A model generated the notes under the pieces. It saw only the letters and a list, made by a program, of their open reading frames with translations, did not search any database and had not been told where the DNA came from. The position numbers were made by a program, and so were the translations under genes. DNA of 64,000 bases, taken from assembly GCA_018402235.1 (NCBI GenBank), contig JAGYJJ010000004.1, positions 329,256-393,255 of the forward strand, written 5' to 3'. The DNA is from Candidatus Nanopelagicales bacterium (GTDB lineage Bacteria; Actinomycetota; Actinomycetes; S36-B12). This document shows, piece after piece, positions 1 through 64,000 of this stretch (position 1 is the first letter of the stretch; every line of letters starts with the position of its first letter).

Positions 1-568
1 ATGCATCGGCGCTGAGAGCGATGGTGGTCCATTCCGCAGCCTGAACGGCCTGAACCGCCTGCTGCGCAGTGGCCACCTGAACGACCGGGATTCGAAATAT
101 CGATCCCGCCGTAGCGCGAACCACTTTGGGATTCCACACGTCCACAGAGCCGCTGGTAGTGATCACGCCACTAGCCCCTACTGCCTCGGCAGTTCGAACA
201 ATGGTTCCCAGATTGCCAGGGTCAGCCAGTCGGTCACAGATGACGATCGGTCCACTGCCGGATAAGGCATCAGCGATCGTCCACCCCGGGATTGCGCACT
301 CGGCCACTACGCCCTGGGGGGTCTTGGCATCACAGATAGCCGCAATCACTCGATCCTCAGCATCGTGGAGGTCGTATCCCGACGCTGCTGCACGCTGACC
401 CAAGGGGTGAGCAGGTACGGCAACGACCTCACGGACCCAGCCGGCAGCTATGGCCGCTGCAACGCAATCGGGACCTTCCGCAAGGAAGGTCCCGGATTGC
501 TGTCGTCCTTTGCGCTCACGCAGTCGCCGCAACCGGGCGACGTGCGGTGAACGCGTGCTGGTCAGCAC
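1..568 (-). CDS. TrmH/SpoU-family RNA methyltransferase, 3' end beyond window edge
   Basis: Not in the ORF track because it runs off the window. My translation of the minus strand from GTG at 568-566 gives VLTSTRSPHVARLRRLRERKGRQQSGTFLAEGPDCV...ICDRLADPGNLGTIVRTAEAVGASGVITTSGSVDVWNPKVVRATAGSIF, which carries SpoU-type methylase motifs. It sits in the conserved position after rplT. Confidence 0.75.
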   Translation of the reverse strand, partial: MLTSTRSPHVARLRRLRERKGRQQSGTFLAEGPDCVAAAIAAGWVREVVAVPAHPLGQRAAASGYDLHDAEDRVIAAICDAKTPQGVVAECAIPGWTIADALSGSGPIVICDRLADPGNLGTIVRTAEAVGASGVITTSGSVDVWNPKVVRATAGSIFRIPVVQVATAQQAVQAVQAAEWTTIALSADA

Positions 569-583
569 GTTCGGCCGCGATCG

Positions 584-952
584 TCAGGAGGCTGTTGCCG
601 GCAACGCCCCGCGAGCGACGTCGACGAGAACGGTGAACGCTGCTGGATCGTTGACGGCAAGCTCAGCCAGCATGCGCCGATCCACGTCGACCTCGGCGGC
701 CTTGAGCCCCTGGATGAATCGGTTGTAGGTCATCCCATTGGCGCGAGCAGCAGCATTGATCCGCTGGATCCACAGCCGGCGGAAGTCGCCCTTTCGGGTG
801 CGACGGTCCGCGTAGGCATAGACCATCGAGTGCGTGACCTGTTCCTTGGCCTTCCGGTACAACCGCGAACGCTGACCCCGGTAGCCGGAGGCGCGCTCGA
901 GGATCTCGCGGCGCTTCTTTTGCGCATTAACTGATCGCTTAACGCGTGCCAT
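584..952 (-). CDS. rplT: 50S ribosomal protein L20
   Basis: 122-aa [42 protein letters not shown]... is typical bL20. It follows rpmI and infC. Confidence 0.97.
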
Positions 953-994
953 GACGTGCTCCTTGTTCCTCTTCGCGAAATTCTTCGACTGCTG

Positions 995-1189
995 TTAGCG
1001 GCCGAGAAGCTTGTTGACCTTCTTGGTATCCGCCTTGGAGACGGGTTCGTCGGCCATCAGGCGACGGGTGCGCTTACTGGACTTGCTCTCCATGAGGTGG
1101 CGCCTATTCGCCTGCTCGTGGGTGAGCTTGCCCGACCCGGTTACCTTGAACCGCTTCTTCGCACCGCTGTGCGTCTTCTGCTTCGGCAC
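995..1189 (-). CDS. rpmI: 50S ribosomal protein L35
   Basis: The ORF contains [30 protein letters not shown] (bL35). Start placed at the in-frame GTG (VPKQK) at 1189 rather than the longest start at 1213. Confidence 0.92.
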
Positions 1190-1268
1190 GTTGGCCTCCC
1201 TATCAATCAGCACGCAATCCCTACTTGCATTACGTGCTCGTGCGTGTGGTGCAGGTCTGTGTGTCTAC

Positions 1269-1850
1269 CTAGGCGGTATCCCGCTCAGCTTCGTCTATTT
1301 CAGAACGTTCGGCTTTCGCCTTACGCACGACATCTGACTTTCGCTTATGCGGGGCAAGCACCATCAGCATGTTGCGTCCGTCCTGCTTGGGCGTCGCCTC
1401 GACGAAGCCGAGCTCCTCGACATCCTCCGCAAGCTTTGCCAAGAGGCGCAGCCCAAGTTCAGGTCTGCTTTGCTCGCGTCCGCGGAACATGATCGTGATC
1501 TTGACCTTGTCCCCCGCATTCAAAAACCGCTCCACGTGACCCTTCTTCGTTTCGTAGTCGTGTGGATCGATCTTGGGACGAAGCTTCATCTCCTTGATGA
1601 CGGTATGCGTCTGGTTCCGCCGGGATTCGCGTTCCTTGAGTGCTGCCTCGTACTTGAACTTGCCGAAGTCCATGAGCTTGCACACCGGCGGCTTGGCCAT
1701 CGGTGCGACCTCGACGAGGTCAAGGTCGGCCTCGACCGCGAGCCGCAGTGCGTCCTCGATGCGGACGATGCCTACCTGCTCACCGTTCGGTCCGACCAGA
1801 CGTACCTCGGGTACGCGAATCCGGTCGTTGATCCGGGGTTCGACGCTGAT
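1269..1850 (-). CDS. infC: translation initiation factor IF-3, ATC start
   Basis: The ORF track begins at the internal ATG at 1700 ([18 protein letters not shown]). The IF3 N-domain [50 protein letters not shown] continues upstream in frame with no ATG, GTG or TTG. ATC at 1850-1848 lies 4 nt after AAGGAGG. Confidence 0.85.
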
Positions 1851-2080
1851 GGCGCCTCCTTGCGTGCCGTATCGAACTGCCGAGGCGGTTGCCTCAGCCG
1901 TCTACCGTGGCGCGAAGACGACGAAACCTCCGCTGCAGCGCAGGCGGAGGTCCGAATGCGGCAGCCGCGAAGGCCACCGTCAGGACCCGAACGATCATGC
2001 GATCGTCAGGTGGGGGCCGGAACCCCGCTTGCGCCGTCCCAGGTCACCCCAGAACGTGTGGAGGTGCAAGGGTAGCAGCC

Positions 2081-2443
2081 GTGAATACGAATCCCTCCCC
2101 GGCCGCTGGCTCTCCTGAAGTCCCGGATATTGGTGACATCCCCGCTGTGGAGGTGGTCCTCACCGTCGCCATGCACCTGATGACGGCGTCGGCAGTGGCG
2201 TGTGGATTGACGATGAACGACGACGGCACCGCGCGCGAACCCGATCTGGCCGAGGCGCGCATCTTGATCAATGCGCTCGCTGCCTTGGTCACGGCATCTG
2301 CTCCAGATCTGGGTTCGGTGCACGCAGCCCCTTTACGCGATGGCCTGACGGCGGTGCAGCGAGCATTCCGTGAAGCAAGCGCCATGCCCGACAGTCCAGG
2401 CAATGGACCGGGCGAGAAGTGGACCGGTCCGATAGTGACCTGA
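2081..2443 (+). CDS. DUF1844 domain-containing protein
   Basis: The C-terminal 120 aa of the 184-aa ORF (VVLTVAMHLMTASAVACGLTMNDDG..PDLAEARILINALAALV..LRDGLTAVQRAF) resemble the DUF1844 family that flanks infC in Actinobacteria. Start set at the in-frame GTG at 2081 and is uncertain. Confidence 0.65.
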   Translation: MNTNPSPAAGSPEVPDIGDIPAVEVVLTVAMHLMTASAVACGLTMNDDGTAREPDLAEARILINALAALVTASAPDLGSVHAAPLRDGLTAVQRAFREASAMPDSPGNGPGEKWTGPIVT

Positions 2444-2446
2444 CGG

Positions 2447-3079
2447 TTACCCGTCCAGCACTTCTACGCCTTCCGGAACCAGAGCCAAGATGCGAGCCGT
2501 GACGGAGGACGCCAGATCCTCCGACACGATGGAAGCGTCGCTCGGCGTCACCTGCAGGCGCTCGCCAACCTTGATAACGCGAACTTTTTCTTCACCGAAT
2601 CGTTCGGTGAGAATTCGGGTAGCAACATTGCGAGCATGCTCCCACCGATCGAGACCAGCAAGAACGACGAGATCCGCTTCAGGAACCACCTGCATACGCG
2701 GGCCGGCAACATCGAGGACGAGGGCCTCGCAGTCGTCATCGATGGCAGCTCGCGCAGCATCGACCCCGGACACCGGTACCGGGCGCGCCGATGGATCCCA
2801 CGCGCGCAGCGCATCAATGCCAGTGAAAGCGAGCAGACCGCGACGCCCGTCCTTGGCGATCATCGACACCAGTGACATCTCGCTGGATTTGTCCACAGTC
2901 ACACCGTCGACCTCGGTCGTTTCGTCTGCCACCGCGACAACGGCTACGACGACTCGGCCGGCGCGAAGCGCAGTGGTGAGGGAAAACGAATCAATGGCCT
3001 CACGGATCGGCATGTCGGGTGATCCGTCGTCAGAGGCGAAACGTCGTGGGGCAGCGAGGGATCGTCCCTTGCCATCCAC
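2447..3079 (-). CDS. SseB family protein
   Basis: ORF with FASDDGSPD...RVVVAVVAV...GRRGLLAFTGIDALRAWDP... looks SseB-like. Start moved to GTG at 3079 to avoid overlapping the divergent MFS start. Start uncertain (3106 is possible). Confidence 0.65.
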   Translation of the reverse strand: MDGKGRSLAAPRRFASDDGSPDMPIREAIDSFSLTTALRAGRVVVAVVAVADETTEVDGVTVDKSSEMSLVSMIAKDGRRGLLAFTGIDALRAWDPSARPVPVSGVDAARAAIDDDCEALVLDVAGPRMQVVPEADLVVLAGLDRWEHARNVATRILTERFGEEKVRVIKVGERLQVTPSDASIVSEDLASSVTARILALVPEGVEVLDG

Positions 3080-3097
3080 GGGTTCAGATCCCTCCCC

Positions 3098-4348
3098 ATG
3101 AGTCACACCCGCAGCCTAAGCGGAACAATCACGCGGGTGAGCGCCACAGCATCGACCCCAGGTGCCTCGGGAACGGGTATCCCCGTGCGCTCAACCGCCG
3201 CCATTTTGTCGGTTGTCGTACTCGTTGCCCTAAACCTTCGCCTGGCGCTCTCGAGCTTGCCAGCGGTCGCCACCTCCATTCAAAGCGAAACTGGGTGGAA
3301 TGACGCTTTTATTGGAGCTCTTACAACTGTGCCGGTGTTGGCGATGGGTGTTTTCGCGCTCGGCGTTCCCGCACTAGCCGAGCGCATAGGTCGGAGATCA
3401 GCGGTGAGTTTGGCGTTGGCGACGATGGCCATCGCATTACTGCTCCGACTGGCCGGAGCCGTGGCCGTCACCCTGTTCCTCTCCGCGCTGCTGGCAGGCC
3501 TCGCAATCGCCATCATCGGCGGCTTGGTACCAGGCATCGTGCGTGAGCAACTCGCCGGATCCATGGGAACCGCAACCGGATTGTGGACTGCAGCCCTCAT
3601 GGGCGGTGCCGCATTGGGAGCAGCCGCAACCCTTCCGCTCGCCGAGTTGTTTGGCCACTGGAACATCGCGTTGGCCTTTTGGGCGCTTCCAGCGATCATT
3701 GGCCTGATCGCATGGAGCGCCTTGGAAAAGGGCGGAGCAGCTCACGATCGACCGCCCACGTTGGTCCACATTCGCGACCTTCCATGGAGAAGCCCTGTGG
3801 CCTGGTCATTGACTGCCTTCATGGCCGTCAATTCCATTGTGTTCTACAGCGCGCTTGCATGGATTGCCCCGTCATATGAGGAGAGGGGCTACTCAGCGCA
3901 GACAGCCGGCTTCTTTTTTGGAGTTTTCACGGCAACTCAGGTTGTTGCTGCTCTCATTCTTCCTCGCTGGTCACATCGCACCCGATACCGACGCTCGCTA
4001 TTTAGCGCAACCGTCATCGGCTGCGTCGTATCCCTTTTACTCATCGCCTTCTTGCCCACGTTTGCCCCCGCATTCGTCCTCGCAGTTTTTGCCTTTTGCT
4101 TAAGCGGCGGCTTTGCGATGTCACTCGGCCTACTTAGCGATTACGCCTCCGATGCAGCGAGTTCGGCCCGTCTCACCGCGATGGCATTTGGTATCACCTA
4201 CACGGTCGCTGCAACCGGACCATTCATTGCTGGGGTCCTTATGGACACTTTCGGTTCATGGTCCTTGGTTTTTGCAATCCTCGCGGGCGTCACTGTGTTT
4301 CAGCTGGGCACAGTGCCATTACTGAAGCAGGGAATGCGCGTTGATTAG
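3098..4348 (+). CDS. MFS transporter (CynX/NimT-like)
   Basis: 416-aa ORF with about 12 hydrophobic segments and the typical MFS loop RIGRR after TM2. An alternative start is GTG at 3137. Confidence 0.8.
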   Translation: MSHTRSLSGTITRVSATASTPGASGTGIPVRSTAAILSVVVLVALNLRLALSSLPAVATSIQSETGWNDAFIGALTTVPVLAMGVFALGVPALAERIGRRSAVSLALATMAIALLLRLAGAVAVTLFLSALLAGLAIAIIGGLVPGIVREQLAGSMGTATGLWTAALMGGAALGAAATLPLAELFGHWNIALAFWALPAIIGLIAWSALEKGGAAHDRPPTLVHIRDLPWRSPVAWSLTAFMAVNSIVFYSALAWIAPSYEERGYSAQTAGFFFGVFTATQVVAALILPRWSHRTRYRRSLFSATVIGCVVSLLLIAFLPTFAPAFVLAVFAFCLSGGFAMSLGLLSDYASDAASSARLTAMAFGITYTVAATGPFIAGVLMDTFGSWSLVFAILAGVTVFQLGTVPLLKQGMRVD

Positions 4349-5205
4349 AGCCGGCACGCGTGGATATCCGTGACCAGGATTCCCCGGGCGCCGAGTTCAT
4401 AGAGTTCGTCCATGATCCGGTGCACATCCTGCGCCGGGACCATCGCGCGAACCGCTGACCAGGCTTGATCGTGCAGCGGCGACACGGTGGGTGATTCGAT
4501 ACCTGGCGTGACGGTACATGCATGATCAAGGCGATCGTTGGGGATGTCGTAATCCACAAGGACGTATGAGCGGGCAACCATCACACCATGTAGGCGGCGC
4601 AAAAAGGTCTGCACCGCTGGCGTTTCGTGTCCCGGATCCCCATGGCGCGAGATGACGATTGCTTCGGACTGCAAAATTGGCTCGCCTATCACTTCTAGGC
4701 CGGCTTGGCGAAGCGTAGTTCCTGTTGCGACCACATCAGCTACTGCATCAGCCACACCTAGAGCCACCGCGTTCTCGACGGCACCATCGAGGCGTACAAC
4801 CCTTGCCTCGATTCGGTTCTCCTCCAGCCACCGGCCTAACAGTCCTGAATAGGACGTGGCGATGCGCTGTCCGTTCAGATCCTGCACATGGGTGGCGCTT
4901 CCCGTCGGAACGGCCAGCCGGAATGTCGATGGCGCAAACCCCAGAGCCACCCGCTCGACGGCATCGGCTCCCGAGTCCAGCAGCATGTCCCGGCCCGTGA
5001 TGCCAAGATCCAGCGTCCCCTCCCCCACGTAAATCGCGACATCCTTGGGTCGCAAAAAGAAGAACTCAACGTCGTTCTCCGGATCGTGCACCACAAGATC
5101 ACGCAATCCTGCATTCTTGAGATACCCCGCTTCGCTGAGCATCGCACGGGCAGGATCGGCTAATTGCCCCTTGTTCGGAACTGCCACGCGCAAAGTGGTC
5201 ATCAA
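4345..5205 (-). CDS. hisG: ATP phosphoribosyltransferase (long form)
   Basis: 286 aa, [28 protein letters not shown]...[27 protein letters not shown] overlap with the hisE stop. Confidence 0.95.
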
Positions 5206-5465
5206 AGCCTCCGATAAACGTCTTCAAGGCTCACACCTGCGGCAAGCATCATGACCTGAACGTGATAAAGCAGTTGAGCAATCTCTTCAGCCGTTCGTTC
5301 CGGACCCTCGTGCTCGGCCGCCATCCATACTTCCGCGGCCTCTTCCACCACCTTCTTGCCCACCGCGTGCACACCCGTGGAAAGGAGCGCCACTGTTCCG
5401 GATTCTGGATCGGACACAGCAACCTTTTTTCGAAGCTCGCTGTAAAGGTCCTCGAAGTTCTTCAC
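5202..5465 (-). CDS. hisE: phosphoribosyl-ATP pyrophosphatase
   Basis: 87 aa, [51 protein letters not shown], typical HisE. Confidence 0.93.
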
Positions 5466-5475
5466 GACCCAGAGC

Positions 5476-5958
5476 CTAAGTGTTGGACTCCCGAAGCGAT
5501 GCCAGCGTTCGAGCCGTGTTCAGGGCACTAGCCATCGCCTCTGCCCCTTTGTCCTCCTGGGAGCCGGGTAATCCGGCTCGGTCGAGCGCCTGTTGCTCGT
5601 TGTCGCAGGTCAAAACACCGAAGCCAACGGCGATGCGATAGTCCTGCGCAACGCGTACGAGACCCTCGGTAGCGGCCGAACACACATACTCGAAGTGCGG
5701 AGTTCCCCCTCGAATCACAACCCCCAGGGCAACGATCGCGTCGAAACGGCCCGAAACTGCACACTCAGCAGCAACAACCGGGAGCTCGAAGGATCCTGGG
5801 ACTGCGAACTCCTCAACGTGCGCCCCAGCTGCCACAGCGGCTGCTCGAGCGCCACCGATGAGGCCGTCCATGACCTGCTGGTGCCACGATGCCGTCACGA
5901 GCGCCACCCGCGCACCCGAGACATCCACCGAAAGATCAGGGGCTCCAGCGCCACTCAT
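5476..5958 (-). CDS. ribH: 6,7-dimethyl-8-ribityllumazine synthase
   Basis: 160 aa, ...[16 protein letters not shown]...VPGSFELPV...[20 protein letters not shown] overlap with the ribBA stop. Confidence 0.95.
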
Positions 5959-7288
5959 GGGTTAACTTCCTTTTCGGCATCGGGCTCATAGGCATGACCC
6001 ATCCGCGCGGCCTTAGTATCCAAGTAGGAAACGTTGTGCACGTTGGGATCGATCACTAAAGGCACCCGTTCGACAATCGACAATCCGTAGCCTTCCAACC
6101 CTGCTCGCTTAGCCGGATTATTTGTGAGCAGACGCATCGACCGCACCCCCAGATCAGCGAGAATCTGAGCACCTGTTCCATAGTCGCGCGCATCCACCGG
6201 CAGCCCAAGTTCGACGTTCGCGTCCACGGTGTCGCGCCCCTCATCCTGCAATGCATAGGCGCGCAGTTTGTCGAGTAGTCCGATACCGCGACCTTCATGT
6301 CCGCGCACGTATAGCACCACTCCACGACCTTCTGCCGCGACCTGACCCATGGCGGCATGCAATTGCGGCCCACAGTCACAGCGACGGGAACCGAAAACAT
6401 CACCCGTCAGACATTCAGAGTGCACACGGACCAGCACATCATCGCCGTCGGCCTAGATCGCCAACCACCAATCGCAACGTGTTCTATCCCATCTATCTCG
6501 TTGCGATAGGCCACGGCTCGAAAGTCTCCAAACTCCGTAGGCAAGGGGACTTCGACAATGCGCGTTACGTGCGATTCACTACGACGCCGGAAACGAATGA
6601 GATCTGCTATCGAGATGAGCACCAGTCCGTGCTCGTCGCAGAAGTCGCGACATTGAGCTGCGTTCATCATCGTGCCGTCGTCGTTGACCATTTCGCATAA
6701 TGCACCGGCCGAGGGAAGTCCTGCGAGCCTCGCAAGATCGACTGCAGCTTCAGTGTGGCCAGCGCGGCGTAAAACCCCACCTTCCACCGAGCGAAGTGGT
6801 ACCACGTGACCAGGTCGCGTCAACTCCCATGGTTCGGTGGCCGAGTCGGCCAAAACCTTGATGGTTCTGGCTCGATCCTTGGCTGAGATGCCCGTCGTCT
6901 CCACATCCTTCGCGTCGACAGTGACGGCGTAGGCAGTTCCCCGACGATCTTCGTTGACCACGGCCATAGGAGGTAGCTCGAGGCGATCGAGGTCAGTTCC
7001 GGTCATACCAACGCAGATATAACCCGAAGTGTGGCGGATCATGAAAGCGGTCAGTTCCGGAGTAGCTAGCGATGCCGCGAAAATCAGATCCCCTTCGTTC
7101 TCACGATTTTCATCATCAATAACCACGATGGGTCGACCTGCACGCAGTTGCTCCACCGCCTGATCAATGGTGTTGAGCGGTACTCCCTGGGGCGAGGAAG
7201 CCGGAATCGGCTCAACCGAGGCTGCTGGCTCAGGTAGCAAAAGCGCAGCATCGTCCTGCGATGCGAACAACTCATCGGCAGGGATCAT
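5955..7288 (-). pseudogene. ribBA: bifunctional DHBP synthase / GTP cyclohydrolase II, frameshifted (two +1 insertions near 6450-6469)
   Basis: ORF 6407..7288 carries the RibB domain and the start of RibA, then derails ([18 protein letters not shown]...*). ORF 5955..6437 resumes at (ADGDD)[23 protein letters not shown]. The third frame between them reads LVVGDLG. Confidence 0.88.
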
Positions 7289-7872
7289 CGCGCAACCAAT
7301 TTCTCGACGTACTTAGCTAGAACATCCACTTCGATATTGACAACATCGCCAACGTTACGCATGCCCAAGGTGGTGTCGGTCAACGTAGTGGGGATCAACG
7401 ACACCGTGAAACTCCCGTCATCGACTGACACGACCGTCAAAGATACGCCGTCGACTGTGATCGAGCCCTTTTCCACGATGTAGCGGGTAAGTTCACGAGG
7501 CACGCCGATACTGATGATCGTCCATCGCTCCTCTGGTCTTACGTAGGCGATCACGCCCACGCCATCCACGTGCCCTTGGACGATGTGTCCGCCCAATCGG
7601 CCATCGACCCTGGCCGCGCGTTCAAGATTGACCGAATCTCCATCACTGAGGCTACGTAATGACGTGCGCTCGAGGGTCTCTCGCATGACATCTGCTTCGA
7701 ACCAGCCCTCGCCATGGTCTGCCACGGTGAGGCATATCCCGTTCACGCTGATCGATGCGCCATGAGTCGCATCGGACACGACAGTCGGGGCGATAATGCG
7801 AATGCGAAGAGCATCCACGTGATCAGTCACGGAGTCGATTGCACCCTTCTCCTCCACGATGCCGGTGAACAT
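7285..7872 (-). CDS. ribE: riboflavin synthase alpha chain
   Basis: 195 aa, [15 protein letters not shown]...[11 protein letters not shown]...[12 protein letters not shown], the internal duplication typical of riboflavin synthase. Confidence 0.94.
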
Positions 7873-8872
7873 CAGGCCGCCTCACCCGAGAGAATCATTC
7901 GCATGAGGACATCTTGGCCGAGAGCCTTGGCCTCAACCACGGTGGCCGGCAAATTTAGCCGGGGGCCTTCCGGCAGCGCCCGGGGTCCAGCTCCGATCCA
8001 GACACCAGCAACAAGCCAGACCAACTCATCCACAAGCCCCGTCTCCAAGAAGGCCCGAAGCAAGGTGGGGCCACCCTCGAGCAGCACATGTCGGCTCCCG
8101 AGTGCGTACAGCTCAGCAAGTACGGCGCTCGGATCGTGGTCGCGAATCTGGGTGAAGGGAGCCGATGCATCCAAGGTCCGCGCATCCGCTGGAAGTTCCC
8201 GCTTACCCACCACAACGCGCCGGGGTTGGCCGGTCACCGGCACGTCGGCGTGACGAACCGTTAATTGTGGGTTGTCGTTGATGACCGTCTGGGTACCAAC
8301 AACGATCGCCTGTACTCGGGCACGCAACTCATGTGAATAGCGACTTGCCTCCGAGCCCGTAAGTGCCACCGGTCGTCCACCTGGTCCTGCGACTCTGCCA
8401 TCGAGGCTCACAGCGCACTTAGCCGTGACGAAGGGGCGTCCTCGAGTAGCCGCGATGGACCACTCACGATTGATGACACACGCCTGAGCTTCTCGAACTC
8501 CCCCCAACACTTCGATTTGGCCAGCACGCAGGTCCTGCGCCCCTCCCCCTGCCCTTTCCGTCGGGTCTGCTTGCGCGAAGACGACTCGAGCGATTCCAGC
8601 GTCGATCAGCGCTCGCGAACACGGACCGGTTCGTCCGTGGTGCCGGCACGGCTCCAAGGTGACCACCGCCGTAGCACCAAGCGCTCGATCGCCAGCCTGG
8701 CGAAGCGCGACTACTTCCGCATGTGGTGTTCCGGCGCCGGCATGCCACCCCTCACCAACAACGTGGCCCTGCTCGTCCACGATCAGACAGCCCACACGGG
8801 GTTGACACCCCGTGGCGCCAGGGGCTGAATCGCCAGCAACAGCGCTCGATCCATCAGCGCTTCCCAGTCCAT
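7872..8872 (-). pseudogene. ribD: bifunctional riboflavin deaminase/reductase RibD, N-terminal frameshift at 8798-8801
   Basis: The main ORF starts inside the deaminase domain (V/M)GCLIVDEQGHVVGEGWH..HAEVVAL..LEPCRHHGRTGPC. The missing N-terminus MDWEALMDRALLLAIQPLAPRGVNP lies upstream in another frame from ATG 8872. The junction is a run of 4 C (minus strand) where 5 would restore NP-RVGCLIVD. Confidence 0.85.
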
Positions 8873-8894
8873 CACCGGCTCGTCCCGAGGGTTC

Positions 8895-9560
8895 TCACGC
8901 ATGCGCCGCGATGGATCGTAAAGACTCAACCATGGCAGCTGGGTCGGCTGCTCGAAAGACCGCCGAACCAGCTACGAATACATTCGCGCCTGCCTCGGCA
9001 CACAGAGCGATCGTGTCCGGGCCGACTCCCCCATCGACCTGAACCCAAACATCGCCCTCCGCCCGATCGGCAAGTCGCCGGGCTCGAGTGACCTTTTCGA
9101 GCATTTCTGCCATGAAGGATTGCCCCCCGAAACCTGGTTCCACCGTCATTACCAAGATCATGTCCAACGCATCACCGAGCACATCGATCTCACCAAGATC
9201 AGTGCCCGGCTTAACGGCCACTCCGGCCCGCGCTCCAGCCTTGCGGATATCCGCGCAAACGCGAGCCGGGTCACGTGCAGCCTCAACATGAAACGTGACG
9301 CTGTAAGCACCGGCGCGCGCGTACGGCGGCGCCCATCGGTCGGGGTCATCAATCATCAAATGGCAATCCGCCCGAATGTCGCTGGACTGCAACAGCGACT
9401 CGATCACAGGAAGTCCGAAAGTCAAATTGGGAACGAAATGATTGTCCATGACATCTAGATGGATCATGTCGGCCACTGCGGCAATGGAATCCACCTGAGC
9501 ATGCAGCCGAGACAGGTCCGCGTTCAGCACGCTCGGTGAGATAAGCACATCCGACTCCAC
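8895..9560 (-). CDS. rpe: ribulose-phosphate 3-epimerase
   Basis: 221 aa, ISPSVLNADLSRLHAQV...IHLDVMDNHFVPNLTFG...VMTVEPGFGGQSF. Confidence 0.94.
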   Translation of the reverse strand: MESDVLISPSVLNADLSRLHAQVDSIAAVADMIHLDVMDNHFVPNLTFGLPVIESLLQSSDIRADCHLMIDDPDRWAPPYARAGAYSVTFHVEAARDPARVCADIRKAGARAGVAVKPGTDLGEIDVLGDALDMILVMTVEPGFGGQSFMAEMLEKVTRARRLADRAEGDVWVQVDGGVGPDTIALCAEAGANVFVAGSAVFRAADPAAMVESLRSIAAHA

Positions 9561-9617
9561 CCTCCCAGGCTAGCCCCGTGCGAATTCGCACGTGAGTACA
9601 AGACCTAGGGTGAGGCC

Positions 9618-10406
9618 GTGCATGACGATGCTGATATCGACGAACACTTCGAAGCGGCTACAGCCGTGGCGGTATCTGCCGGCAACCTCGCTTTGGAGTA
9701 TTTTGGTCGGGCTGCGAGCCTCACCGTGGAACACAAGGGTGCTCAGGATCTGGTAAGTGAAGCGGACCGCGAAACTGAACGGCACATCACACATGAACTG
9801 CTCGCCGCATTTCCCGACAATTCCTTCGTGGGAGAAGAGCACGGGCTCACACCGGGTTCCAAAGATGCGGGTACCTGGGTGGTCGATCCGATCGACGGAA
9901 CCCAGCCCTTTTTGCTCGGGTTACCCACGTGGTGCATCTCCATTGCCTACGTGCATTCCGACGCAGTGCAGATTGGCGTGGTCTACAACCCGGTTACGAA
10001 TGAGCTCTTCGCCGCCCGACGCGGGCATGGCGCGACGAAGAACGGCGTACCCATCCACGTGCGTGACGCACAAGCTCTCAGCGATGGAGTGACGGGTGTG
10101 GGGTGCTCACCCCGTACCCAGCCCGATGAACTAGCCGAGATTATGAGAAGGCTTCTGGGTGCGGGCGGCATGTATCAGCGAACCGGCTCAGGCGCTATCA
10201 ATCTCGCCTACGTAGCCGCGGGTCAGCACATTGGGTACGTCGAGATGTACATCCATGCCTGGGACTGTCTGGGTGCAGTGTGCTTGATCGAGGAGGCCGG
10301 CGGGGAGGTTTCCCCGTTCCTCGCTGACTACGGGGTCACGGGTGCTGGTCGTTTGATCGCAGGGGCGCCCGGCGTCTACGGCTCTCTTGCCGCCCTACTT
10401 CCCTAG
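9618..10406 (+). CDS. inositol monophosphatase family protein
   Basis: 262 aa with IMPase motifs: DLVSEADRETE, WVVDPIDGTQPF, WDCLGAVCLIEEAGG. Substrate is not inferable; SuhB, HisN or CysQ-like are all possible. Confidence 0.82.
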   Translation: MHDDADIDEHFEAATAVAVSAGNLALEYFGRAASLTVEHKGAQDLVSEADRETERHITHELLAAFPDNSFVGEEHGLTPGSKDAGTWVVDPIDGTQPFLLGLPTWCISIAYVHSDAVQIGVVYNPVTNELFAARRGHGATKNGVPIHVRDAQALSDGVTGVGCSPRTQPDELAEIMRRLLGAGGMYQRTGSGAINLAYVAAGQHIGYVEMYIHAWDCLGAVCLIEEAGGEVSPFLADYGVTGAGRLIAGAPGVYGSLAALLP

Positions 10407-10456
10407 CGCATTTTCCCTGCACTTCCTTGTCATCACTTCCTTGCTCTATCAGCGCC

Positions 10457-11803
10457 TTAAAGCCTGCGCAGAAGCGCCAGGTGCATGCCATCCGTTCCAT
10501 GGATGTGCGGCCACAACTGCACATGCGGACCGGGACCTAGTTGGGGAACCTGCGGCAGATATTCGCGAGCATCAAGAACTTCGACGTCATCTCGATGGAG
10601 CAGCACTTCCTCAACCACATCGATCGTCTCGGCAATGTTTGGTGAACACGTGACATAGGCCAAAACCCCACCGCTGCGCAGCGACGACAACCCGACGTCC
10701 AACAGACGTCGCTGCAAAGATGCGAGCCCGGCAACATCCGAAGATTGACGCCGCCAGCGTGCTTCCGGCCGGCGACGCAGCGCACCCAGCCCCGTACACG
10801 GTGCATCCACCAGAATCCGATCAAAGAAGCGACTTCCCCACGGTCGGGTAGTCGCATCAGCAGGCATCACTTCCGCCGGCGAATCCGCGCCGATCAACTG
10901 TCGGACCAACTCAGCCCGGTGTTCATGCAACTCCACGGCCGTGAAGGACACCCGAGCTTCCAAAGCAGCGTCTGCGAGCAGGGCGGCTTTGCCCCCGGGA
11001 CCAGCGCACATATCCAGCCAGGCCGATTCCGGTGGTGCAACGGGCACAGCGAGAAGCGCCTGGACAACCAACTGGCTGCCTTCGTCCTGCACGATCGCCC
11101 AGCCCTCGCGCACTGCGGGAATCTGGCCGGGCATTCCCGACTCGACGAGCGCGGCGCTGGGTGACCACCGCCCGGGACTCACATCGGGTACGGCATCGCG
11201 ATGTCCGCGGCGCACTGCAAGGGCCGGCCGAGTTGGCGTGTTGTTGGCCAACAACGCCTCACGAACCTGCCCGTCGGTGAGCCTGGCTCCATAGTGAACG
11301 TCGAGCGCCTCGCGGATGGCCGAGACGATCCACTCTGGATGCGACGTGACGGCAGCTATTGCAGCGTCGCCGGAGCGCGATTCCATCACCGCTGCTTGCC
11401 ATTCCTCTGCGCTCCGCCGACCTACCGCGCGAAGGACACCGTTCACGAAACCTATGCGGCCTTGATCGTCGTATCCCAATGATCGAGCAAGTTCGCAGGA
11501 TGAGTCCACAGCCGCATGATCAGGGACCCGCATGGACAACAATTGATGGATACCCAACCGGATGACGTTGGCGAGTGCATCGTCCACGTCCTGCCATGGT
11601 CTCGACGAGCATTCAGTAGCGACGGCATCGTAAAAACCCTGCCAACGCAGGGTTCCATAGGCGAGATCTGTGGCGAAGGCTGCGTCTCTGCCCGTTAAAT
11701 CGTGACGCGTCAAGATGCCCGACCACACGATGTTGGCGTAGGCATCATCGCTTCGCACCGCGGCGAGTAACTCATACGCTGCCTGCCGGGCTTGGTCGAT
11801 CAC
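10457..11803 (-). CDS. rsmB: 16S rRNA (cytosine-C5)-methyltransferase RsmB/Fmu
   Basis: NusB-like N-terminus (VIDQARQAAYELLAAVRSDDAYANI) plus SAM methyltransferase motifs (ILVDAPCTGLGALRRRPEARWR, YVTCSP). Start set at the GTG that overlaps the fmt stop (GTGA). The longest ORF (to 12064) overlaps fmt. Confidence 0.87.
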   Translation of the reverse strand: MIDQARQAAYELLAAVRSDDAYANIVWSGILTRHDLTGRDAAFATDLAYGTLRWQGFYDAVATECSSRPWQDVDDALANVIRLGIHQLLSMRVPDHAAVDSSCELARSLGYDDQGRIGFVNGVLRAVGRRSAEEWQAAVMESRSGDAAIAAVTSHPEWIVSAIREALDVHYGARLTDGQVREALLANNTPTRPALAVRRGHRDAVPDVSPGRWSPSAALVESGMPGQIPAVREGWAIVQDEGSQLVVQALLAVPVAPPESAWLDMCAGPGGKAALLADAALEARVSFTAVELHEHRAELVRQLIGADSPAEVMPADATTRPWGSRFFDRILVDAPCTGLGALRRRPEARWRRQSSDVAGLASLQRRLLDVGLSSLRSGGVLAYVTCSPNIAETIDVVEEVLLHRDDVEVLDAREYLPQVPQLGPGPHVQLWPHIHGTDGMHLALLRRL

Positions 11804-12741
11804 GCTTCGAACCGCTCGGGAACCGCATCGCGGAAACCGCGAGCCCAATCCGGGGCAGACATCCCTTTCTTGCCCATGGGGTGGACCTCTCCGAGTTCCA
11901 GATAGCCACCCTGAGCGCCCACGAGCACACGGTTCTTCTCCGCGACGATGACCGCCGGAACGGCTGCGGGGTCGTGGATCACGCCTCTCGCTGATCCAAG
12001 TCGCATCCGAGTGCCGTGAACCATCGACCAGGCTCCTGGCGTGGGGGTACAAGCACGAATCCACCGGTCCACGACGTCGACCGACTGGGTCCAGTCAATG
12101 CGAGCATCGTCCGGTGTGATGCGCGGGGCGTAGGTGACGTCGTTCGTCGATTGCCGAACCACATTCGCGGTACCGTCTTTCAGCGCAGCCAGCGTCTCGA
12201 GCACCAGGCTGCCCGCCACGATAGACAAGCGCGCGAGCAGCTGCCCAGCATCTTCCCGATCCTCGATCGAGATCGGCGCCGACTGACCGAGAATCGGCCC
12301 GGTATCCAGCCCTTCCTCAATCCGAAAAGTGGTGACGGCAATGGTGGGATCGCCCCGAGCGATCGCGTATTGGACCGGGGACGCCCCACGCCAGCGCGGC
12401 AATGCTGAGAAATGAGCGTTGATCCAACCCAGCCGCGGAAGATCCAACAAAAGTCGCGGAATTAATAGACCGTATGCAACTACCACGACCACATCCGGAT
12501 GCCAGGTCTCAAGAGCTTCCCGGGCACGAGGCTCCGAGAGCGAGGCGGGTTGCAATCGTGGGAGGCCAAGATCTTCAGCAGCTCGCGCGACGGCGCTCGG
12601 CTGCATCCGCCTGCCCCGGCCGGTAGGAGCATCAGGACGCGTAAGGACGCCAACCACCTCGTGGTCGGCGGAAACGAGAGCACGCAACGTTGGTACCGCC
12701 ACCTCCGGGGTGCCAGCGAAAACGACGCGTAGTGAACTCAC
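11800..12741 (-). CDS. fmt: methionyl-tRNA formyltransferase
   Basis: VSSLRVVFAGTPEVAVPTLRAL...INAHFSALPRWRGASPVQYAI. Start is a GTG overlapping the def stop (ATGTGA). Confidence 0.92.
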   Translation of the reverse strand: MSSLRVVFAGTPEVAVPTLRALVSADHEVVGVLTRPDAPTGRGRRMQPSAVARAAEDLGLPRLQPASLSEPRAREALETWHPDVVVVVAYGLLIPRLLLDLPRLGWINAHFSALPRWRGASPVQYAIARGDPTIAVTTFRIEEGLDTGPILGQSAPISIEDREDAGQLLARLSIVAGSLVLETLAALKDGTANVVRQSTNDVTYAPRITPDDARIDWTQSVDVVDRWIRACTPTPGAWSMVHGTRMRLGSARGVIHDPAAVPAVIVAEKNRVLVGAQGGYLELGEVHPMGKKGMSAPDWARGFRDAVPERFEA

Positions 12742-13283
12742 ATCCACCGTGACGACTGAGTATGCGGGCTGACTTTGACAGCCACCGGGTCCAATCCGAA
12801 CCAATCAGATTCTCGGATGGCTTTCATGGCCTCCTTGCGTGTCTCAGGGTCGAGCCGATCGATGAACAAGACACCATCAAGGTGATCGGTCTCATGTTGC
12901 ACGCAGCGCGCCAGCAGATCGCTGCCTTGCAAGGTGACAGGTTCGCCATACATAGTCATGCCCTTTGCAACCACCTGCTGGGCGCGCTTGCACTCGAACG
13001 CCAGCCCGGGCACCGACAGGCAACCTTCTTCGCCTTCTTGCTGTTCATCCGACAGGTCAAGGACAGGATTAACCAGGTGGCCGAGTTCATCGTCGACCCA
13101 ATAGGTGAATACGCGCAGCGATACACCCAATTGCGGAGCAGCCAACCCCACGCCGGGAGCATCCCTCATCGTGTCCGTTAGATCCTGGACGAGTTTGCGC
13201 AGTTCCTTATCGAAATCAACAACCTCGGCGGCCGGAGAACGCAGCACAGGGTCACCAAACAGTCTGATGGGAATGACACTCAC
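12738..13283 (-). CDS. def: peptide deformylase
   Basis: Motifs GVGLAAPQLG, EGCLSVPG and HETDHLDG are present. Start at GTG 13283 (VSVIPIRLFGDPVL) or 13304. Confidence 0.93.
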   Translation of the reverse strand: MSVIPIRLFGDPVLRSPAAEVVDFDKELRKLVQDLTDTMRDAPGVGLAAPQLGVSLRVFTYWVDDELGHLVNPVLDLSDEQQEGEEGCLSVPGLAFECKRAQQVVAKGMTMYGEPVTLQGSDLLARCVQHETDHLDGVLFIDRLDPETRKEAMKAIRESDWFGLDPVAVKVSPHTQSSRWM

Positions 13284-13347
13284 ACCCTCAAGTCTAGGAC
13301 GCACCGGATCCTGCCAAGAAGCACGCGCTGAGCGACGTCGCCGTCAG

Positions 13348-15276
13348 CTACATGTCACGAGGATCCATACGAACGCGTACTTCACGCACGGATGTCTCGG
13401 CCATGGAAGCGGTACGCAGCGCCGACGCGAGTTGGTGGGTCAGTACCGACGCTCGAGCCCGCGGTACCAGCAGATAACTGCGGGACGAACCAGCGATATC
13501 TACCGGACCCAAGGTGCGATGGTCCACCGAGATAGAGCGCTCGAGTAATGCAACGGCACTCGACGGACCGGTTAGTTCTGCCACGCGTGATGCAGGTGGC
13601 AGTCCGATCGACAGCCGCTGCTCGAGTTCCCGCTGGGCGTACCAACGCGAGTCCCAGCGGGTGAGGGCTTGCACTTCGGGTATCGCAGGGTCCGCGACCA
13701 CGCATACCTGCGCTCCATCGTGGATGAGCCGAACCGCATTGAACCACCGTCGAACCAATTGCTCGCCGCCGATCAAGGTCGGTGCGGCGACTTTGGCGTC
13801 CAAAATCACAACACCCTGGTAGCCGCCCTCAGCCCACGGCTCCGCACCCGGCGTAGCCACAACCAATGCAGGTGTGTTCGGGACTTCCCGCACGATGCGA
13901 TCGGCCTCGGACCACACCACGGGGACGCCGGGAAATGCGCGACCGAGTTCCTCCGCCGTTCTTCCTGCTCCCACACTCATGGCCCGAACGTGCTGTGATC
14001 CACAAGAGGGGCATTGCCAAGATCCAGCGAGCGCGCCGCACCGAGCGCACCGCGGAATCGCATGCCCGGAGGTGATCTCGAGAGGACCGCGACATTCCTG
14101 ATCGACGCAGGTTGCAGGAAGCCGGCACTCTCGGCAGGCCAGACCGGGCAGATAACCACGACGCATGACCTGCACGAGTACCGGACCGCGGGTCAGTCCT
14201 TCCCGGGCCACTTCCCACGCCACCGTGGGAATTCGAGCCGATGACGCTGCCGGATCCCGAGCAACCTCACGATCGTCGATCGCTCGCACGTTCCATGTAC
14301 TTGGTCGCTTCGGATCAACCGACTGCGCCCACCCGGACTCGCACCACCACTGGGTAGCGACGGATCGAGCGGGGGCGCCAACGAATAGGTCGCAATCGCT
14401 GAGATGGGAACGCAAAGCGGCAACTTCGCGGACATCCCAGTAGGGAGCGTGTGGCTCGCGATAGACGTCGTCGCCGTCGTCCCACACGATAATGGCGCCT
14501 AGATCAGGGCTGGGTGCGAAAACGGCCCCCCGGGTTCCCAGCACCACTCCGGCACGCCCAGTTCGAGCACGCAGGAATTCGCGATACCGACGCTCAGGAC
14601 CAAGGTCGGCACTCAGTTCGGCGATATCGAAATTCGGTAAGGCATCTAGCAAAGTCGCGCGCACCCGCGTGACATCTGCAGCATCGGGGACCACCACAAC
14701 CACTCCACGCCCTCGACGCCGGTAATCCAAGGCGAGATCGGTAATCTCCCGCGCCATGTCGGTACCGGGAGCCGATGACCACACGATGCGCCGTGGTTCG
14801 GTCAGCGAGGTTGGCCAGGAGTAGTCGCGCCAGACATCGGCCTTCGCCGCAGGAACGTCAGCTGGATCGAGCGCAAGCTCAGGCGATTCCAGGACAGCTC
14901 GCTCAGCTCGGGCATGGCGTCCGGGAACCGCCGCTCGAACAACGTCCCAGAACGTGCCAACGAATCGATCCGCGGTCTTCTCCACCAACGCCAAGGTCTC
15001 ATCGGTCAAGGGTGCGATCGCGTCGACTACTCGCTCGATCGGTCGAGGACGATCGACATCGGCATGCGCAGGTCGGCCGATGACGTAGGCATCGCGTAGT
15101 CGGCCGGAGAAGCGAACTCGCACCCGGGCACCCGGAACGGCCTGCTCGTGCCACTTTTCGGGGACGAGGTAGTCGAAGTCCCGATCCAAATGCATGACCG
15201 ATAGGTCCACGCGTACCCGGGCGATCGGACCCCATGAGCCCACGACGGGCTCACTCGTTACCCCTTGTTCAGACAC
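13348..15276 (-). CDS. priA: primosomal protein N' (PriA helicase)
   Basis: Cys-rich zinc region [28 protein letters not shown] with a helicase core. Start set at GTG 15276, overlapping the metK end by 8 nt. Confidence 0.88.
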
Positions 15277-16519
15277 CCGCGGCGGCGCGCAGTGCATCCG
15301 CACGCTCAGTGCTCTCCCACGTGAAAGTGGGACCGACCTGCGTGCGTTGCGACTCATCCTCTGAATCCAGCAGTTCGTTCACGCCCTGTGGACGACCGAA
15401 GTGGCCATAGGCACTCGTGATCCGATAGATGGGCCGCAGTAGATCCAGATCTCGAATGATCGCCGCGGGTCTGAGGTCGAATACCTCCAGCACCGCCCGC
15501 TGGATCTCTTCGTCGCTCACAACACCGGTGCCGAACGTTTCGACGAACACGCCGACTGGATGCGAGACTCCAATTGCATAGGCAACCTGCACCTCGCAAC
15601 GGGTCGCCAGGCCTGCAGCAACAACGTTTTTCGCAACCCAGCGCATTGCGTAGGTAGCTGAGCGGTCCACCTTCGACGGATCCTTACCCGAAAAAGCGCC
15701 ACCACCATGCCTAGCCATACCGCCATAGGTATCGACGATGATCTTTCGACCCGTCAAACCAGCATCGCCCATGGGACCGCCCACTTCGAAACGCCCGGTG
15801 GGGTTCACCAGGAGCCGGTAATCGCGTGAGTCGATATCAAACGTGGCGAGGATCGGATCAACGACGTGCTTGCGGACATCCGGGTTCAAGGTGCCGTCGA
15901 GGCTGATGTCCGAAGCATGCTGGCTGCTGACCACGATTGTGTCGACGCCGAGAGGCTTGTCGTCTTCGTCGTATCGGATCGTGACCTGGGTTTTGCCGTC
16001 CGGACGCAGGTACTCGAGGGTTCCGTCCTTGCGCACCGCGGTCAATCGCTCGGCCAAACGGTGCGCCATGGAAATGGGAAGCGGCATGAGTTCGGGGGTA
16101 TCTGTGCAGGCATAGCCGAACATCAGCCCCTGATCGCCGGCACCTTGGCGATCCAGAGGGTCGGTGCTGCCATCCGCCCGCTCCTCGTAGGCATCGTCCA
16201 CTCCCTGGGCGATATCGGGAGACTGCTTACCGATGGACACGCTGATTCCGCAGGACTCGCCATCAAAACCCTTGTCAGAAGAGTCGTAGCCGATTCCGAT
16301 GACCGCTTGACGCACCAAATTCATCACATCGGCGAAACCCTCGGTGGTGACCTCGCCTGCTACGTGAACCTGACCAGTAGTGAGCATCGTCTCAACCGCG
16401 ACTCGGCTGGTGGGGTCCTGTCGGAGTAAGTCATCCAAAATCGAATCGCTGATTTGGTCGGCCATCTTGTCTGGATGGCCTTCTGTTACCGATTCGGATG
16501 TGAACAAACGGTTCGCCAC
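15269..16519 (-). CDS. metK: S-adenosylmethionine synthase
   Basis: 416 aa, [21 protein letters not shown]...[12 protein letters not shown]...[19 protein letters not shown] start preceded by AGGGGAG. Confidence 0.97.
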
Positions 16520-16546
16520 GAAACTCCCCTAGTCAACTCGACGATT

Positions 16547-16564
16547 GGGAGATCGCCCTCTCCC
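16547..16564 (-). terminator. stem-loop between coaBC stop and metK start (possible terminator or metK 5' UTR structure)
   Basis: GGGAGA-n6-TCTCCC gives a perfect 6-bp stem, 18 nt after the coaBC stop. No U-tract follows, so the function is uncertain. Confidence 0.3.
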
Positions 16565-16581
16565 AGCGCGGACGCATAAGT

Positions 16582-17853
16582 CTAGCGACGCGCGGCGATA
16601 AGTCTGCTCAGCGTGTCCCATAAAGCGTGAGCCGCTTGCGCCTTACTGGCATTCGCCACTTCCGTCACAACCCCGTCTGCACCAACGATGAGCACGTTAG
16701 TGGCGTCCTGCCCGAAGACGGCACCACCGGTAATGGCGTTGGCGACCACCAGGTCGCAGCCTTTGCGCTGCAATTTGGCCATCGCACGATCGCCGAGAGC
16801 CTCACCCTCGCCCGGTGCTTCGGCTGCGAAGCCGACGATGACCGGACCCGGTGCCGAGCCTCGCTTCGAGACCAGTTCAACAAGAACATCCGTAGTGCGT
16901 TCCAAAAGCACCTCCGGAACCGCTGTGGGGTCCTCTCCCAGCGATTCCTTCGTGATCTTCCCGGTAGCCCCTCGCGCCGGCCGAAAGTCAGCCACGGCCG
17001 CCGCCATGATCACCACATGCGGATCAATGTCAGCCACTGCAGCGTGCATGGCTTGGCGCATGTCCTCGGCAGTGGCCGCTTCGATCACCGCGCACCCTGC
17101 AGGGACAGGTTCGTCCACATGGCCTACCACCACGGTGACCTCGGCGCCGCGAGTGAGCGCAGATCGCACGATCGCGAATCCTTGCTTCCCACTACTGCGG
17201 TTGCCTAGGAAGCGAACGTCGTCCCAGGGTTCACGTGTGCCTCCGACGCTCACCACGGCGCGCACTCCCGTGAGATCGGCTCCCGTGAGATCGGCTCCCG
17301 TGAGATCGGCGGTCCGTCGGACCTGATCTCGCAGCACATCAAGTGCCAACTCAACGAGCCTCGCGGGGTCCGGGAGTCTGCCGGGCCCGGTATCAGTACC
17401 CGTGAGTCGACCGACTGACGGCTCCACAACGATCACTCCCCGCGCGCGCAAAGTCGCAACATTCGCCGACGTTGCGGGGTGTTGCCACATCTCGGTGTGC
17501 ATGGCTGGCGCAACGATCACCGGACATCGAGCGGTCAGGAGCACGTTGGTTAGCAGGTCACTTGCCATGCCATGCGCAGCTCGAGCGAGGAAGTCGGCCG
17601 TTGCCGGGGCGATGAGTACGAGGTCCGCACCCTGACCGAGAGCCACATGGGGGACCTGATGGGCGTCAGTCCACACGTCTGTTGCCACAGGCTTACCGGA
17701 AAGGGCGCTCCAGGTTGGCTCGCCCACGAAACGCAGGGCCGATTGTGTCGGGACAACTGTGACGTCTATCCCCGATTCACGCAGCAGCCGGAGTAACTCA
17801 ACCGCCTTGTAGGCAGCGATACCACCGGTCACGCCGAGGACCACAGAGGTCAT
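16582..17853 (-). CDS. coaBC: bifunctional phosphopantothenoylcysteine decarboxylase / phosphopantothenate-cysteine ligase
   Basis: 423 aa. N-terminal flavoprotein domain (VVLGVTGGIAAYKAVELLR..PAMHTEMW) and C-terminal CoaB domain (FLGNRSSGKQG..MAAAVADFRP). Confidence 0.95.
   Translation of the reverse strand: MTSVVLGVTGGIAAYKAVELLRLLRESGIDVTVVPTQSALRFVGEPTWSALSGKPVATDVWTDAHQVPHVALGQGADLVLIAPATADFLARAAHGMASDLLTNVLLTARCPVIVAPAMHTEMWQHPATSANVATLRARGVIVVEPSVGRLTGTDTGPGRLPDPARLVELALDVLRDQVRRTADLTGADLTGADLTGVRAVVSVGGTREPWDDVRFLGNRSSGKQGFAIVRSALTRGAEVTVVVGHVDEPVPAGCAVIEAATAEDMRQAMHAAVADIDPHVVIMAAAVADFRPARGATGKITKESLGEDPTAVPEVLLERTTDVLVELVSKRGSAPGPVIVGFAAEAPGEGEALGDRAMAKLQRKGCDLVVANAITGGAVFGQDATNVLIVGADGVVTEVANASKAQAAHALWDTLSRLIAARR
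17266..17310. repeat. perfect 15-bp x3 in-frame tandem repeat inside coaBC
   Basis: tcccgtgagatcggc occurs three times without mismatch. It encodes (A)DLTG x3 in the linker between the CoaC and CoaB domains. Confidence 0.95.
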
Positions 17854-17867
17854 CGCGACTTGACTTC

Positions 17868-18236
17868 TTACTCGGTTTCCTCGCCGGTCGCAGACTCCTC
17901 GACCACCGCAAGTTCAGGTCCTGCGGCGAACGGATCCGCCGGACTCGCGGGTGCGGCTGCGGCGGCTTCTGCTTCGGCTTGGGCCGGATCGAATGGCTCT
18001 GCAGTGAGAAGACCTGCGTCGATCTCGCGGAGCGCGATGGACAGCGGCTTTTCTTGGACGTAGGTCTCTACGAGGGGTCCGACGTACTCAAGAAGGCCTT
18101 CTCCGAGCTGGGAGTAGTAAGCGTTGATCTGCCGTGCCCGCTTGGCTGCATAACTGACCAGGGAGTACTTGGAGTCGGTCTTATTCAAGAGATCATCGAT
18201 GGAGGGGTAGGTGATGCCCTCGGGTTGGGAAGTCAC
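17868..18236 (-). CDS. rpoZ: DNA-directed RNA polymerase subunit omega
   Basis: [50 protein letters not shown]...[11 protein letters not shown]. Start at GTG 18236 or ATG 18281. Confidence 0.9.
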
Positions 18237-18321
18237 AGATCGCGCCTCATTCGTCTCTTTGATTCGTCTTTGGCGAATCATCGTTTCGATTCGCCTCAGC
18301 GAGTCGGCTCGTGCGGGTGGG

Positions 18322-18888
18322 TCAAGATGCCCTAGACAAGCCCGCGGAGTCTATCAAGGCACGTACACAGTCCTGTACGTCGGCATTGATGATGATGTGG
18401 TCGAACTCCTGAGCCGCAGCCATTTCAGATTGAGCGGCCTGCAGTCGAGCGGATCTCGCGGCACGATCCTCGGTGCCTCGGTCCACCAGTCGAGATTCCA
18501 ATTCCTCGAAAGTGGGGGGTGCTATGAAGATCAAGGTCGCATCCGGGACCGCCTGGCGAACCTGCCGGGCACCTTGAACCTCAATCTCCAGCAGTACCGG
18601 CTGCCCACGATCACGATGCTCATTTACCGCCGAGCGGGGAGTCCCGTACCTATTACCCGCGAATTGCGCCCACTCCAATAGTCCCTGCGTCGCGATTAAC
18701 TGATCGAACTCACGATCACTCGCGAAGAAGTACTCGACACCATTCGTCTCACCAGGGCGCGGATCGCGCGTAGTAACAGAAACCGATAACCAAACGTCGG
18801 GTCGCCGGCGCAGAACCTCCGCCACCACGGTGCTCTTGCCAACTCCCGAAGGGCCGCTGACGACGATCAGCGGTGCTTTGCTTCCCAT
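18322..18888 (-). CDS. gmk: guanylate kinase
   Basis: [25 protein letters not shown] (P-loop) ...[17 protein letters not shown]. The ATG shares one nt with the mihF stop (TGATG). The longest ORF (to 19026) overlaps mihF. Confidence 0.92.
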
Positions 18889-19235
18889 CAACTGTCCTCC
18901 CTCGAAGCGAGAAGCATCATGGGATCGTCTCCCACCAGTTCGACCAAAGCCTCTTGCTGTCGGGGCGTCAGTCCCCCGACCCGTTTCGTGGGCGCAATGC
19001 CCACCGAATCCATGATCGTGGAACAACGAACCGGTCCTACCCTCGGCAAAGAACGCAGAAGATCGCGCACACGCATCCGCTTATGGGCTGGATCGTTGGA
19101 GGACAGGACCTGCATGATTGAGGTCCGTCCAGTGCCCACGGCTTCACGAAGAGCCGACCGCGCACGGCGAGCACGAAGAGCTGCGCGGCGTGCTTGCTCG
19201 AGCTGCTCGCCGGTGAGGATGGGCGGACTCGTCAC
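18888..19235 (-). CDS. mihF: integration host factor, actinobacterial type (mIHF)
   Basis: [35 protein letters not shown]...[44 protein letters not shown] is typical mIHF. The GTG overlaps the pyrF stop (GTGA). Confidence 0.87.
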
Positions 19236-19981
19236 CTGCCACACTCCTGAGCTATTCCTCGCGCCGCGGCGCGCAGATCCTGCTGCTGCGTGATGGGACG
19301 TCCCACTACCAAGAGATCGGCACCGTCGTGGAGTGCCTGCCTGGGGCTAGCTGAGCGTCGTTGATCATGGGCATCCGCGCCGCTTGGCCGAACACCGGGA
19401 GTAATGAGCTTTACGTCGTTGGGCAATGCACCGCGCAGCGAAGCAACTTCTTTGGGCGAGCACACGATGGCACCAGCGCCGGAGTCCACGGCCATCCGTG
19501 CCCACCGCTCCACAATCTCCTGCGGATCTCCCTGGATACCTAGTTCAACGACGTTCTGCGCATCCAAACTCGTCAAGACGGTCACCGCCGCAATTCGCGT
19601 TGCCGGCAAGGCAGTAGCAGCCGCCTCGATCATCGCCGGGCCCCCGGCGGCATGCACGGTGAGATAGGTCGGCTCAAGCGGCGCAACCGCGCGGGCGGCT
19701 CCTCGCACAGTGGCTGGGATGTCGTGCAACTTCAGGTCCAAGAAGATGTCGATATCGGGGTTCCCTGCCTCCGTCGCTCCCAGGCGCGCCTGGACCACGC
19801 TCACGTGGCCATCACGGCAGAACGCCTCGAGTCCGACCTTCAGACACGAAACCACCGGTGCCACGGCACTTGACCAAGTGCGAAGGGAATCCAGATCCGG
19901 GGCGTCTAGGGCAACGGCGATGGGTGCCTTCTCCGATCCGGACTCGGGGGTGGGTGACGTCACTGCACGCGATCCAATCAC
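19232..19981 (-). CDS. pyrF: orotidine 5'-phosphate decarboxylase
   Basis: PIAVALDAPDL...CLKVGLEAF...FLDLKLHDIPATV. The GTG overlaps the pyrD stop (GTGA). Confidence 0.9.
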   Translation of the reverse strand: MIGSRAVTSPTPESGSEKAPIAVALDAPDLDSLRTWSSAVAPVVSCLKVGLEAFCRDGHVSVVQARLGATEAGNPDIDIFLDLKLHDIPATVRGAARAVAPLEPTYLTVHAAGGPAMIEAAATALPATRIAAVTVLTSLDAQNVVELGIQGDPQEIVERWARMAVDSGAGAIVCSPKEVASLRGALPNDVKLITPGVRPSGADAHDQRRSASPRQALHDGADLLVVGRPITQQQDLRAAARGIAQECGR

Positions 19982-20961
19982 TCGGAGATGAAGTCCCAAT
20001 CCTCGAACCCACTGCCTGGCTCGAGCGGCGAAACTCCCAGATCAACCTCGGGCCGGTGGGCATAGCTGATGACTTCACCAAGTTGAGCGATCCCTCGATC
20101 GCTCAACAGACCTGCCAACTCATGATGGATTCTTGCCGGGGCACCGGGATCGTTGAAAACCGCCGTGCCGACCGACACTGCATTCGCTCCGGCAAGGAGA
20201 AATTCCAAAGCATCATGACCGCTGCGGATTCCACCCATGCCGATGATCGGGATATTTGGGAAAGCTTGGCGCACCTGCCATACGCAGCGCACTGCTACCG
20301 GGCGGACGGCGGGCCCTGATAGTCCACCGGTAACGCCCGCCAACGCTGGGCGCATGGTTCGGGTATCAATCACCATGCCCAGCAGCGTGTTAATTAGGGA
20401 CACACCCGTCGCGCCGGCGCGAATCACCGAATCTGCAATCTCGACAATGTCTGTGACGTCGGGGGACAACTTGGCGAAGATCGGCATTCGTGAGTCGCTG
20501 CCGCGGCGCACCGCTTGTATTACTTGAGCGGCCGACTCGCTACGGCAGGCGAAAACCTGCCCACGATCGGCAACATTGGGACAAGAGATATTGACTTCCA
20601 GGGCTTCGAAGCCACCGATATTGCGAAGTTTCGCCGCCAAGCGGGCGTACTCATCGACCGTTTCGCCGGCGATGGACACGATCGTTCGCGCCCCACGCTG
20701 TGCAAGCCAAGCCAGATCGTTCTCAATGAACGAATCGATCCCGGGGCCCTGAAGACCAATGGAATTCAACATGCCGCTCGGCGTCTCGGACATGCGCGGA
20801 GTAGCCCGCCCGGAACGCGGCTTGAGCATGATGCTCTTCGTTACCACAGCACCTAGTTGGGTGATGTCCATGAAGGCATCCAGTTCTCGGCCTGCGGCTG
20901 CGCACCCCGACGCGGTCAGGACAGCGCTGGGCAGAACGACGCCAGCAAGATCGGTACTCAT
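19978..20961 (-). CDS. pyrD: dihydroorotate dehydrogenase, class 1B catalytic subunit
   Basis: MSTDLAGVVLPSAVLTASGCAAAG...NSIGLQGPGID...LEVNISCPN...GGLSGPAVRP. Paired with pyrK. Start at ATG 20961; the longest ORF runs to 21093. Confidence 0.9.
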   Translation of the reverse strand: MSTDLAGVVLPSAVLTASGCAAAGRELDAFMDITQLGAVVTKSIMLKPRSGRATPRMSETPSGMLNSIGLQGPGIDSFIENDLAWLAQRGARTIVSIAGETVDEYARLAAKLRNIGGFEALEVNISCPNVADRGQVFACRSESAAQVIQAVRRGSDSRMPIFAKLSPDVTDIVEIADSVIRAGATGVSLINTLLGMVIDTRTMRPALAGVTGGLSGPAVRPVAVRCVWQVRQAFPNIPIIGMGGIRSGHDALEFLLAGANAVSVGTAVFNDPGAPARIHHELAGLLSDRGIAQLGEVISYAHRPEVDLGVSPLEPGSGFEDWDFISE

Positions 20962-21026
20962 ATCGACACCAGCGCCCTGCTGGTCGCGATCACGTCGATC
21001 GCCTCCCGATGAAATCAATGCCCGAC

Positions 21027-21884
21027 TCAACGGACTACCTCCTGATCGGGTGCACCAACGGCATCGGAGGGGATCGTGCCAATGTCTTGCCATCGAACGC
21101 GGTCACCACGAAAGACGGGACCATCGATGCATGAGCGCACCATGCGCGTAACGCCATCGTCGCCCACCACAGGCAGCACACATGTCATGCACACTCCAAT
21201 GCCGCAAGCCATGGATTCCTCCACAGCGCACTGGCTGAAGACCCGGCGCTTGGTGGAAATGCGTGCCACTTCCGCGAGCATAGGCATCGGTCCGCAGGCA
21301 TAGACGACATCCGTCGCTGCGCGATCGATGGCCTCACCTAAAGCATCTGTCACCCGACCACGAACCCCGGCACTCCCATCGTCCGTGGTGATCGTGAGCG
21401 ATGAAGCGAGCCGCTTAAGTTCAAGTACCCCGAAAAGTTTGGCTTCGGTCGAGGCGCCGATCACCATGTCAACTCGACACCCACGATCGCGCAAGTCCTG
21501 CGCGAGCATGAACAGTGGTGCACTCCCGTACCCACCCCCCACCAGCACACAGGACACCCCCTGCTTGGGCAAGGAGAACGGCTGCCCCAGGGGTCCGACG
21601 AGACTGACAACATCGTGGCGCCGTCTTTCCGCAAGCCACTTGGTTCCCAGCCCCTGAACTGCGACTGCAATGTCCAGCGTGCCGCCGTACACACCCCGTG
21701 ACGCGATCTGATGGATGGCGAACGCGCGCCGCAAAACCATGCTGGACTCTTCTCCACCCATTGCCAACGTCACGAAATGTCCAGGGCGTGCGGTCTCCGC
21801 GATGCCCGGGGCGGTGAGTGAGAGCACGTGATAGTCGCCAACGCGTCGATTGTCGAGTACCTCGGACATGACCTGTTCAGGCAT
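21027..21884 (-). CDS. pyrK: dihydroorotate dehydrogenase electron-transfer subunit
   Basis: FAD/NAD-binding fold plus the C-terminal 2Fe-2S motif CAVEESMACGIGVCMTCVLPV. The ATG shares one nt with the carB stop. Confidence 0.88.
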   Translation of the reverse strand: MPEQVMSEVLDNRRVGDYHVLSLTAPGIAETARPGHFVTLAMGGEESSMVLRRAFAIHQIASRGVYGGTLDIAVAVQGLGTKWLAERRRHDVVSLVGPLGQPFSLPKQGVSCVLVGGGYGSAPLFMLAQDLRDRGCRVDMVIGASTEAKLFGVLELKRLASSLTITTDDGSAGVRGRVTDALGEAIDRAATDVVYACGPMPMLAEVARISTKRRVFSQCAVEESMACGIGVCMTCVLPVVGDDGVTRMVRSCIDGPVFRGDRVRWQDIGTIPSDAVGAPDQEVVR

Positions 21885-24800
21885 TAATCGTCCGCCGCTT
21901 CCTGTAGTTGACGTAGTTTCGCCAATGCCGCTGCGTGCTCTTGCAGGGACCGCACTCCAGGATCAGCGGCAACCAACGCGTCGATTCCTTGGACAGCGGC
22001 GCTCAGTCCCTGCACAGTGGTAACACACGGAACACCCATCATCACCGCAGCTGTACGGATCTCGTATCCATCCACTCGAGGCCCGACTCCGTACGGAGTG
22101 TTGATGATTAGGTCGATACCACCAGCCATGATCACCTCAACAGTTGTTCGAACGCCGTCGGCACTCGGTCCTTCGTGTTGTTTGCGAAGAACTTCGACTT
22201 CGATTCCGTTGCGACGCAGGACATCGGCGGTTCCCTGGGTTGCCATGATGTGAAATCCCAGATCGGCGAGACGCTTGATCGGTAGCACGGCAGCCCGCTT
22301 GTCGCGATTGGCGAGGGAGACGAATGCTGTTCCACTGGTGGGTAGCCCACCCGCGAAAGCGCCCTGTTGGGACTTGGCGAAGGCGATACCGAAGGAATCA
22401 TCAATACCCATTACCTCCCCTGTGGATTTCATCTCTGGCCCCAGGACTGAGTCGACCCCGTGGAACCTGCCGAACGGCAGTACCGCTTCCTTGACCGCGA
22501 TCGCACTTCCGACAGGGAGGTTTCCACCATCTCCGAAAGCAGGCAACAAGCCTTCAATGCGCAACTGCTTGACGCTTTCTCCCAGCATGATTCGAGCAGC
22601 CGCTTTTGCCACCTGCACACCCGTAGCTTTCGACACGAACGGCACCGTTCGTGAGGCTCTTGGATTGGCCTCGAGTACGAAAAGCGTGTCGGCGACCAAC
22701 GCGAATTGAACATTCAACAGCCCACGCACCCCCACTCCGCGCGCGATGCCCATGGTCGACTCCCGAATCCGCTCGATGTCGGAGGCACCCAAAGTAATCG
22801 GCGGCAAAGCGCAAGCGGAGTCTCCCGAGTGAATGCCCGCCTCCTCGATGTGCTCCATGACGCCAGCCAGATACAACTCCTCGCCATCGAAGAGCGCATC
22901 TACATCGATCTCGATCGCGTCATCAAGGAATCGGTCGACGAGTACTGGATGCTCGCTCGTGACGTCGGTAGAGCGCTGCAAGTAGTCCGCGAGCATGGCA
23001 TCGTCGTAGACGATCTCCATGCCTCGACCGCCGAGAACGTAACTGGGGCGCACCAGAATCGGGTAGCCAATACGTGCCGCGATGGCTTTGGCTTCAACAA
23101 ACGAACCAGCCGTCCCATGGTCGGGCGCCGGTAACCCTGCTCGAGCCAGGACCTCTCCGAATGCCCCGCGCTCCTCAGCCAAGTGGATTGCCGCAGGACT
23201 GGTGCCCACGATCGGCACTCCAGCATCAGCCAGCCGCTGGGCGAGCCCGAGCGGTGTTTGACCGCCGAGTTGGACGATCACCCCAGCTACGTGCCCGCGC
23301 GTTTGCTCGGCGTGGACAACTTCCAGCACGTCTTCGCAGGTGAGTGGTTCGAAGTACAAGCGATCCGAAGTGTCGTAGTCTGTGGAGACGGTTTCGGGGT
23401 TGCAGTTGACCATGATGGTTTCGTAGCCAGCATCCGACAGCGCAAGTGCAGCATGGACACACGAGTAATCAAACTCGATTCCCTGGCCGATCCGATTCGG
23501 ACCAGAACCCAAGATGATCACCTTGTCGCGGTCTGAAGGTCGAGACTCATCCTCCTCGTCGTAAGACGAGTAGTGATAGGGAGTGGCGGCTTCGAACTCC
23601 GCCGCACACGTATCCACAGTCTTGTAAACAGGTCGCATCCCCCACGAATGTCGCAACTCGCGGACCTCATCCTCCGATAGTCCACGCAGGTGGCCGATCT
23701 GCTCGTCACTGAAACCCATTTGCTTTGCCTCAAAGAGTGTCGGCCGATCCAGCGCCTCCGACCCTGAGATTGCATCGGCCATTTCGTTGATCTGGGTTAT
23801 CTGGTCTAGGAACCACGGATCGATGCCTGTCGCTTCGTACACCGCATCGATACCCGCTCCGGCCCACAGAGCCTGTTGCACGAGCAGCAAACGACCATCG
23901 TGCGGCCTTCGCATGCGATTAAGGAGATTGGAGATGTCAATAGACTTCGTGGGCCAGGAGAACACCGCCGATGGCCGTTCCATCGAACGCAAGGCCTTCT
24001 GCAGAGATTCCGGGAAGCTGCGGCCGATGGCCATGGCTTCACCGACACTTTTCATCGTGGTGGTAAGTGTGGTGTCGGCACCTGGGAATTTCTCGAAGGC
24101 AAAACGTGGAATCTTCACCACGATGTAATCCAAAGTGGGCTCGAAGGAGGCAGGAGTTTTCTCGGTGATGTCGTTTGGTATTTCGTCGAGGGTATAGCCG
24201 ATAGCCAGCCGTGCAGCGATCTTCGCGATCGGGAATCCGGTTGCCTTGGATGCCAGGGCAGATGACCGCGAAACTCTGGGGTTCATCTCAATCACGATCA
24301 TCCGACCGTCGTCAGGATTTATGGCGAACTGGATGTTGCAACCACCGGTGTCGACCCCAACGGCACGGATGATGTCGATTCCGACATCGCGCATGTGTTG
24401 GTACTCCCGATCGGTCAACGTGAGCGAAGGGGCCACGGTGATGGAATCACCGGTGTGAACACCCATGGGGTCGAGATTCTCAATCGAGCACACAACCACG
24501 ACGTTGTCATTGCGATCGCGCATCAACTCGAGTTCGAACTCCTTCCAGCCGATAATCGACTCCTCGAGGAGGACCTCGGTAGTTGGGCTCGCTTGGAGTC
24601 CAGCTCCGGCAATTCGGGCGAGATCATCGGGGTTGTACGCGATACCTGACCCGGCACCACCCATGGTGAAGGACGGACGCACCACTACCGGATATCCCAA
24701 ATCCTCCGTTGCCGCAAAGCATTCTTCGAGGGTGTGACAGATGATCGATTGAGCACTTTGCCCACCGATCGCTTCGACGATGGACCGGAACTTCTCTCGA

Positions 24801-25183
24801 TTCTCACCCCGCTCGATGGCTTCGACATCGGCGCCGATGAGTTCGACGCCGTACTTGTCCAGGACGCCGGCGTGATGCAAGGCGATGGCGGTGTTCAACG
24901 CTGTTTGGCCACCTAAGGTGGGGAGCAGCGCATCTGGACGTTCCTTGGCGATGATGCGCTCTACATATTCCGGCGTGATCGGTTCCACGTATGTTGCATC
25001 AGCGAATTCCGGATCCGTCATGATCGTGGCCGGGTTGGAGTTGACCAAGACGACCCGAAGACCCTCTGCCTTGAGAACCCGGCAGGCCTGAGTACCCGAG
25101 TAGTCGAATTCACAAGCCTGGCCAATCACGATGGGGCCGGATCCGATGACCATGACCGATGAGATATCCGAGCGCTTGGGCAT
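21884..25183 (-). CDS. carB: carbamoyl-phosphate synthase large subunit
   Basis: 1099 aa, [33 protein letters not shown]..., with duplicated ATP-grasp halves. Intact. Confidence 0.98.
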
Positions 25184-26314
25184 CAGCGGCCACCGACTGG
25201 CGACAACGCAGAAGCGAAACGATCAAAAAGATATGAGGCATCGTGCGGACCAGCGGCGGCTTCAGGGTGGTACTGAACACTGAATGCCGAACCATCGACC
25301 AGTTCCAGGCCCTCAACCACGCCGTCGTTCAAGCACACATGCGAAACACGCGCCCCTCCGAAAGGCGTCTCGAATACCTCTCCGACCGGTGCCTGCACCG
25401 CGAAGCCATGGTTGTGTGCAGTCACCTCGACCTTCCCTGTAGTCAGATCTTGCACGGGTTGATTGATACCGCGGTGACCAAAGCGCAACTTATAGGTGGG
25501 CAAGCCCAGGGCTCGACCCAAAATTTGATTGCCGAAACAAATGCCGAACACCGGGATTTTGGCCTCTAGTGCACTCGTCATCAAGGCAACAGCGTGATCC
25601 GCCGCTGCTGGGTCGCCGGGACCGTTGGAGAAGAAGACTCCATCCGGATTGAAGGCAACAATCCCCTCCCAGCCGATCGTTGCCGGCACCACGTGAACCG
25701 TGATGCCGCGCTCTGCCATCCGATGCGGCGTCATGGACTTGATCCCTAGGTCGACAGCAACCACTGTGGCAATAGGTTCACCGATAGCCGCGATCGTGTA
25801 GACCTGATCGGTAGTTACTTCCTCGGTCAGGTTCGCACCCACCATCCCCGGGCTCGCTCGGACTGCCTCGAGTAGGTCGTCGGGAGACCGCCTGGACGCT
25901 GCACCGCTAAAGATGCCGACTCGCATGGCCCCCGCCTCGCGCAGGTGGCGTGTGAGAGCTCGGGTGTCGACCCCGCTGATTCCAACAACGCCGAAATCGC
26001 GTAACTCCTCATCCAAGCTTCGTTGGGCTCGCCAGTTCGAGGAGATTCGCGAAGGATTACGCACCACGTAATCCAGCGACCCAGATCCGCGTGGATTCAC
26101 GATCCTCATCATTCACGCCGGTGTTTCCGATGTGCGGGGCCGTCATGATCACGACCTGGCCGCGGTAGGAGGGATCGGTCAGCGTCTCCTGATACCCGGT
26201 CATGCCTGTTGAGAAGACAGCCTCACCAAAGGCCTCCCCCAGCGCCCCATACGCGAATCCGTGCATGCTTCGGCCATCTTCGAGAACCAAGACGGCCGGC
26301 TCGCGGGTGTTCAT
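25183..26314 (-). pseudogene. carA: carbamoyl-phosphate synthase small subunit, frameshifted near 26070
   Basis: ORF 26057..26314 ends ...[30 protein letters not shown] 25183..26112 resumes at [16 protein letters not shown]. Removing one T from ggaTTacg (plus-strand aa at 26070-26071) restores WVAGYVVRNPS. Confidence 0.9.
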
Positions 26315-26925
26315 GGCGTCTCTCCCTCCAGCGGATCGAGTGTCAAGTTCTCCCCTGATACAAAGCAGGTTGGGAAAGCGGCCATGAGCCCATCCAACAA
26401 GGTCCGATGATCTGCGCCGTCATCCGCCCGGAAACCGGTATCGACCAACCGTGGACCCAACTGCCACGTGAGGACAATCACGCTGTCCTTCGCGCGTACC
26501 GTGCCGGCAACACCGCGGTCTGTACGCACCGCCCTGAGATCGTCAGCAGGGATCAGGAAAGACGACGCACCTTCGCGGCGAATGCCGATTCCGTCGGCAG
26601 AAAGTCTGGCCTCTGCTCGGCCGCGCACCCCAAGACCATGCACCGCGATGCGATCCAACCAATTTCCCGCGGTGGAAGTGCCCACGTACAGGCCACTCAC
26701 GCTCGGGGAGTTGCCGACCGCCTCCGCCCGCTCATCGTCGTGCGCATCACCAAGAGCACGCGGGGACGGCACATCGGCCTGCCGTTTTTGTCGAGCGATC
26801 CAACCGCGCAGCATGGCCCAGAGCACGAGGGCGATGATGGCGAACATGGCGCCAACCAAGACCAAGCGGGCAGGCCAATTCGTCACGGACGCCTGTTCGG
26901 TGAAACCAGCAGCAAATACGCTCAT
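26311..26925 (-). CDS. conserved membrane-anchored PH-like domain protein of actinobacterial pyr operons
   Basis: 204 aa with one N-terminal TM helix ([19 protein letters not shown]) and a soluble domain. Start and stop both overlap neighbours by ATGA (pyrC stop, carA start). An uncharacterised membrane protein gene occupies the same pyrC-carA slot in M. tuberculosis. Confidence 0.6.
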
Positions 26926-28208
26926 GCCATCTGAGCCTCTCGCACGGTAAGGCGTCCCCGAAACAGAACATGTCGCACCGATCCGGGAAAGCGCATCCCC
27001 AGATAGGGGCTATTGCTACTGCGCGAGGACAGACTGCCTGCGTTGAATTCGGTAGGAGTTCGAGGATCCCAAACCAGCAGATTCGCGACCGATCCGACCG
27101 CGAGCGGTTGCCCCTGATCGGCTACTGCGCCGATTCGTGCCGGGGCGACGGACATGCGATCAGCGACCTGATACCAATCCATTAACTCGGTCTTTACGAA
27201 AACTTCCGCAATGACGCCCAAGGCAGTTTCCAAACCCAGCATGCCCATGGCAGCTGCTGCCCACTCGCAATCCTTGTCTTCTCGAGGGTGAGGAGCGTGA
27301 TCAGTGGCGATGATGTCGATTGTGCCGTCTGCCACCGCAGCACGCAGAGCCAGGACATCCTCCGATCGACGCAGCGGTGGGTTGACCTTATAAAGCGGAT
27401 CGAAAGTCTCGACAAGCTCCTCCGTCAGTAGCAAGTGATGGGGAGTCGCCTCGGCTGTCACGTTTATCCCTCGCCCCTTGGCCCAGCGAATCACATCCAC
27501 CGAACCTGCGGTCGAAACGTGACACACGTGCAGACGAGACTTCACGTGCTCGGTCAGCAGGACATCGCGAGCAATGATCGATTCCTCGGCCACGGCTGGC
27601 CAGCCAGCAAGTCCTAACCGGCCCGATAGCTCCCCCTCGTTCATCTGCGCCCCTTCGGTCAGCCGAGGATCTTGCGCATGCTGGGCGATAACACCGTCAA
27701 AGGCCTTCACGTACTCCAGCGCGCGACGCATCATCAAAGGGTCATGGACACACAAGCCATCGTCACTGAACACTCGGACATGAGCTGCACTGTGTGCCAT
27801 CGCACCGAGTTCTGCCAGTTGTTCACCTCGCAGACCGGTCGTCACGGCACCCACGGGGCGGACATCTACCAATCCTGCTTCAACGCCCCGCCGCCACACT
27901 TGCTCAACTACACCTGCGGTATCTGCGACAGGCGAGGTGTTGGCCATCGCGTGCACGCACGTGTAGCCACCTTTGGCGGCGGCGCGGGAACCGGATTCGA
28001 TGGTTTCGGCATGCTCCCTCCCCGGTTCGCGAAGGTGGGTGTGCAAATCAACCAGACCGGGCAACACGATGCACCCATCTGCTTCCACAACGACATCACC
28101 GGCACCAGTACCCGGCTTACATACGTCGACAATGCGGTCACCATCAATCACGAGGTCGCGCACATCGTCCCCGTACAAGCGTCCGGACCTAACCACGACC
28201 GATGCCAT
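26922..28208 (-). CDS. pyrC: dihydroorotase
   Basis: 428 aa, LPGLVDLHTHLREPG...ATDHAPH. Confidence 0.95.
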   Translation of the reverse strand: MASVVVRSGRLYGDDVRDLVIDGDRIVDVCKPGTGAGDVVVEADGCIVLPGLVDLHTHLREPGREHAETIESGSRAAAKGGYTCVHAMANTSPVADTAGVVEQVWRRGVEAGLVDVRPVGAVTTGLRGEQLAELGAMAHSAAHVRVFSDDGLCVHDPLMMRRALEYVKAFDGVIAQHAQDPRLTEGAQMNEGELSGRLGLAGWPAVAEESIIARDVLLTEHVKSRLHVCHVSTAGSVDVIRWAKGRGINVTAEATPHHLLLTEELVETFDPLYKVNPPLRRSEDVLALRAAVADGTIDIIATDHAPHPREDKDCEWAAAAMGMLGLETALGVIAEVFVKTELMDWYQVADRMSVAPARIGAVADQGQPLAVGSVANLLVWDPRTPTEFNAGSLSSRSSNSPYLGMRFPGSVRHVLFRGRLTVREAQMA

Positions 28209-29179
28209 CAGACACCTTCCTTATCGGCCCTATCGGGAGTTTCGGAGTTGGCGCCTCCCAAGAGCAGGTACAAAACAGCCATCCGCACATTCACTCCGTT
28301 CGTGACCTGTTCAACGATCACCGCTCGCGGCGAATCGGCTACCTCAGCCGAAATCTCCATACCTCGATTCATCGGGCCGGGGTGGAGTACGACGGCATCC
28401 GGTGGCAGCGCTCTCATGCGCCGAGCATCGAGTCCATATAGCCGTGAGTACTCCAGGGCTGACGGGAAGTACGAGCCGGCCATACGTTCGGCCTGGACCC
28501 TGAGCATCATGATTGCGTCCGCGGAAGGTAGAGCCTCGTCGATGTGGTAACTGACCGTGCAGGGCCATGATTCAACCCCCACCGGCAACAACGTGGGAGG
28601 AGCCACTAACGTCACGTGCGCACCGAGAGTGTGCAGCAAGCGAACGTTCGACCGAGCCACTCGACTATGTAGAACATCACCCACGATCACCACTCGGGCA
28701 CCTGATAAATCACCTACGCCACCGCGAAGGTGACGACGGAGCGTGAACGCATCGAGCAGGGCCTGGGTGGGATGTTCGTGCGTTCCGTCGCCCGCATTGA
28801 TAACCGATCCTCCAATCCACCCGGCATTCGCTAGTCGGTAAGGCGCACCCGATGCTCCGTGTCGAATGATGACCGCATCGGCACCCATCGCTTCGAGGGT
28901 GAGCGCAGTGTCCTTCAGGCTCTCACCCTTGGAGACCGACGAACCCTTAGCCGAAAACGTGATGACGTCGGCAGATAGTCGCTTGGCGGCCAACTCGAAC
29001 GACAAGCGGGTTCGGGTGGAATCTTCGAAGAACAAATTGACCACGGTCCGACCCCGGAGAGTGGGTAGCTTCTTGACCGAGCGCTCCGACACCGCCGCCA
29101 ATTCGGCGGTAGTGTCCAAGATCGAGAGTGCCTGATCTCGGGAAAGGTCGTAGGTCGACAGCAGGTGCTTGCCGATCAT
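28208..29179 (-). CDS. pyrB: aspartate carbamoyltransferase catalytic subunit
   Basis: 323 aa, [14 protein letters not shown]...HPTQALLD...LHPGPMNRG. Confidence 0.96.
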
Positions 29180-29718
29180 GGCGCTACCTGTTCGATCAAT
29201 ACTTCGTCGCTTTCGTCGGATTCGGTGAAATGCACACGGACTACCTCCGCTTGCGACGTCGGCAGATTCTTACCCACGAAATCGGGACGAATGGGAAGCT
29301 CTCGATGGCCTCGATCAACCATCACGGCCAAACGCACGGCAGCCGGACGTCCGATGTCGTTGAGCGCATCAAGTGCTGCACGAATGGTTCGCCCCGAATA
29401 GAGCACATCGTCTACAAGAATCACCGTGCGGTGATCGATTCCTTCACTCGGAATGGACGTCGGCTCCAAGGCCCGGACCTGTCTCATTCGAAGGTCGTCC
29501 CGATACAACGTGACGTCGAGTGTTCCAAACGGGACCGAACTATCTTCAATATCAGCTATGGCGGATGCAATCCGTTGCGCTAGATGCACTCCACGCGTGG
29601 GAATTCCGAGCAAAACCAGTTGGTCGATCCCCCGAGACTTTTCGATAATCTCGTGCGCCATGCGTCGTACGGCGCGGGAAATATCGGCCTCGTCGAGGAC
29701 GACGCGTGCAGGCGGCAT
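29176..29718 (-). CDS. pyrR: bifunctional pyr operon regulator / uracil phosphoribosyltransferase PyrR
   Basis: [27 protein letters not shown]...[24 protein letters not shown] at 29718 lies 5 nt after AAGGGGAGG. The longest ORF starts at 29742. Confidence 0.92.
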
Positions 29719-29722
29719 TGAG

Positions 29723-29758
29723 CCTCCCCTTCCCCGCCTCACAGGACGGGCTTAAAGG
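29723..29758 (-). promoter_or_regulatory. PyrR-binding RNA hairpin overlapping the pyrR Shine-Dalgarno
   Basis: The minus strand reads CCUUUAAGCCCGUCCUGUGAGGCGGGGAAGGGGAGG. Upper stem CCCG/CGGG, loop UCCUGUGAGG (8 of 10 matches to the PyrR loop consensus UCCAGAGAGG), lower stem CCUU/AAGG running into the SD. Confidence 0.6.
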
Positions 29759-29766
29759 AACAACGC

Positions 29767-30258
29767 TCAACCTATCGGACCGGTCTTCGCTGGGCCAGAT
29801 GACTCGCGCCAGGTCTCGAACACCACTGCCTGACCTGAGCGTCCATCGGGCAGATCCACGGTCCACAGCGTGGCATCTTCGATGACGAAACGAGTGCCAT
29901 CTGCCCTTACCCGCTCACCGGAGTAGCCGAACAGAACCCCGTCGGTGGCCACCTGGACCAGGGCACGAGACCGCTCCGCACGAAACTCTGGTGGCGCCGT
30001 CAAGCGAGAGGGCATACCGATTATGTCGTCGACACCCATCCTCCACAGCGCAGCAGCAGCCTTGTTGGCGTAGATGAAGCGCGGGTCGGACCCACCGTCG
30101 TGACACAAAATCACCGCCGGTGAACTCATCATCGCGTCGCCGATGAACCCACGCGACCCAGCAATCAGTTCGCGACCCACCCGCCGCTGGAAACTCGCAG
30201 CGATCGCGGGCGCGATCGCCGTCGATCGCGCCTGAGAACAAGGGCGATTAGACGCCAC
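29767..30258 (-). CDS. MEKHLA (PAS-like) domain-containing protein
   Basis: IAASFQRRVGRELI...SPAVILCHDGGSDPRFIYANKAAAALWRM..IGMPSRLTAPPEFRAERSRAL..GYSGERVRADGTRFVIEDATLWTV..GQAVVFETW matches the MEKHLA pattern. Start at GTG 30258, overlapping the pyk end by 11 nt. The longer 266-aa ORF is a pyk shadow. Confidence 0.78.
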   Translation of the reverse strand: MASNRPCSQARSTAIAPAIAASFQRRVGRELIAGSRGFIGDAMMSSPAVILCHDGGSDPRFIYANKAAAALWRMGVDDIIGMPSRLTAPPEFRAERSRALVQVATDGVLFGYSGERVRADGTRFVIEDATLWTVDLPDGRSGQAVVFETWRESSGPAKTGPIG

Positions 30259-31681
30259 CGCCGGGTCCCGCGCTACCCATCTTGTGCACACGCATACCGT
30301 TGGTGGTCCCCGGGACACCCGGGGGAACGCCGGCAACGATGACCACACGCTCACCGATACTCGCCCGCCCAATATCCAGCAGGGCCTTATCAACCTGCAC
30401 CACCATGTCGTCGGTATGTCGAACCTGCGGTACCAAGAAGGTCTCAACTCCCCACACGAGTGCAAGTTGGCTACGCACGCGTGGGTTCGGGGTGAAAGCC
30501 AATAGCGGCGTAACACAACGCCAGCGGGCAATGAGGCGCGCCGAGCGACCGGTTTCGGTGAAAGCAATCAGATGTGAAGCACCCGTGTACTGGGCCACAT
30601 CAACTGCCGCCCGGGTCAGGGCTCGAGCGGTGGAACCTCGCACCTCCAGGTCGAGTTCAGGAATTCGATCGAGCGCCTCACCCTCCACCCGCTCAATGAT
30701 TCGCGCCATGGTCTCAACGACTAGTGCCGGGTTATGTCCAACGCTGGTTTCTCCAGACAGCATGAGGGCATCGGCTCCGTCGAGGACCGCATTCGCAACA
30801 TCGCTGGCCTCTGCTCGCGTGGGCCGCGACGAGCCGATCATCGACTCGAGCATCTGTGTCGCCACGATGACCGGTTTGCCGGCCTGACGGCACATTTGGA
30901 TCGCCCGCTTTTGGACCAAAGGGACCTGCTCGAGCGGCAGTTCCACACCTAGATCCCCACGCGCGACCATGACACCGTCGAATGCCTCGACAATCTGGTC
31001 GAGATTCTCGATTGCCTGTGGCTTTTCCACCTTTGCGAGCACGGGGACAAAGATGCCTTCGCTTTCCATGACGGCTCGTACTCCCGTGATGTCGTCGGGA
31101 GATCGAACAAAGGAAAGCGCGATCATGTCCACGCCCGTGCGTAGCGCCCAACGCAAATCTTCGATGTCCTTCTCCGAAAGGGCCGGGACGCTCACCGGAA
31201 CCCCGGGGAGGTTGAAGCCCTTGTGATCTGACACCCGACCACCCTCAACGACAATCGTGTGGACATTCGAGCCGTCTACTTTGGTTACTCGCAGTTCGAT
31301 GCGCCCATCGTCCACCAGAACCACATCACCGGGTTGGACATCATCGGTTAGCCCGTTGTGGGTTGTGGACACCATGGAGGCGTCGCCCGGAACGTCGTCG
31401 GTGGTCACGATGAATTCCGCTCCGGGCTCCAACAGCACGGGTCCATTCACGAACGTCCCCAGTCTTATCTTGGGACCTTGGAGGTCTGCCAGAATGCCAA
31501 CCCCCCGACCGACCTCGTCGCTGGCCTCCCGCACGGCAAGGTAGGCCCGCCGATGGTCGTCGCGGTTTCCATGCGAGAGGTTGAGCCTGGCAACGTCCAT
31601 ACCCGCCTCAACGAGGGTACGGATCTGCTCGGTGGTATGGGTTGCGGGTCCCAAAGTTGCCACGATCTTGGCGCGTCGCAT
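30248..31681 (-). CDS. pyk: pyruvate kinase
   Basis: 477 aa, MRRAKIVATLGPAT...GMDVARLNLSHG...MVARGDLGVE. Confidence 0.96.
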   Translation of the reverse strand: MRRAKIVATLGPATHTTEQIRTLVEAGMDVARLNLSHGNRDDHRRAYLAVREASDEVGRGVGILADLQGPKIRLGTFVNGPVLLEPGAEFIVTTDDVPGDASMVSTTHNGLTDDVQPGDVVLVDDGRIELRVTKVDGSNVHTIVVEGGRVSDHKGFNLPGVPVSVPALSEKDIEDLRWALRTGVDMIALSFVRSPDDITGVRAVMESEGIFVPVLAKVEKPQAIENLDQIVEAFDGVMVARGDLGVELPLEQVPLVQKRAIQMCRQAGKPVIVATQMLESMIGSSRPTRAEASDVANAVLDGADALMLSGETSVGHNPALVVETMARIIERVEGEALDRIPELDLEVRGSTARALTRAAVDVAQYTGASHLIAFTETGRSARLIARWRCVTPLLAFTPNPRVRSQLALVWGVETFLVPQVRHTDDMVVQVDKALLDIGRASIGERVVIVAGVPPGVPGTTNGMRVHKMGSAGPGGGV

Positions 31682-31705
31682 GGCGCTGAGCCTATCCGTA
31701 AACGG

Positions 31706-33160
31706 TTACACCGTGAGCGGCCGCGCCGAGGCATGAACAGGTGACGGCAGGTTGGTCGTGCCCATCAAGAAGCGATCGACGCTTGCGGCCGCGGCACGCC
31801 CTTCGGCGATCGCCCACACGATCAATGACTGGCCGCGCCCTGCATCACCAGCAACGAAAACTCCTTCGAGATTCGTGGAGTAATCATCGTGCCGGGCTAT
31901 AGCGCCGAGGCCAGTTATGGGCAAATCGAACTGCTCGACCATCGGACCTTGTTCGGGACCGGTGAACCCCATTGCCAACAAGACGGTGTCGGCTGGAATC
32001 GACCGCTCGCTTTCGGCTACTCGTTCGAACTTTCCATCGACGAACTCGACGTCAACGAGGTGCAGGGCCGTGACGCGACCGGAGGCATCGCCTTCGAACC
32101 TCTCCGTTGAAACAGCGAAAATACGTTCGCCACCCTCTTCATGTGCGCTCGAAACTCGGTACGTCATCGGGAAAGTCGGCCACGGTTGACTCGATGGACG
32201 CTCATCTGTCGGTCGCGGCAGGATTTCCAATTGCGTGACACTCGCCGCGCCCTGCCGGTGCGACGTTCCCAGACAGTCCGCACCCGTGTCCCCGCCACCG
32301 ATGATCACCACATGCTTTCCACCTACATCGAGTGGTGAGCTCTGCAGGTCGCCTTCTTGAACTCTGTTGGCCAACGGCAAGAACTCCATCGCCTGGTAGA
32401 TACCGGCAAGCTCACGTCCTGGGATAGGCAGATCGCGCCCAGCGGTCGAGCCGGTAGCGATCACTATCGCGTCGTAACGGCGCCGAAGGTCGGACACGGT
32501 CATGTCGACACCGATCTCAACGTTCGGACGGAACTTGACGCCCTCGGCCTCCATCTGCTGTAACCGCTGATCGAGATGATGCTTTTCCATTTTGAACTCC
32601 GGGATCCCATAACGAAGAAGCCCACCGATGCGGTCAGCACGTTCGTAGACAGCAACGGTGTGCCCAGCCCGGGCTAATTGCTGAGCAGCAGCCAGACCTG
32701 CAGGCCCGGACCCGATCACAGCCACCGTCTTTCCACTCAACGCCTCCGGAGGCTGCGGGGTGATCCAGCCTGCCTCCCATGCCCGGTCCACGATCGCGAG
32801 TTCGACCTGCTTGATCGTGACCGGCTCAGCATTGATGGCCAACACGCACGCGGCTTCACACGGAGCCGGGCAAAGTCGCCCGGTGAACTCCGGAAAATTG
32901 TTCGTCGCATGGAGACGTTCGATTGCTTGGCCCCAGTCACGGTCATAGATGAGGTCGTTCCACTCAGGGATCAAATTGCCCAATGGGCATCCTTGATGGC
33001 AAAACGGGATCCCACAATCCATGCAGCGACCAGCTTGCTTCTCCAAAGTCCGAGCATCAAAATCCTCATACACTTCACGCCAGTCTTGGATGCGCACATC
33101 CACTGGCCTTCGCGTAGGCAATTCACGATCGGTGGTCAAGAACCCGCGAGGGTCAGCCAT
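31706..33160 (-). CDS. gltD: glutamate synthase small subunit
   Basis: 484 aa, [23 protein letters not shown]...[14 protein letters not shown]. Confidence 0.95.
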
Positions 33161-36100
33161 GAAGTCCCCCCATCACTGCCACCACGGGATCTTCTCCACG
33201 CGCCAAAGCTTCTTCACGCAGCCGCAAGACACGCTTGAAATCCTGCGGAATGACTTTCGTGAATCGAACGGACGCCGAGGACCAGTCGGCCAGGAGAGCA
33301 GCGCCCACAGCGGAATCGGTCTCCTCGACATGTCTGGTGATTAAGGCCTTGAGTTCATCGAGATCGTCGGCATTCACAGGATCAAGATCGACCATCTCGG
33401 GATTGACGCAACTGGCCGGCAGGTCAAGGACATATGCGATACCACCCGACATGCCGGCGCCAAGATTGCGACCCACAGCACCCAAGATCACCGCTGTACC
33501 ACCCGTCATGTACTCCAACGCATGGTCGCCAACACCTTCCACGACCGCGTGAACCCCAGAATTGCGAACGCAAAAGCGCTCCCCCACCTGACCGCGAATA
33601 AAGATTTCACCACTCGTGGCACCGTAGGCAATCACATTTCCCGCGATGATGTTCTCTTCTGCGGTCAACGGGGATTCGCGGTCCGGACGAACCACAATTC
33701 GACCGCCTGACAGGCCTTTCCCGACGTAGTCGTTGGCGTCGCCTTCCAAACGCAAGGTGATACCAGCCGGCACGAAGGCGCCAAAGGACTGTCCAGCCGA
33801 CCCCTGGAAGGTGATGTCGATAGTTTCGTCGGGCAACCCATCCCCTCCGTGGGTTCGGGTCACATGCGACCCGAGCATGGTGCCCACGGTCCGATTTACA
33901 TTGCGTATCGCGACGTGAGCGCGCACCGGCTCCTTACGTTCGATCGCGGGCGCGCAAATCTCAATAAGTTGATTATCCAGCGCACCCTCAAGTCCATGGT
34001 CTTGAGCCACTACCCGCCGACGCGGCTGCGTCTGGGCTACCTCGGGTACGTACAAAATCGGAGCTAGGTCGAGTCCATCAGCTTTCCAGTGGTCGATGGC
34101 ACGCCTCATGTCTAGGAGTTCGGCATGGCCGATCGCCTCATCCATACTGCGGAACCCCAACTGCGCGAGGTACTCGCGAACTTCCTGGGCAATGAACTCA
34201 AAAAAGTTCACCACGAAGTCCGCTGATCCGGCGAACCGCTCCCTGAGCACCGGATTTTGCGTAGCGATACCAACAGGACAGGTATCCAAGTGACACACAC
34301 GCATCATCACACACCCCATAACAACCAAAGGCGCTGTGGCGAAGCCGTATTCCTCAGCACCGAGCAATGCGGCGATCATCACATCGCGACCGGTCTTCAA
34401 CTGGCCGTCCGTCTGAACAACCACCCGGTCACGCAGGCCGTTCAAGAGCAATGTCTGCTGAGTTTCCGCCAGTCCCAACTCCCAGGGCGCGCCAGCGTGC
34501 TTTAAGGAAGTGAGCGGCGAAGCGCCGGTACCACCGTCGTGGCCAGAGATGAGGACGACATCGGCATGGGCTTTCGATACCCCAGCGGCAACAGTTCCCA
34601 CTCCTACCTCGGCCACCAACTTGACGTGAATCCGGGCTAACGGATTCGCATTCTTGAGGTCATGAATCAACTGCGCGAGATCCTCAATCGAGTAGATGTC
34701 GTGATGCGGAGGTGGTGAAATCAACCCAACGCCCGGGGTCGAGTGTCGTGTTTTCGCGATCCATGGATAAACCTTGTGGCCCGGCAACTGACCACCCTCA
34801 CCCGGCTTCGCGCCCTGGGCCATCTTGATCTGAATATCGTCGCTGTTGACCAGATACTCACTGGTAACGCCGAAACGACCCGACGCGACCTGTTTGATTG
34901 CCGAACGTTTGGAGTCGCCATTCTCCAAAGGCACGAACCTTTCTGGATCCTCGCCACCTTCACCGGTATTCGACTTGGCACCGAGCCTGTTCATCGCGAT
35001 GGCGAGCGTTTCATGGGCTTCCGCCGAAATCGAGCCATACGACATAGCGCCGGTTGAGAAACGAGTGACAATCGATTCGATCGATTCGACTTCGTCGATC
35101 GGCACCGGCTCGCGTGCGCCCTCCTTGAATCCAAAGAGCCCACGCAGAGTCATCAGGCGCTCGGATTGGTGATTCACTCCAGCGGTGTACTCGCGAAAAA
35201 TGTCGTAGCGCTTGCTTCGAGTTGCGTGCTGCAAACGAAAAACCGTCTCTGGATCGAAGAGGTGCGGCTCACCGTCTCTGCGCCACTGGTACTCCCCACC
35301 GTCAGCAAGAACTCGATGTGCGGGTGAGATTCCCGAAGGCGGGTAGGCAATGGCATGCCTGCGCTCCACCTCTTGTGCGACAACCTCGATGCCCATGCCA
35401 CCGAGTTTCGTGACCGTTCCTGTGAAATAGGCGTCAACGAGCTCTTGGGACAATCCAATTGCTTCAAATATTTGCGCGCCTCGATAAGAAGCGACAGTTG
35501 AGACGCCCATCTTCGACATAACCTTCAACAGGCCCTTGCCCAGGGCCTTGATGTAGTTTCGCACCGCCTTCTCGGGGGAAACACCCTGGACGATATTGCG
35601 AGCTACGAGGTCTTCCACTGTCTCCAACGCCAGATACGGGTTGATGGCTGCAGCTCCGTACCCGACGAGCAAGGCAACGTGGTGCACCTCGCGGACGTCT
35701 CCACCTTCCACGAGCAAGCTGATCTGACTACGCGTCTTGGTCCGGACGAGGTGATGGTGCACAGCAGCACACAGCAACAGCGAGGGAATGGGCGCTAATT
35801 GTGCATTGCTGTCGCGGTCGGACAGAACGATGAAGCGCTTGCCTTGTCTAATCAACGCATCGACTTCGTTGAAGATCTCCACGAGACGCTTCTCGAGAGA
35901 CGCTCCTCCGCCTGCCACCGGGTACAAGCCTTTCACGCGACTCGCGGCAAACTCCGGGAGCGTGCCATCTGCATTGATGTGAAGGATTTTGGCGAGTTCA
36001 TCGTTATCAATCACTGGGAACGGCAAAACCACCTGCCGACAGTGACCAGGTTGTGACTCCAGCAAGTTGCCTTCTGGCCCTATCAGGCTGGACAAGGAGG

Positions 36101-37691
36101 TGACAATTTCCTCGCGTATCGCATCAAGTGGTGGATTCGTAACCTGTGCGAAAAGTTGACTGAAATAGTCAAATAGGAGACGTGGCTTGTTGGACAAGGC
36201 CGCAATTGGGGTGTCGGTACCCATGGAACCAATCGGCTCTGCACCGCTTCGCGCCATCGGCTCCATAATGATCCGCAATTCTTCTTGCGTGTATCCGAAA
36301 GTTTGCTGACGTCGAGCAACCGATTCATGCGTGTGCACAACGTGCTCACGTTCGGGCAACTCCTCAAGATGAATGAGCCCGCTATCGAGCCATTCCCCGT
36401 ATGGCTGTTCACGGGCGAGTTCGGCTTTGATCTCGTCATCTTCGATGATGCGGCCCTCGGCAGTATCCACGAGGAACATGCGCCCTGGTTGGAGTCGTCC
36501 CTTGCGGATCACTTTCGCCTGGTCGATGTCCAACACTCCAGCTTCGGACGCCAACACGACGAGACCATCATCTGTGACCCAGAAACGTCCTGGACGAAGA
36601 CCATTGCGGTCCAACACAGCACCTATTTGAGTGCCATCTGTGAAACAAACGTTTGCCGGACCATCCCATGGTTCCATCAAAGTCGCGTAGAACTCATAGA
36701 AGGCGCGGCGCTGCGGATCCATATCTGGGTTGTTTTCCCACGCTTCGGGAATCATCATCAATACGGCTTGCGGCAATGATCGGCCGCCAAGATGCAGCAA
36801 CTCCAACACCTCATCGAAGCTTGCCGAGTCACTGGCACTAGGTGTGCAGATCGGGAACAAGCGCGTCATGTCTCCAGGGATGTCATCGCTTGTGAGCATG
36901 GCTTCCCGCGTGGTCATCCAGTTCCGGTTGCCTTGAACCGTGTTTATCTCTCCGTTATGCGCTATCAAGCGATACGGGTGCGCTAATGGCCAAGACGGAA
37001 ACGTGTTGGTGGAAAAACGTGAGTGAACCATCGCGAGGGTCGAAGCGATGTCGGGTTCATTTAGATCCGAATAGAAAGGCGCTAGCTGACCTGTTGTGAG
37101 CATCCCCTTATAGACCATGGTCCGCGAAGACAGCGAGGCGAAGTAGATGCCAATTTCGTGTTCGATCCGCTTACGGACCCCATAGATCAGGCGATCAAGG
37201 TCCAACCCGGATGCTTCACCTGCGGCATCGGCCAGGAAAATCTGCCAGAAGGCCGGCATGCACGATCGTGCCGTGGCTCCCACGAGCGTGGGGTCGGTCG
37301 GCACTTCGCGCCATCCGAGGACAACAACACCTTCGTCGTCGGCGATAGCACTGATCGACCGCATAGCTTCAGCTCGCTCATGTAAATCAACCGGCAAGAA
37401 ACCAATTCCCGTCGCGTAGTAGCCAGGAATAGGAAGATCCACATCCGCCACCCGGCGCAAGAGTGCGTCTGGAACTTGAAGAAGGATTCCAGCGCCGTCG
37501 CCGCTGTCCGGCTCGCTGCCAGAGGCTCCACGATGCTCGAGGTTCACCAACGCGGTCAAGGCGTGTTGGACGACCTCGCGACTAGGCATCCCAGTCAACG
37601 TTGCTACGAACGCCACGCCACAGGCATCTTTCTCGTGGCGTGGGTCGTACAGGCCCTGAGATGGCGGGCTGGTCGAGTAGCGATGGAACAC
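33153..37691 (-). CDS. gltB: glutamate synthase large subunit
   Basis: 1512 aa. Ntn-amidotransferase start ...[12 protein letters not shown], followed by FMN and GXGXG domains. Intact. GTG start. Confidence 0.98.
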
Positions 37692-37757
37692 TGCTTGCCT
37701 TTCGTCGTCCTAGCAGACTGCGCGCACCCGAGAGGCGTACTCCGGGCACTTGCGGGT

Positions 37758-37779
37758 CACGGGACGACGTTGGCCCGTG
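37758..37779 (-). terminator. stem-loop 12 nt after lgt stop (possible terminator, upstream of gltB)
   Basis: CACGGG-n10-CCCGTG gives a perfect 6-bp stem. There is no U-tract, so the role is inferred only from position. Confidence 0.3.
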
Positions 37780-37790
37780 GAAAACAGAGT

Positions 37791-38654
37791 TTAGTCGGGT
37801 CCGGCGGCGCGCGCTTCCGAGGCCTCGCCCGAAGGCTGCTCGAGCACCTCACGACCCGGTCGGGTGCGGGCGGACCAAATCAAGTAGACCAATGCTCCCA
37901 GTCCCACGATGATCGAAGTCCACACATTCAATCGAACACCGGCCACGCTATTGACCGGATCTATGCGTAGCGCCTCGATCCACACGCGTCCGGCCGTGTA
38001 CAAAAGAACGTACAAGGCGAAAGCTCGGCCATGCCCCAAAGTGAAGCGCCGATCAGCCCAGATGACCACCACGGCGACGCCGACCAACCACAAGGACTCG
38101 TACAGGAACGTGGGGTGGAAGGTCTCGAACTCCTCATAACCGGCTGGGCGGCGCGCAGGAGAGATCTCCAGACCCCAGGGAAGGTCCGTGGGACGCCCGA
38201 AGAGTTCTTGATTGAACCAGTTGCCCCAACGGCCGATGGCTTGCGCAAGGGCAATACCCGGTGCGATCGCATCGGCGATGGGAGGTAGCGCAACATGGTG
38301 ACGTCGTGCGGCGATCCAGGCACCAAGTGCGCCGAAGGCAACCGCGCCCCAGATCCCTAAGCCGCCATCCCAGATCCGAAGAGCGGCAGCGAAGCCACGG
38401 CCATCTGGACCGAAGTAGATCTGCCAGTCGGACAGGACGTGGTAGATGCGGCCTCCGACAATCCCGAAGGGAACGGCCCACAGGGCGATATCGGTGATGA
38501 GACCGGGCTTACCGCCGCGGGCTACGTACCGGCGATTACCCAGCCACACGGCAACGACGATGCCCAGGATGATCGCCAACGCGTACCCGCGCAGTGGAAT
38601 GGGCCCCAGGTTCAAGGACCCCTGCTCGGGGCTTGGAATACTGGCGAACAGCAT
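37791..38654 (-). CDS. lgt: prolipoprotein diacylglyceryl transferase
   Basis: 287 aa, IPLRGYALAIILGIVVAVWLG...GGRIYHV...IGRWGNWFNQELFG. Confidence 0.93.
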   Translation of the reverse strand: MLFASIPSPEQGSLNLGPIPLRGYALAIILGIVVAVWLGNRRYVARGGKPGLITDIALWAVPFGIVGGRIYHVLSDWQIYFGPDGRGFAAALRIWDGGLGIWGAVAFGALGAWIAARRHHVALPPIADAIAPGIALAQAIGRWGNWFNQELFGRPTDLPWGLEISPARRPAGYEEFETFHPTFLYESLWLVGVAVVVIWADRRFTLGHGRAFALYVLLYTAGRVWIEALRIDPVNSVAGVRLNVWTSIIVGLGALVYLIWSARTRPGREVLEQPSGEASEARAAGPD

Positions 38655-38657
38655 GCG

Positions 38658-39459
38658 TCAGTTGCCCGCTGCCGCAGTAAGCGCCGCGAGAAGGGCGGCG
38701 TTATCGGCGAGCGTCGCGTTGTCGATCTCCACTCCATCGATACGCCCGTACGGGGTACCCGGAATGTCTTCGTCGTAGAAAGCCTGGGTCGCGTTCGCTG
38801 CCCAAACTCGATACGTGCCATCGTTCACGCATTGGGTGAATTCCTCGAGTTGCTCCGTATTCATACCGATTTGCTCAGCAATCGAGACGAAGTCGCTATT
38901 TGGCCAACCCGTCACCCTCGATCTGGGGTTGATTCGAGTAGACAGCATCGTGGAATTCCCGGGTGAAACCCTGGTCCATCGCACAGCCCCAGGCGCCGAT
39001 GGCCCGGTTGGAGGCGTCGTTACCGAGGTTTCGGTCCAAGAACCCCGTTGGCCGATAAATCAACCGCGCCACTCCAGTCTCGGCGAGTTCAGCGATGCCG
39101 GCGCCGTTGGCCTCTTCGAGGGCTGCGCAGGCCGGGCACTGGAAGTCTTCCCACACCTCGAGCACAGGTACGTTCGCACCCCCGGTTCCGTAGGGCACTC
39201 CAAACGCCCACTCACTATCCGCGCCCAGGGCGCCAGCCGGCACGGGAGCACTGGGATCGGGGTCGATGACCTCGACACCTGTGATGCTGCCCTCAGTGTT
39301 GCGGGCATACAGAGCAACGCCGATGATGCCGGCGACGACGGCCACGACCGCGAGGCCGCCGATGATGCGCACCGTGCGCTCCCGCCGCTTCTCCCCTGCT
39401 TGGGCTGCCTCACGTGCTGCAGCAGCACGCTCGCGCCTGTCCTTACTTCCGGCTGCCAT
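38658..39459 (-). pseudogene. membrane-anchored DsbA/thioredoxin-family protein, frameshifted near 38906
   Basis: The upstream ORF (TM anchor, VWEDFQCPACAALEE) ends ...YSNQPQIEGDGLAK*. ORF 38658..38984 resumes at GWPNSDFVSIAEQIGMNTEQLEEFTQCVNDGTY. Removing one T from gggTTgg restores EGDGWPNSDF. Start at ATG 39459 is assumed. Confidence 0.75.
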
Positions 39460-39563
39460 GTTCTCTGCTCTCTCTTCGAACCCAAGCGGGACCATTCACC
39501 AAAGTCGCCCCAGACTAATTGAGAGCCCGCCGTGGCAGCCAAGGTGGGAGGTACCGGGCGTGC

Positions 39564-40370
39564 CTAGGCACGAGTCCTTACCCCCACCGCCAGTTCGGCT
39601 GCAAACTCTCGGACGGACTCCTTGGCCGCGTCGACATTCGGAGCATCGAGGATGCGGCGGACGAAGGCGGATCCCACGATCACGCCGTCGGCGTACCTTG
39701 CAATATCCGCGGCTTGTTGCGCACTCGACACACCAAGGCCCACCCCAATGGGAGCATCGGAGAGAGCACGCACACGTTCAACGAGGACTGGGGCCGCAGA
39801 GCTCACCTGTGTGCGTGCGCCCGTAACGCCCATAGTCGACGCAGCGTAAATGAAACCTGTACACGCACGAGTGACCCGATCGATTCGAGCGTCAGTCGAG
39901 GACGGCGCAACAAGGAACGTCCGATCCACACCCACCGCGTTCGTTGCGTCGATCCAATCTGTGGCTTCTTCGGGAATGAGGTCTGGAGTGATGACTCCGC
40001 TGCCTCCAGCGGTTCGCAAATCCTCGGCGAATCGTCGTTGGCCGTATCTTTCGATCGGGTTCCAATAACTCATAACCACGACCGCCTGAGACTCACTTGG
40101 TTCAGCCTCGTGCACTACGCGCAAAACATCGGACGTGGTGACGCCAGCCGCGAGGGCCGTCTCGACGGCCTGTTGAATCGCTGGTCCATCCATCAGTGGA
40201 TCCGAATATGGCAGTCCGACTTCCACAAGATCGACACCACCTTCAAGCATGCTGCGGATCAACTCAATGCTGTGATCGATGGTGGGAAAGCCAGCCGGCA
40301 AATAGCCAATCAAAACAGCGCGACCTTCGTCGCGAGCCCGGGCGAAGACAGTCGACGTACAGGGATTCAT
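39564..40370 (-). CDS. trpA: tryptophan synthase alpha chain
   Basis: 268 aa, LIGYLPAGFPT...VDLVEVGLPYSDPLMDGPAIQ. Confidence 0.95.
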   Translation of the reverse strand: MNPCTSTVFARARDEGRAVLIGYLPAGFPTIDHSIELIRSMLEGGVDLVEVGLPYSDPLMDGPAIQQAVETALAAGVTTSDVLRVVHEAEPSESQAVVVMSYWNPIERYGQRRFAEDLRTAGGSGVITPDLIPEEATDWIDATNAVGVDRTFLVAPSSTDARIDRVTRACTGFIYAASTMGVTGARTQVSSAAPVLVERVRALSDAPIGVGLGVSSAQQAADIARYADGVIVGSAFVRRILDAPNVDAAKESVREFAAELAVGVRTRA

Positions 40371-40392
40371 GGTTGCTTTAGATCCGCAGCTA

Positions 40393-41592
40393 CTACTCGC
40401 CGGTGTCCATACCGAACCAGCGGGCTGCCGTCACCACATCTTTGTCGCCTCGACCCGACAGATTCACCACGATCACGGCATCGGGTCCGAGTTCACTCCC
40501 TAGTCGCATGGTTCCGGCGAGTGCGTGCGCGGTCTCAATCGCGGGAATGATGCCTTCGGTTCGACTCATGAGTGCGAATGCTTCCATGGCCTGGGCGTCG
40601 GTGACCGGCTCGTAAACGGCTCGACCCGTGTCGTGCAACCACGCATGCTCGGGGCCCACTCCCGGATAATCAAGACCAGCACTAATGGAATGCGATGGAA
40701 CCGTCTGCCCCCACTCGTCTTGCATGACGTAAGTACGCGCGCCGTGCAACACACCCGGAACACCCATGGCGAACCTCGCCGCGTGCCTTCCCGTCTCCAC
40801 TCCTTCGCCGCCAGCTTCATAACCCATGAGCGCTACTTGCGGGTCGTCAATGAAACCGGAGAACAATCCCATGGCGTTCGATCCACCACCCACGCACGCG
40901 ACCACTGCGTCCGGAAGCCGGCCTTCCACCTGCAGGATCTGCGCACGGGATTCAGTTCCAATCACGCTGTGGAAGTGCCGCACCATGCGTGGAAAGGGCG
41001 ACGGGCCGGTGACAGTTCCCAGCAGATAGTGGGTGTGATCAACATTCGTGACCCAATCGCGCATCGCTTCGTTGATCGCGTCCTTGAGCGTTTGACTACC
41101 GCTTTCGACAGGCACAACCGTTGCGCCCAGCAGCTCCATCCGAGCAACATTGAGGGCTTGACGCCTGGTGTCCTCAAGCCCCATGTAGACGACGCATTCA
41201 AGACCCATAAGTGCAGCGGCTGTAGCGGATGCAACGCCGTGCTGACCAGCGCCCGTCTCAGCGATGATTCGCGACTTGCCCATGCGCTTGGTCAGCAACG
41301 CCTGGCCGAGGACGTTGTTGATTTTGTGCGAGCCGGTGTGATTCAGATCCTCACGCTTGAGGTACACACGCGCACCTCCGCAGTGCTCTTCGAAACGGCG
41401 AGCGCGGGTGAGCGGGGAAGGGCGACCGGTGTAGTCACGTTCGAGTTCGGCCAATTCGCGGGCGAACAACGGATCGGTGAGCGCTGCGTCGAACGCCGCC
41501 TCCAATTCGTCCAGGGCAGCCATCAAAGCCTCCGGGACGAAACGGCCGCCGTAGGGACCGAAGTGGCCGGTAGATTCTTCAATAGCGGTCAT
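40393..41592 (-). CDS. trpB: tryptophan synthase beta chain
   Basis: [23 protein letters not shown]...[16 protein letters not shown]. The ATG overlaps the trpC stop (ATGA). The longest ORF (to 41778) overlaps trpC. Confidence 0.96.
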
Positions 41593-42407
41593 GGCGTTGT
41601 CCTTCGCATTTGACGCAGCGCCGGATGAGCCCCGGCGGTGACGAGATCGTGCACAGCAGCTCGGGGATCCTTGCCGGTCACCAAACTCTCGCCCACCAGG
41701 ACGGCATCGGCGCCGGCTTCGGCGTAGGCGATGAGATCGTGCGGCTCGCGGACACCGGATTCCGCGATCTTGGTGCACGAATCCGGTATCAGGTGTGCAA
41801 CTCTCGGAAAGACCGTGCGATCAATTTCCAAGGTCTTCAAATTCCGAGCGTTTACGCCAATGACATCGGCCCCGGCGTCTAGTGCTCGAAGCACCTCGGT
41901 TTCATCGTGTACTTCAACGAGTGGCGTCAGACCGAGGCTGCGTGCTCGCTCGACGAGTGAGACGAGCGCATCTTGCTCAAGCGCAGCAACGATGAGCAGA
42001 ACGAGGTCGGCACCATATGCCCGCGCTTCCCACAGTTGGTAACTGCCAACGATGAAGTCCTTGCGCAAAATGGGGATGTCGACTGCAGCCCGAACCGCGG
42101 CTAGATCATCAAGACTCCCCCCGAAACGCCGTTCCTCTGTGAGGACACTGATGCAGTGGGCACCACCTGCCTCGTAGTCACGTGCCAAGGCTGCTGGATC
42201 AGAGATGTCCGCTATCGGTCCGCGACTCGGACTTTCGCGCTTGACCTCGGCGATCACACAGATATGTTCACCGCGAAGCAAGAACCGTGGATCACGGGCA
42301 CACGGGACCTTCGCTGACCGTTCCTTCAATTCGTCCAACGACACAATGCTCATGCGGCGAGCAACGTCCTCACGGACTCCCGCGACGATGTCCTCCAGCA
42401 CGTTCAC
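41589..42407 (-). CDS. trpC: indole-3-glycerol phosphate synthase
   Basis: 272 aa, [13 protein letters not shown]...[13 protein letters not shown]...ILRKDFI. Confidence 0.95.
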
Positions 42408-42449
42408 GGGCCCACAGTACGCCGGTATCAGCGCCCAGCAATCGGGGCT

Positions 42450-42902
42450 CTATCCCGGGCCCGACCCCAGGAACGGAACGAAGTTGCGAACCACCCCGAA
42501 AGCCAGCAGACCAATCAGCACCCACACCCACATTCGGGTCTGCCGAGTTTGGCGCGCAATATCGATGGGTGGCTTGCGCCCAGTCCAGGAGCGATACGCC
42601 CAAACTGCGAATGCGACGATCGCGAGCGGGATGGCAACCACAAGCAGGATGTTGTCGTCCACCATTCCGCCCACATCGCCATGAAGGAGGTCGTAGGTTC
42701 CGCGCATGCCTCCGCATCCGGGGCAGTCGATTCCCAGCAGGAACTGACTCGGACAGCCCGGGTAGTGACCGGGAACGTTCGGATCGACGGCTCGAAGATA
42801 GAGCGATCCAACGATCGCGGCCACGCCCGTGGCTAGGACAGGAGCCATCCGACGTCTGCGCGAGCGTTGGTCGATCGCCACCTGCGTTTGCGCTCGCTCT
42901 TG
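42450..42902 (-). CDS. DUF2752 domain-containing membrane protein
   Basis: CPSQFLLGIDCPGCGGMRG motif plus TM helices. Start uncertain (GTG 42902 or ATG 42848). The longest ORF overlaps the kinase gene. Confidence 0.62.
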   Translation of the reverse strand, partial: QERAQTQVAIDQRSRRRRMAPVLATGVAAIVGSLYLRAVDPNVPGHYPGCPSQFLLGIDCPGCGGMRGTYDLLHGDVGGMVDDNILLVVAIPLAIVAFAVWAYRSWTGRKPPIDIARQTRQTRMWVWVLIGLLAFGVVRNFVPFLGSGPG

Positions 42903-42915
42903 CACGATGTCCAGC

Positions 42916-44301
42916 CTACGTCGCGGCCAGCGGCAAACGGACCCAAAAGGACGTGCCGTCACCGGGGGAACTGGTGACGGTGGCTGAACCGCCCATAGCG
43001 GTCGCCAACCGGGAGACCAGCGCTAAGCCCAGCCCGGTGCCGACCGGCCGAACTCCCCGATACCTCTCGTGCAACGCTCCCGGATTGAAGGCGACCTCTA
43101 AGTCCTCTGGTGTCAGGCCAGGTCCGCTATCGCGAACCTCAATCGCAATGAACGGACCACCTGCTATGTGCGGATCCCGATGAATCGTCACCGATATCGA
43201 TGAATCCCGAGGTGATATTCGAAGTGCATTTTCCATGAGGTTGTCGAGGATCTGGCGAACACGCATTGCGTCGGCTCGCGCGAATACGGGCGCTCCTGTG
43301 CCGTTCGTTGAAAAGCGAACTCCTTCGCGAGCACACCTGTCCGTCCATACTCGTGCCGCTTCATCGACCACCTCGCTGACATCGATGTCGGTCGTTGTGA
43401 TGTGGAAGTCGACCGCCCCCATCCGAGCAAGATCAAGCAGATCGTTCACGAGGCGGTTCAAACGCGTGGCCTCGGACACGATCGTCTCTCCCACCGTGGG
43501 GATTTCGGCGGTGGGCAGCACTTCATCGGCGAGCGCCTCCCCGTAACCCTTGACCGCGGTCAGCGGAGTGCGCAACTCATGTGAAACCGACAGCAAAAAA
43601 TCACGCTGTCGGTCTTCCGAGGTGACCAGCGCCGCATTCAGAGCATTGAGTGCCTCCGCGATGTCGGCCACCTCTAAGGGGCCTTGAACCGGCAACTCTT
43701 CGTCGCGGGAGCCCGTAGCCATTCGGTGTGCGGCTTGCTGGGCAGCACGCAAGGGCCTGGAAAGTCGACGAGCCACCACGTAAGCGATTCCAACCGCGAT
43801 GATCAAACCGAGGATCAAAGCGCCGACGATGCGAATGACGAACACACCCGTTACCGCGTTTACGGCGGTAAGTGGCTGAGTCAAAAATAGCGAGCCCCCT
43901 TCAATGGGACGCCCCTCAATCAACACCGTCAACCCGCTCGGCGCTTCCACCCGCGCGGAAACCGACTCCCCCTCTTCCGCTGCGGCTATAAGACTGGGAG
44001 GAACATCCGACGGAGCATCCGCTCCGCGCTCGATCACAAAACCAGAGATCTGCTCACGACCTAGTACCCGAGCTAGGGGTCGGGGCAAGATTCCCTCGCG
44101 CCTTTGCACGGGCCTGTCCGCATATGCAGCCGTGACATCAGCCAAACTCGCTAATTTTCCCTGCGCTTGCCCCTCTGCTGCAGCACGCACGAAGGGGAAT
44201 GAAGCCAAACCCGCGACCAACACGGCGAGGGTTGCAATGGTGCTCACCAGCACCGTCGTTTGGGTAACGATGCCCCAGCGTGGCCTGCGCCTACCTGTCA
44301 C
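42916..44301 (-). CDS. sensor histidine kinase (2 TM, HAMP, HisKA, HATPase)
   Basis: 461 aa. H-box SHELRTPLTAVKGY, N-box ILDNLMENALR, G-boxes DSGPGL and GTGLGLA. The GTG overlaps the regulator stop (GTGA). Confidence 0.9.
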   Translation of the reverse strand: MTGRRRPRWGIVTQTTVLVSTIATLAVLVAGLASFPFVRAAAEGQAQGKLASLADVTAAYADRPVQRREGILPRPLARVLGREQISGFVIERGADAPSDVPPSLIAAAEEGESVSARVEAPSGLTVLIEGRPIEGGSLFLTQPLTAVNAVTGVFVIRIVGALILGLIIAVGIAYVVARRLSRPLRAAQQAAHRMATGSRDEELPVQGPLEVADIAEALNALNAALVTSEDRQRDFLLSVSHELRTPLTAVKGYGEALADEVLPTAEIPTVGETIVSEATRLNRLVNDLLDLARMGAVDFHITTTDIDVSEVVDEAARVWTDRCAREGVRFSTNGTGAPVFARADAMRVRQILDNLMENALRISPRDSSISVTIHRDPHIAGGPFIAIEVRDSGPGLTPEDLEVAFNPGALHERYRGVRPVGTGLGLALVSRLATAMGGSATVTSSPGDGTSFWVRLPLAAT

Positions 44302-44981
44302 GAGTCGGACTCCACCGAATAGCCGACTCCTCGCACCGTTCGGATCGGGCTGGCGTCGCCGAGCTTGCCTCGCAATTGAGCCACGTGCACGTCAACAGTC
44401 CGCGTCCCAACTGATGATGCGTAACCCCACACTTCGGAAAGCAGCTGATCTCGGCTAAACACTCGGCCGGGCTCGGACATCAGATGTGTCAGTAGGTCGA
44501 ACTCCGTGGCCGTCAACTGCACCTCTTCGTCCTCGACGAGCACTCGACGTCGAGTTACATCAACCACAATTGGTCCAAGCTGCATCGGCCCCGCTCCCCG
44601 CTGCACGAGGTTCGAGCGGCGCACCAATGACTTCACCCGTGCCACGACCTCCCGCGGGCTGAAGGGTTTCGTGACGTAGTCGTCGGCCCCCAGCTCAAGA
44701 CCGAGAACACGATCTACTTCATCGTCACGAGCGGTGCAGAAGATAACCGGGACCCAATTGTCCTCGGCGCGTAGCATCCGGCAGATCTCAGTTCCGTCCA
44801 TTCCCGGCAAGCCCACATCCAAAATCACAGCAACCGGGTGTTTGGTCCGAGCTGCCGTCAAACCACCCGGACCATCGAACTCAGCATGAACTCCAAACCC
44901 CTCACGCTGCAGGTACAACCGCAAAAGGTCCGAAATGGGCTTCTCGTCCTCGACCACCAGGACGAGTCCGCGCTCTGTCAT
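44298..44981 (-). CDS. OmpR/PhoB-family response regulator
   Basis: 227 aa, LVLVVEDEKPISDLL..ILDVGLPGMDG..DDYVTKPFSPRE, with a winged-helix C-terminus RTVDVHVAQLRGKL. Confidence 0.93.
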   Translation of the reverse strand: MTERGLVLVVEDEKPISDLLRLYLQREGFGVHAEFDGPGGLTAARTKHPVAVILDVGLPGMDGTEICRMLRAEDNWVPVIFCTARDDEVDRVLGLELGADDYVTKPFSPREVVARVKSLVRRSNLVQRGAGPMQLGPIVVDVTRRRVLVEDEEVQLTATEFDLLTHLMSEPGRVFSRDQLLSEVWGYASSVGTRTVDVHVAQLRGKLGDASPIRTVRGVGYSVESDS

Positions 44982-45038
44982 GAGCCCAGAGTGGCAGAGA
45001 CCCGGTCACGATCGCAGTTCCGGCATGTTCGGATCGGG

Positions 45039-45329
45039 TTAGGGGTTGTGGTCCTGAGTCTTGTTACCCAAACCCATCGACTGCATCACGCGCCCTACTA
45101 CGGCACCTACGACCACGAGTCCAACGCCGACCCAGAACAAGGGCCAATTCGCAACGACGATCGCGACCGTCCCCACTGCGAAGGCAATAGTGATGATCAC
45201 TACGGCCGTCCACGCCGCAGGAGTGGAACCGTGATCATCGTGGGCACCGTTGTGGGGATCCTTGTGGGGATCCGCCTGATCGGTAGGTGCTGATTCCGCC
45301 GGATTCGTCGCCGTCATGGTGATATCCAA
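45039..45329 (-). CDS. HGxxPAAW family membrane protein
   Basis: 96 aa with the signature HGSTPAAW followed by two TM helices. Confidence 0.7.
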   Translation of the reverse strand: MDITMTATNPAESAPTDQADPHKDPHNGAHDDHGSTPAAWTAVVIITIAFAVGTVAIVVANWPLFWVGVGLVVVGAVVGRVMQSMGLGNKTQDHNP

Positions 45330-45360
45330 TCACGACCAACCGGCGCGACACCCGGAACGG

Positions 45361-45924
45361 TCAATCGTCGGTGGGGTCCACTCCACGATCCAGCGCCTCC
45401 CAGGCGTCCCGGGGCCGATCGGAGGAACGCTCGTAGTTTGCTCCTAACGCAGGCCAGGCATTCCCGCGTAGCAGAACTGCCACCCCCGCAGCCAACAGCA
45501 CCCCGCCTGCGAAGGCAGTCACGAGTGGCAAGACAGGTACAACGGACTCGATTTCCCCTGCGGATACCAATAATCCGACCCTCAGGGAAATCGACGCCTG
45601 GATACCGGACCACACCAACACGCCACCGGCTACGGCGACAAGCATCCCGACGATTCGACGCACTACTCCCCGTGAGCCGATAACGCCAGCGAGTCCGGCG
45701 AAGCCCACGATGGGCATCGCCGCAGCAGCGGGTGCTAGGGCAGATGCACTCAAAGTTCGTTGCGATACCGCTTGCGCTAACGATCCTTGAACTTCACCCA
45801 ACAAAGCCTCCTGAGCAACTGCCCACGTCCCCGACGTAGCCCACCAGGCCAGGGCTGATCCTGCCGTGATGGCCGATAAAACCACCACGTATTCACGGGT
45901 GTTCGAGCCGTGATCAGGACTCAT
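45361..45924 (-). CDS. Trp biosynthesis-associated membrane protein
   Basis: 187 aa with four hydrophobic segments. Its ATG overlaps the trpE end by 11 nt. This is the conserved actinobacterial position after trpE (as in the M. tuberculosis trpE neighbour). Confidence 0.68.
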   Translation of the reverse strand: MSPDHGSNTREYVVVLSAITAGSALAWWATSGTWAVAQEALLGEVQGSLAQAVSQRTLSASALAPAAAAMPIVGFAGLAGVIGSRGVVRRIVGMLVAVAGGVLVWSGIQASISLRVGLLVSAGEIESVVPVLPLVTAFAGGVLLAAGVAVLLRGNAWPALGANYERSSDRPRDAWEALDRGVDPTDD

Positions 45925-47476
45925 GAGGGGCGTCGCTCACTGGCCGAAGCCTTTCGGCCATCGCAATAGCCGACAAAACGGCACCAGCTTTATTTGCGCA
46001 CTCCTGTGCCTCGGCGATTGGATCGGAATCGGCGACGATTCCCGCACCGGCTTGAACATGGGCTACGCCACCTTGGATAACCGCGGTTCGAATCGCGATA
46101 GCCATATCGAGGTTGCCGGAGAAGTCGACATAACCGACCACTCCACCGTAAAGACCCCGGCGGCTGCCCTCAAGTTCGTCAATAATTTCCATCGCACGCA
46201 CTTTCGGTGCGCCGCTGAGTGTGCCGGCCGGAAAGGTTGCCTGCAACGCATCCAGCGCTACCTCGCCCGACTTCAACCGTCCAGTCACGGTGGACACGAT
46301 GTGCATCACATGTGAATAGCGTTCGATCTCCATGAACTCAGCGACGTCGATCGAACCTGGTTCGCACACCCGGCCGAGATCATTGCGCGCTAGGTCAACG
46401 AGCATCACATGCTCCGCTCGCTCCTTTGGGTCGGCGAGCAACTCATCAGCAAGCCGCTTATCGTCGCTGGGGTCCTTGCCGCGTCGCCTGGTACCGGCTA
46501 TCGGGTGAACCGTGCAACGACCGCCTTCAACAGTTACCAGCGCTTCAGGTGATGACCCCACCACATCGAAATAGCTCTCGTCCGAAAGTGACCCATCGCT
46601 TCCTTCCCGCGGAATTCGAATCAGGTACATGTACGGACTTGGGTTGGAGGATCGAAGTACCCGATACACATCCAGGGCAGTGGCTGTGACTGGCAGCGAA
46701 TACCGCTGGGAGAGCACGATCTGGAAGGCATCACCAGCCCTGATGTACTCCTTGGCTCTTTCCACTGCAGCGCGATAGTCAGCGTCCGTAGTGTGCGCTC
46801 GGATGGCCGCGCCTTCGCTGGCTACCAGATGCGAGACCGCAACCTGCGGCGTTGAAGCCAACGCCGTCTCCATGGCATTGAGTCGAACGTTCGCCTCCTG
46901 CCAGGCTTCGTCCACACGTTCATCGCTTGCGTCGAAGTTGATGGCTGTTGCGATCAAGGTGACGGTGCCCCGGAAGTGGTCGAGGACAGCCAGATCGGTC
47001 GCCAGCAAGAAGGCTGCCTCCGGGACATCCACAACCGTGGGGTTGGTGTCCGGTAATTGCTCGAAGCGCCGGACAACGTCATAGGAGAGTGCTCCCACGA
47101 AACCGCTTGTGAATCGAGGGGCACCCTCGGATGGGGTGTCCGGAGTGTGTAAAACCTCCACTGACGTTCGCAGCACGTCCCAAGCCGACCCTTCCCTGGG
47201 TAGCCCAACCGGGACTTTGCCGATCCAGTGCGCGCGACCATCGCGTTCGGTGAGCATTGCTGCGCACCGAACTCCCACAAAGGAATAGCGCGACCACGCC
47301 CGCCCCGCTTCTGCAGACTCAAGCAGGAACGTTCCAGCGCGTTGACCACACAGCGTCTCGAAAAGCCCGATCGCTGTTAAGCCATCGGCGAGCAGGGTCC
47401 GAGTAACGGGAACCACACGGTGATTCGATGCTAGAGACTTGAACTGCTCCAGCGTCTGCGCAGTACCACTGGTCAC
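45914..47476 (-). CDS. trpE: anthranilate synthase component I
   Basis: [24 protein letters not shown]...LLESAE...[10 protein letters not shown]. The GTG overlaps the hisI stop (GTGA). The longest ORF runs to 47626. Confidence 0.94.
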
Positions 47477-47835
47477 CGAATACCTCCGGTGTCGAAGCAA
47501 CTGTGTGCGCCTGTGTGACAGGCGGGTCCGGTCTGCTCTACGAACATCAAGACCGCATCCCCGTCGCAGTCCAGTTGAAGTCCGACCACCTTCTGCTCGT
47601 GGCCCGATGTTTCGCCCTTCACCCACTGCCGACCTCGGCTGCGAGAAAAGTATGTGCCGCGTTTCGTATCGACAGTGGACCGGAAGGCCGCTTCATCCAT
47701 CCACGCCAGCATCAGGACCCGTCCGGTGCCCACTTCCTGGGTTATCACCGGCACCAACCCCGCAGAGTCGAAATTGATCCGCGCGAGTGCATCAACGATC
47801 GAAAGATCGAGAAGGTCCACAACTTCCTCAGACAT
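47473..47835 (-). CDS. hisI: phosphoribosyl-AMP cyclohydrolase
   Basis: [59 protein letters not shown]. The ATG overlaps the hisF end by 8 nt. Confidence 0.92.
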
Positions 47836-48620
47836 GCGGCACATTGTGCCGTCGGACCGGGAAACCCTCGCCCTCGAGCGCGAATTTGGCGTCCTGAATC
47901 GACATCTCGCCAAAGTGAAAGACGCTGGCGGCCAAGACTGCGTCAGCGCCTGCGCGAACTGCCACCGGGAAATCCTCAGGGGCACCGGCTCCCCCGCTGG
48001 CGATGAGCGGCACACTCACCAGCGCCCGCACCCGTTCGATGAGTTCAGTGTCGAAACCCGAGGTGGTGCCATCGGCATCCATGGAGTTCAGCAAGACTTC
48101 CCCAGCCCCACGCTCCACGCCTTCAACCGCCCACGCCAGAGCATCGATGCCGGTCCCCTTCCGCCCTCCGTGGGTTGTCACCTCGAATCCGCTTGGAGTG
48201 GAGGTTCCCGCCGGGCAGCGCCTCGCGTCCACACTCAAGACAACACATTGCGCTCCGAAGCGCTTGCCGGCAGCAGTCAGCAACGCAGGATCGGCAATCG
48301 CTGCGGTGTTCAAACTGACCTTGTCTGCACCGGCCCGCAGGAGCCGATCGAAGTCATCAACCGAACGCACTCCCCCGCCGACTGTCAGCGGAATGAAGAC
48401 CGATTCAGCTGTCCTGCGGACAACGTCGAACGTGGTCTCGCGATTGCCTGAAGAAGCGGTGATGTCCAAGAAGACCAAGCTCATCAGCACCGTCACGGTC
48501 GTAACGCGCCGCCAGTTCCACGGGATCACCGGCATCGCGCAGACCTTCGAAGTTGACTCCCTTGACCACACGTCCAGCGTCCACATCCAGGCACGGAATA
48601 ACCCTGATGGCGAGTGTCAT
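47828..48620 (-). pseudogene. hisF: imidazole glycerol phosphate synthase cyclase subunit, frameshifted near 48475
   Basis: ORF 48405..48749 contains [48 protein letters not shown], then derails (GLLGHH). ORF 47828..48586 resumes at [19 protein letters not shown]. Removing one G from cttGGtc restores [11 protein letters not shown]. Confidence 0.9.
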
Positions 48621-48627
48621 GAGCGCG

Positions 48628-49417
48628 TCATGGTTGCGGCGGACCCCACTCATACGGGTCATAACGAGCTTCGATGGCCGCGATGGCTTCGGCGAGCGTG
48701 AAGGCGCCGTCGTACAACGCCCGTCCGATGATCGCGCCTTCGATTCCATCGGACGTCATGTCCGCGAGCTTGTGAAGGTCCTCGAGGTGACTGATTCCAC
48801 CTGAGGCAACCACGTGCGCCTTCGTCACCTTGCAGACATCACGCAGCAGGTGGAAGTTCGGCCCCTTCATGGTGCCGTCCTTGTGAACGTCGGTAACCAC
48901 GTACCGGGCGCACCCGGCAGCATCGAGGCGCCCCAGGGTTTCCCACAGGTCCCCACCCTCGGTGGTCCACCCGCGCGCCGCCAACGTGTGTCCCTTGACG
49001 TCCAGACCGACTGCGATGCGATCACCGTGCTCGCCGATAACTCGCTCGGTCCAGTCCGGGTTCTCCAAGGCTGCCGTTCCTAGGTTCACTCGCGTGCATC
49101 CGGTTGCCAGCGCCGCCGTCAAGGACTCATCGTCGCGAATGCCACCGGATAGCTCGATACGCACCTCGTCGCGCAAGGAGTGGACAACCTGACGGATCAG
49201 ATCTGCATTGCTTCCGCGACCGAAGGCCGCGTCCAGATCCACCAGGTGGATCCAGGTAGCCCCCTGATGGACCCAGGACGCGCGCAGCTTCCAGGGGTTT
49301 GCCGTAGACGGTCTCCGAACCTGCCTTGCCCTGAACGAGACGGACTGCTTGTCCGCCTGCGACATCGACGGCGGGAAGGAGTTCGAGCAGAGGTGGGCGA
49401 CCATGATGTAGGGACAC
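48628..49417 (-). pseudogene. hisA: HisA/PriA-type ProFAR isomerase, frameshifted near 49279-49286
   Basis: ORF 49127..49417 reads [47 protein letters not shown], then derails. ORF 48628..49758 resumes at [24 protein letters not shown]. The junction lies in a GCGCGCG run. Confidence 0.88.
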
Positions 49418-49426
49418 AGTCCAACC

Positions 49427-49927
49427 TTAGGGTTTGAGGCTGAGCACCAGTTCACGTGCTTGCTGCGCATGCGGACTCCACGCGGCCCACACGCTGGCTG
49501 CCCACGAATTGGCTCTGGCCAATAGATCCTTCTCATCAGCGGGGAACATGAGGTCGAGAACGGTCGAGCCATCTTCCGGAGGTCCCTGCCAGTCCCACGC
49601 CGGGTAGTCAACATGAGCCAGCGACCGCAGCAATCGCACCCGTTCTTGGAAGCCGAAGTTGAATTCCAAGGCAGCGCACAGGCCCACCACGTGAAGCACG
49701 ATCGATTGCCGATTGCGCCGATCAGGCGATCCTGGGTGCGAAGCCATGTAGGAGTCAACGATCAGGCCATGAGCAGACGAATAGCCGAAGCGCTCGTACT
49801 CATCAGTTTGCAGGAGTCCGAAGGCTTCCCAGCAAGCAGGTGAAGCAGGCACATAGGCGTGTTCCGGTCCGGAACCTACCGGCAAGCGAACGCCACACAC
49901 ACAGGTTGAGACTTCGAGTTCGCTCAC
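49427..49927 (-). CDS. DUF5946-like uncharacterised protein embedded in his operon
   Basis: 166 aa, [72 protein letters not shown]. The GTG overlaps the hisH stop (GTGA) and the stop lies 9 nt before the hisA ATG. The rest of the 337-aa ORF is a hisH shadow. Confidence 0.6.
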
Positions 49928-50563
49928 AGGGCTTGAACCCAGTTCCGCAGGAGCACCGACCCCGCTTCCCCGGACTTCTCGGGGTGGAACTGAGTCGCAA
50001 CGAGTGGACCGTTCTCCACGGCCGCCATGAAACGACCGCCGTAGTCCCCCCAACTCACCAGCGGGGGTCGCTGAACGCTCGAGATCTGCGCACTCCACTC
50101 CCACGACTGAACGCCGTAGGAGTGCACGAAGTAGAAGCGCTCGTTCTCGACTCCGCGAAACAGCACGGAACCTTCCCCAACTTCCAGGGTGTCCCAACCC
50201 ATGTGCGGCAGCACCGGTGCGTGTAACCGCTCGACAACTCCGGGCCACTGATCCAAGCCGGCGGTGGTCTCTCCATGCTCCACGCCCGAGGAGAAAAGCA
50301 CCTGCATTCCGACACAGATGCCCAGCACCGCTCGACCACCGGCTAACCGCCGCTCGATGATCGATGCCCCACCCACGTCCTCGATACCACGCATGCACGC
50401 AGCGAATGCACCGACGCCCGGCACCACAAGCCCATCGCATTCCATCGCGCGATCCCGCTCAGCAGTTACTTCGACCCGCGCACCCACACGTTCGAGAGCG
50501 CCGCTGAGCGGAACGAACGTTTCCGCTGCCGTAATCGAGGACGACAACATCCGGTGCTGACAT
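49924..50563 (-). pseudogene. hisH: imidazole glycerol phosphate synthase glutaminase subunit, frameshifted near 50499-50503
   Basis: The true N-terminus [21 protein letters not shown] is in another frame, from ATG 50563 (1 nt after the hisB stop). The ORF-track frame picks up at [14 protein letters not shown]...[10 protein letters not shown]. There is one extra base in cagcggcgct. Confidence 0.88.
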
Positions 50564-50564
50564 G

Positions 50565-51161
50565 TCAGGACGCGGTGAGCGTTCCCTTGGTGGACGGCAC
50601 CCCCACCACTCGTGGGTCGAGCATCACAGCATCGCGCAAAGAGCGTGCGACGGACTTGAACTGCGCCTCGACCACGTGGTGTGCGTTTCGCCCACTAAGA
50701 ACCCGAACGTGCAACGTGATCTGGCTGGTCGCCACGATCGATTCCCAAATGTGCCGAGTGAGCGTGGTGTCGTAACTGCCGATGAGTTCCACCATGTCGG
50801 GCTCTTCATGGACCAGATAGGGCCGACCGGAAAGATCAACTGCCGACTGAACAAGGCACTCATCCAGCGGAACGAGAGCGTCGCCGTACCGTCGCAAGCC
50901 AGCGCGATCCCCCAACGCTTCGTTGAGTGCCTGCCCCAAAGCTAGCGACGTGTCCTCCACCGTGTGGTGGGCGTCGACTTCCAGATCGCCCTTGGTGCGC
51001 ACCGTTAGGTCCAGCCCACCATGCTTGGCCAACTGGGCGAGCATGTGATCGAAGAAGGGCACACCCGTCTCGATTGAACTCACGCCCGTGCCATCTAGTT
51101 CAAGCTCCACCAAAACATCGCTTTCCTTGGTGGTGCGCTCGATGCGCGAGGTCCTACTCAT
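50565..51161 (-). CDS. hisB: imidazoleglycerol-phosphate dehydratase
   Basis: [26 protein letters not shown]...HHTVEDT...[17 protein letters not shown] at 51161 overlaps the hisC end by 8 nt. Confidence 0.95.
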
Positions 51162-52286
51162 CGACAACCACTGCTCCTTGACTGAGATTCGCCAACACTT
51201 CGTCGAGTGCAGTCATAAACCTAGCGTTCTCATCGGGTGTGCCGACCGATACCCGCAGCCAGCCCTGCGGGCCGGTTTCGCGGATGAGCACTCCTCGGTC
51301 CACCAGCCCCTGCCATATCGCGTGGCGATCAGCGAACACTCCGAACAGGGCGAAATTCGCATCGCTGGGGGCCACCTGCAGCCCACGCGCGCGTAGATCC
51401 ATGACGAGTGCGTCACGTTCGTGCCGCAGGATGCCCAAACCTTCCTGCAGATCGGGAGCATGGGCGATCGCCGCGCGCGCTACCGCCTGCGTCACAGATG
51501 ACAGGTGGTACGGCAATCGGACGATGCGCAACGCATCGATAACAGCCGGATGGGCGGCGGCGTAACCGAGACGAACACCTGCCATCGCGAATGCCTTACT
51601 CATGGTCCGAGTAACGATCACGTTGGCGTACTCACCTAACAGTTCGAGTGCACTCGGGACACCTTTGTGCCTGAACTCGGCATAAGCCTCATCCACCACT
51701 AGCACGGCATTTACAGCCATGCACGCGGCCGCCAACTCGGCGATATCGTCTAGATCTATGGCGGTGCCGGTCGGGTTATTAGGTGAAGCAACGAGCACGA
51801 TGCTGGGCATGTCTCGGTGAATCGCAGTAAGGGCCTCAGCAACGTCGATCGAGAAGTCTGCTTGCCGAGGAACATTCACCAAAGCGGTGAACGACTCTCG
51901 TGCATATTCGGGGTACATCGAGTAGGTAGGAGTAAACGTCAGGGCCGTTCGCCCAGGACCGCCAAAGGCGGCCATCACATGTGCCATGACCTCGTTAGAC
52001 CCATTCGCAGCCCATATCTGCTCCGCAGTCAATTCCACGCCGGATTCACTCAAAAGATAGACCGCAAGATCCCTTCTCAAGTCAAAAAGTCTCGGTCTGG
52101 ATACCGGTTGGCTTCCGACATGATTCGTTGAACCTCGGACGTAGCCGCATCGATCACGCTCACAGGAGGCGCAAAGGGGTTCTCGTTGACATTGAGTCGG
52201 ACAGCAGCGTCTAACTGTGGTGCGCCATACGGCACTTCGCCTGCAAGATCGGCACGTACCGGTGGCCGGTAACTCTCCACCGCCAT
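51154..52286 (-). pseudogene. hisC: histidinol-phosphate aminotransferase, frameshifted in T5 run at 52085-52089
   Basis: ORF 52077..52286 reads [41 protein letters not shown]...NRYPDRDFLT*. The main ORF resumes at (F)DLRRDLAVYL...ASPNNPTG...RTMSKAFAMAGVRLGY. The ATG shares one nt with the hisD stop. Confidence 0.88.
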
Positions 52287-53623
52287 TACTCGGGGGATCG
52301 CTCAGGAGACTGTTCGCTCGTACGAACAGTGATGGCATCGCCGTGTCCGGGCAGATCTTCCGCATTCGCAAGGGCAACCACATGTTCAGCGACATCCACC
52401 AAGGCCGAGCGGTCGTATTCGATCACGTGAACCCCGCGCAGAAATGTCTGAACCGACAAACCCGACGAGTGCCGGGCTGCGCCCATAGTGGGCAGCACGT
52501 GGTTGGAACCGGCGCAGTAATCACCGAGGGATACCGGCGCCCAGGGGCCGACGAAGATCGCTCCAGCATTGCGCACCCGCATGGCGACATCGCGCGCTTC
52601 CCGCGTGTGGATTTCCAGGTGCTCGGCCGCGTAAGCATCGACCACTTCCAGCCCCTGCTGGATATCGCGAACGACGATGACGGCGCTTTGCTCACCCGTG
52701 AGCGCTTCGGTGATCCGCTCCGAGTGTTTGGTCGTATTGACCTGAGAACAAACCTCCTCAAGGACCAGGGTGGCAAGTTCCGCACTGGTCGTCACCAGGA
52801 CCGCAGCAGCGATGACGTCGTGCTCGGCCTGACTAATGAGATCAGCCGCAACGAAGCGGGGATCCGCGGAATCGTCGGCCAAGATCGCAACCTCGGTGGG
52901 ACCGGCCTCGGAGTCGATCCCGATCACGCCCTGCAGGGCTCGTTTTGCGGCAGTGACATAGATGTTCCCCGGGCCGGTGACCAAATCAACCGGATCGCAG
53001 CGAGAGCCATCGGCCATTTCCACCCCGAACGCGAGCATGGCCACCGCTTGCGCACCTCCAACGGCGTAGACCTCGTCCACTCCAAGCAGCGAACATGCCG
53101 CGAGAATCGTGGGATGCGGCCAACCGTCGAAGTCCTTTTGTGGTGGGCTCACAACAGCCAGCGAGGCGACACCAGCCTCCTGCGCTGGCACGACATTCAT
53201 CACGACGCTGCTGGGATAGACGGCGCGGCCACCGGGTACATACAGACCCACTCGGGCAACAGGCAACCACCGCTCCGTTACCGAGCCTCCCGGAACCACT
53301 TCGGTGATGACATCGACGCGCCGCTGATCGACATGGACGCGCCGCGCACGCTCGATCGCAACTTCCAGGGCGCGTCGGACGGCGGGGTCAAGGGCTGCGG
53401 CGGCCTTGGCGATGACGCTCGAGGGGACTCTCAGGGACTGTGGTCGCACCCCGTCGAATTGCTCACAGGCATCAAGGACTGCCGATGCTCCGAGGTCGCG
53501 CACCGAATCGATGATCGGGCCTATAACCGCCTCGGCGTCGACAAGATTCATTGCAGCGCGAGGCACGACCTCTCGAGGGTCGGAGTGGGAATCTCGCAAG
53601 TCGATAACACGCAACACGTCCAT
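52286..53623 (-). CDS. hisD: histidinol dehydrogenase
   Basis: 445 aa, ...VVSPPQ...[12 protein letters not shown]...SQAEHD...[13 protein letters not shown]. Intact. Confidence 0.95.
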
Positions 53624-53637
53624 AAGTCTACGCTCGC

Positions 53638-54342
53638 ATGGTGACCACGCAGGTTCCGCTATTCCCGCTCACGACCGCACTCGTGCCCGGCTTGGTCCTG
53701 CCCCTGCACATTTTCGAGCCGCGGTATCGCATGATGGTCGAGGAATTATTGGCCAAGCCCGAGGAGGAACGGGAATTTGGCATCGTGGCTGTTCGCGAGC
53801 ACCACGTCGGCGCTGCCGCGTCCGGCTCAGCGCCTGGAGCACCTACAGACGATCTCTACCCCGTGGGCGTTACCGCAATGCTTAGACAAGCTGAGCGACT
53901 CGAGGACGGGCGCTACGACATCGTGATTACCGGCGGGCGTCGTTTCCACGTTGTCGGGGTAGATCGTTCCGCCCCACTCCTGCGAGCCGACGTCGATTTC
54001 CTGCCGGAACCGGAAGTCGATGCTATGGAACCTGGCGCCCAGATACTGATCGCTCGCGCCACCACAGCCTTCGAAAAGTACCGAGCCGCTCTCGGTGGGC
54101 GTTTGGATGAGGAGCACGACGACAACGAACAACTTCCCAGTGAGCCGACAGTTTTGAGCTACCTCATCACCGCTGCCCTCGTGGTGGATTCAAGTGCCCG
54201 GCAAGAACTCCTAGCTTCGCCAGACACAATCACCCGCCTGGAGTCATGCATTCGCGTATTGCGGCACGAAACAGCAATGATCACCGCCCTGGGCGCTGTC
54301 CCCGCCGTGGACCTGTTGCAACCGAACCCATCCGCAAATTGA
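53638..54342 (+). CDS. LON peptidase N-terminal (substrate-binding) domain protein
   Basis: 234 aa, [33 protein letters not shown], typical of stand-alone Lon-N proteins. Confidence 0.85.
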
Positions 54343-54854
54343 TGATCGCCGAGCGACCCTCCGCTTCACGAGCAAGTACGCCAGCCCTTGCTCTGCTCGT
54401 TGAACGGGGTATCGATCACCGCACACATGCATTTCAACACGATCCCACAGAATCAGCCTTCGGTAACGAAGCAGCGCGTCAACTGAATGCCGACCCGCAC
54501 CAGGTATTCAAGACATTGATCTGGCAGGCAGACGCAGGATTTTGCGTGGCGATTGCTCCAATTGCCGAGTCCGTCGGTCCAAAAAGGCTCGCTGCGGCAC
54601 TCGAGGCTCGTCGGACGCAACTCGCCGACGTCTCCACCGCAGAGCGACTGAGCGGATCGGTGGTGGGCGCCATCAGCCCACTCGGGCTCCGACAACCCTT
54701 ACGAACGGTGCTGGACGCTAGTGCCCTCAACTATGAAGCCATCATGGTCAGCGCCGGACGGCGCGGCCTGGAGATCTCGATTGCACCCAGTGATCTGATC
54801 GAGTTGACATCGGCGATCGTGGCGCCGATCACTTCCTCGCAACGTCAGCCGTGA
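54342..54854 (+). CDS. ybaK: YbaK/EbsC-family Cys-tRNA(Pro) deacylase
   Basis: [34 protein letters not shown]...VFKTLIW...VGAISPLG. The ATG overlaps the upstream stop (TGATG). The longest ORF starts at 54246. Confidence 0.85.
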   Translation: MIAERPSASRASTPALALLVERGIDHRTHAFQHDPTESAFGNEAARQLNADPHQVFKTLIWQADAGFCVAIAPIAESVGPKRLAAALEARRTQLADVSTAERLSGSVVGAISPLGLRQPLRTVLDASALNYEAIMVSAGRRGLEISIAPSDLIELTSAIVAPITSSQRQP

Positions 54855-55450
54855 TCGCTGTTGGCAAGGCCTGCTGTTCCCGCTCGGCGCGCGTGACCAA
54901 CAATCCAATCCCCCAACGCGAGAATCGCCACGACAGCGGCCGAAGCGATCGCCCAAGTCAAAAAGACTCCCGGCATCGTTACTTCAAGGGGACCTTGAAC
55001 CACGAACTCTTCCTCCGTCGTGGCAATCAAGCCTTCGATGTCGACCGAGCCCAACCGCGTCCCGACCTGCCACATCGCCACCGTTCCCACCGCACTCGCT
55101 GACAATCCCGCGGCCAACACCCCCAGTAAATGCTGCCGGCGCATGGCCGCGAGCGCGATAGTCAATATGACGCCGGCCACCAAACCCAATGCAGCGAACG
55201 ATACGTCGGCTGCGAGGTACTCCTCAGGCTGAAAGCCTTCTGGCCGCACACCCTCGGGGCGAACCGCCACCGAAGCTCGCGGGGCCAGCCTCCACCAGAG
55301 CACACCCAGCGCCATTCCACTGAGGGTCCCAACGAGCAGCCCAGCGACAACAACTGTGCGCTCTGGCCGCTCGGGCCTTACCGCGCCGGTCCCATGGCCA
55401 GATTCGGAAGCATTCGGTTCATCTGACGTCACAAGCGAACCGTACGACAC
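54845..55450 (-). CDS. hypothetical membrane protein
   Basis: About 200 aa with four hydrophobic segments and no recognised family. Start is GTG 55450 or 55432, just after the dnaE stop. Its 3' end overlaps convergent ybaK by 10 nt. Confidence 0.5.
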   Translation of the reverse strand: MSYGSLVTSDEPNASESGHGTGAVRPERPERTVVVAGLLVGTLSGMALGVLWWRLAPRASVAVRPEGVRPEGFQPEEYLAADVSFAALGLVAGVILTIALAAMRRQHLLGVLAAGLSASAVGTVAMWQVGTRLGSVDIEGLIATTEEEFVVQGPLEVTMPGVFLTWAIASAAVVAILALGDWIVGHARRAGTAGLANSDHG

Positions 55451-55451
55451 T

Positions 55452-58400
55452 TCACGAAAGACAGTTTGCCCCGAGCAAGGCCTTGATGTCGCCATACAGT
55501 GATGCCGATGGCGTGACACGCATCGCATCGTCAAGGCGAAGTACCGTCGTCTGTGTTCCACCCGTCAGATGTAGATGCACTTCGGTTGTTCCGGGATGTT
55601 GGCGCAACACTTCTTTCAGACGCTCTACCAAAGGCGGTACGCAGCGCGTAGCTGCTAACGACAGACGGATGGGACCACTGCTTGCACCCGAGACGTCGGG
55701 TGTTTCGACATCGATGGCAATGACGCGTAATCCGTCCTCGTCACTGCGTTCTACCCGCGCACGGACGGCAACAACGGAATCCTCAATCAACTTGGTCGAC
55801 ACCGAGGAGTACGTCTGAGGGAACACCATGACTTCGACCGAACCATCGAGGTCTTCCAACGACGCGATTGCCCACGCGGAACCCTTTTTAGTGGTCTTTC
55901 GTTGAACACTCGTGAACAAGCCTGCGATGGTGACGATTGCTGACTCGAGTGTCTCGTCGGCCAGGAGCGAAGCGATCGAACGATCAGCCAGTTGCGCTAA
56001 AGCATGCTCTAGTCCATTTAGCGGGTGATCCGAGACATACAACCCAAGCATTTCGCGCTCATGAGCCAACAGGACTGACTTCTCCCACTCCCCCACGGGA
56101 ATTGAGGTGCGCTCGGCAAGCCCCGACCCACCTTCGGGATCGTCACCTCCCAGCCCGCCGAAGAGATCGAACTGCCCGGCCGCTTCCGCTCGTTTGATGT
56201 CCACAGCCGCATCGATAACCAACTCGTGCACGGCGACGAGGCCCTTGCGGGTATGACCAAGTGAGTCGAAGGCACCGGCCTTGATGAGCGACTCCACTAC
56301 TCGCCTGTTGCACACACTGACATCAACCTTGGCGATGAAGTCACGGAAATCCGTGAACCGCCCCTTCGCTCGACGGGTGGCGATGATGGAGTCGACAACG
56401 CCCTCCCCCACGTTGCGAATGGCTGATAAGCCGAAGCGAATGTCGCTCCCCCGTGCCGTGTAGGCACCATCGGATTCGTTGACATCGGGGGGCAGCACCT
56501 TTATCCCCATGCGACGGCACTCACCGAGATAGATCGCGCTTTTGTCCTTGTCGTCCTGCACGCTCGTCAAAAGAGCGGCCATGTACTCCGCCGGATAGTT
56601 GGCCTTCAAATATGCCGTCCAATAGGACACCAATCCGTATCCGGCGGTATGAGCCTTGTTGAAGGCATAGTCGGAGAAAGGAACCAAGATGTCCCACAGT
56701 GTCTCGATAGCCGAGTCTGAGTAACCCTTCGCCCGCATCCCATCGCGAAACGGAACAAATTCTTTCTCGAGGATTTCCTTCTTCTTCTTGCCCATGGCTC
56801 GACGCAGCAGGTCCGCCTTGCCCAACGAGTAACCAGCGAGCTCTTGAGCGATTGCCATAACCTGCTCCTGATACACGATCAGGCCATAGGTATCACCAAG
56901 AATTTCCTGTAAAGGCTCCGCTAACTCAGGATGGATCGGCACAACGGGTTTGCGCCCGTTCTTGCGGTCGGCGTAGTCGTTGTGTGCGTTCGCACCCATC
57001 GGACCGGGTCGATACAGCGCAAGGACCGCCGAGATGTCCTCGAAATTGTCCGGCTGCATGGAGCGAAGAAGTGAACGCATGGGCCCACCATCAAGCTGGA
57101 AGACCCCTAAGGTGTCGCCCCGAGACAGCAACTCATACGTGGCTCGATCATCCAGCCCGATCTCTTCCAAGACAATGGTGTGCCCGGAGTTTTTCGCGAT
57201 GTTCTCTAAGCAATCGTCCAAGACCGTGAGGTTTCGCAGACCAAGGAAGTCCATCTTCAAGAGCCCTAGGGCTTCACACGCCCCCATATCGAATTGGGTG
57301 ATGATGGAACCGTCTTGTTCGCGGCGCCACACAGGAATCACATCGATCAACGGCTCACGGGAGAGAATGACTCCTGCAGCGTGAACACCTGGTTGCCTCT
57401 TCAAGCCCTCGAGCCCCTTGGCGGTGTCGATGACTTGGCGTGCCTCCTCATCCGACTCATACAAACTCCGAAAATCAGCCGCCTCGGCATAGCGGGAATC
57501 GCCAGGATCGAAAGCGCCAACGAGCGTCATATCCCTACCCATCACCGATGGGGGCATCGCCTTGGTAATCCGATCACCGAGGGCGTAGGGATATCCGAGC
57601 ACCCGAGCACTGTCCTTGACAGCTGCCTTCGCCTTGATCGACCCGTACGTGACGATCTGGGCGACACGCTCTTCACCGTAGGTCTCGGTGGCATACCGGA
57701 TCATGTCGGCACGTCGACGTTCATCAAAATCGATATCAATATCGGGCATGGAGATTCGTTCGGGGTTCAAAAACCGCTCAAACAACAGGCCGTGCTTGAT
57801 GGGGTCAAGTTCAGTAATACCCAGGGCGTACGCAATCATCGCTCCGGCTGCGGATCCGCGGCCAGGTCCGACGCGAATGCCGTTCTCTTTGGCGTATCGC
57901 ACGAGGTCCGCTACCACCAGGAAGTACCCGGGAAAACCCATCTGTGCAATAACACCTAGTTCGTAGTCGGCCTGGGTTTGCACGTTGGCGGGCACTGCGT
58001 CGTGGAACCTACGACGTAGACCTTTCTCAACTTCCGTCCGCAACCAGGAGTCCTCTGTTTCACCTTCGGGCACGGGGAAGCGCGGCATCAAGTTCGCACC
58101 TTCATCGAAAGTGACGTCGCATCGTTCAGCGATAAGCAAGGTGTTGTCGCAGGCTTCTGGCAGTTCCGACCATACGGACCGCATCTCCTGCGCTGACTTG
58201 ACGTAGAAATCTCGGGCATCGAAACGAAAACGTTTGGGATCATCCATCGTGGTTCGGGTCCCCACACACAGCAAAACTTCGTGGGTGTCTGCATCACTTG
58301 CGTGCACGTAATGCAAATCATTGGTAGCCACCAAGGGAAGGTCCAGATCCTTGGCGATCTTCAACAAGTCGTCGCGGAAGCGTTGTTCGATGGCCAGGCC

Positions 58401-58994
58401 GTGGTCCATAAGTTCGGCGAAATAGTTGCCCGGGCCGAGAATGTCGCGAAAATCCGCAGCCGCAGCCCTTGCCTTGTCGAATTCGCCGGCTTGCAACCAG
58501 CGGTTCACCTCCCCGCTGGGGCACCCGGTAGTTCCTATCAAGCCCTTGCCGTAGCGATCCAGGAGCTCCCGATCGAAGCGCGGTTTGTGGTAGTACCCCT
58601 CAAGGCTGGCCAGCGACGACAGTCGGAACAGGTTGTGCATGCCCACGGTGGTCTCAGCCCACAGGGTCATATGCGTGTAACTGTGCTTGCCCCGCCCCGC
58701 CCCTGGATCCTCCGGGGTTCCTTCGTCGAATCCACCACCGAAATCAAATGGACGCCGCTCGGTGCGACCCTGTGGTGCGTAATACCCCTCCAATCCGATG
58801 ATCGGCTTGATACCCGCCGCACGCGCTCGGCTGTAGAAGTCGTAGGCCCCGTAAAGGTTTCCGTGATCGGTCATGGCGATCGCGGGCATTCCAAGCCGGA
58901 CGGCTTCCCCGATCAGATCATCGAGCCGGGCGGCCCCATCGAGCATCGAGTACTCAGTATGAACATGCAGGTGTACGAAGTTGTTATCGCTCAT
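55452..58994 (-). CDS. dnaE: DNA polymerase III alpha subunit
   Basis: 1180 aa, FVHLHVHTEYSMLDGA (PHP domain) followed by the polymerase core. Intact. Confidence 0.98.
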   Translation of the reverse strand: MSDNNFVHLHVHTEYSMLDGAARLDDLIGEAVRLGMPAIAMTDHGNLYGAYDFYSRARAAGIKPIIGLEGYYAPQGRTERRPFDFGGGFDEGTPEDPGAGRGKHSYTHMTLWAETTVGMHNLFRLSSLASLEGYYHKPRFDRELLDRYGKGLIGTTGCPSGEVNRWLQAGEFDKARAAAADFRDILGPGNYFAELMDHGLAIEQRFRDDLLKIAKDLDLPLVATNDLHYVHASDADTHEVLLCVGTRTTMDDPKRFRFDARDFYVKSAQEMRSVWSELPEACDNTLLIAERCDVTFDEGANLMPRFPVPEGETEDSWLRTEVEKGLRRRFHDAVPANVQTQADYELGVIAQMGFPGYFLVVADLVRYAKENGIRVGPGRGSAAGAMIAYALGITELDPIKHGLLFERFLNPERISMPDIDIDFDERRRADMIRYATETYGEERVAQIVTYGSIKAKAAVKDSARVLGYPYALGDRITKAMPPSVMGRDMTLVGAFDPGDSRYAEAADFRSLYESDEEARQVIDTAKGLEGLKRQPGVHAAGVILSREPLIDVIPVWRREQDGSIITQFDMGACEALGLLKMDFLGLRNLTVLDDCLENIAKNSGHTIVLEEIGLDDRATYELLSRGDTLGVFQLDGGPMRSLLRSMQPDNFEDISAVLALYRPGPMGANAHNDYADRKNGRKPVVPIHPELAEPLQEILGDTYGLIVYQEQVMAIAQELAGYSLGKADLLRRAMGKKKKEILEKEFVPFRDGMRAKGYSDSAIETLWDILVPFSDYAFNKAHTAGYGLVSYWTAYLKANYPAEYMAALLTSVQDDKDKSAIYLGECRRMGIKVLPPDVNESDGAYTARGSDIRFGLSAIRNVGEGVVDSIIATRRAKGRFTDFRDFIAKVDVSVCNRRVVESLIKAGAFDSLGHTRKGLVAVHELVIDAAVDIKRAEAAGQFDLFGGLGGDDPEGGSGLAERTSIPVGEWEKSVLLAHEREMLGLYVSDHPLNGLEHALAQLADRSIASLLADETLESAIVTIAGLFTSVQRKTTKKGSAWAIASLEDLDGSVEVMVFPQTYSSVSTKLIEDSVVAVRARVERSDEDGLRVIAIDVETPDVSGASSGPIRLSLAATRCVPPLVERLKEVLRQHPGTTEVHLHLTGGTQTTVLRLDDAMRVTPSASLYGDIKALLGANCLS

Positions 58995-59006
58995 GTTGGG
59001 CTCACG

Positions 59007-59034
59007 CTTGGTTTACCCGACTTGGTTTACCCGA
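59007..59034. repeat. perfect 14-bp x2 tandem duplication 13 nt upstream of dnaE start
   Basis: cttggtttacccga occurs twice, head to tail (minus strand TCGGGTAAACCAAG x2), immediately before cgtgagcccaacATG. Confidence 0.95.
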
Positions 59035-59097
59035 CTCGAGTTTTCGGATCCAGGTAGCGAGCACCGCCCAACCCTACGCCGAGGATCGAACGGCTGA

Positions 59098-60018
59098 TCA
59101 GTTCGACAGGCCGGAGCGCAGCTTCGTGAGGGCGTGGTGGAGGTCCGATGGGTAGGAGCTTTCGACATTGACCCGCTCACCAGTTCGCGGATGCTCGAAC
59201 CCCAGACGCCTCGCATGCAACCACTGCCTCTGCAGTCCCAATTCACGGGCAACGATGGGATCGGCTCCGTAGGTCAGGTCCCCCACGCAGGGGTGGCGCA
59301 TGGCAGCCATATGCACTCGGATCTGGTGCGTTCGGCCAGTTTCCAGATGGACCTCCACCAGCGAAGCCCGCGGCCACGCCTCCAGAGTTTCGTAATGCGT
59401 GACGCTCGGCCTTCCCGAATGCACCACTGCCCATTTGTAGTCCTTGGACGGATGCCTATCTATTGGCGCATCGATGGTCCCGACGAGTGGATCGAGTAAG
59501 CCGTGAACCACGGCGTGATACTCCTTATCCACCGAACGCTCCTTGAATTGGCGTTTCAGCGAGGTATAGGCCTCGGGAGTCTTCGCGACGACCATGGCAC
59601 CCGTGGTACCAACATCGAGGCGATGCACGATTCCCTCACGCTCGGCAGCGCCCGATGTGGTCAGCAAGTGCCCGGAGGCGGCCAATGATCCGGTGACCGT
59701 CGGGCCCGACCACCCAGGGCTTGGGTGCGCAGCAACACCCACGGGCTTATCAATGACGACGATCTGGTCGTCTTCCAGCAGAATCGGCAACGCGGCGACA
59801 GGCTCCTCGACCGACTGAGGCGAAACCGGCTCATCTACGTCGATCACCTCATTGATGGTTAGCCGGTGCGACTTGGCCACCGTTTCGCCACCGATTCTCA
59901 CGAGTCCGGCATCGATAAAGGAACTCGCCTGAGCGCGCGAAAGCCCCAGCATTCGACCTAGCGCCACGTCCAGACGCTCACCGACAAGGCCGTCGGGAAC
60001 TGGGTACACGCGGCTCAC
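59098..60018 (-). CDS. rluD: RluA-family 23S rRNA pseudouridine synthase (RluD-like)
   Basis: S4 domain (RLDVALGRMLGLSRAQASSFI) plus the catalytic motif HRLDVGTTGAMVVAK. The GTG overlaps the lspA stop (GTGA). Confidence 0.92.
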   Translation of the reverse strand: MSRVYPVPDGLVGERLDVALGRMLGLSRAQASSFIDAGLVRIGGETVAKSHRLTINEVIDVDEPVSPQSVEEPVAALPILLEDDQIVVIDKPVGVAAHPSPGWSGPTVTGSLAASGHLLTTSGAAEREGIVHRLDVGTTGAMVVAKTPEAYTSLKRQFKERSVDKEYHAVVHGLLDPLVGTIDAPIDRHPSKDYKWAVVHSGRPSVTHYETLEAWPRASLVEVHLETGRTHQIRVHMAAMRHPCVGDLTYGADPIVARELGLQRQWLHARRLGFEHPRTGERVNVESSYPSDLHHALTKLRSGLSN

Positions 60019-60569
60019 GCCACGTCGTCCCGACTCTCGCGGGGGTCACTTTCGACATCGTCGGCTTCCTCGGCGGACAACGGCACGCCCTTCCACGCCA
60101 ACGCCACCATAGCTATCGCCGAGAAGGTGATCGACATGTCCGCAACATTGAAGATGGGAAAATTGGGTAATCCAATGAAATCCACCACCGAACCCATGCC
60201 CGGAGATGGAGGTCGCGTGATCCGGTCGATGAGATTGCCGAGCAGACCCCCCAGGAGTCCGCCGAGGGCTAGCGCCCAGCCCACCGATGAGATGGATCGT
60301 GCAACGCGAAGTATGACGAACCCCACCACGATCGCAACAATCGTAAACACCCAGGTGTACCCGGCACCGACACCGAAGGCCGCCCCCGAGTTCTCGGTGT
60401 ACGTCAGCCGCAAGAGCGGCCCAAGGAGGTAAATCGGCCCTTCCCCAGCAGAGATTCGCGGTTCCATGACCGCAACCGCCCAAGCCTTGGTGAGCTGATC
60501 GACGACAACCACTGCGGCTGCCGTTCCGCCCAGGACTGCGAGCACGCGCCCATGCAGACCGACAATCAC
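60015..60569 (-). CDS. lspA: signal peptidase II
   Basis: VVVVDQLTKAWAV...LTYTENSGAAFG...VVDFIGLPNFPIFNVADMSI. Start at GTG 60569. The 427-aa ORF-track entry is a chimera that runs through the upstream gene. Confidence 0.9.
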   Translation of the reverse strand: MIVGLHGRVLAVLGGTAAAVVVVDQLTKAWAVAVMEPRISAGEGPIYLLGPLLRLTYTENSGAAFGVGAGYTWVFTIVAIVVGFVILRVARSISSVGWALALGGLLGGLLGNLIDRITRPPSPGMGSVVDFIGLPNFPIFNVADMSITFSAIAMVALAWKGVPLSAEEADDVESDPRESRDDVA

Positions 60570-60603
60570 GAGCGACAGCCTAAGTCGAACACCAAAAGGG
60601 GCG

Positions 60604-60987
60604 TCAGTAGCGCTCCTCGGCCTCCTTGCAGGACCGACACAAAGTTGCACGGGGAAAGGCCTGCAGTCGGTACTTGCCGATCGGCTTCCCACACGACTCA
60701 CACACGCCATACGTACCATCGTCGATTCTGCCAAGTGCGTGCTCCACCTGCTCGAGCATGTCCCGCGCGTTGTTCGCCAAAGACATTTCATGCTCACGCT
60801 CGAACGTCTTGCTGCCCGCATCGGCCTGGTCATCTCCAGCTCCATCGCCGGAGTCACGTATAAGGTCCGCCAAACCTTCTTCGGCCGTGGCAATCTCCTC
60901 AAGCAGACGGTCCTTCTCCGAAAGAAGCTCCCGACGAACATCGCGCAATTCCTGATTGGTCCACGGCGACTCATCCTCCCGAACCAC
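60604..60987 (-). CDS. TraR/DksA-family C4 zinc-finger protein (core; probable longer N-terminus, see repeat)
   Basis: 127 aa, ESPWTNQELRDVRRELL..(coiled coil)..DDGTYGVCESCGKPIGKYRLQAFPRATLCRSCKE. The Lys-rich sequence AKKSAPAKKAPAKKSALAKQVAKAKKRP continues upstream in the same frame without any start codon. Confidence 0.85.
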   Translation of the reverse strand: MVREDESPWTNQELRDVRRELLSEKDRLLEEIATAEEGLADLIRDSGDGAGDDQADAGSKTFEREHEMSLANNARDMLEQVEHALGRIDDGTYGVCESCGKPIGKYRLQAFPRATLCRSCKEAEERY

Positions 60988-61017
60988 CGGACGCTTCTTG
61001 GCTTTAGCGACCTGCTT

Positions 61018-61245
61018 GGCCAGCGCGCTCTTCTTCGCCGGCGCCTTCTTGGCCGGCGCGCTCTTCTTCGCGCGGCGCCTTCTTGGCCGGCGCGCTCTTC
61101 TTCGCGGGCGCCTTCTTGGCCGGCGCGCTCTTCTTCGCCGGCGCCTTCTTGGCCGGCGCGCTCTTCTTCGCGGGCGCCTTCTTGGCCGGCGCGCTCTTCT
61201 TCGCGGGCGCCTTCTGGCCGGCGCGCTCTTCTTCGCGGGCGCCTT
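61018..61245. repeat. about 7 copies of a 33-bp tandem repeat encoding KKAPAKKSAPA
   Basis: The unit is ggccggcgcgctcttcttcgc[c/g]ggcgccttctt. Units start at 61018, 61051 (34 nt), 61085, 61118, 61151, 61184 (32 nt) and 61216 (30 nt). Confidence 0.95.
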
Positions 61246-61419
61246 GGCTTGGCGCTAGCCGGCGCGCTCTTCTTGGTCGGCATTTTCGCCCCCCTCATCG
61301 ACTCGCTACCGGTTCTCCTGCCCGGTGGCGCTTGCGAATGCTAGGCCCGTCGTCGATGCCACGGGTGACCGGCACGCCGACGGCGCGAGGCTATCCTGCC
61401 CGTTCGGACAGGAGGCGCC

Positions 61420-64000
61420 ATGTATCAGCCCGTGCCCGCGCAGATCGATCTGCCGGCCATGGAGCATCGGATTCTGCAATTGTGGGACAGCGAATCGGTG
61501 TTCAAGCGCTCCGTCAGCCAGGCGAGTGGGCGTCCATTGTGGACTTTCTATGAGGGTCCGCCGACTGCTAACGGCACCCCGGGTGCCCATCACGTCGAGG
61601 CCCGCGTCTTTAAGGACATCTTTCCTCGCTACCGCACCATGAAGGGGTACTTCGTTCCCCGCCAAGCAGGCTGGGACTGCCATGGCCTGCCGGTGGAATT
61701 GGCAGTGGAACGCGAACTCGGCTTCAGCGGTAAGCAGGACATCGAGGAATATGGAATCGCGGAATTCAATGCCAAGTGCCGCGAATCCGTACTCCGACAC
61801 GTCGATGAGTTCACGCAGATGAGCGAGCGCATGGGTTTTTGGGTCGACACCGACGCTGCCTACTGGACGATGAACCCCGAGTACATCGAAAGCGTCTGGT
61901 GGTCGCTGAAAACCATTTTTGACAAGGGGCTTTTGGTTCAAGACCATCGCGTAGCCCCGTACTGCCCACGGTGCGGTACGGGACTGAGCGATCACGAGTT
62001 GGCGCAGGGATACGAGACGGTGGTGGACCCATCGGTATACGTGCGCTTTCCAGTCACCTCCGGAACCTTGGTCGAACGCTTCCCCGGGATCTCATTGCTT
62101 GTGTGGACGACAACCCCGTGGACGCTGGTTTCAAATACGGCGGTAGCGGTGAAGCCCGACGCCACGTACGCAGTGGTTCGGGCCGCCAGTGAGACCCTCA
62201 TCGTTGCCGAGGAACTCATCGAACACGTTTTCCCGGATGCGACCGTAGAAATCCTCGAACGCTTCTTGGGGAAGGAACTGGAGCGGACCGGGTATGCGCG
62301 GCCATTCGAATTGATCGACATTCCCGACGCTCACTTCGTGATCCTGGCCGACTACGTCACGACCGACGACGGAACCGGTCTGGTGCACCAGGCGCCTGCT
62401 TTCGGTGCCGACGACTTGGTGAGCTGTCGGGCCTACGGCTTACCGGTGGTAAATCCGATCGCCGCAGATGGACACTTCATCGACTCGGTCCCGCTGGTGG
62501 GTGGACAGTTCTTCAAGAAGGCCGACGAGACCTTGACGCAGGACCTCAAGGATCGCGGGCTGCTGTTTCGCCGAGACCCGTACGAACACGCCTACCCCCA
62601 TTGTTGGCGATGCCACACTCCACTTCTTTACTACGCACAACCATCCTGGTACATCAAGACCACGGCGAAAAAGGATGAGCTGCTAGAGCAAAACGAACGC
62701 ACGAACTGGTATCCCCCGAACATTAAATGGGGACGCTACGGCGATTGGTTGACCAACAACGTCGACTGGGCACTTTCGCGGAATCGTTATTGGGGGACCC
62801 CCCTACCAATTTGGCGCTGCCCCGACGAGCATCTAACGGCTATCGGTTCACTAACCGAGTTGTCCGAACTGTCCGGCACCGACGTCAGTGCAGTAGATCC
62901 CCACCGCCCCTACGTGGACGACATCACGATCACGTGCCCTACCTGCCACCAGGAGGCCAGGCGGGTCCCCGAGGTGATCGACTGCTGGTACGACTCCGGT
63001 GCCATGCCTTTCGCAGCGTTGGGGTACCCCCACCAAAATGTCGACTCCTTCCACGAGCGCTACCCAGCCGACTTCATCTGTGAGGCAATCGACCAAACAC
63101 GCGGATGGTTCTACTCGCTCATGGCTATCGGGACGCTCGTTTTCGACCAGTCTTCCTACAAGAATGTGGTCTGCTTGGGCCACATACTTGATGAAGATGG
63201 TCGCAAAATGAGTAAGCACCTGGGCAACGTGCTTGAGCCCATTCCACTGATGGATGATCACGGTGCCGATGCGGTTCGCTGGTTCATGTTGGCATCCGGA
63301 TCACCTTGGCAAGCCCGACGCGTTGGACATAGTGCCATTGCTGATGTGGTTCGACGGACACTTCTCACGTACTGGAACACCGTGTCTTTTCAGTCTCTGT
63401 ATGCCCGAACTGCCGGGTGGCAACCAACCGATGGCGCGCCTCCGATCAAAGACCGACCACTCATTGATCAGTGGCTACTTTCGGAATCTCACCGTCTCGC
63501 CCGCGATGTGGACGATGCACTCGAGAATTTCGACACTCAGCGCGGCGGGCGGATTCTTTCGGCGTTCATCGACGATCTGTCGAACTGGTACGTACGACGA
63601 TCACGTCGACGCTTCTGGGATGGGGATCCGGCTGCGTTGGCGACGCTGCATGAGGCGCTGCGCATCGTGACGTTGTGCATGGCGCCCTACACACCCTTCA
63701 TCACCGAGCAGGTCTGGCAGGACCTCTTTCGCTCCACCGACGTGGATGCGCCGGAGTCCGTCCACCTGGCTTCCTGGCCGGCCGCTGATCCCGAAGTGAT
63801 CGACCCCCAACTGAGCGAGCAGATGGCCTTGACTCGTCGAGTGGTTGAACTCGGTAGAGCGGCTCGCGCCAGCAGCAGTGTTCGCACTCGCCAACCCCTA
63901 GGGCGTGCGTTGATCTCTGCTCCTGGGTGGTCGGATCTGCCATCCGAACTCGTCACCGAGGTCGCCGAGGAACTCAACGTTCGATCAGTGGAGCCCCTCG
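61420..64000 (+). CDS. ileS: isoleucine--tRNA ligase, 3' end beyond window
   Basis: Not in the ORF track (open to the window edge). My translation from ATG 61420 (GGAGG 5 nt upstream) gives MYQPVPAQIDLPAMEHRILQLWDSESVFKRS...PPTANGTPGAHHV...GWDCHGLPVE...EDGRKMSKHLGN...; 860 codons with no stop. Confidence 0.95.
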   Translation, partial: MYQPVPAQIDLPAMEHRILQLWDSESVFKRSVSQASGRPLWTFYEGPPTANGTPGAHHVEARVFKDIFPRYRTMKGYFVPRQAGWDCHGLPVELAVERELGFSGKQDIEEYGIAEFNAKCRESVLRHVDEFTQMSERMGFWVDTDAAYWTMNPEYIESVWWSLKTIFDKGLLVQDHRVAPYCPRCGTGLSDHELAQGYETVVDPSVYVRFPVTSGTLVERFPGISLLVWTTTPWTLVSNTAVAVKPDATYAVVRAASETLIVAEELIEHVFPDATVEILERFLGKELERTGYARPFELIDIPDAHFVILADYVTTDDGTGLVHQAPAFGADDLVSCRAYGLPVVNPIAADGHFIDSVPLVGGQFFKKADETLTQDLKDRGLLFRRDPYEHAYPHCWRCHTPLLYYAQPSWYIKTTAKKDELLEQNERTNWYPPNIKWGRYGDWLTNNVDWALSRNRYWGTPLPIWRCPDEHLTAIGSLTELSELSGTDVSAVDPHRPYVDDITITCPTCHQEARRVPEVIDCWYDSGAMPFAALGYPHQNVDSFHERYPADFICEAIDQTRGWFYSLMAIGTLVFDQSSYKNVVCLGHILDEDGRKMSKHLGNVLEPIPLMDDHGADAVRWFMLASGSPWQARRVGHSAIADVVRRTLLTYWNTVSFQSLYARTAGWQPTDGAPPIKDRPLIDQWLLSESHRLARDVDDALENFDTQRGGRILSAFIDDLSNWYVRRSRRRFWDGDPAALATLHEALRIVTLCMAPYTPFITEQVWQDLFRSTDVDAPESVHLASWPAADPEVIDPQLSEQMALTRRVVELGRAARASSSVRTRQPLGRALISAPGWSDLPSELVTEVAEELNVRSVEPL

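Follow-up and report, generated by a model that had tools for sequence, protein, structure and literature searches.

A DdbA-type gene with a tandemly repeated, histone H1-like N-terminal tail, probably split by long-read consensus errors, in a Nanopelagicales contig

We analyzed a 64,000-nucleotide stretch of a Candidatus Nanopelagicales contig (hereafter, the window), which carries near its end a minus-strand gene with a DksA-like core. The next gene on the 3′ side is lspA, encoding signal peptidase II (60015..60572, minus; PF01252, E = 2.7e-31), which is syntenic in relatives. It is followed by a gene for an rluD-type pseudouridine synthase (59098..60018, minus; PF00849 and S4, supported by tblastn) and, beyond that gene on the downstream side, by dnaE (55452-58994). 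On the opposite flank, ileS is transcribed divergently (61420..64000, plus) and runs off the end of the window; it was identified by tblastn with residues 1-860 of IleS from a related locus, L081 (89% identity). A promoter scan found no sigma-70-like promoter in the 136-nt divergent intergenic region between the two genes (61284-61419), and Rfam gave no matches either in this region or in the window, including no T-box leader for ileS. The gene order in relatives reads ftsZ, ylmD, ylmE, sepF, yggT, divIVA, ileS (on the opposite strand), the counterpart of the present gene, lspA, rluD, and dnaE. In the window itself, which ends inside ileS, the flanks seen are ileS, lspA, rluD, and dnaE, and the full ftsZ-to-divIVA block was seen in the relatives.

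The core ORF (60604-60987), read from GTG 60987, encodes 127 amino acids that match the Pfam family PF01258 (zf-dskA_traR, E = 6.8e-13) and the DksA-family PDB chains 6ptg, 4ijj, and 1tjl. The DksA-like core as a whole, stop codon included, occupies 60604..60990 on the minus strand and comprises a coiled coil and a C4 zinc finger. In a phmmer comparison with 1tjl_A, the coiled-coil tip, D53-Q-A-D56 in the numbering of the 127-aa ORF (60820..60831, minus), corresponds to D71-P-V-D74 of E. coli DksA, and the zinc finger, CxxC-x17-CxxC (60610..60717, minus), lies in the Pfam-matched stretch of residues 91-126, with the cysteines of E. coli DksA aligned. The protein thus has the D-x-x-D tip and the zinc finger in common with E. 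coli DksA (PDB 1TJL; PF01258), but has G where DksA has A76 and, after repair of the reading frame described below, a 97-aa basic N-terminal extension. Its scores fall under the cut-offs of the NCBIfam DksA equivalogs (NF033459, 72 bits versus 105; TIGR02420, 63 versus 115.5), which by sequence places it in the DksA/TraR family as a member of the DdbA type rather than as a canonical DksA.

Directly upstream of the core, the DNA encodes a Lys/Ala/Pro-rich, H1-like N-terminal tail (60991..61283, minus), which is spread over three frames as assembled. The tail begins with an ATG (61281..61283, minus) opening MPTKKSAPASAKP, and a Shine-Dalgarno-like GAGGGGGG (61289..61296, minus), read directly from the sequence, lies 5 nt 5′ of this codon. 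Tandem Repeats Finder delimited a 33-bp tandem array encoding KKAPAKKSAPA (61011..61245, minus; 7.1 copies, 96% match, score 426), a regularity far beyond chance. Terminator-like matches inside the array were rejected as repeat artefacts. With a fixed anchor as reference, the unit lengths come to 32, 33, 33, 33, 34, and 33 nt, and the KKAPAKKSAPA reading passes through all three frames as assembled. It is interrupted by three breaks on the minus strand. At the first (61245..61246), where the ATG frame gives way to the core frame, GCCAAGCCAAGGCG is short by one base (or, alternatively, carries two extra). Unit dissection placed the second at 61214..61215, where one A of an AA run is missing from a 32-nt unit (GGCCAGAAGG in place of GGCCAAGAAGG), and the third at ~61073, where a 34-nt unit has an extra base (GCGCCGCGCG versus GCGCCSGCG). 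The third break falls exactly on the sole polymorphic position of the unit, its CCC/CCG Pro codon reading CCGC, and one of the three is a probable loss of C from a CC(C) run. An earlier reading of the window made from the letters alone (the sequence-only reading) had given the coordinates and counts of the start, the array, the three breaks, and GTG 60987, all of them correctly, as judged by the sequence, Tandem Repeats Finder, and unit dissection. Repairing the three sites yielded a single 226-aa ORF, in which a 97-aa tail (K34 A33 P16 S9) with zero stop codons and zero degenerate units joins ...AKKSALAKQVAKAKKRPVVREDESPWT. The repaired protein gave weak matches to histone H1-like families of NCBIfam, under their cut-offs.

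With the core as query, a protein search gave 6754 homologues, and we drew their properties from the best 120. Most of these 120 are 195-240 aa long and share the same Lys/Ala/Pro-rich N-terminus, and many of them carry precomputed PF01258 together with PF07382 (HC2, histone H1-like). P0001 is the closest of them, with 98% identity over the 143-aa core query and 90% over the repaired protein. It comprises 202 aa, opens MPTKKTAPAKKAPVKK (MPTKKTAPAKK), and has in common with the window protein the unique junction AKKSALAKQVAKA(K/R)KRPVVRED. P0003, P0004, and P0006 also open MPTKK. In the 166 related loci that we compared, in-frame Lys/Ala/Pro-rich N-termini were the rule, extending from Nanopelagicales-type MAGs to Angustibacter, Knoellia, Kribbella, and Streptomyces. 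The length and N-terminus of the homologues and the prevalence of in-frame tails show that the Lys-rich tail belongs to the protein, as the sequence-only reading had argued; that reading had also called for a search of homologues for similar tails. In two of the loci, L024 and L079, no Lys-rich tail was found 5′ of the core in any frame, which may make them true tail-less variants. Directly 5′ of the L024 core lies a DivIVA-like coding region.

Because the nearest homologues open MPTKK and are 195-240 aa long, we take ATG 61283 to be the true start of the gene. By the same alignments, GTG 60987 is an internal Val codon of the RPVVRED motif, which is conserved inside full-length homologues, and not a start. 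The assembled sequence taken at face value would allow another reading, in which the breaks are genuine, leaving either a recent pseudogene or a gene reduced to a tail-less 127-aa DksA-like protein initiated at GTG 60987. The core frame is open back to a TAG at ~61257, and no ATG, GTG, or TTG is found in this open stretch 5′ of GTG 60987 as assembled. Gene callers, moreover, give 126-127-aa products among the homologues (P0081, P0109, and P0120), and the lack of a Lys-rich tail in L024 and L079 would make a tail-less form viable in some lineages. However, GTG 60987 falls within RPVVRED and no Shine-Dalgarno sequence lies 5′ of it, and the 126-127-aa calls that we examined all have a full tail upstream. 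This tail is divided between frames in L163 and L164 and broken by an N gap in the short-read scaffold L165, whereas L166, which carries the same gene as L165, has it intact. The repaired tail, free of stop codons and degenerate units, also speaks against decay, as does the core, for which we found a dN/dS of ~0.015 relative to L081 and L082, the next relatives after P0001. The non-synonymous distance of the core to these two loci, both intact, is not larger than the distance between them. The core is therefore under strong purifying selection with no relaxation, and the gene shows no decay. We consider a pseudogene or a tail-less protein unlikely.

Three additional genes in the window carry 1-bp frameshifts. 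A self-trained codon-score scan was noisy but flagged hisC, hisF, and ribD, each of which was then confirmed singly; a GC3 frame plot gave a signal too weak for frame tracing at 60% GC. In ribD (8800-8830, minus), the frameshift is located near the 5′ end, where AACCCCGTG has C4. A C5 at this site would restore ...MDRALLLA...GVNPRVGCLIVDEQG (GVNPRVGCLIV), and, as assembled, the first ~33 well-scoring codons of the ORF lack a start codon. A 1-bp indel (GATGAGCTTGGTCTTC) splits hisF (48530-48560, minus), leaving the N-terminal 48 aa in a different frame from the rest; positions 1-46 of Pfam His_biosynth match the N-terminal piece and positions 45-227 the main ORF. In hisC (52080-52095, minus), a 1-bp deletion lies beside a T5 run (GACTTTTTGACTTGA), and residues 1-66 and 65-375 of the intact 375-aa HisC from L081 map to two frames of the window. 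All three frameshifts occur in or next to short base runs and are of the same kind as the breaks in the array, and the remaining genes compared by tblastn in the 50.6-64 kb region are all intact. If the frameshifts in ribD, hisF, and hisC were genuine, a free-living actinobacterium would recently have lost the integrity of ~7% of its genes within 64 kb, a further point against the pseudogene.

We then compared tail integrity with assembly type in the relatives. Among the 166 loci, frame-split tails occurred in 8 of 13 loci on contigs with Flye-style names (contig_N, hundreds of kb long) and in 0 of the 112 short-read or isolate loci whose upstream sequence extended for 500 nt or more (Fisher p = 1.1e-9). 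The split-tail loci are six of the 11 Microflora Danica (MFD) bins (L018, L023, L045, L056, L058, and L064) together with L163 and L164, and the positions of the breaks vary among the affected long-read loci. For such contigs, gene callers give 126-127-aa proteins that lack the tail, P0109 and P0120 among them. MFD MAGs are Nanopore-only and were assembled with Flye followed by one round of Medaka polishing (PMC12313526). In good assemblies, the rate of indels in the arrays of relatives was 0%. Short-read assemblies were affected in another way, with contigs ending 150-320 nt 5′ of the core, that is, inside the array (L003, L006, L010, L019, L089, L104, L115, and ~30 more); contigs as long as 48-270 kb were among those terminated there. 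The array is hard to assemble and regularly breaks short-read assemblies. No same-species contig was recovered in our scans of genome and metagenome contigs, and L081 and L082 are only ~77% identical to the window at the DNA level; base-level comparison of the array was thus impossible, and we used tblastn at the protein level instead.

The break types (an A lost from AA, a C probably lost from CC(C), and an extra base at the polymorphic site) fit repeat-misaligned reads. On the basis of these types, the other 1-bp frameshifts in the window, the restriction of split tails to long-read assemblies, and the absence of gene decay, we regard the three 1-bp breaks as very probably long-read (Nanopore-type) consensus errors, made in a GC-rich tandem repeat, rather than properties of the genome. 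The sequence-only reading had treated them as potential biology, a view at odds with the like indels in ribD, hisF, and hisC and with the occurrence of split tails in relatives only in Nanopore-type assemblies. Three breaks within 235 bp represent a far higher rate than the background of ~3 in 64 kb, so the explanation by consensus errors requires the repeat to be specially error-prone, a property that the assemblies of relatives support and that this assembly would have to share.

The sequence-only reading had also suggested that variation in repeat number or frame could act as an on/off switch. Under such a model, the array would be a contingency locus in which slippage shifts the frame, so that the tail or the entire protein is turned on or off. 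Its near-perfect tandem structure would suit this role, as would the differences in unit number and unit type among close relatives, yet a phase-variable tract would be a homopolymer or have a unit whose length is not divisible by three, whereas the unit here is 33 bp. A change in copy number therefore cannot shift the frame, and slippage alters the length of the tail instead. That reading had recommended a comparison of repeat copy number among strains. In the relatives compared here, tail length, unit number, and unit type do vary between close relatives, but the dominant array periods (15, 18, 30, 33, 45, 48, and 90 nt) are all multiples of three and the frame is kept. Furthermore, the observed breaks are single-base changes and not changes in units, and none of the 112 short-read or isolate assemblies has a frame-split tail. 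A contingency locus is therefore extremely unlikely, and concerted evolution of the usual kind in a low-complexity domain accounts for the variation in tail length and unit type.

The alternative frames of the array differ in what they encode. Its +1 frame (61073-61215, minus, the core frame) reads as an Arg-rich basic peptide, RRRPRRRARRP, and its +2 frame as an acidic peptide, EEGAREEERAGQ. A compensated pair of frameshifts in the array would leave the tail basic, and such frameshifts might be tolerated. One could accordingly propose that the breaks are real and that the Lys array (AAG AAG GCG CCN GCG) is a frameshift-tolerant module, since its +1 frame is basic. We hold this to be very unlikely; if it were true, indels in the tail would give Lys/Arg mosaic tails or tail-off variants in natural populations. 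Programmed ribosomal frameshifting, or an intended use of the alternative frame, would likewise draw on the Arg-rich peptide that the core frame encodes between the second and third breaks, which could bind DNA. It would demand three separate shifts of differing sign, however, and would leave the net shift from the ATG frame to the core frame uncompensated. The relatives have no slippery site in common with the window, and the scatter of break positions among the affected long-read loci likewise disfavors a programmed event, making this proposal scarcely credible.

With the breaks read as consensus errors, the locus in all likelihood represents one gene of ~226 codons from ATG 61283, orthologous by sequence and position to ddbA (SCO2075) of Streptomyces. 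In S. coelicolor, DdbA joins an H1-like, Lys-rich N-terminus to a C-terminus resembling DksA (Aldridge et al. 2013, NAR 41:4813; PMC3643593). It keeps the equivalents of DksA D71/D74 and four cysteines, and its tail shows BLAST similarity to HupS and Hc2 (PMC3643593). The window protein likewise has both a C4 zinc finger and the D71/D74 equivalents in its DksA-like domain, and its basic, Lys-rich, H1-like segment becomes contiguous with the core only after the three 1-bp repairs. The locus belongs near ftsZ, in the dcw/divIVA-ileS block, at a position orthologous to SCO2075. Like ddbA, the gene lies between the ftsZ-divIVA-ileS block on its upstream side and lspA and rluD on its downstream side, and three Streptomyces loci have the same flanks, with ileS upstream and lspA and rluD downstream. 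Counting genes from ftsZ, which is SCO2082 (PMC3643593), in the contigs of relatives leads to the position of SCO2075 for the ddbA-type gene. The Streptomyces orthologues are 62-65% identical to the window protein in the core.

The sequence-only reading had drawn attention to the fusion. The architecture is not new, being that published as DdbA (PMC3643593), and most of the best homologues listed among the 6754 have it. The same 2013 study demonstrated by EMSA that the N-terminal domain of DdbA binds DNA and, with the use of AFM, that the protein condenses DNA in vitro (PMC3643593). In a ddbA null mutant, nucleoid condensation and the supercoiling response were both changed, and overexpression of ddbA suppressed the conditional antibiotic-production defect of relA mutants (PMC3643593). 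Nucleoid tethering, which the sequence-only reading had predicted for a secondary-channel factor bearing a PAKKA-type tail, was also already proposed there for DdbA, for which orthologues were reported in streptomycetes only (PMC3643593). Our comparison modestly extends that work, in that the DdbA architecture, regarded as streptomycete-specific in 2013, is found across Actinomycetes at a conserved locus.

By analogy with DdbA, the window protein is a putative nucleoid-associated transcription factor. Its 97-residue tail is histone H1-like in composition and probably disordered, and it may bind and condense DNA non-specifically; the H1/HupB-like, DNA-binding type that the sequence-only reading had assigned to the tail agrees with this prediction. 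The C-terminal ~125 residues are predicted to form a DksA-like coiled coil, with both tip aspartates, and the C4 zinc finger, and this part would enter the secondary channel of RNA polymerase as DksA does. A young in-frame tandem array encodes the tail, and such arrays in DdbA-type genes grow and shrink by whole units. The tail shares low-complexity, basic PAKKA-type repeats, a DNA-binding type, with the Lys/Ala/Pro-rich tails of the actinobacterial HU proteins HupB/Hlp and HupS and with chlamydial Hc2, in keeping with the PF07382 (HC2) annotation of homologues, but the present tail differs from HU proteins in being N-terminal and attached to a DksA-like domain rather than to an HU fold. It also differs from the tail of DdbA, which is less regular, 93 aa long, and contains five S/T-A/T-A-K-K pentapeptides, whereas the 97 aa of the window tail form a near-perfect array of 11-residue (33-bp) KKAPAKKSAPA units. 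Unlike S. coelicolor, the host is an uncultured, non-sporulating, aquatic-type actinobacterium, and the developmental roles of DdbA are therefore not simply transferable to it.

The value of the case is practical rather than biological, and it implies no new mechanism. Long-read metagenome assemblies are especially prone to 1-bp consensus errors in GC-rich tandem arrays that encode Lys/Ala/Pro, and short-read assemblies tend to break into separate contigs at such arrays. Gene calling at DdbA-type loci consequently often yields either a tail-less ‘DksA’ protein of 126-127 aa or a long nonsense ORF.

One further gene in the window resembles a start-site anomaly of another sort. At infC (IF-3; 1269-1901, minus), which is followed by rpmI and rplT, the expected start shows no ATG, GTG, or TTG. 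An unusual AUU-type start codon is usual for infC, and the start observed here fits a codon of that type, not a frameshift.
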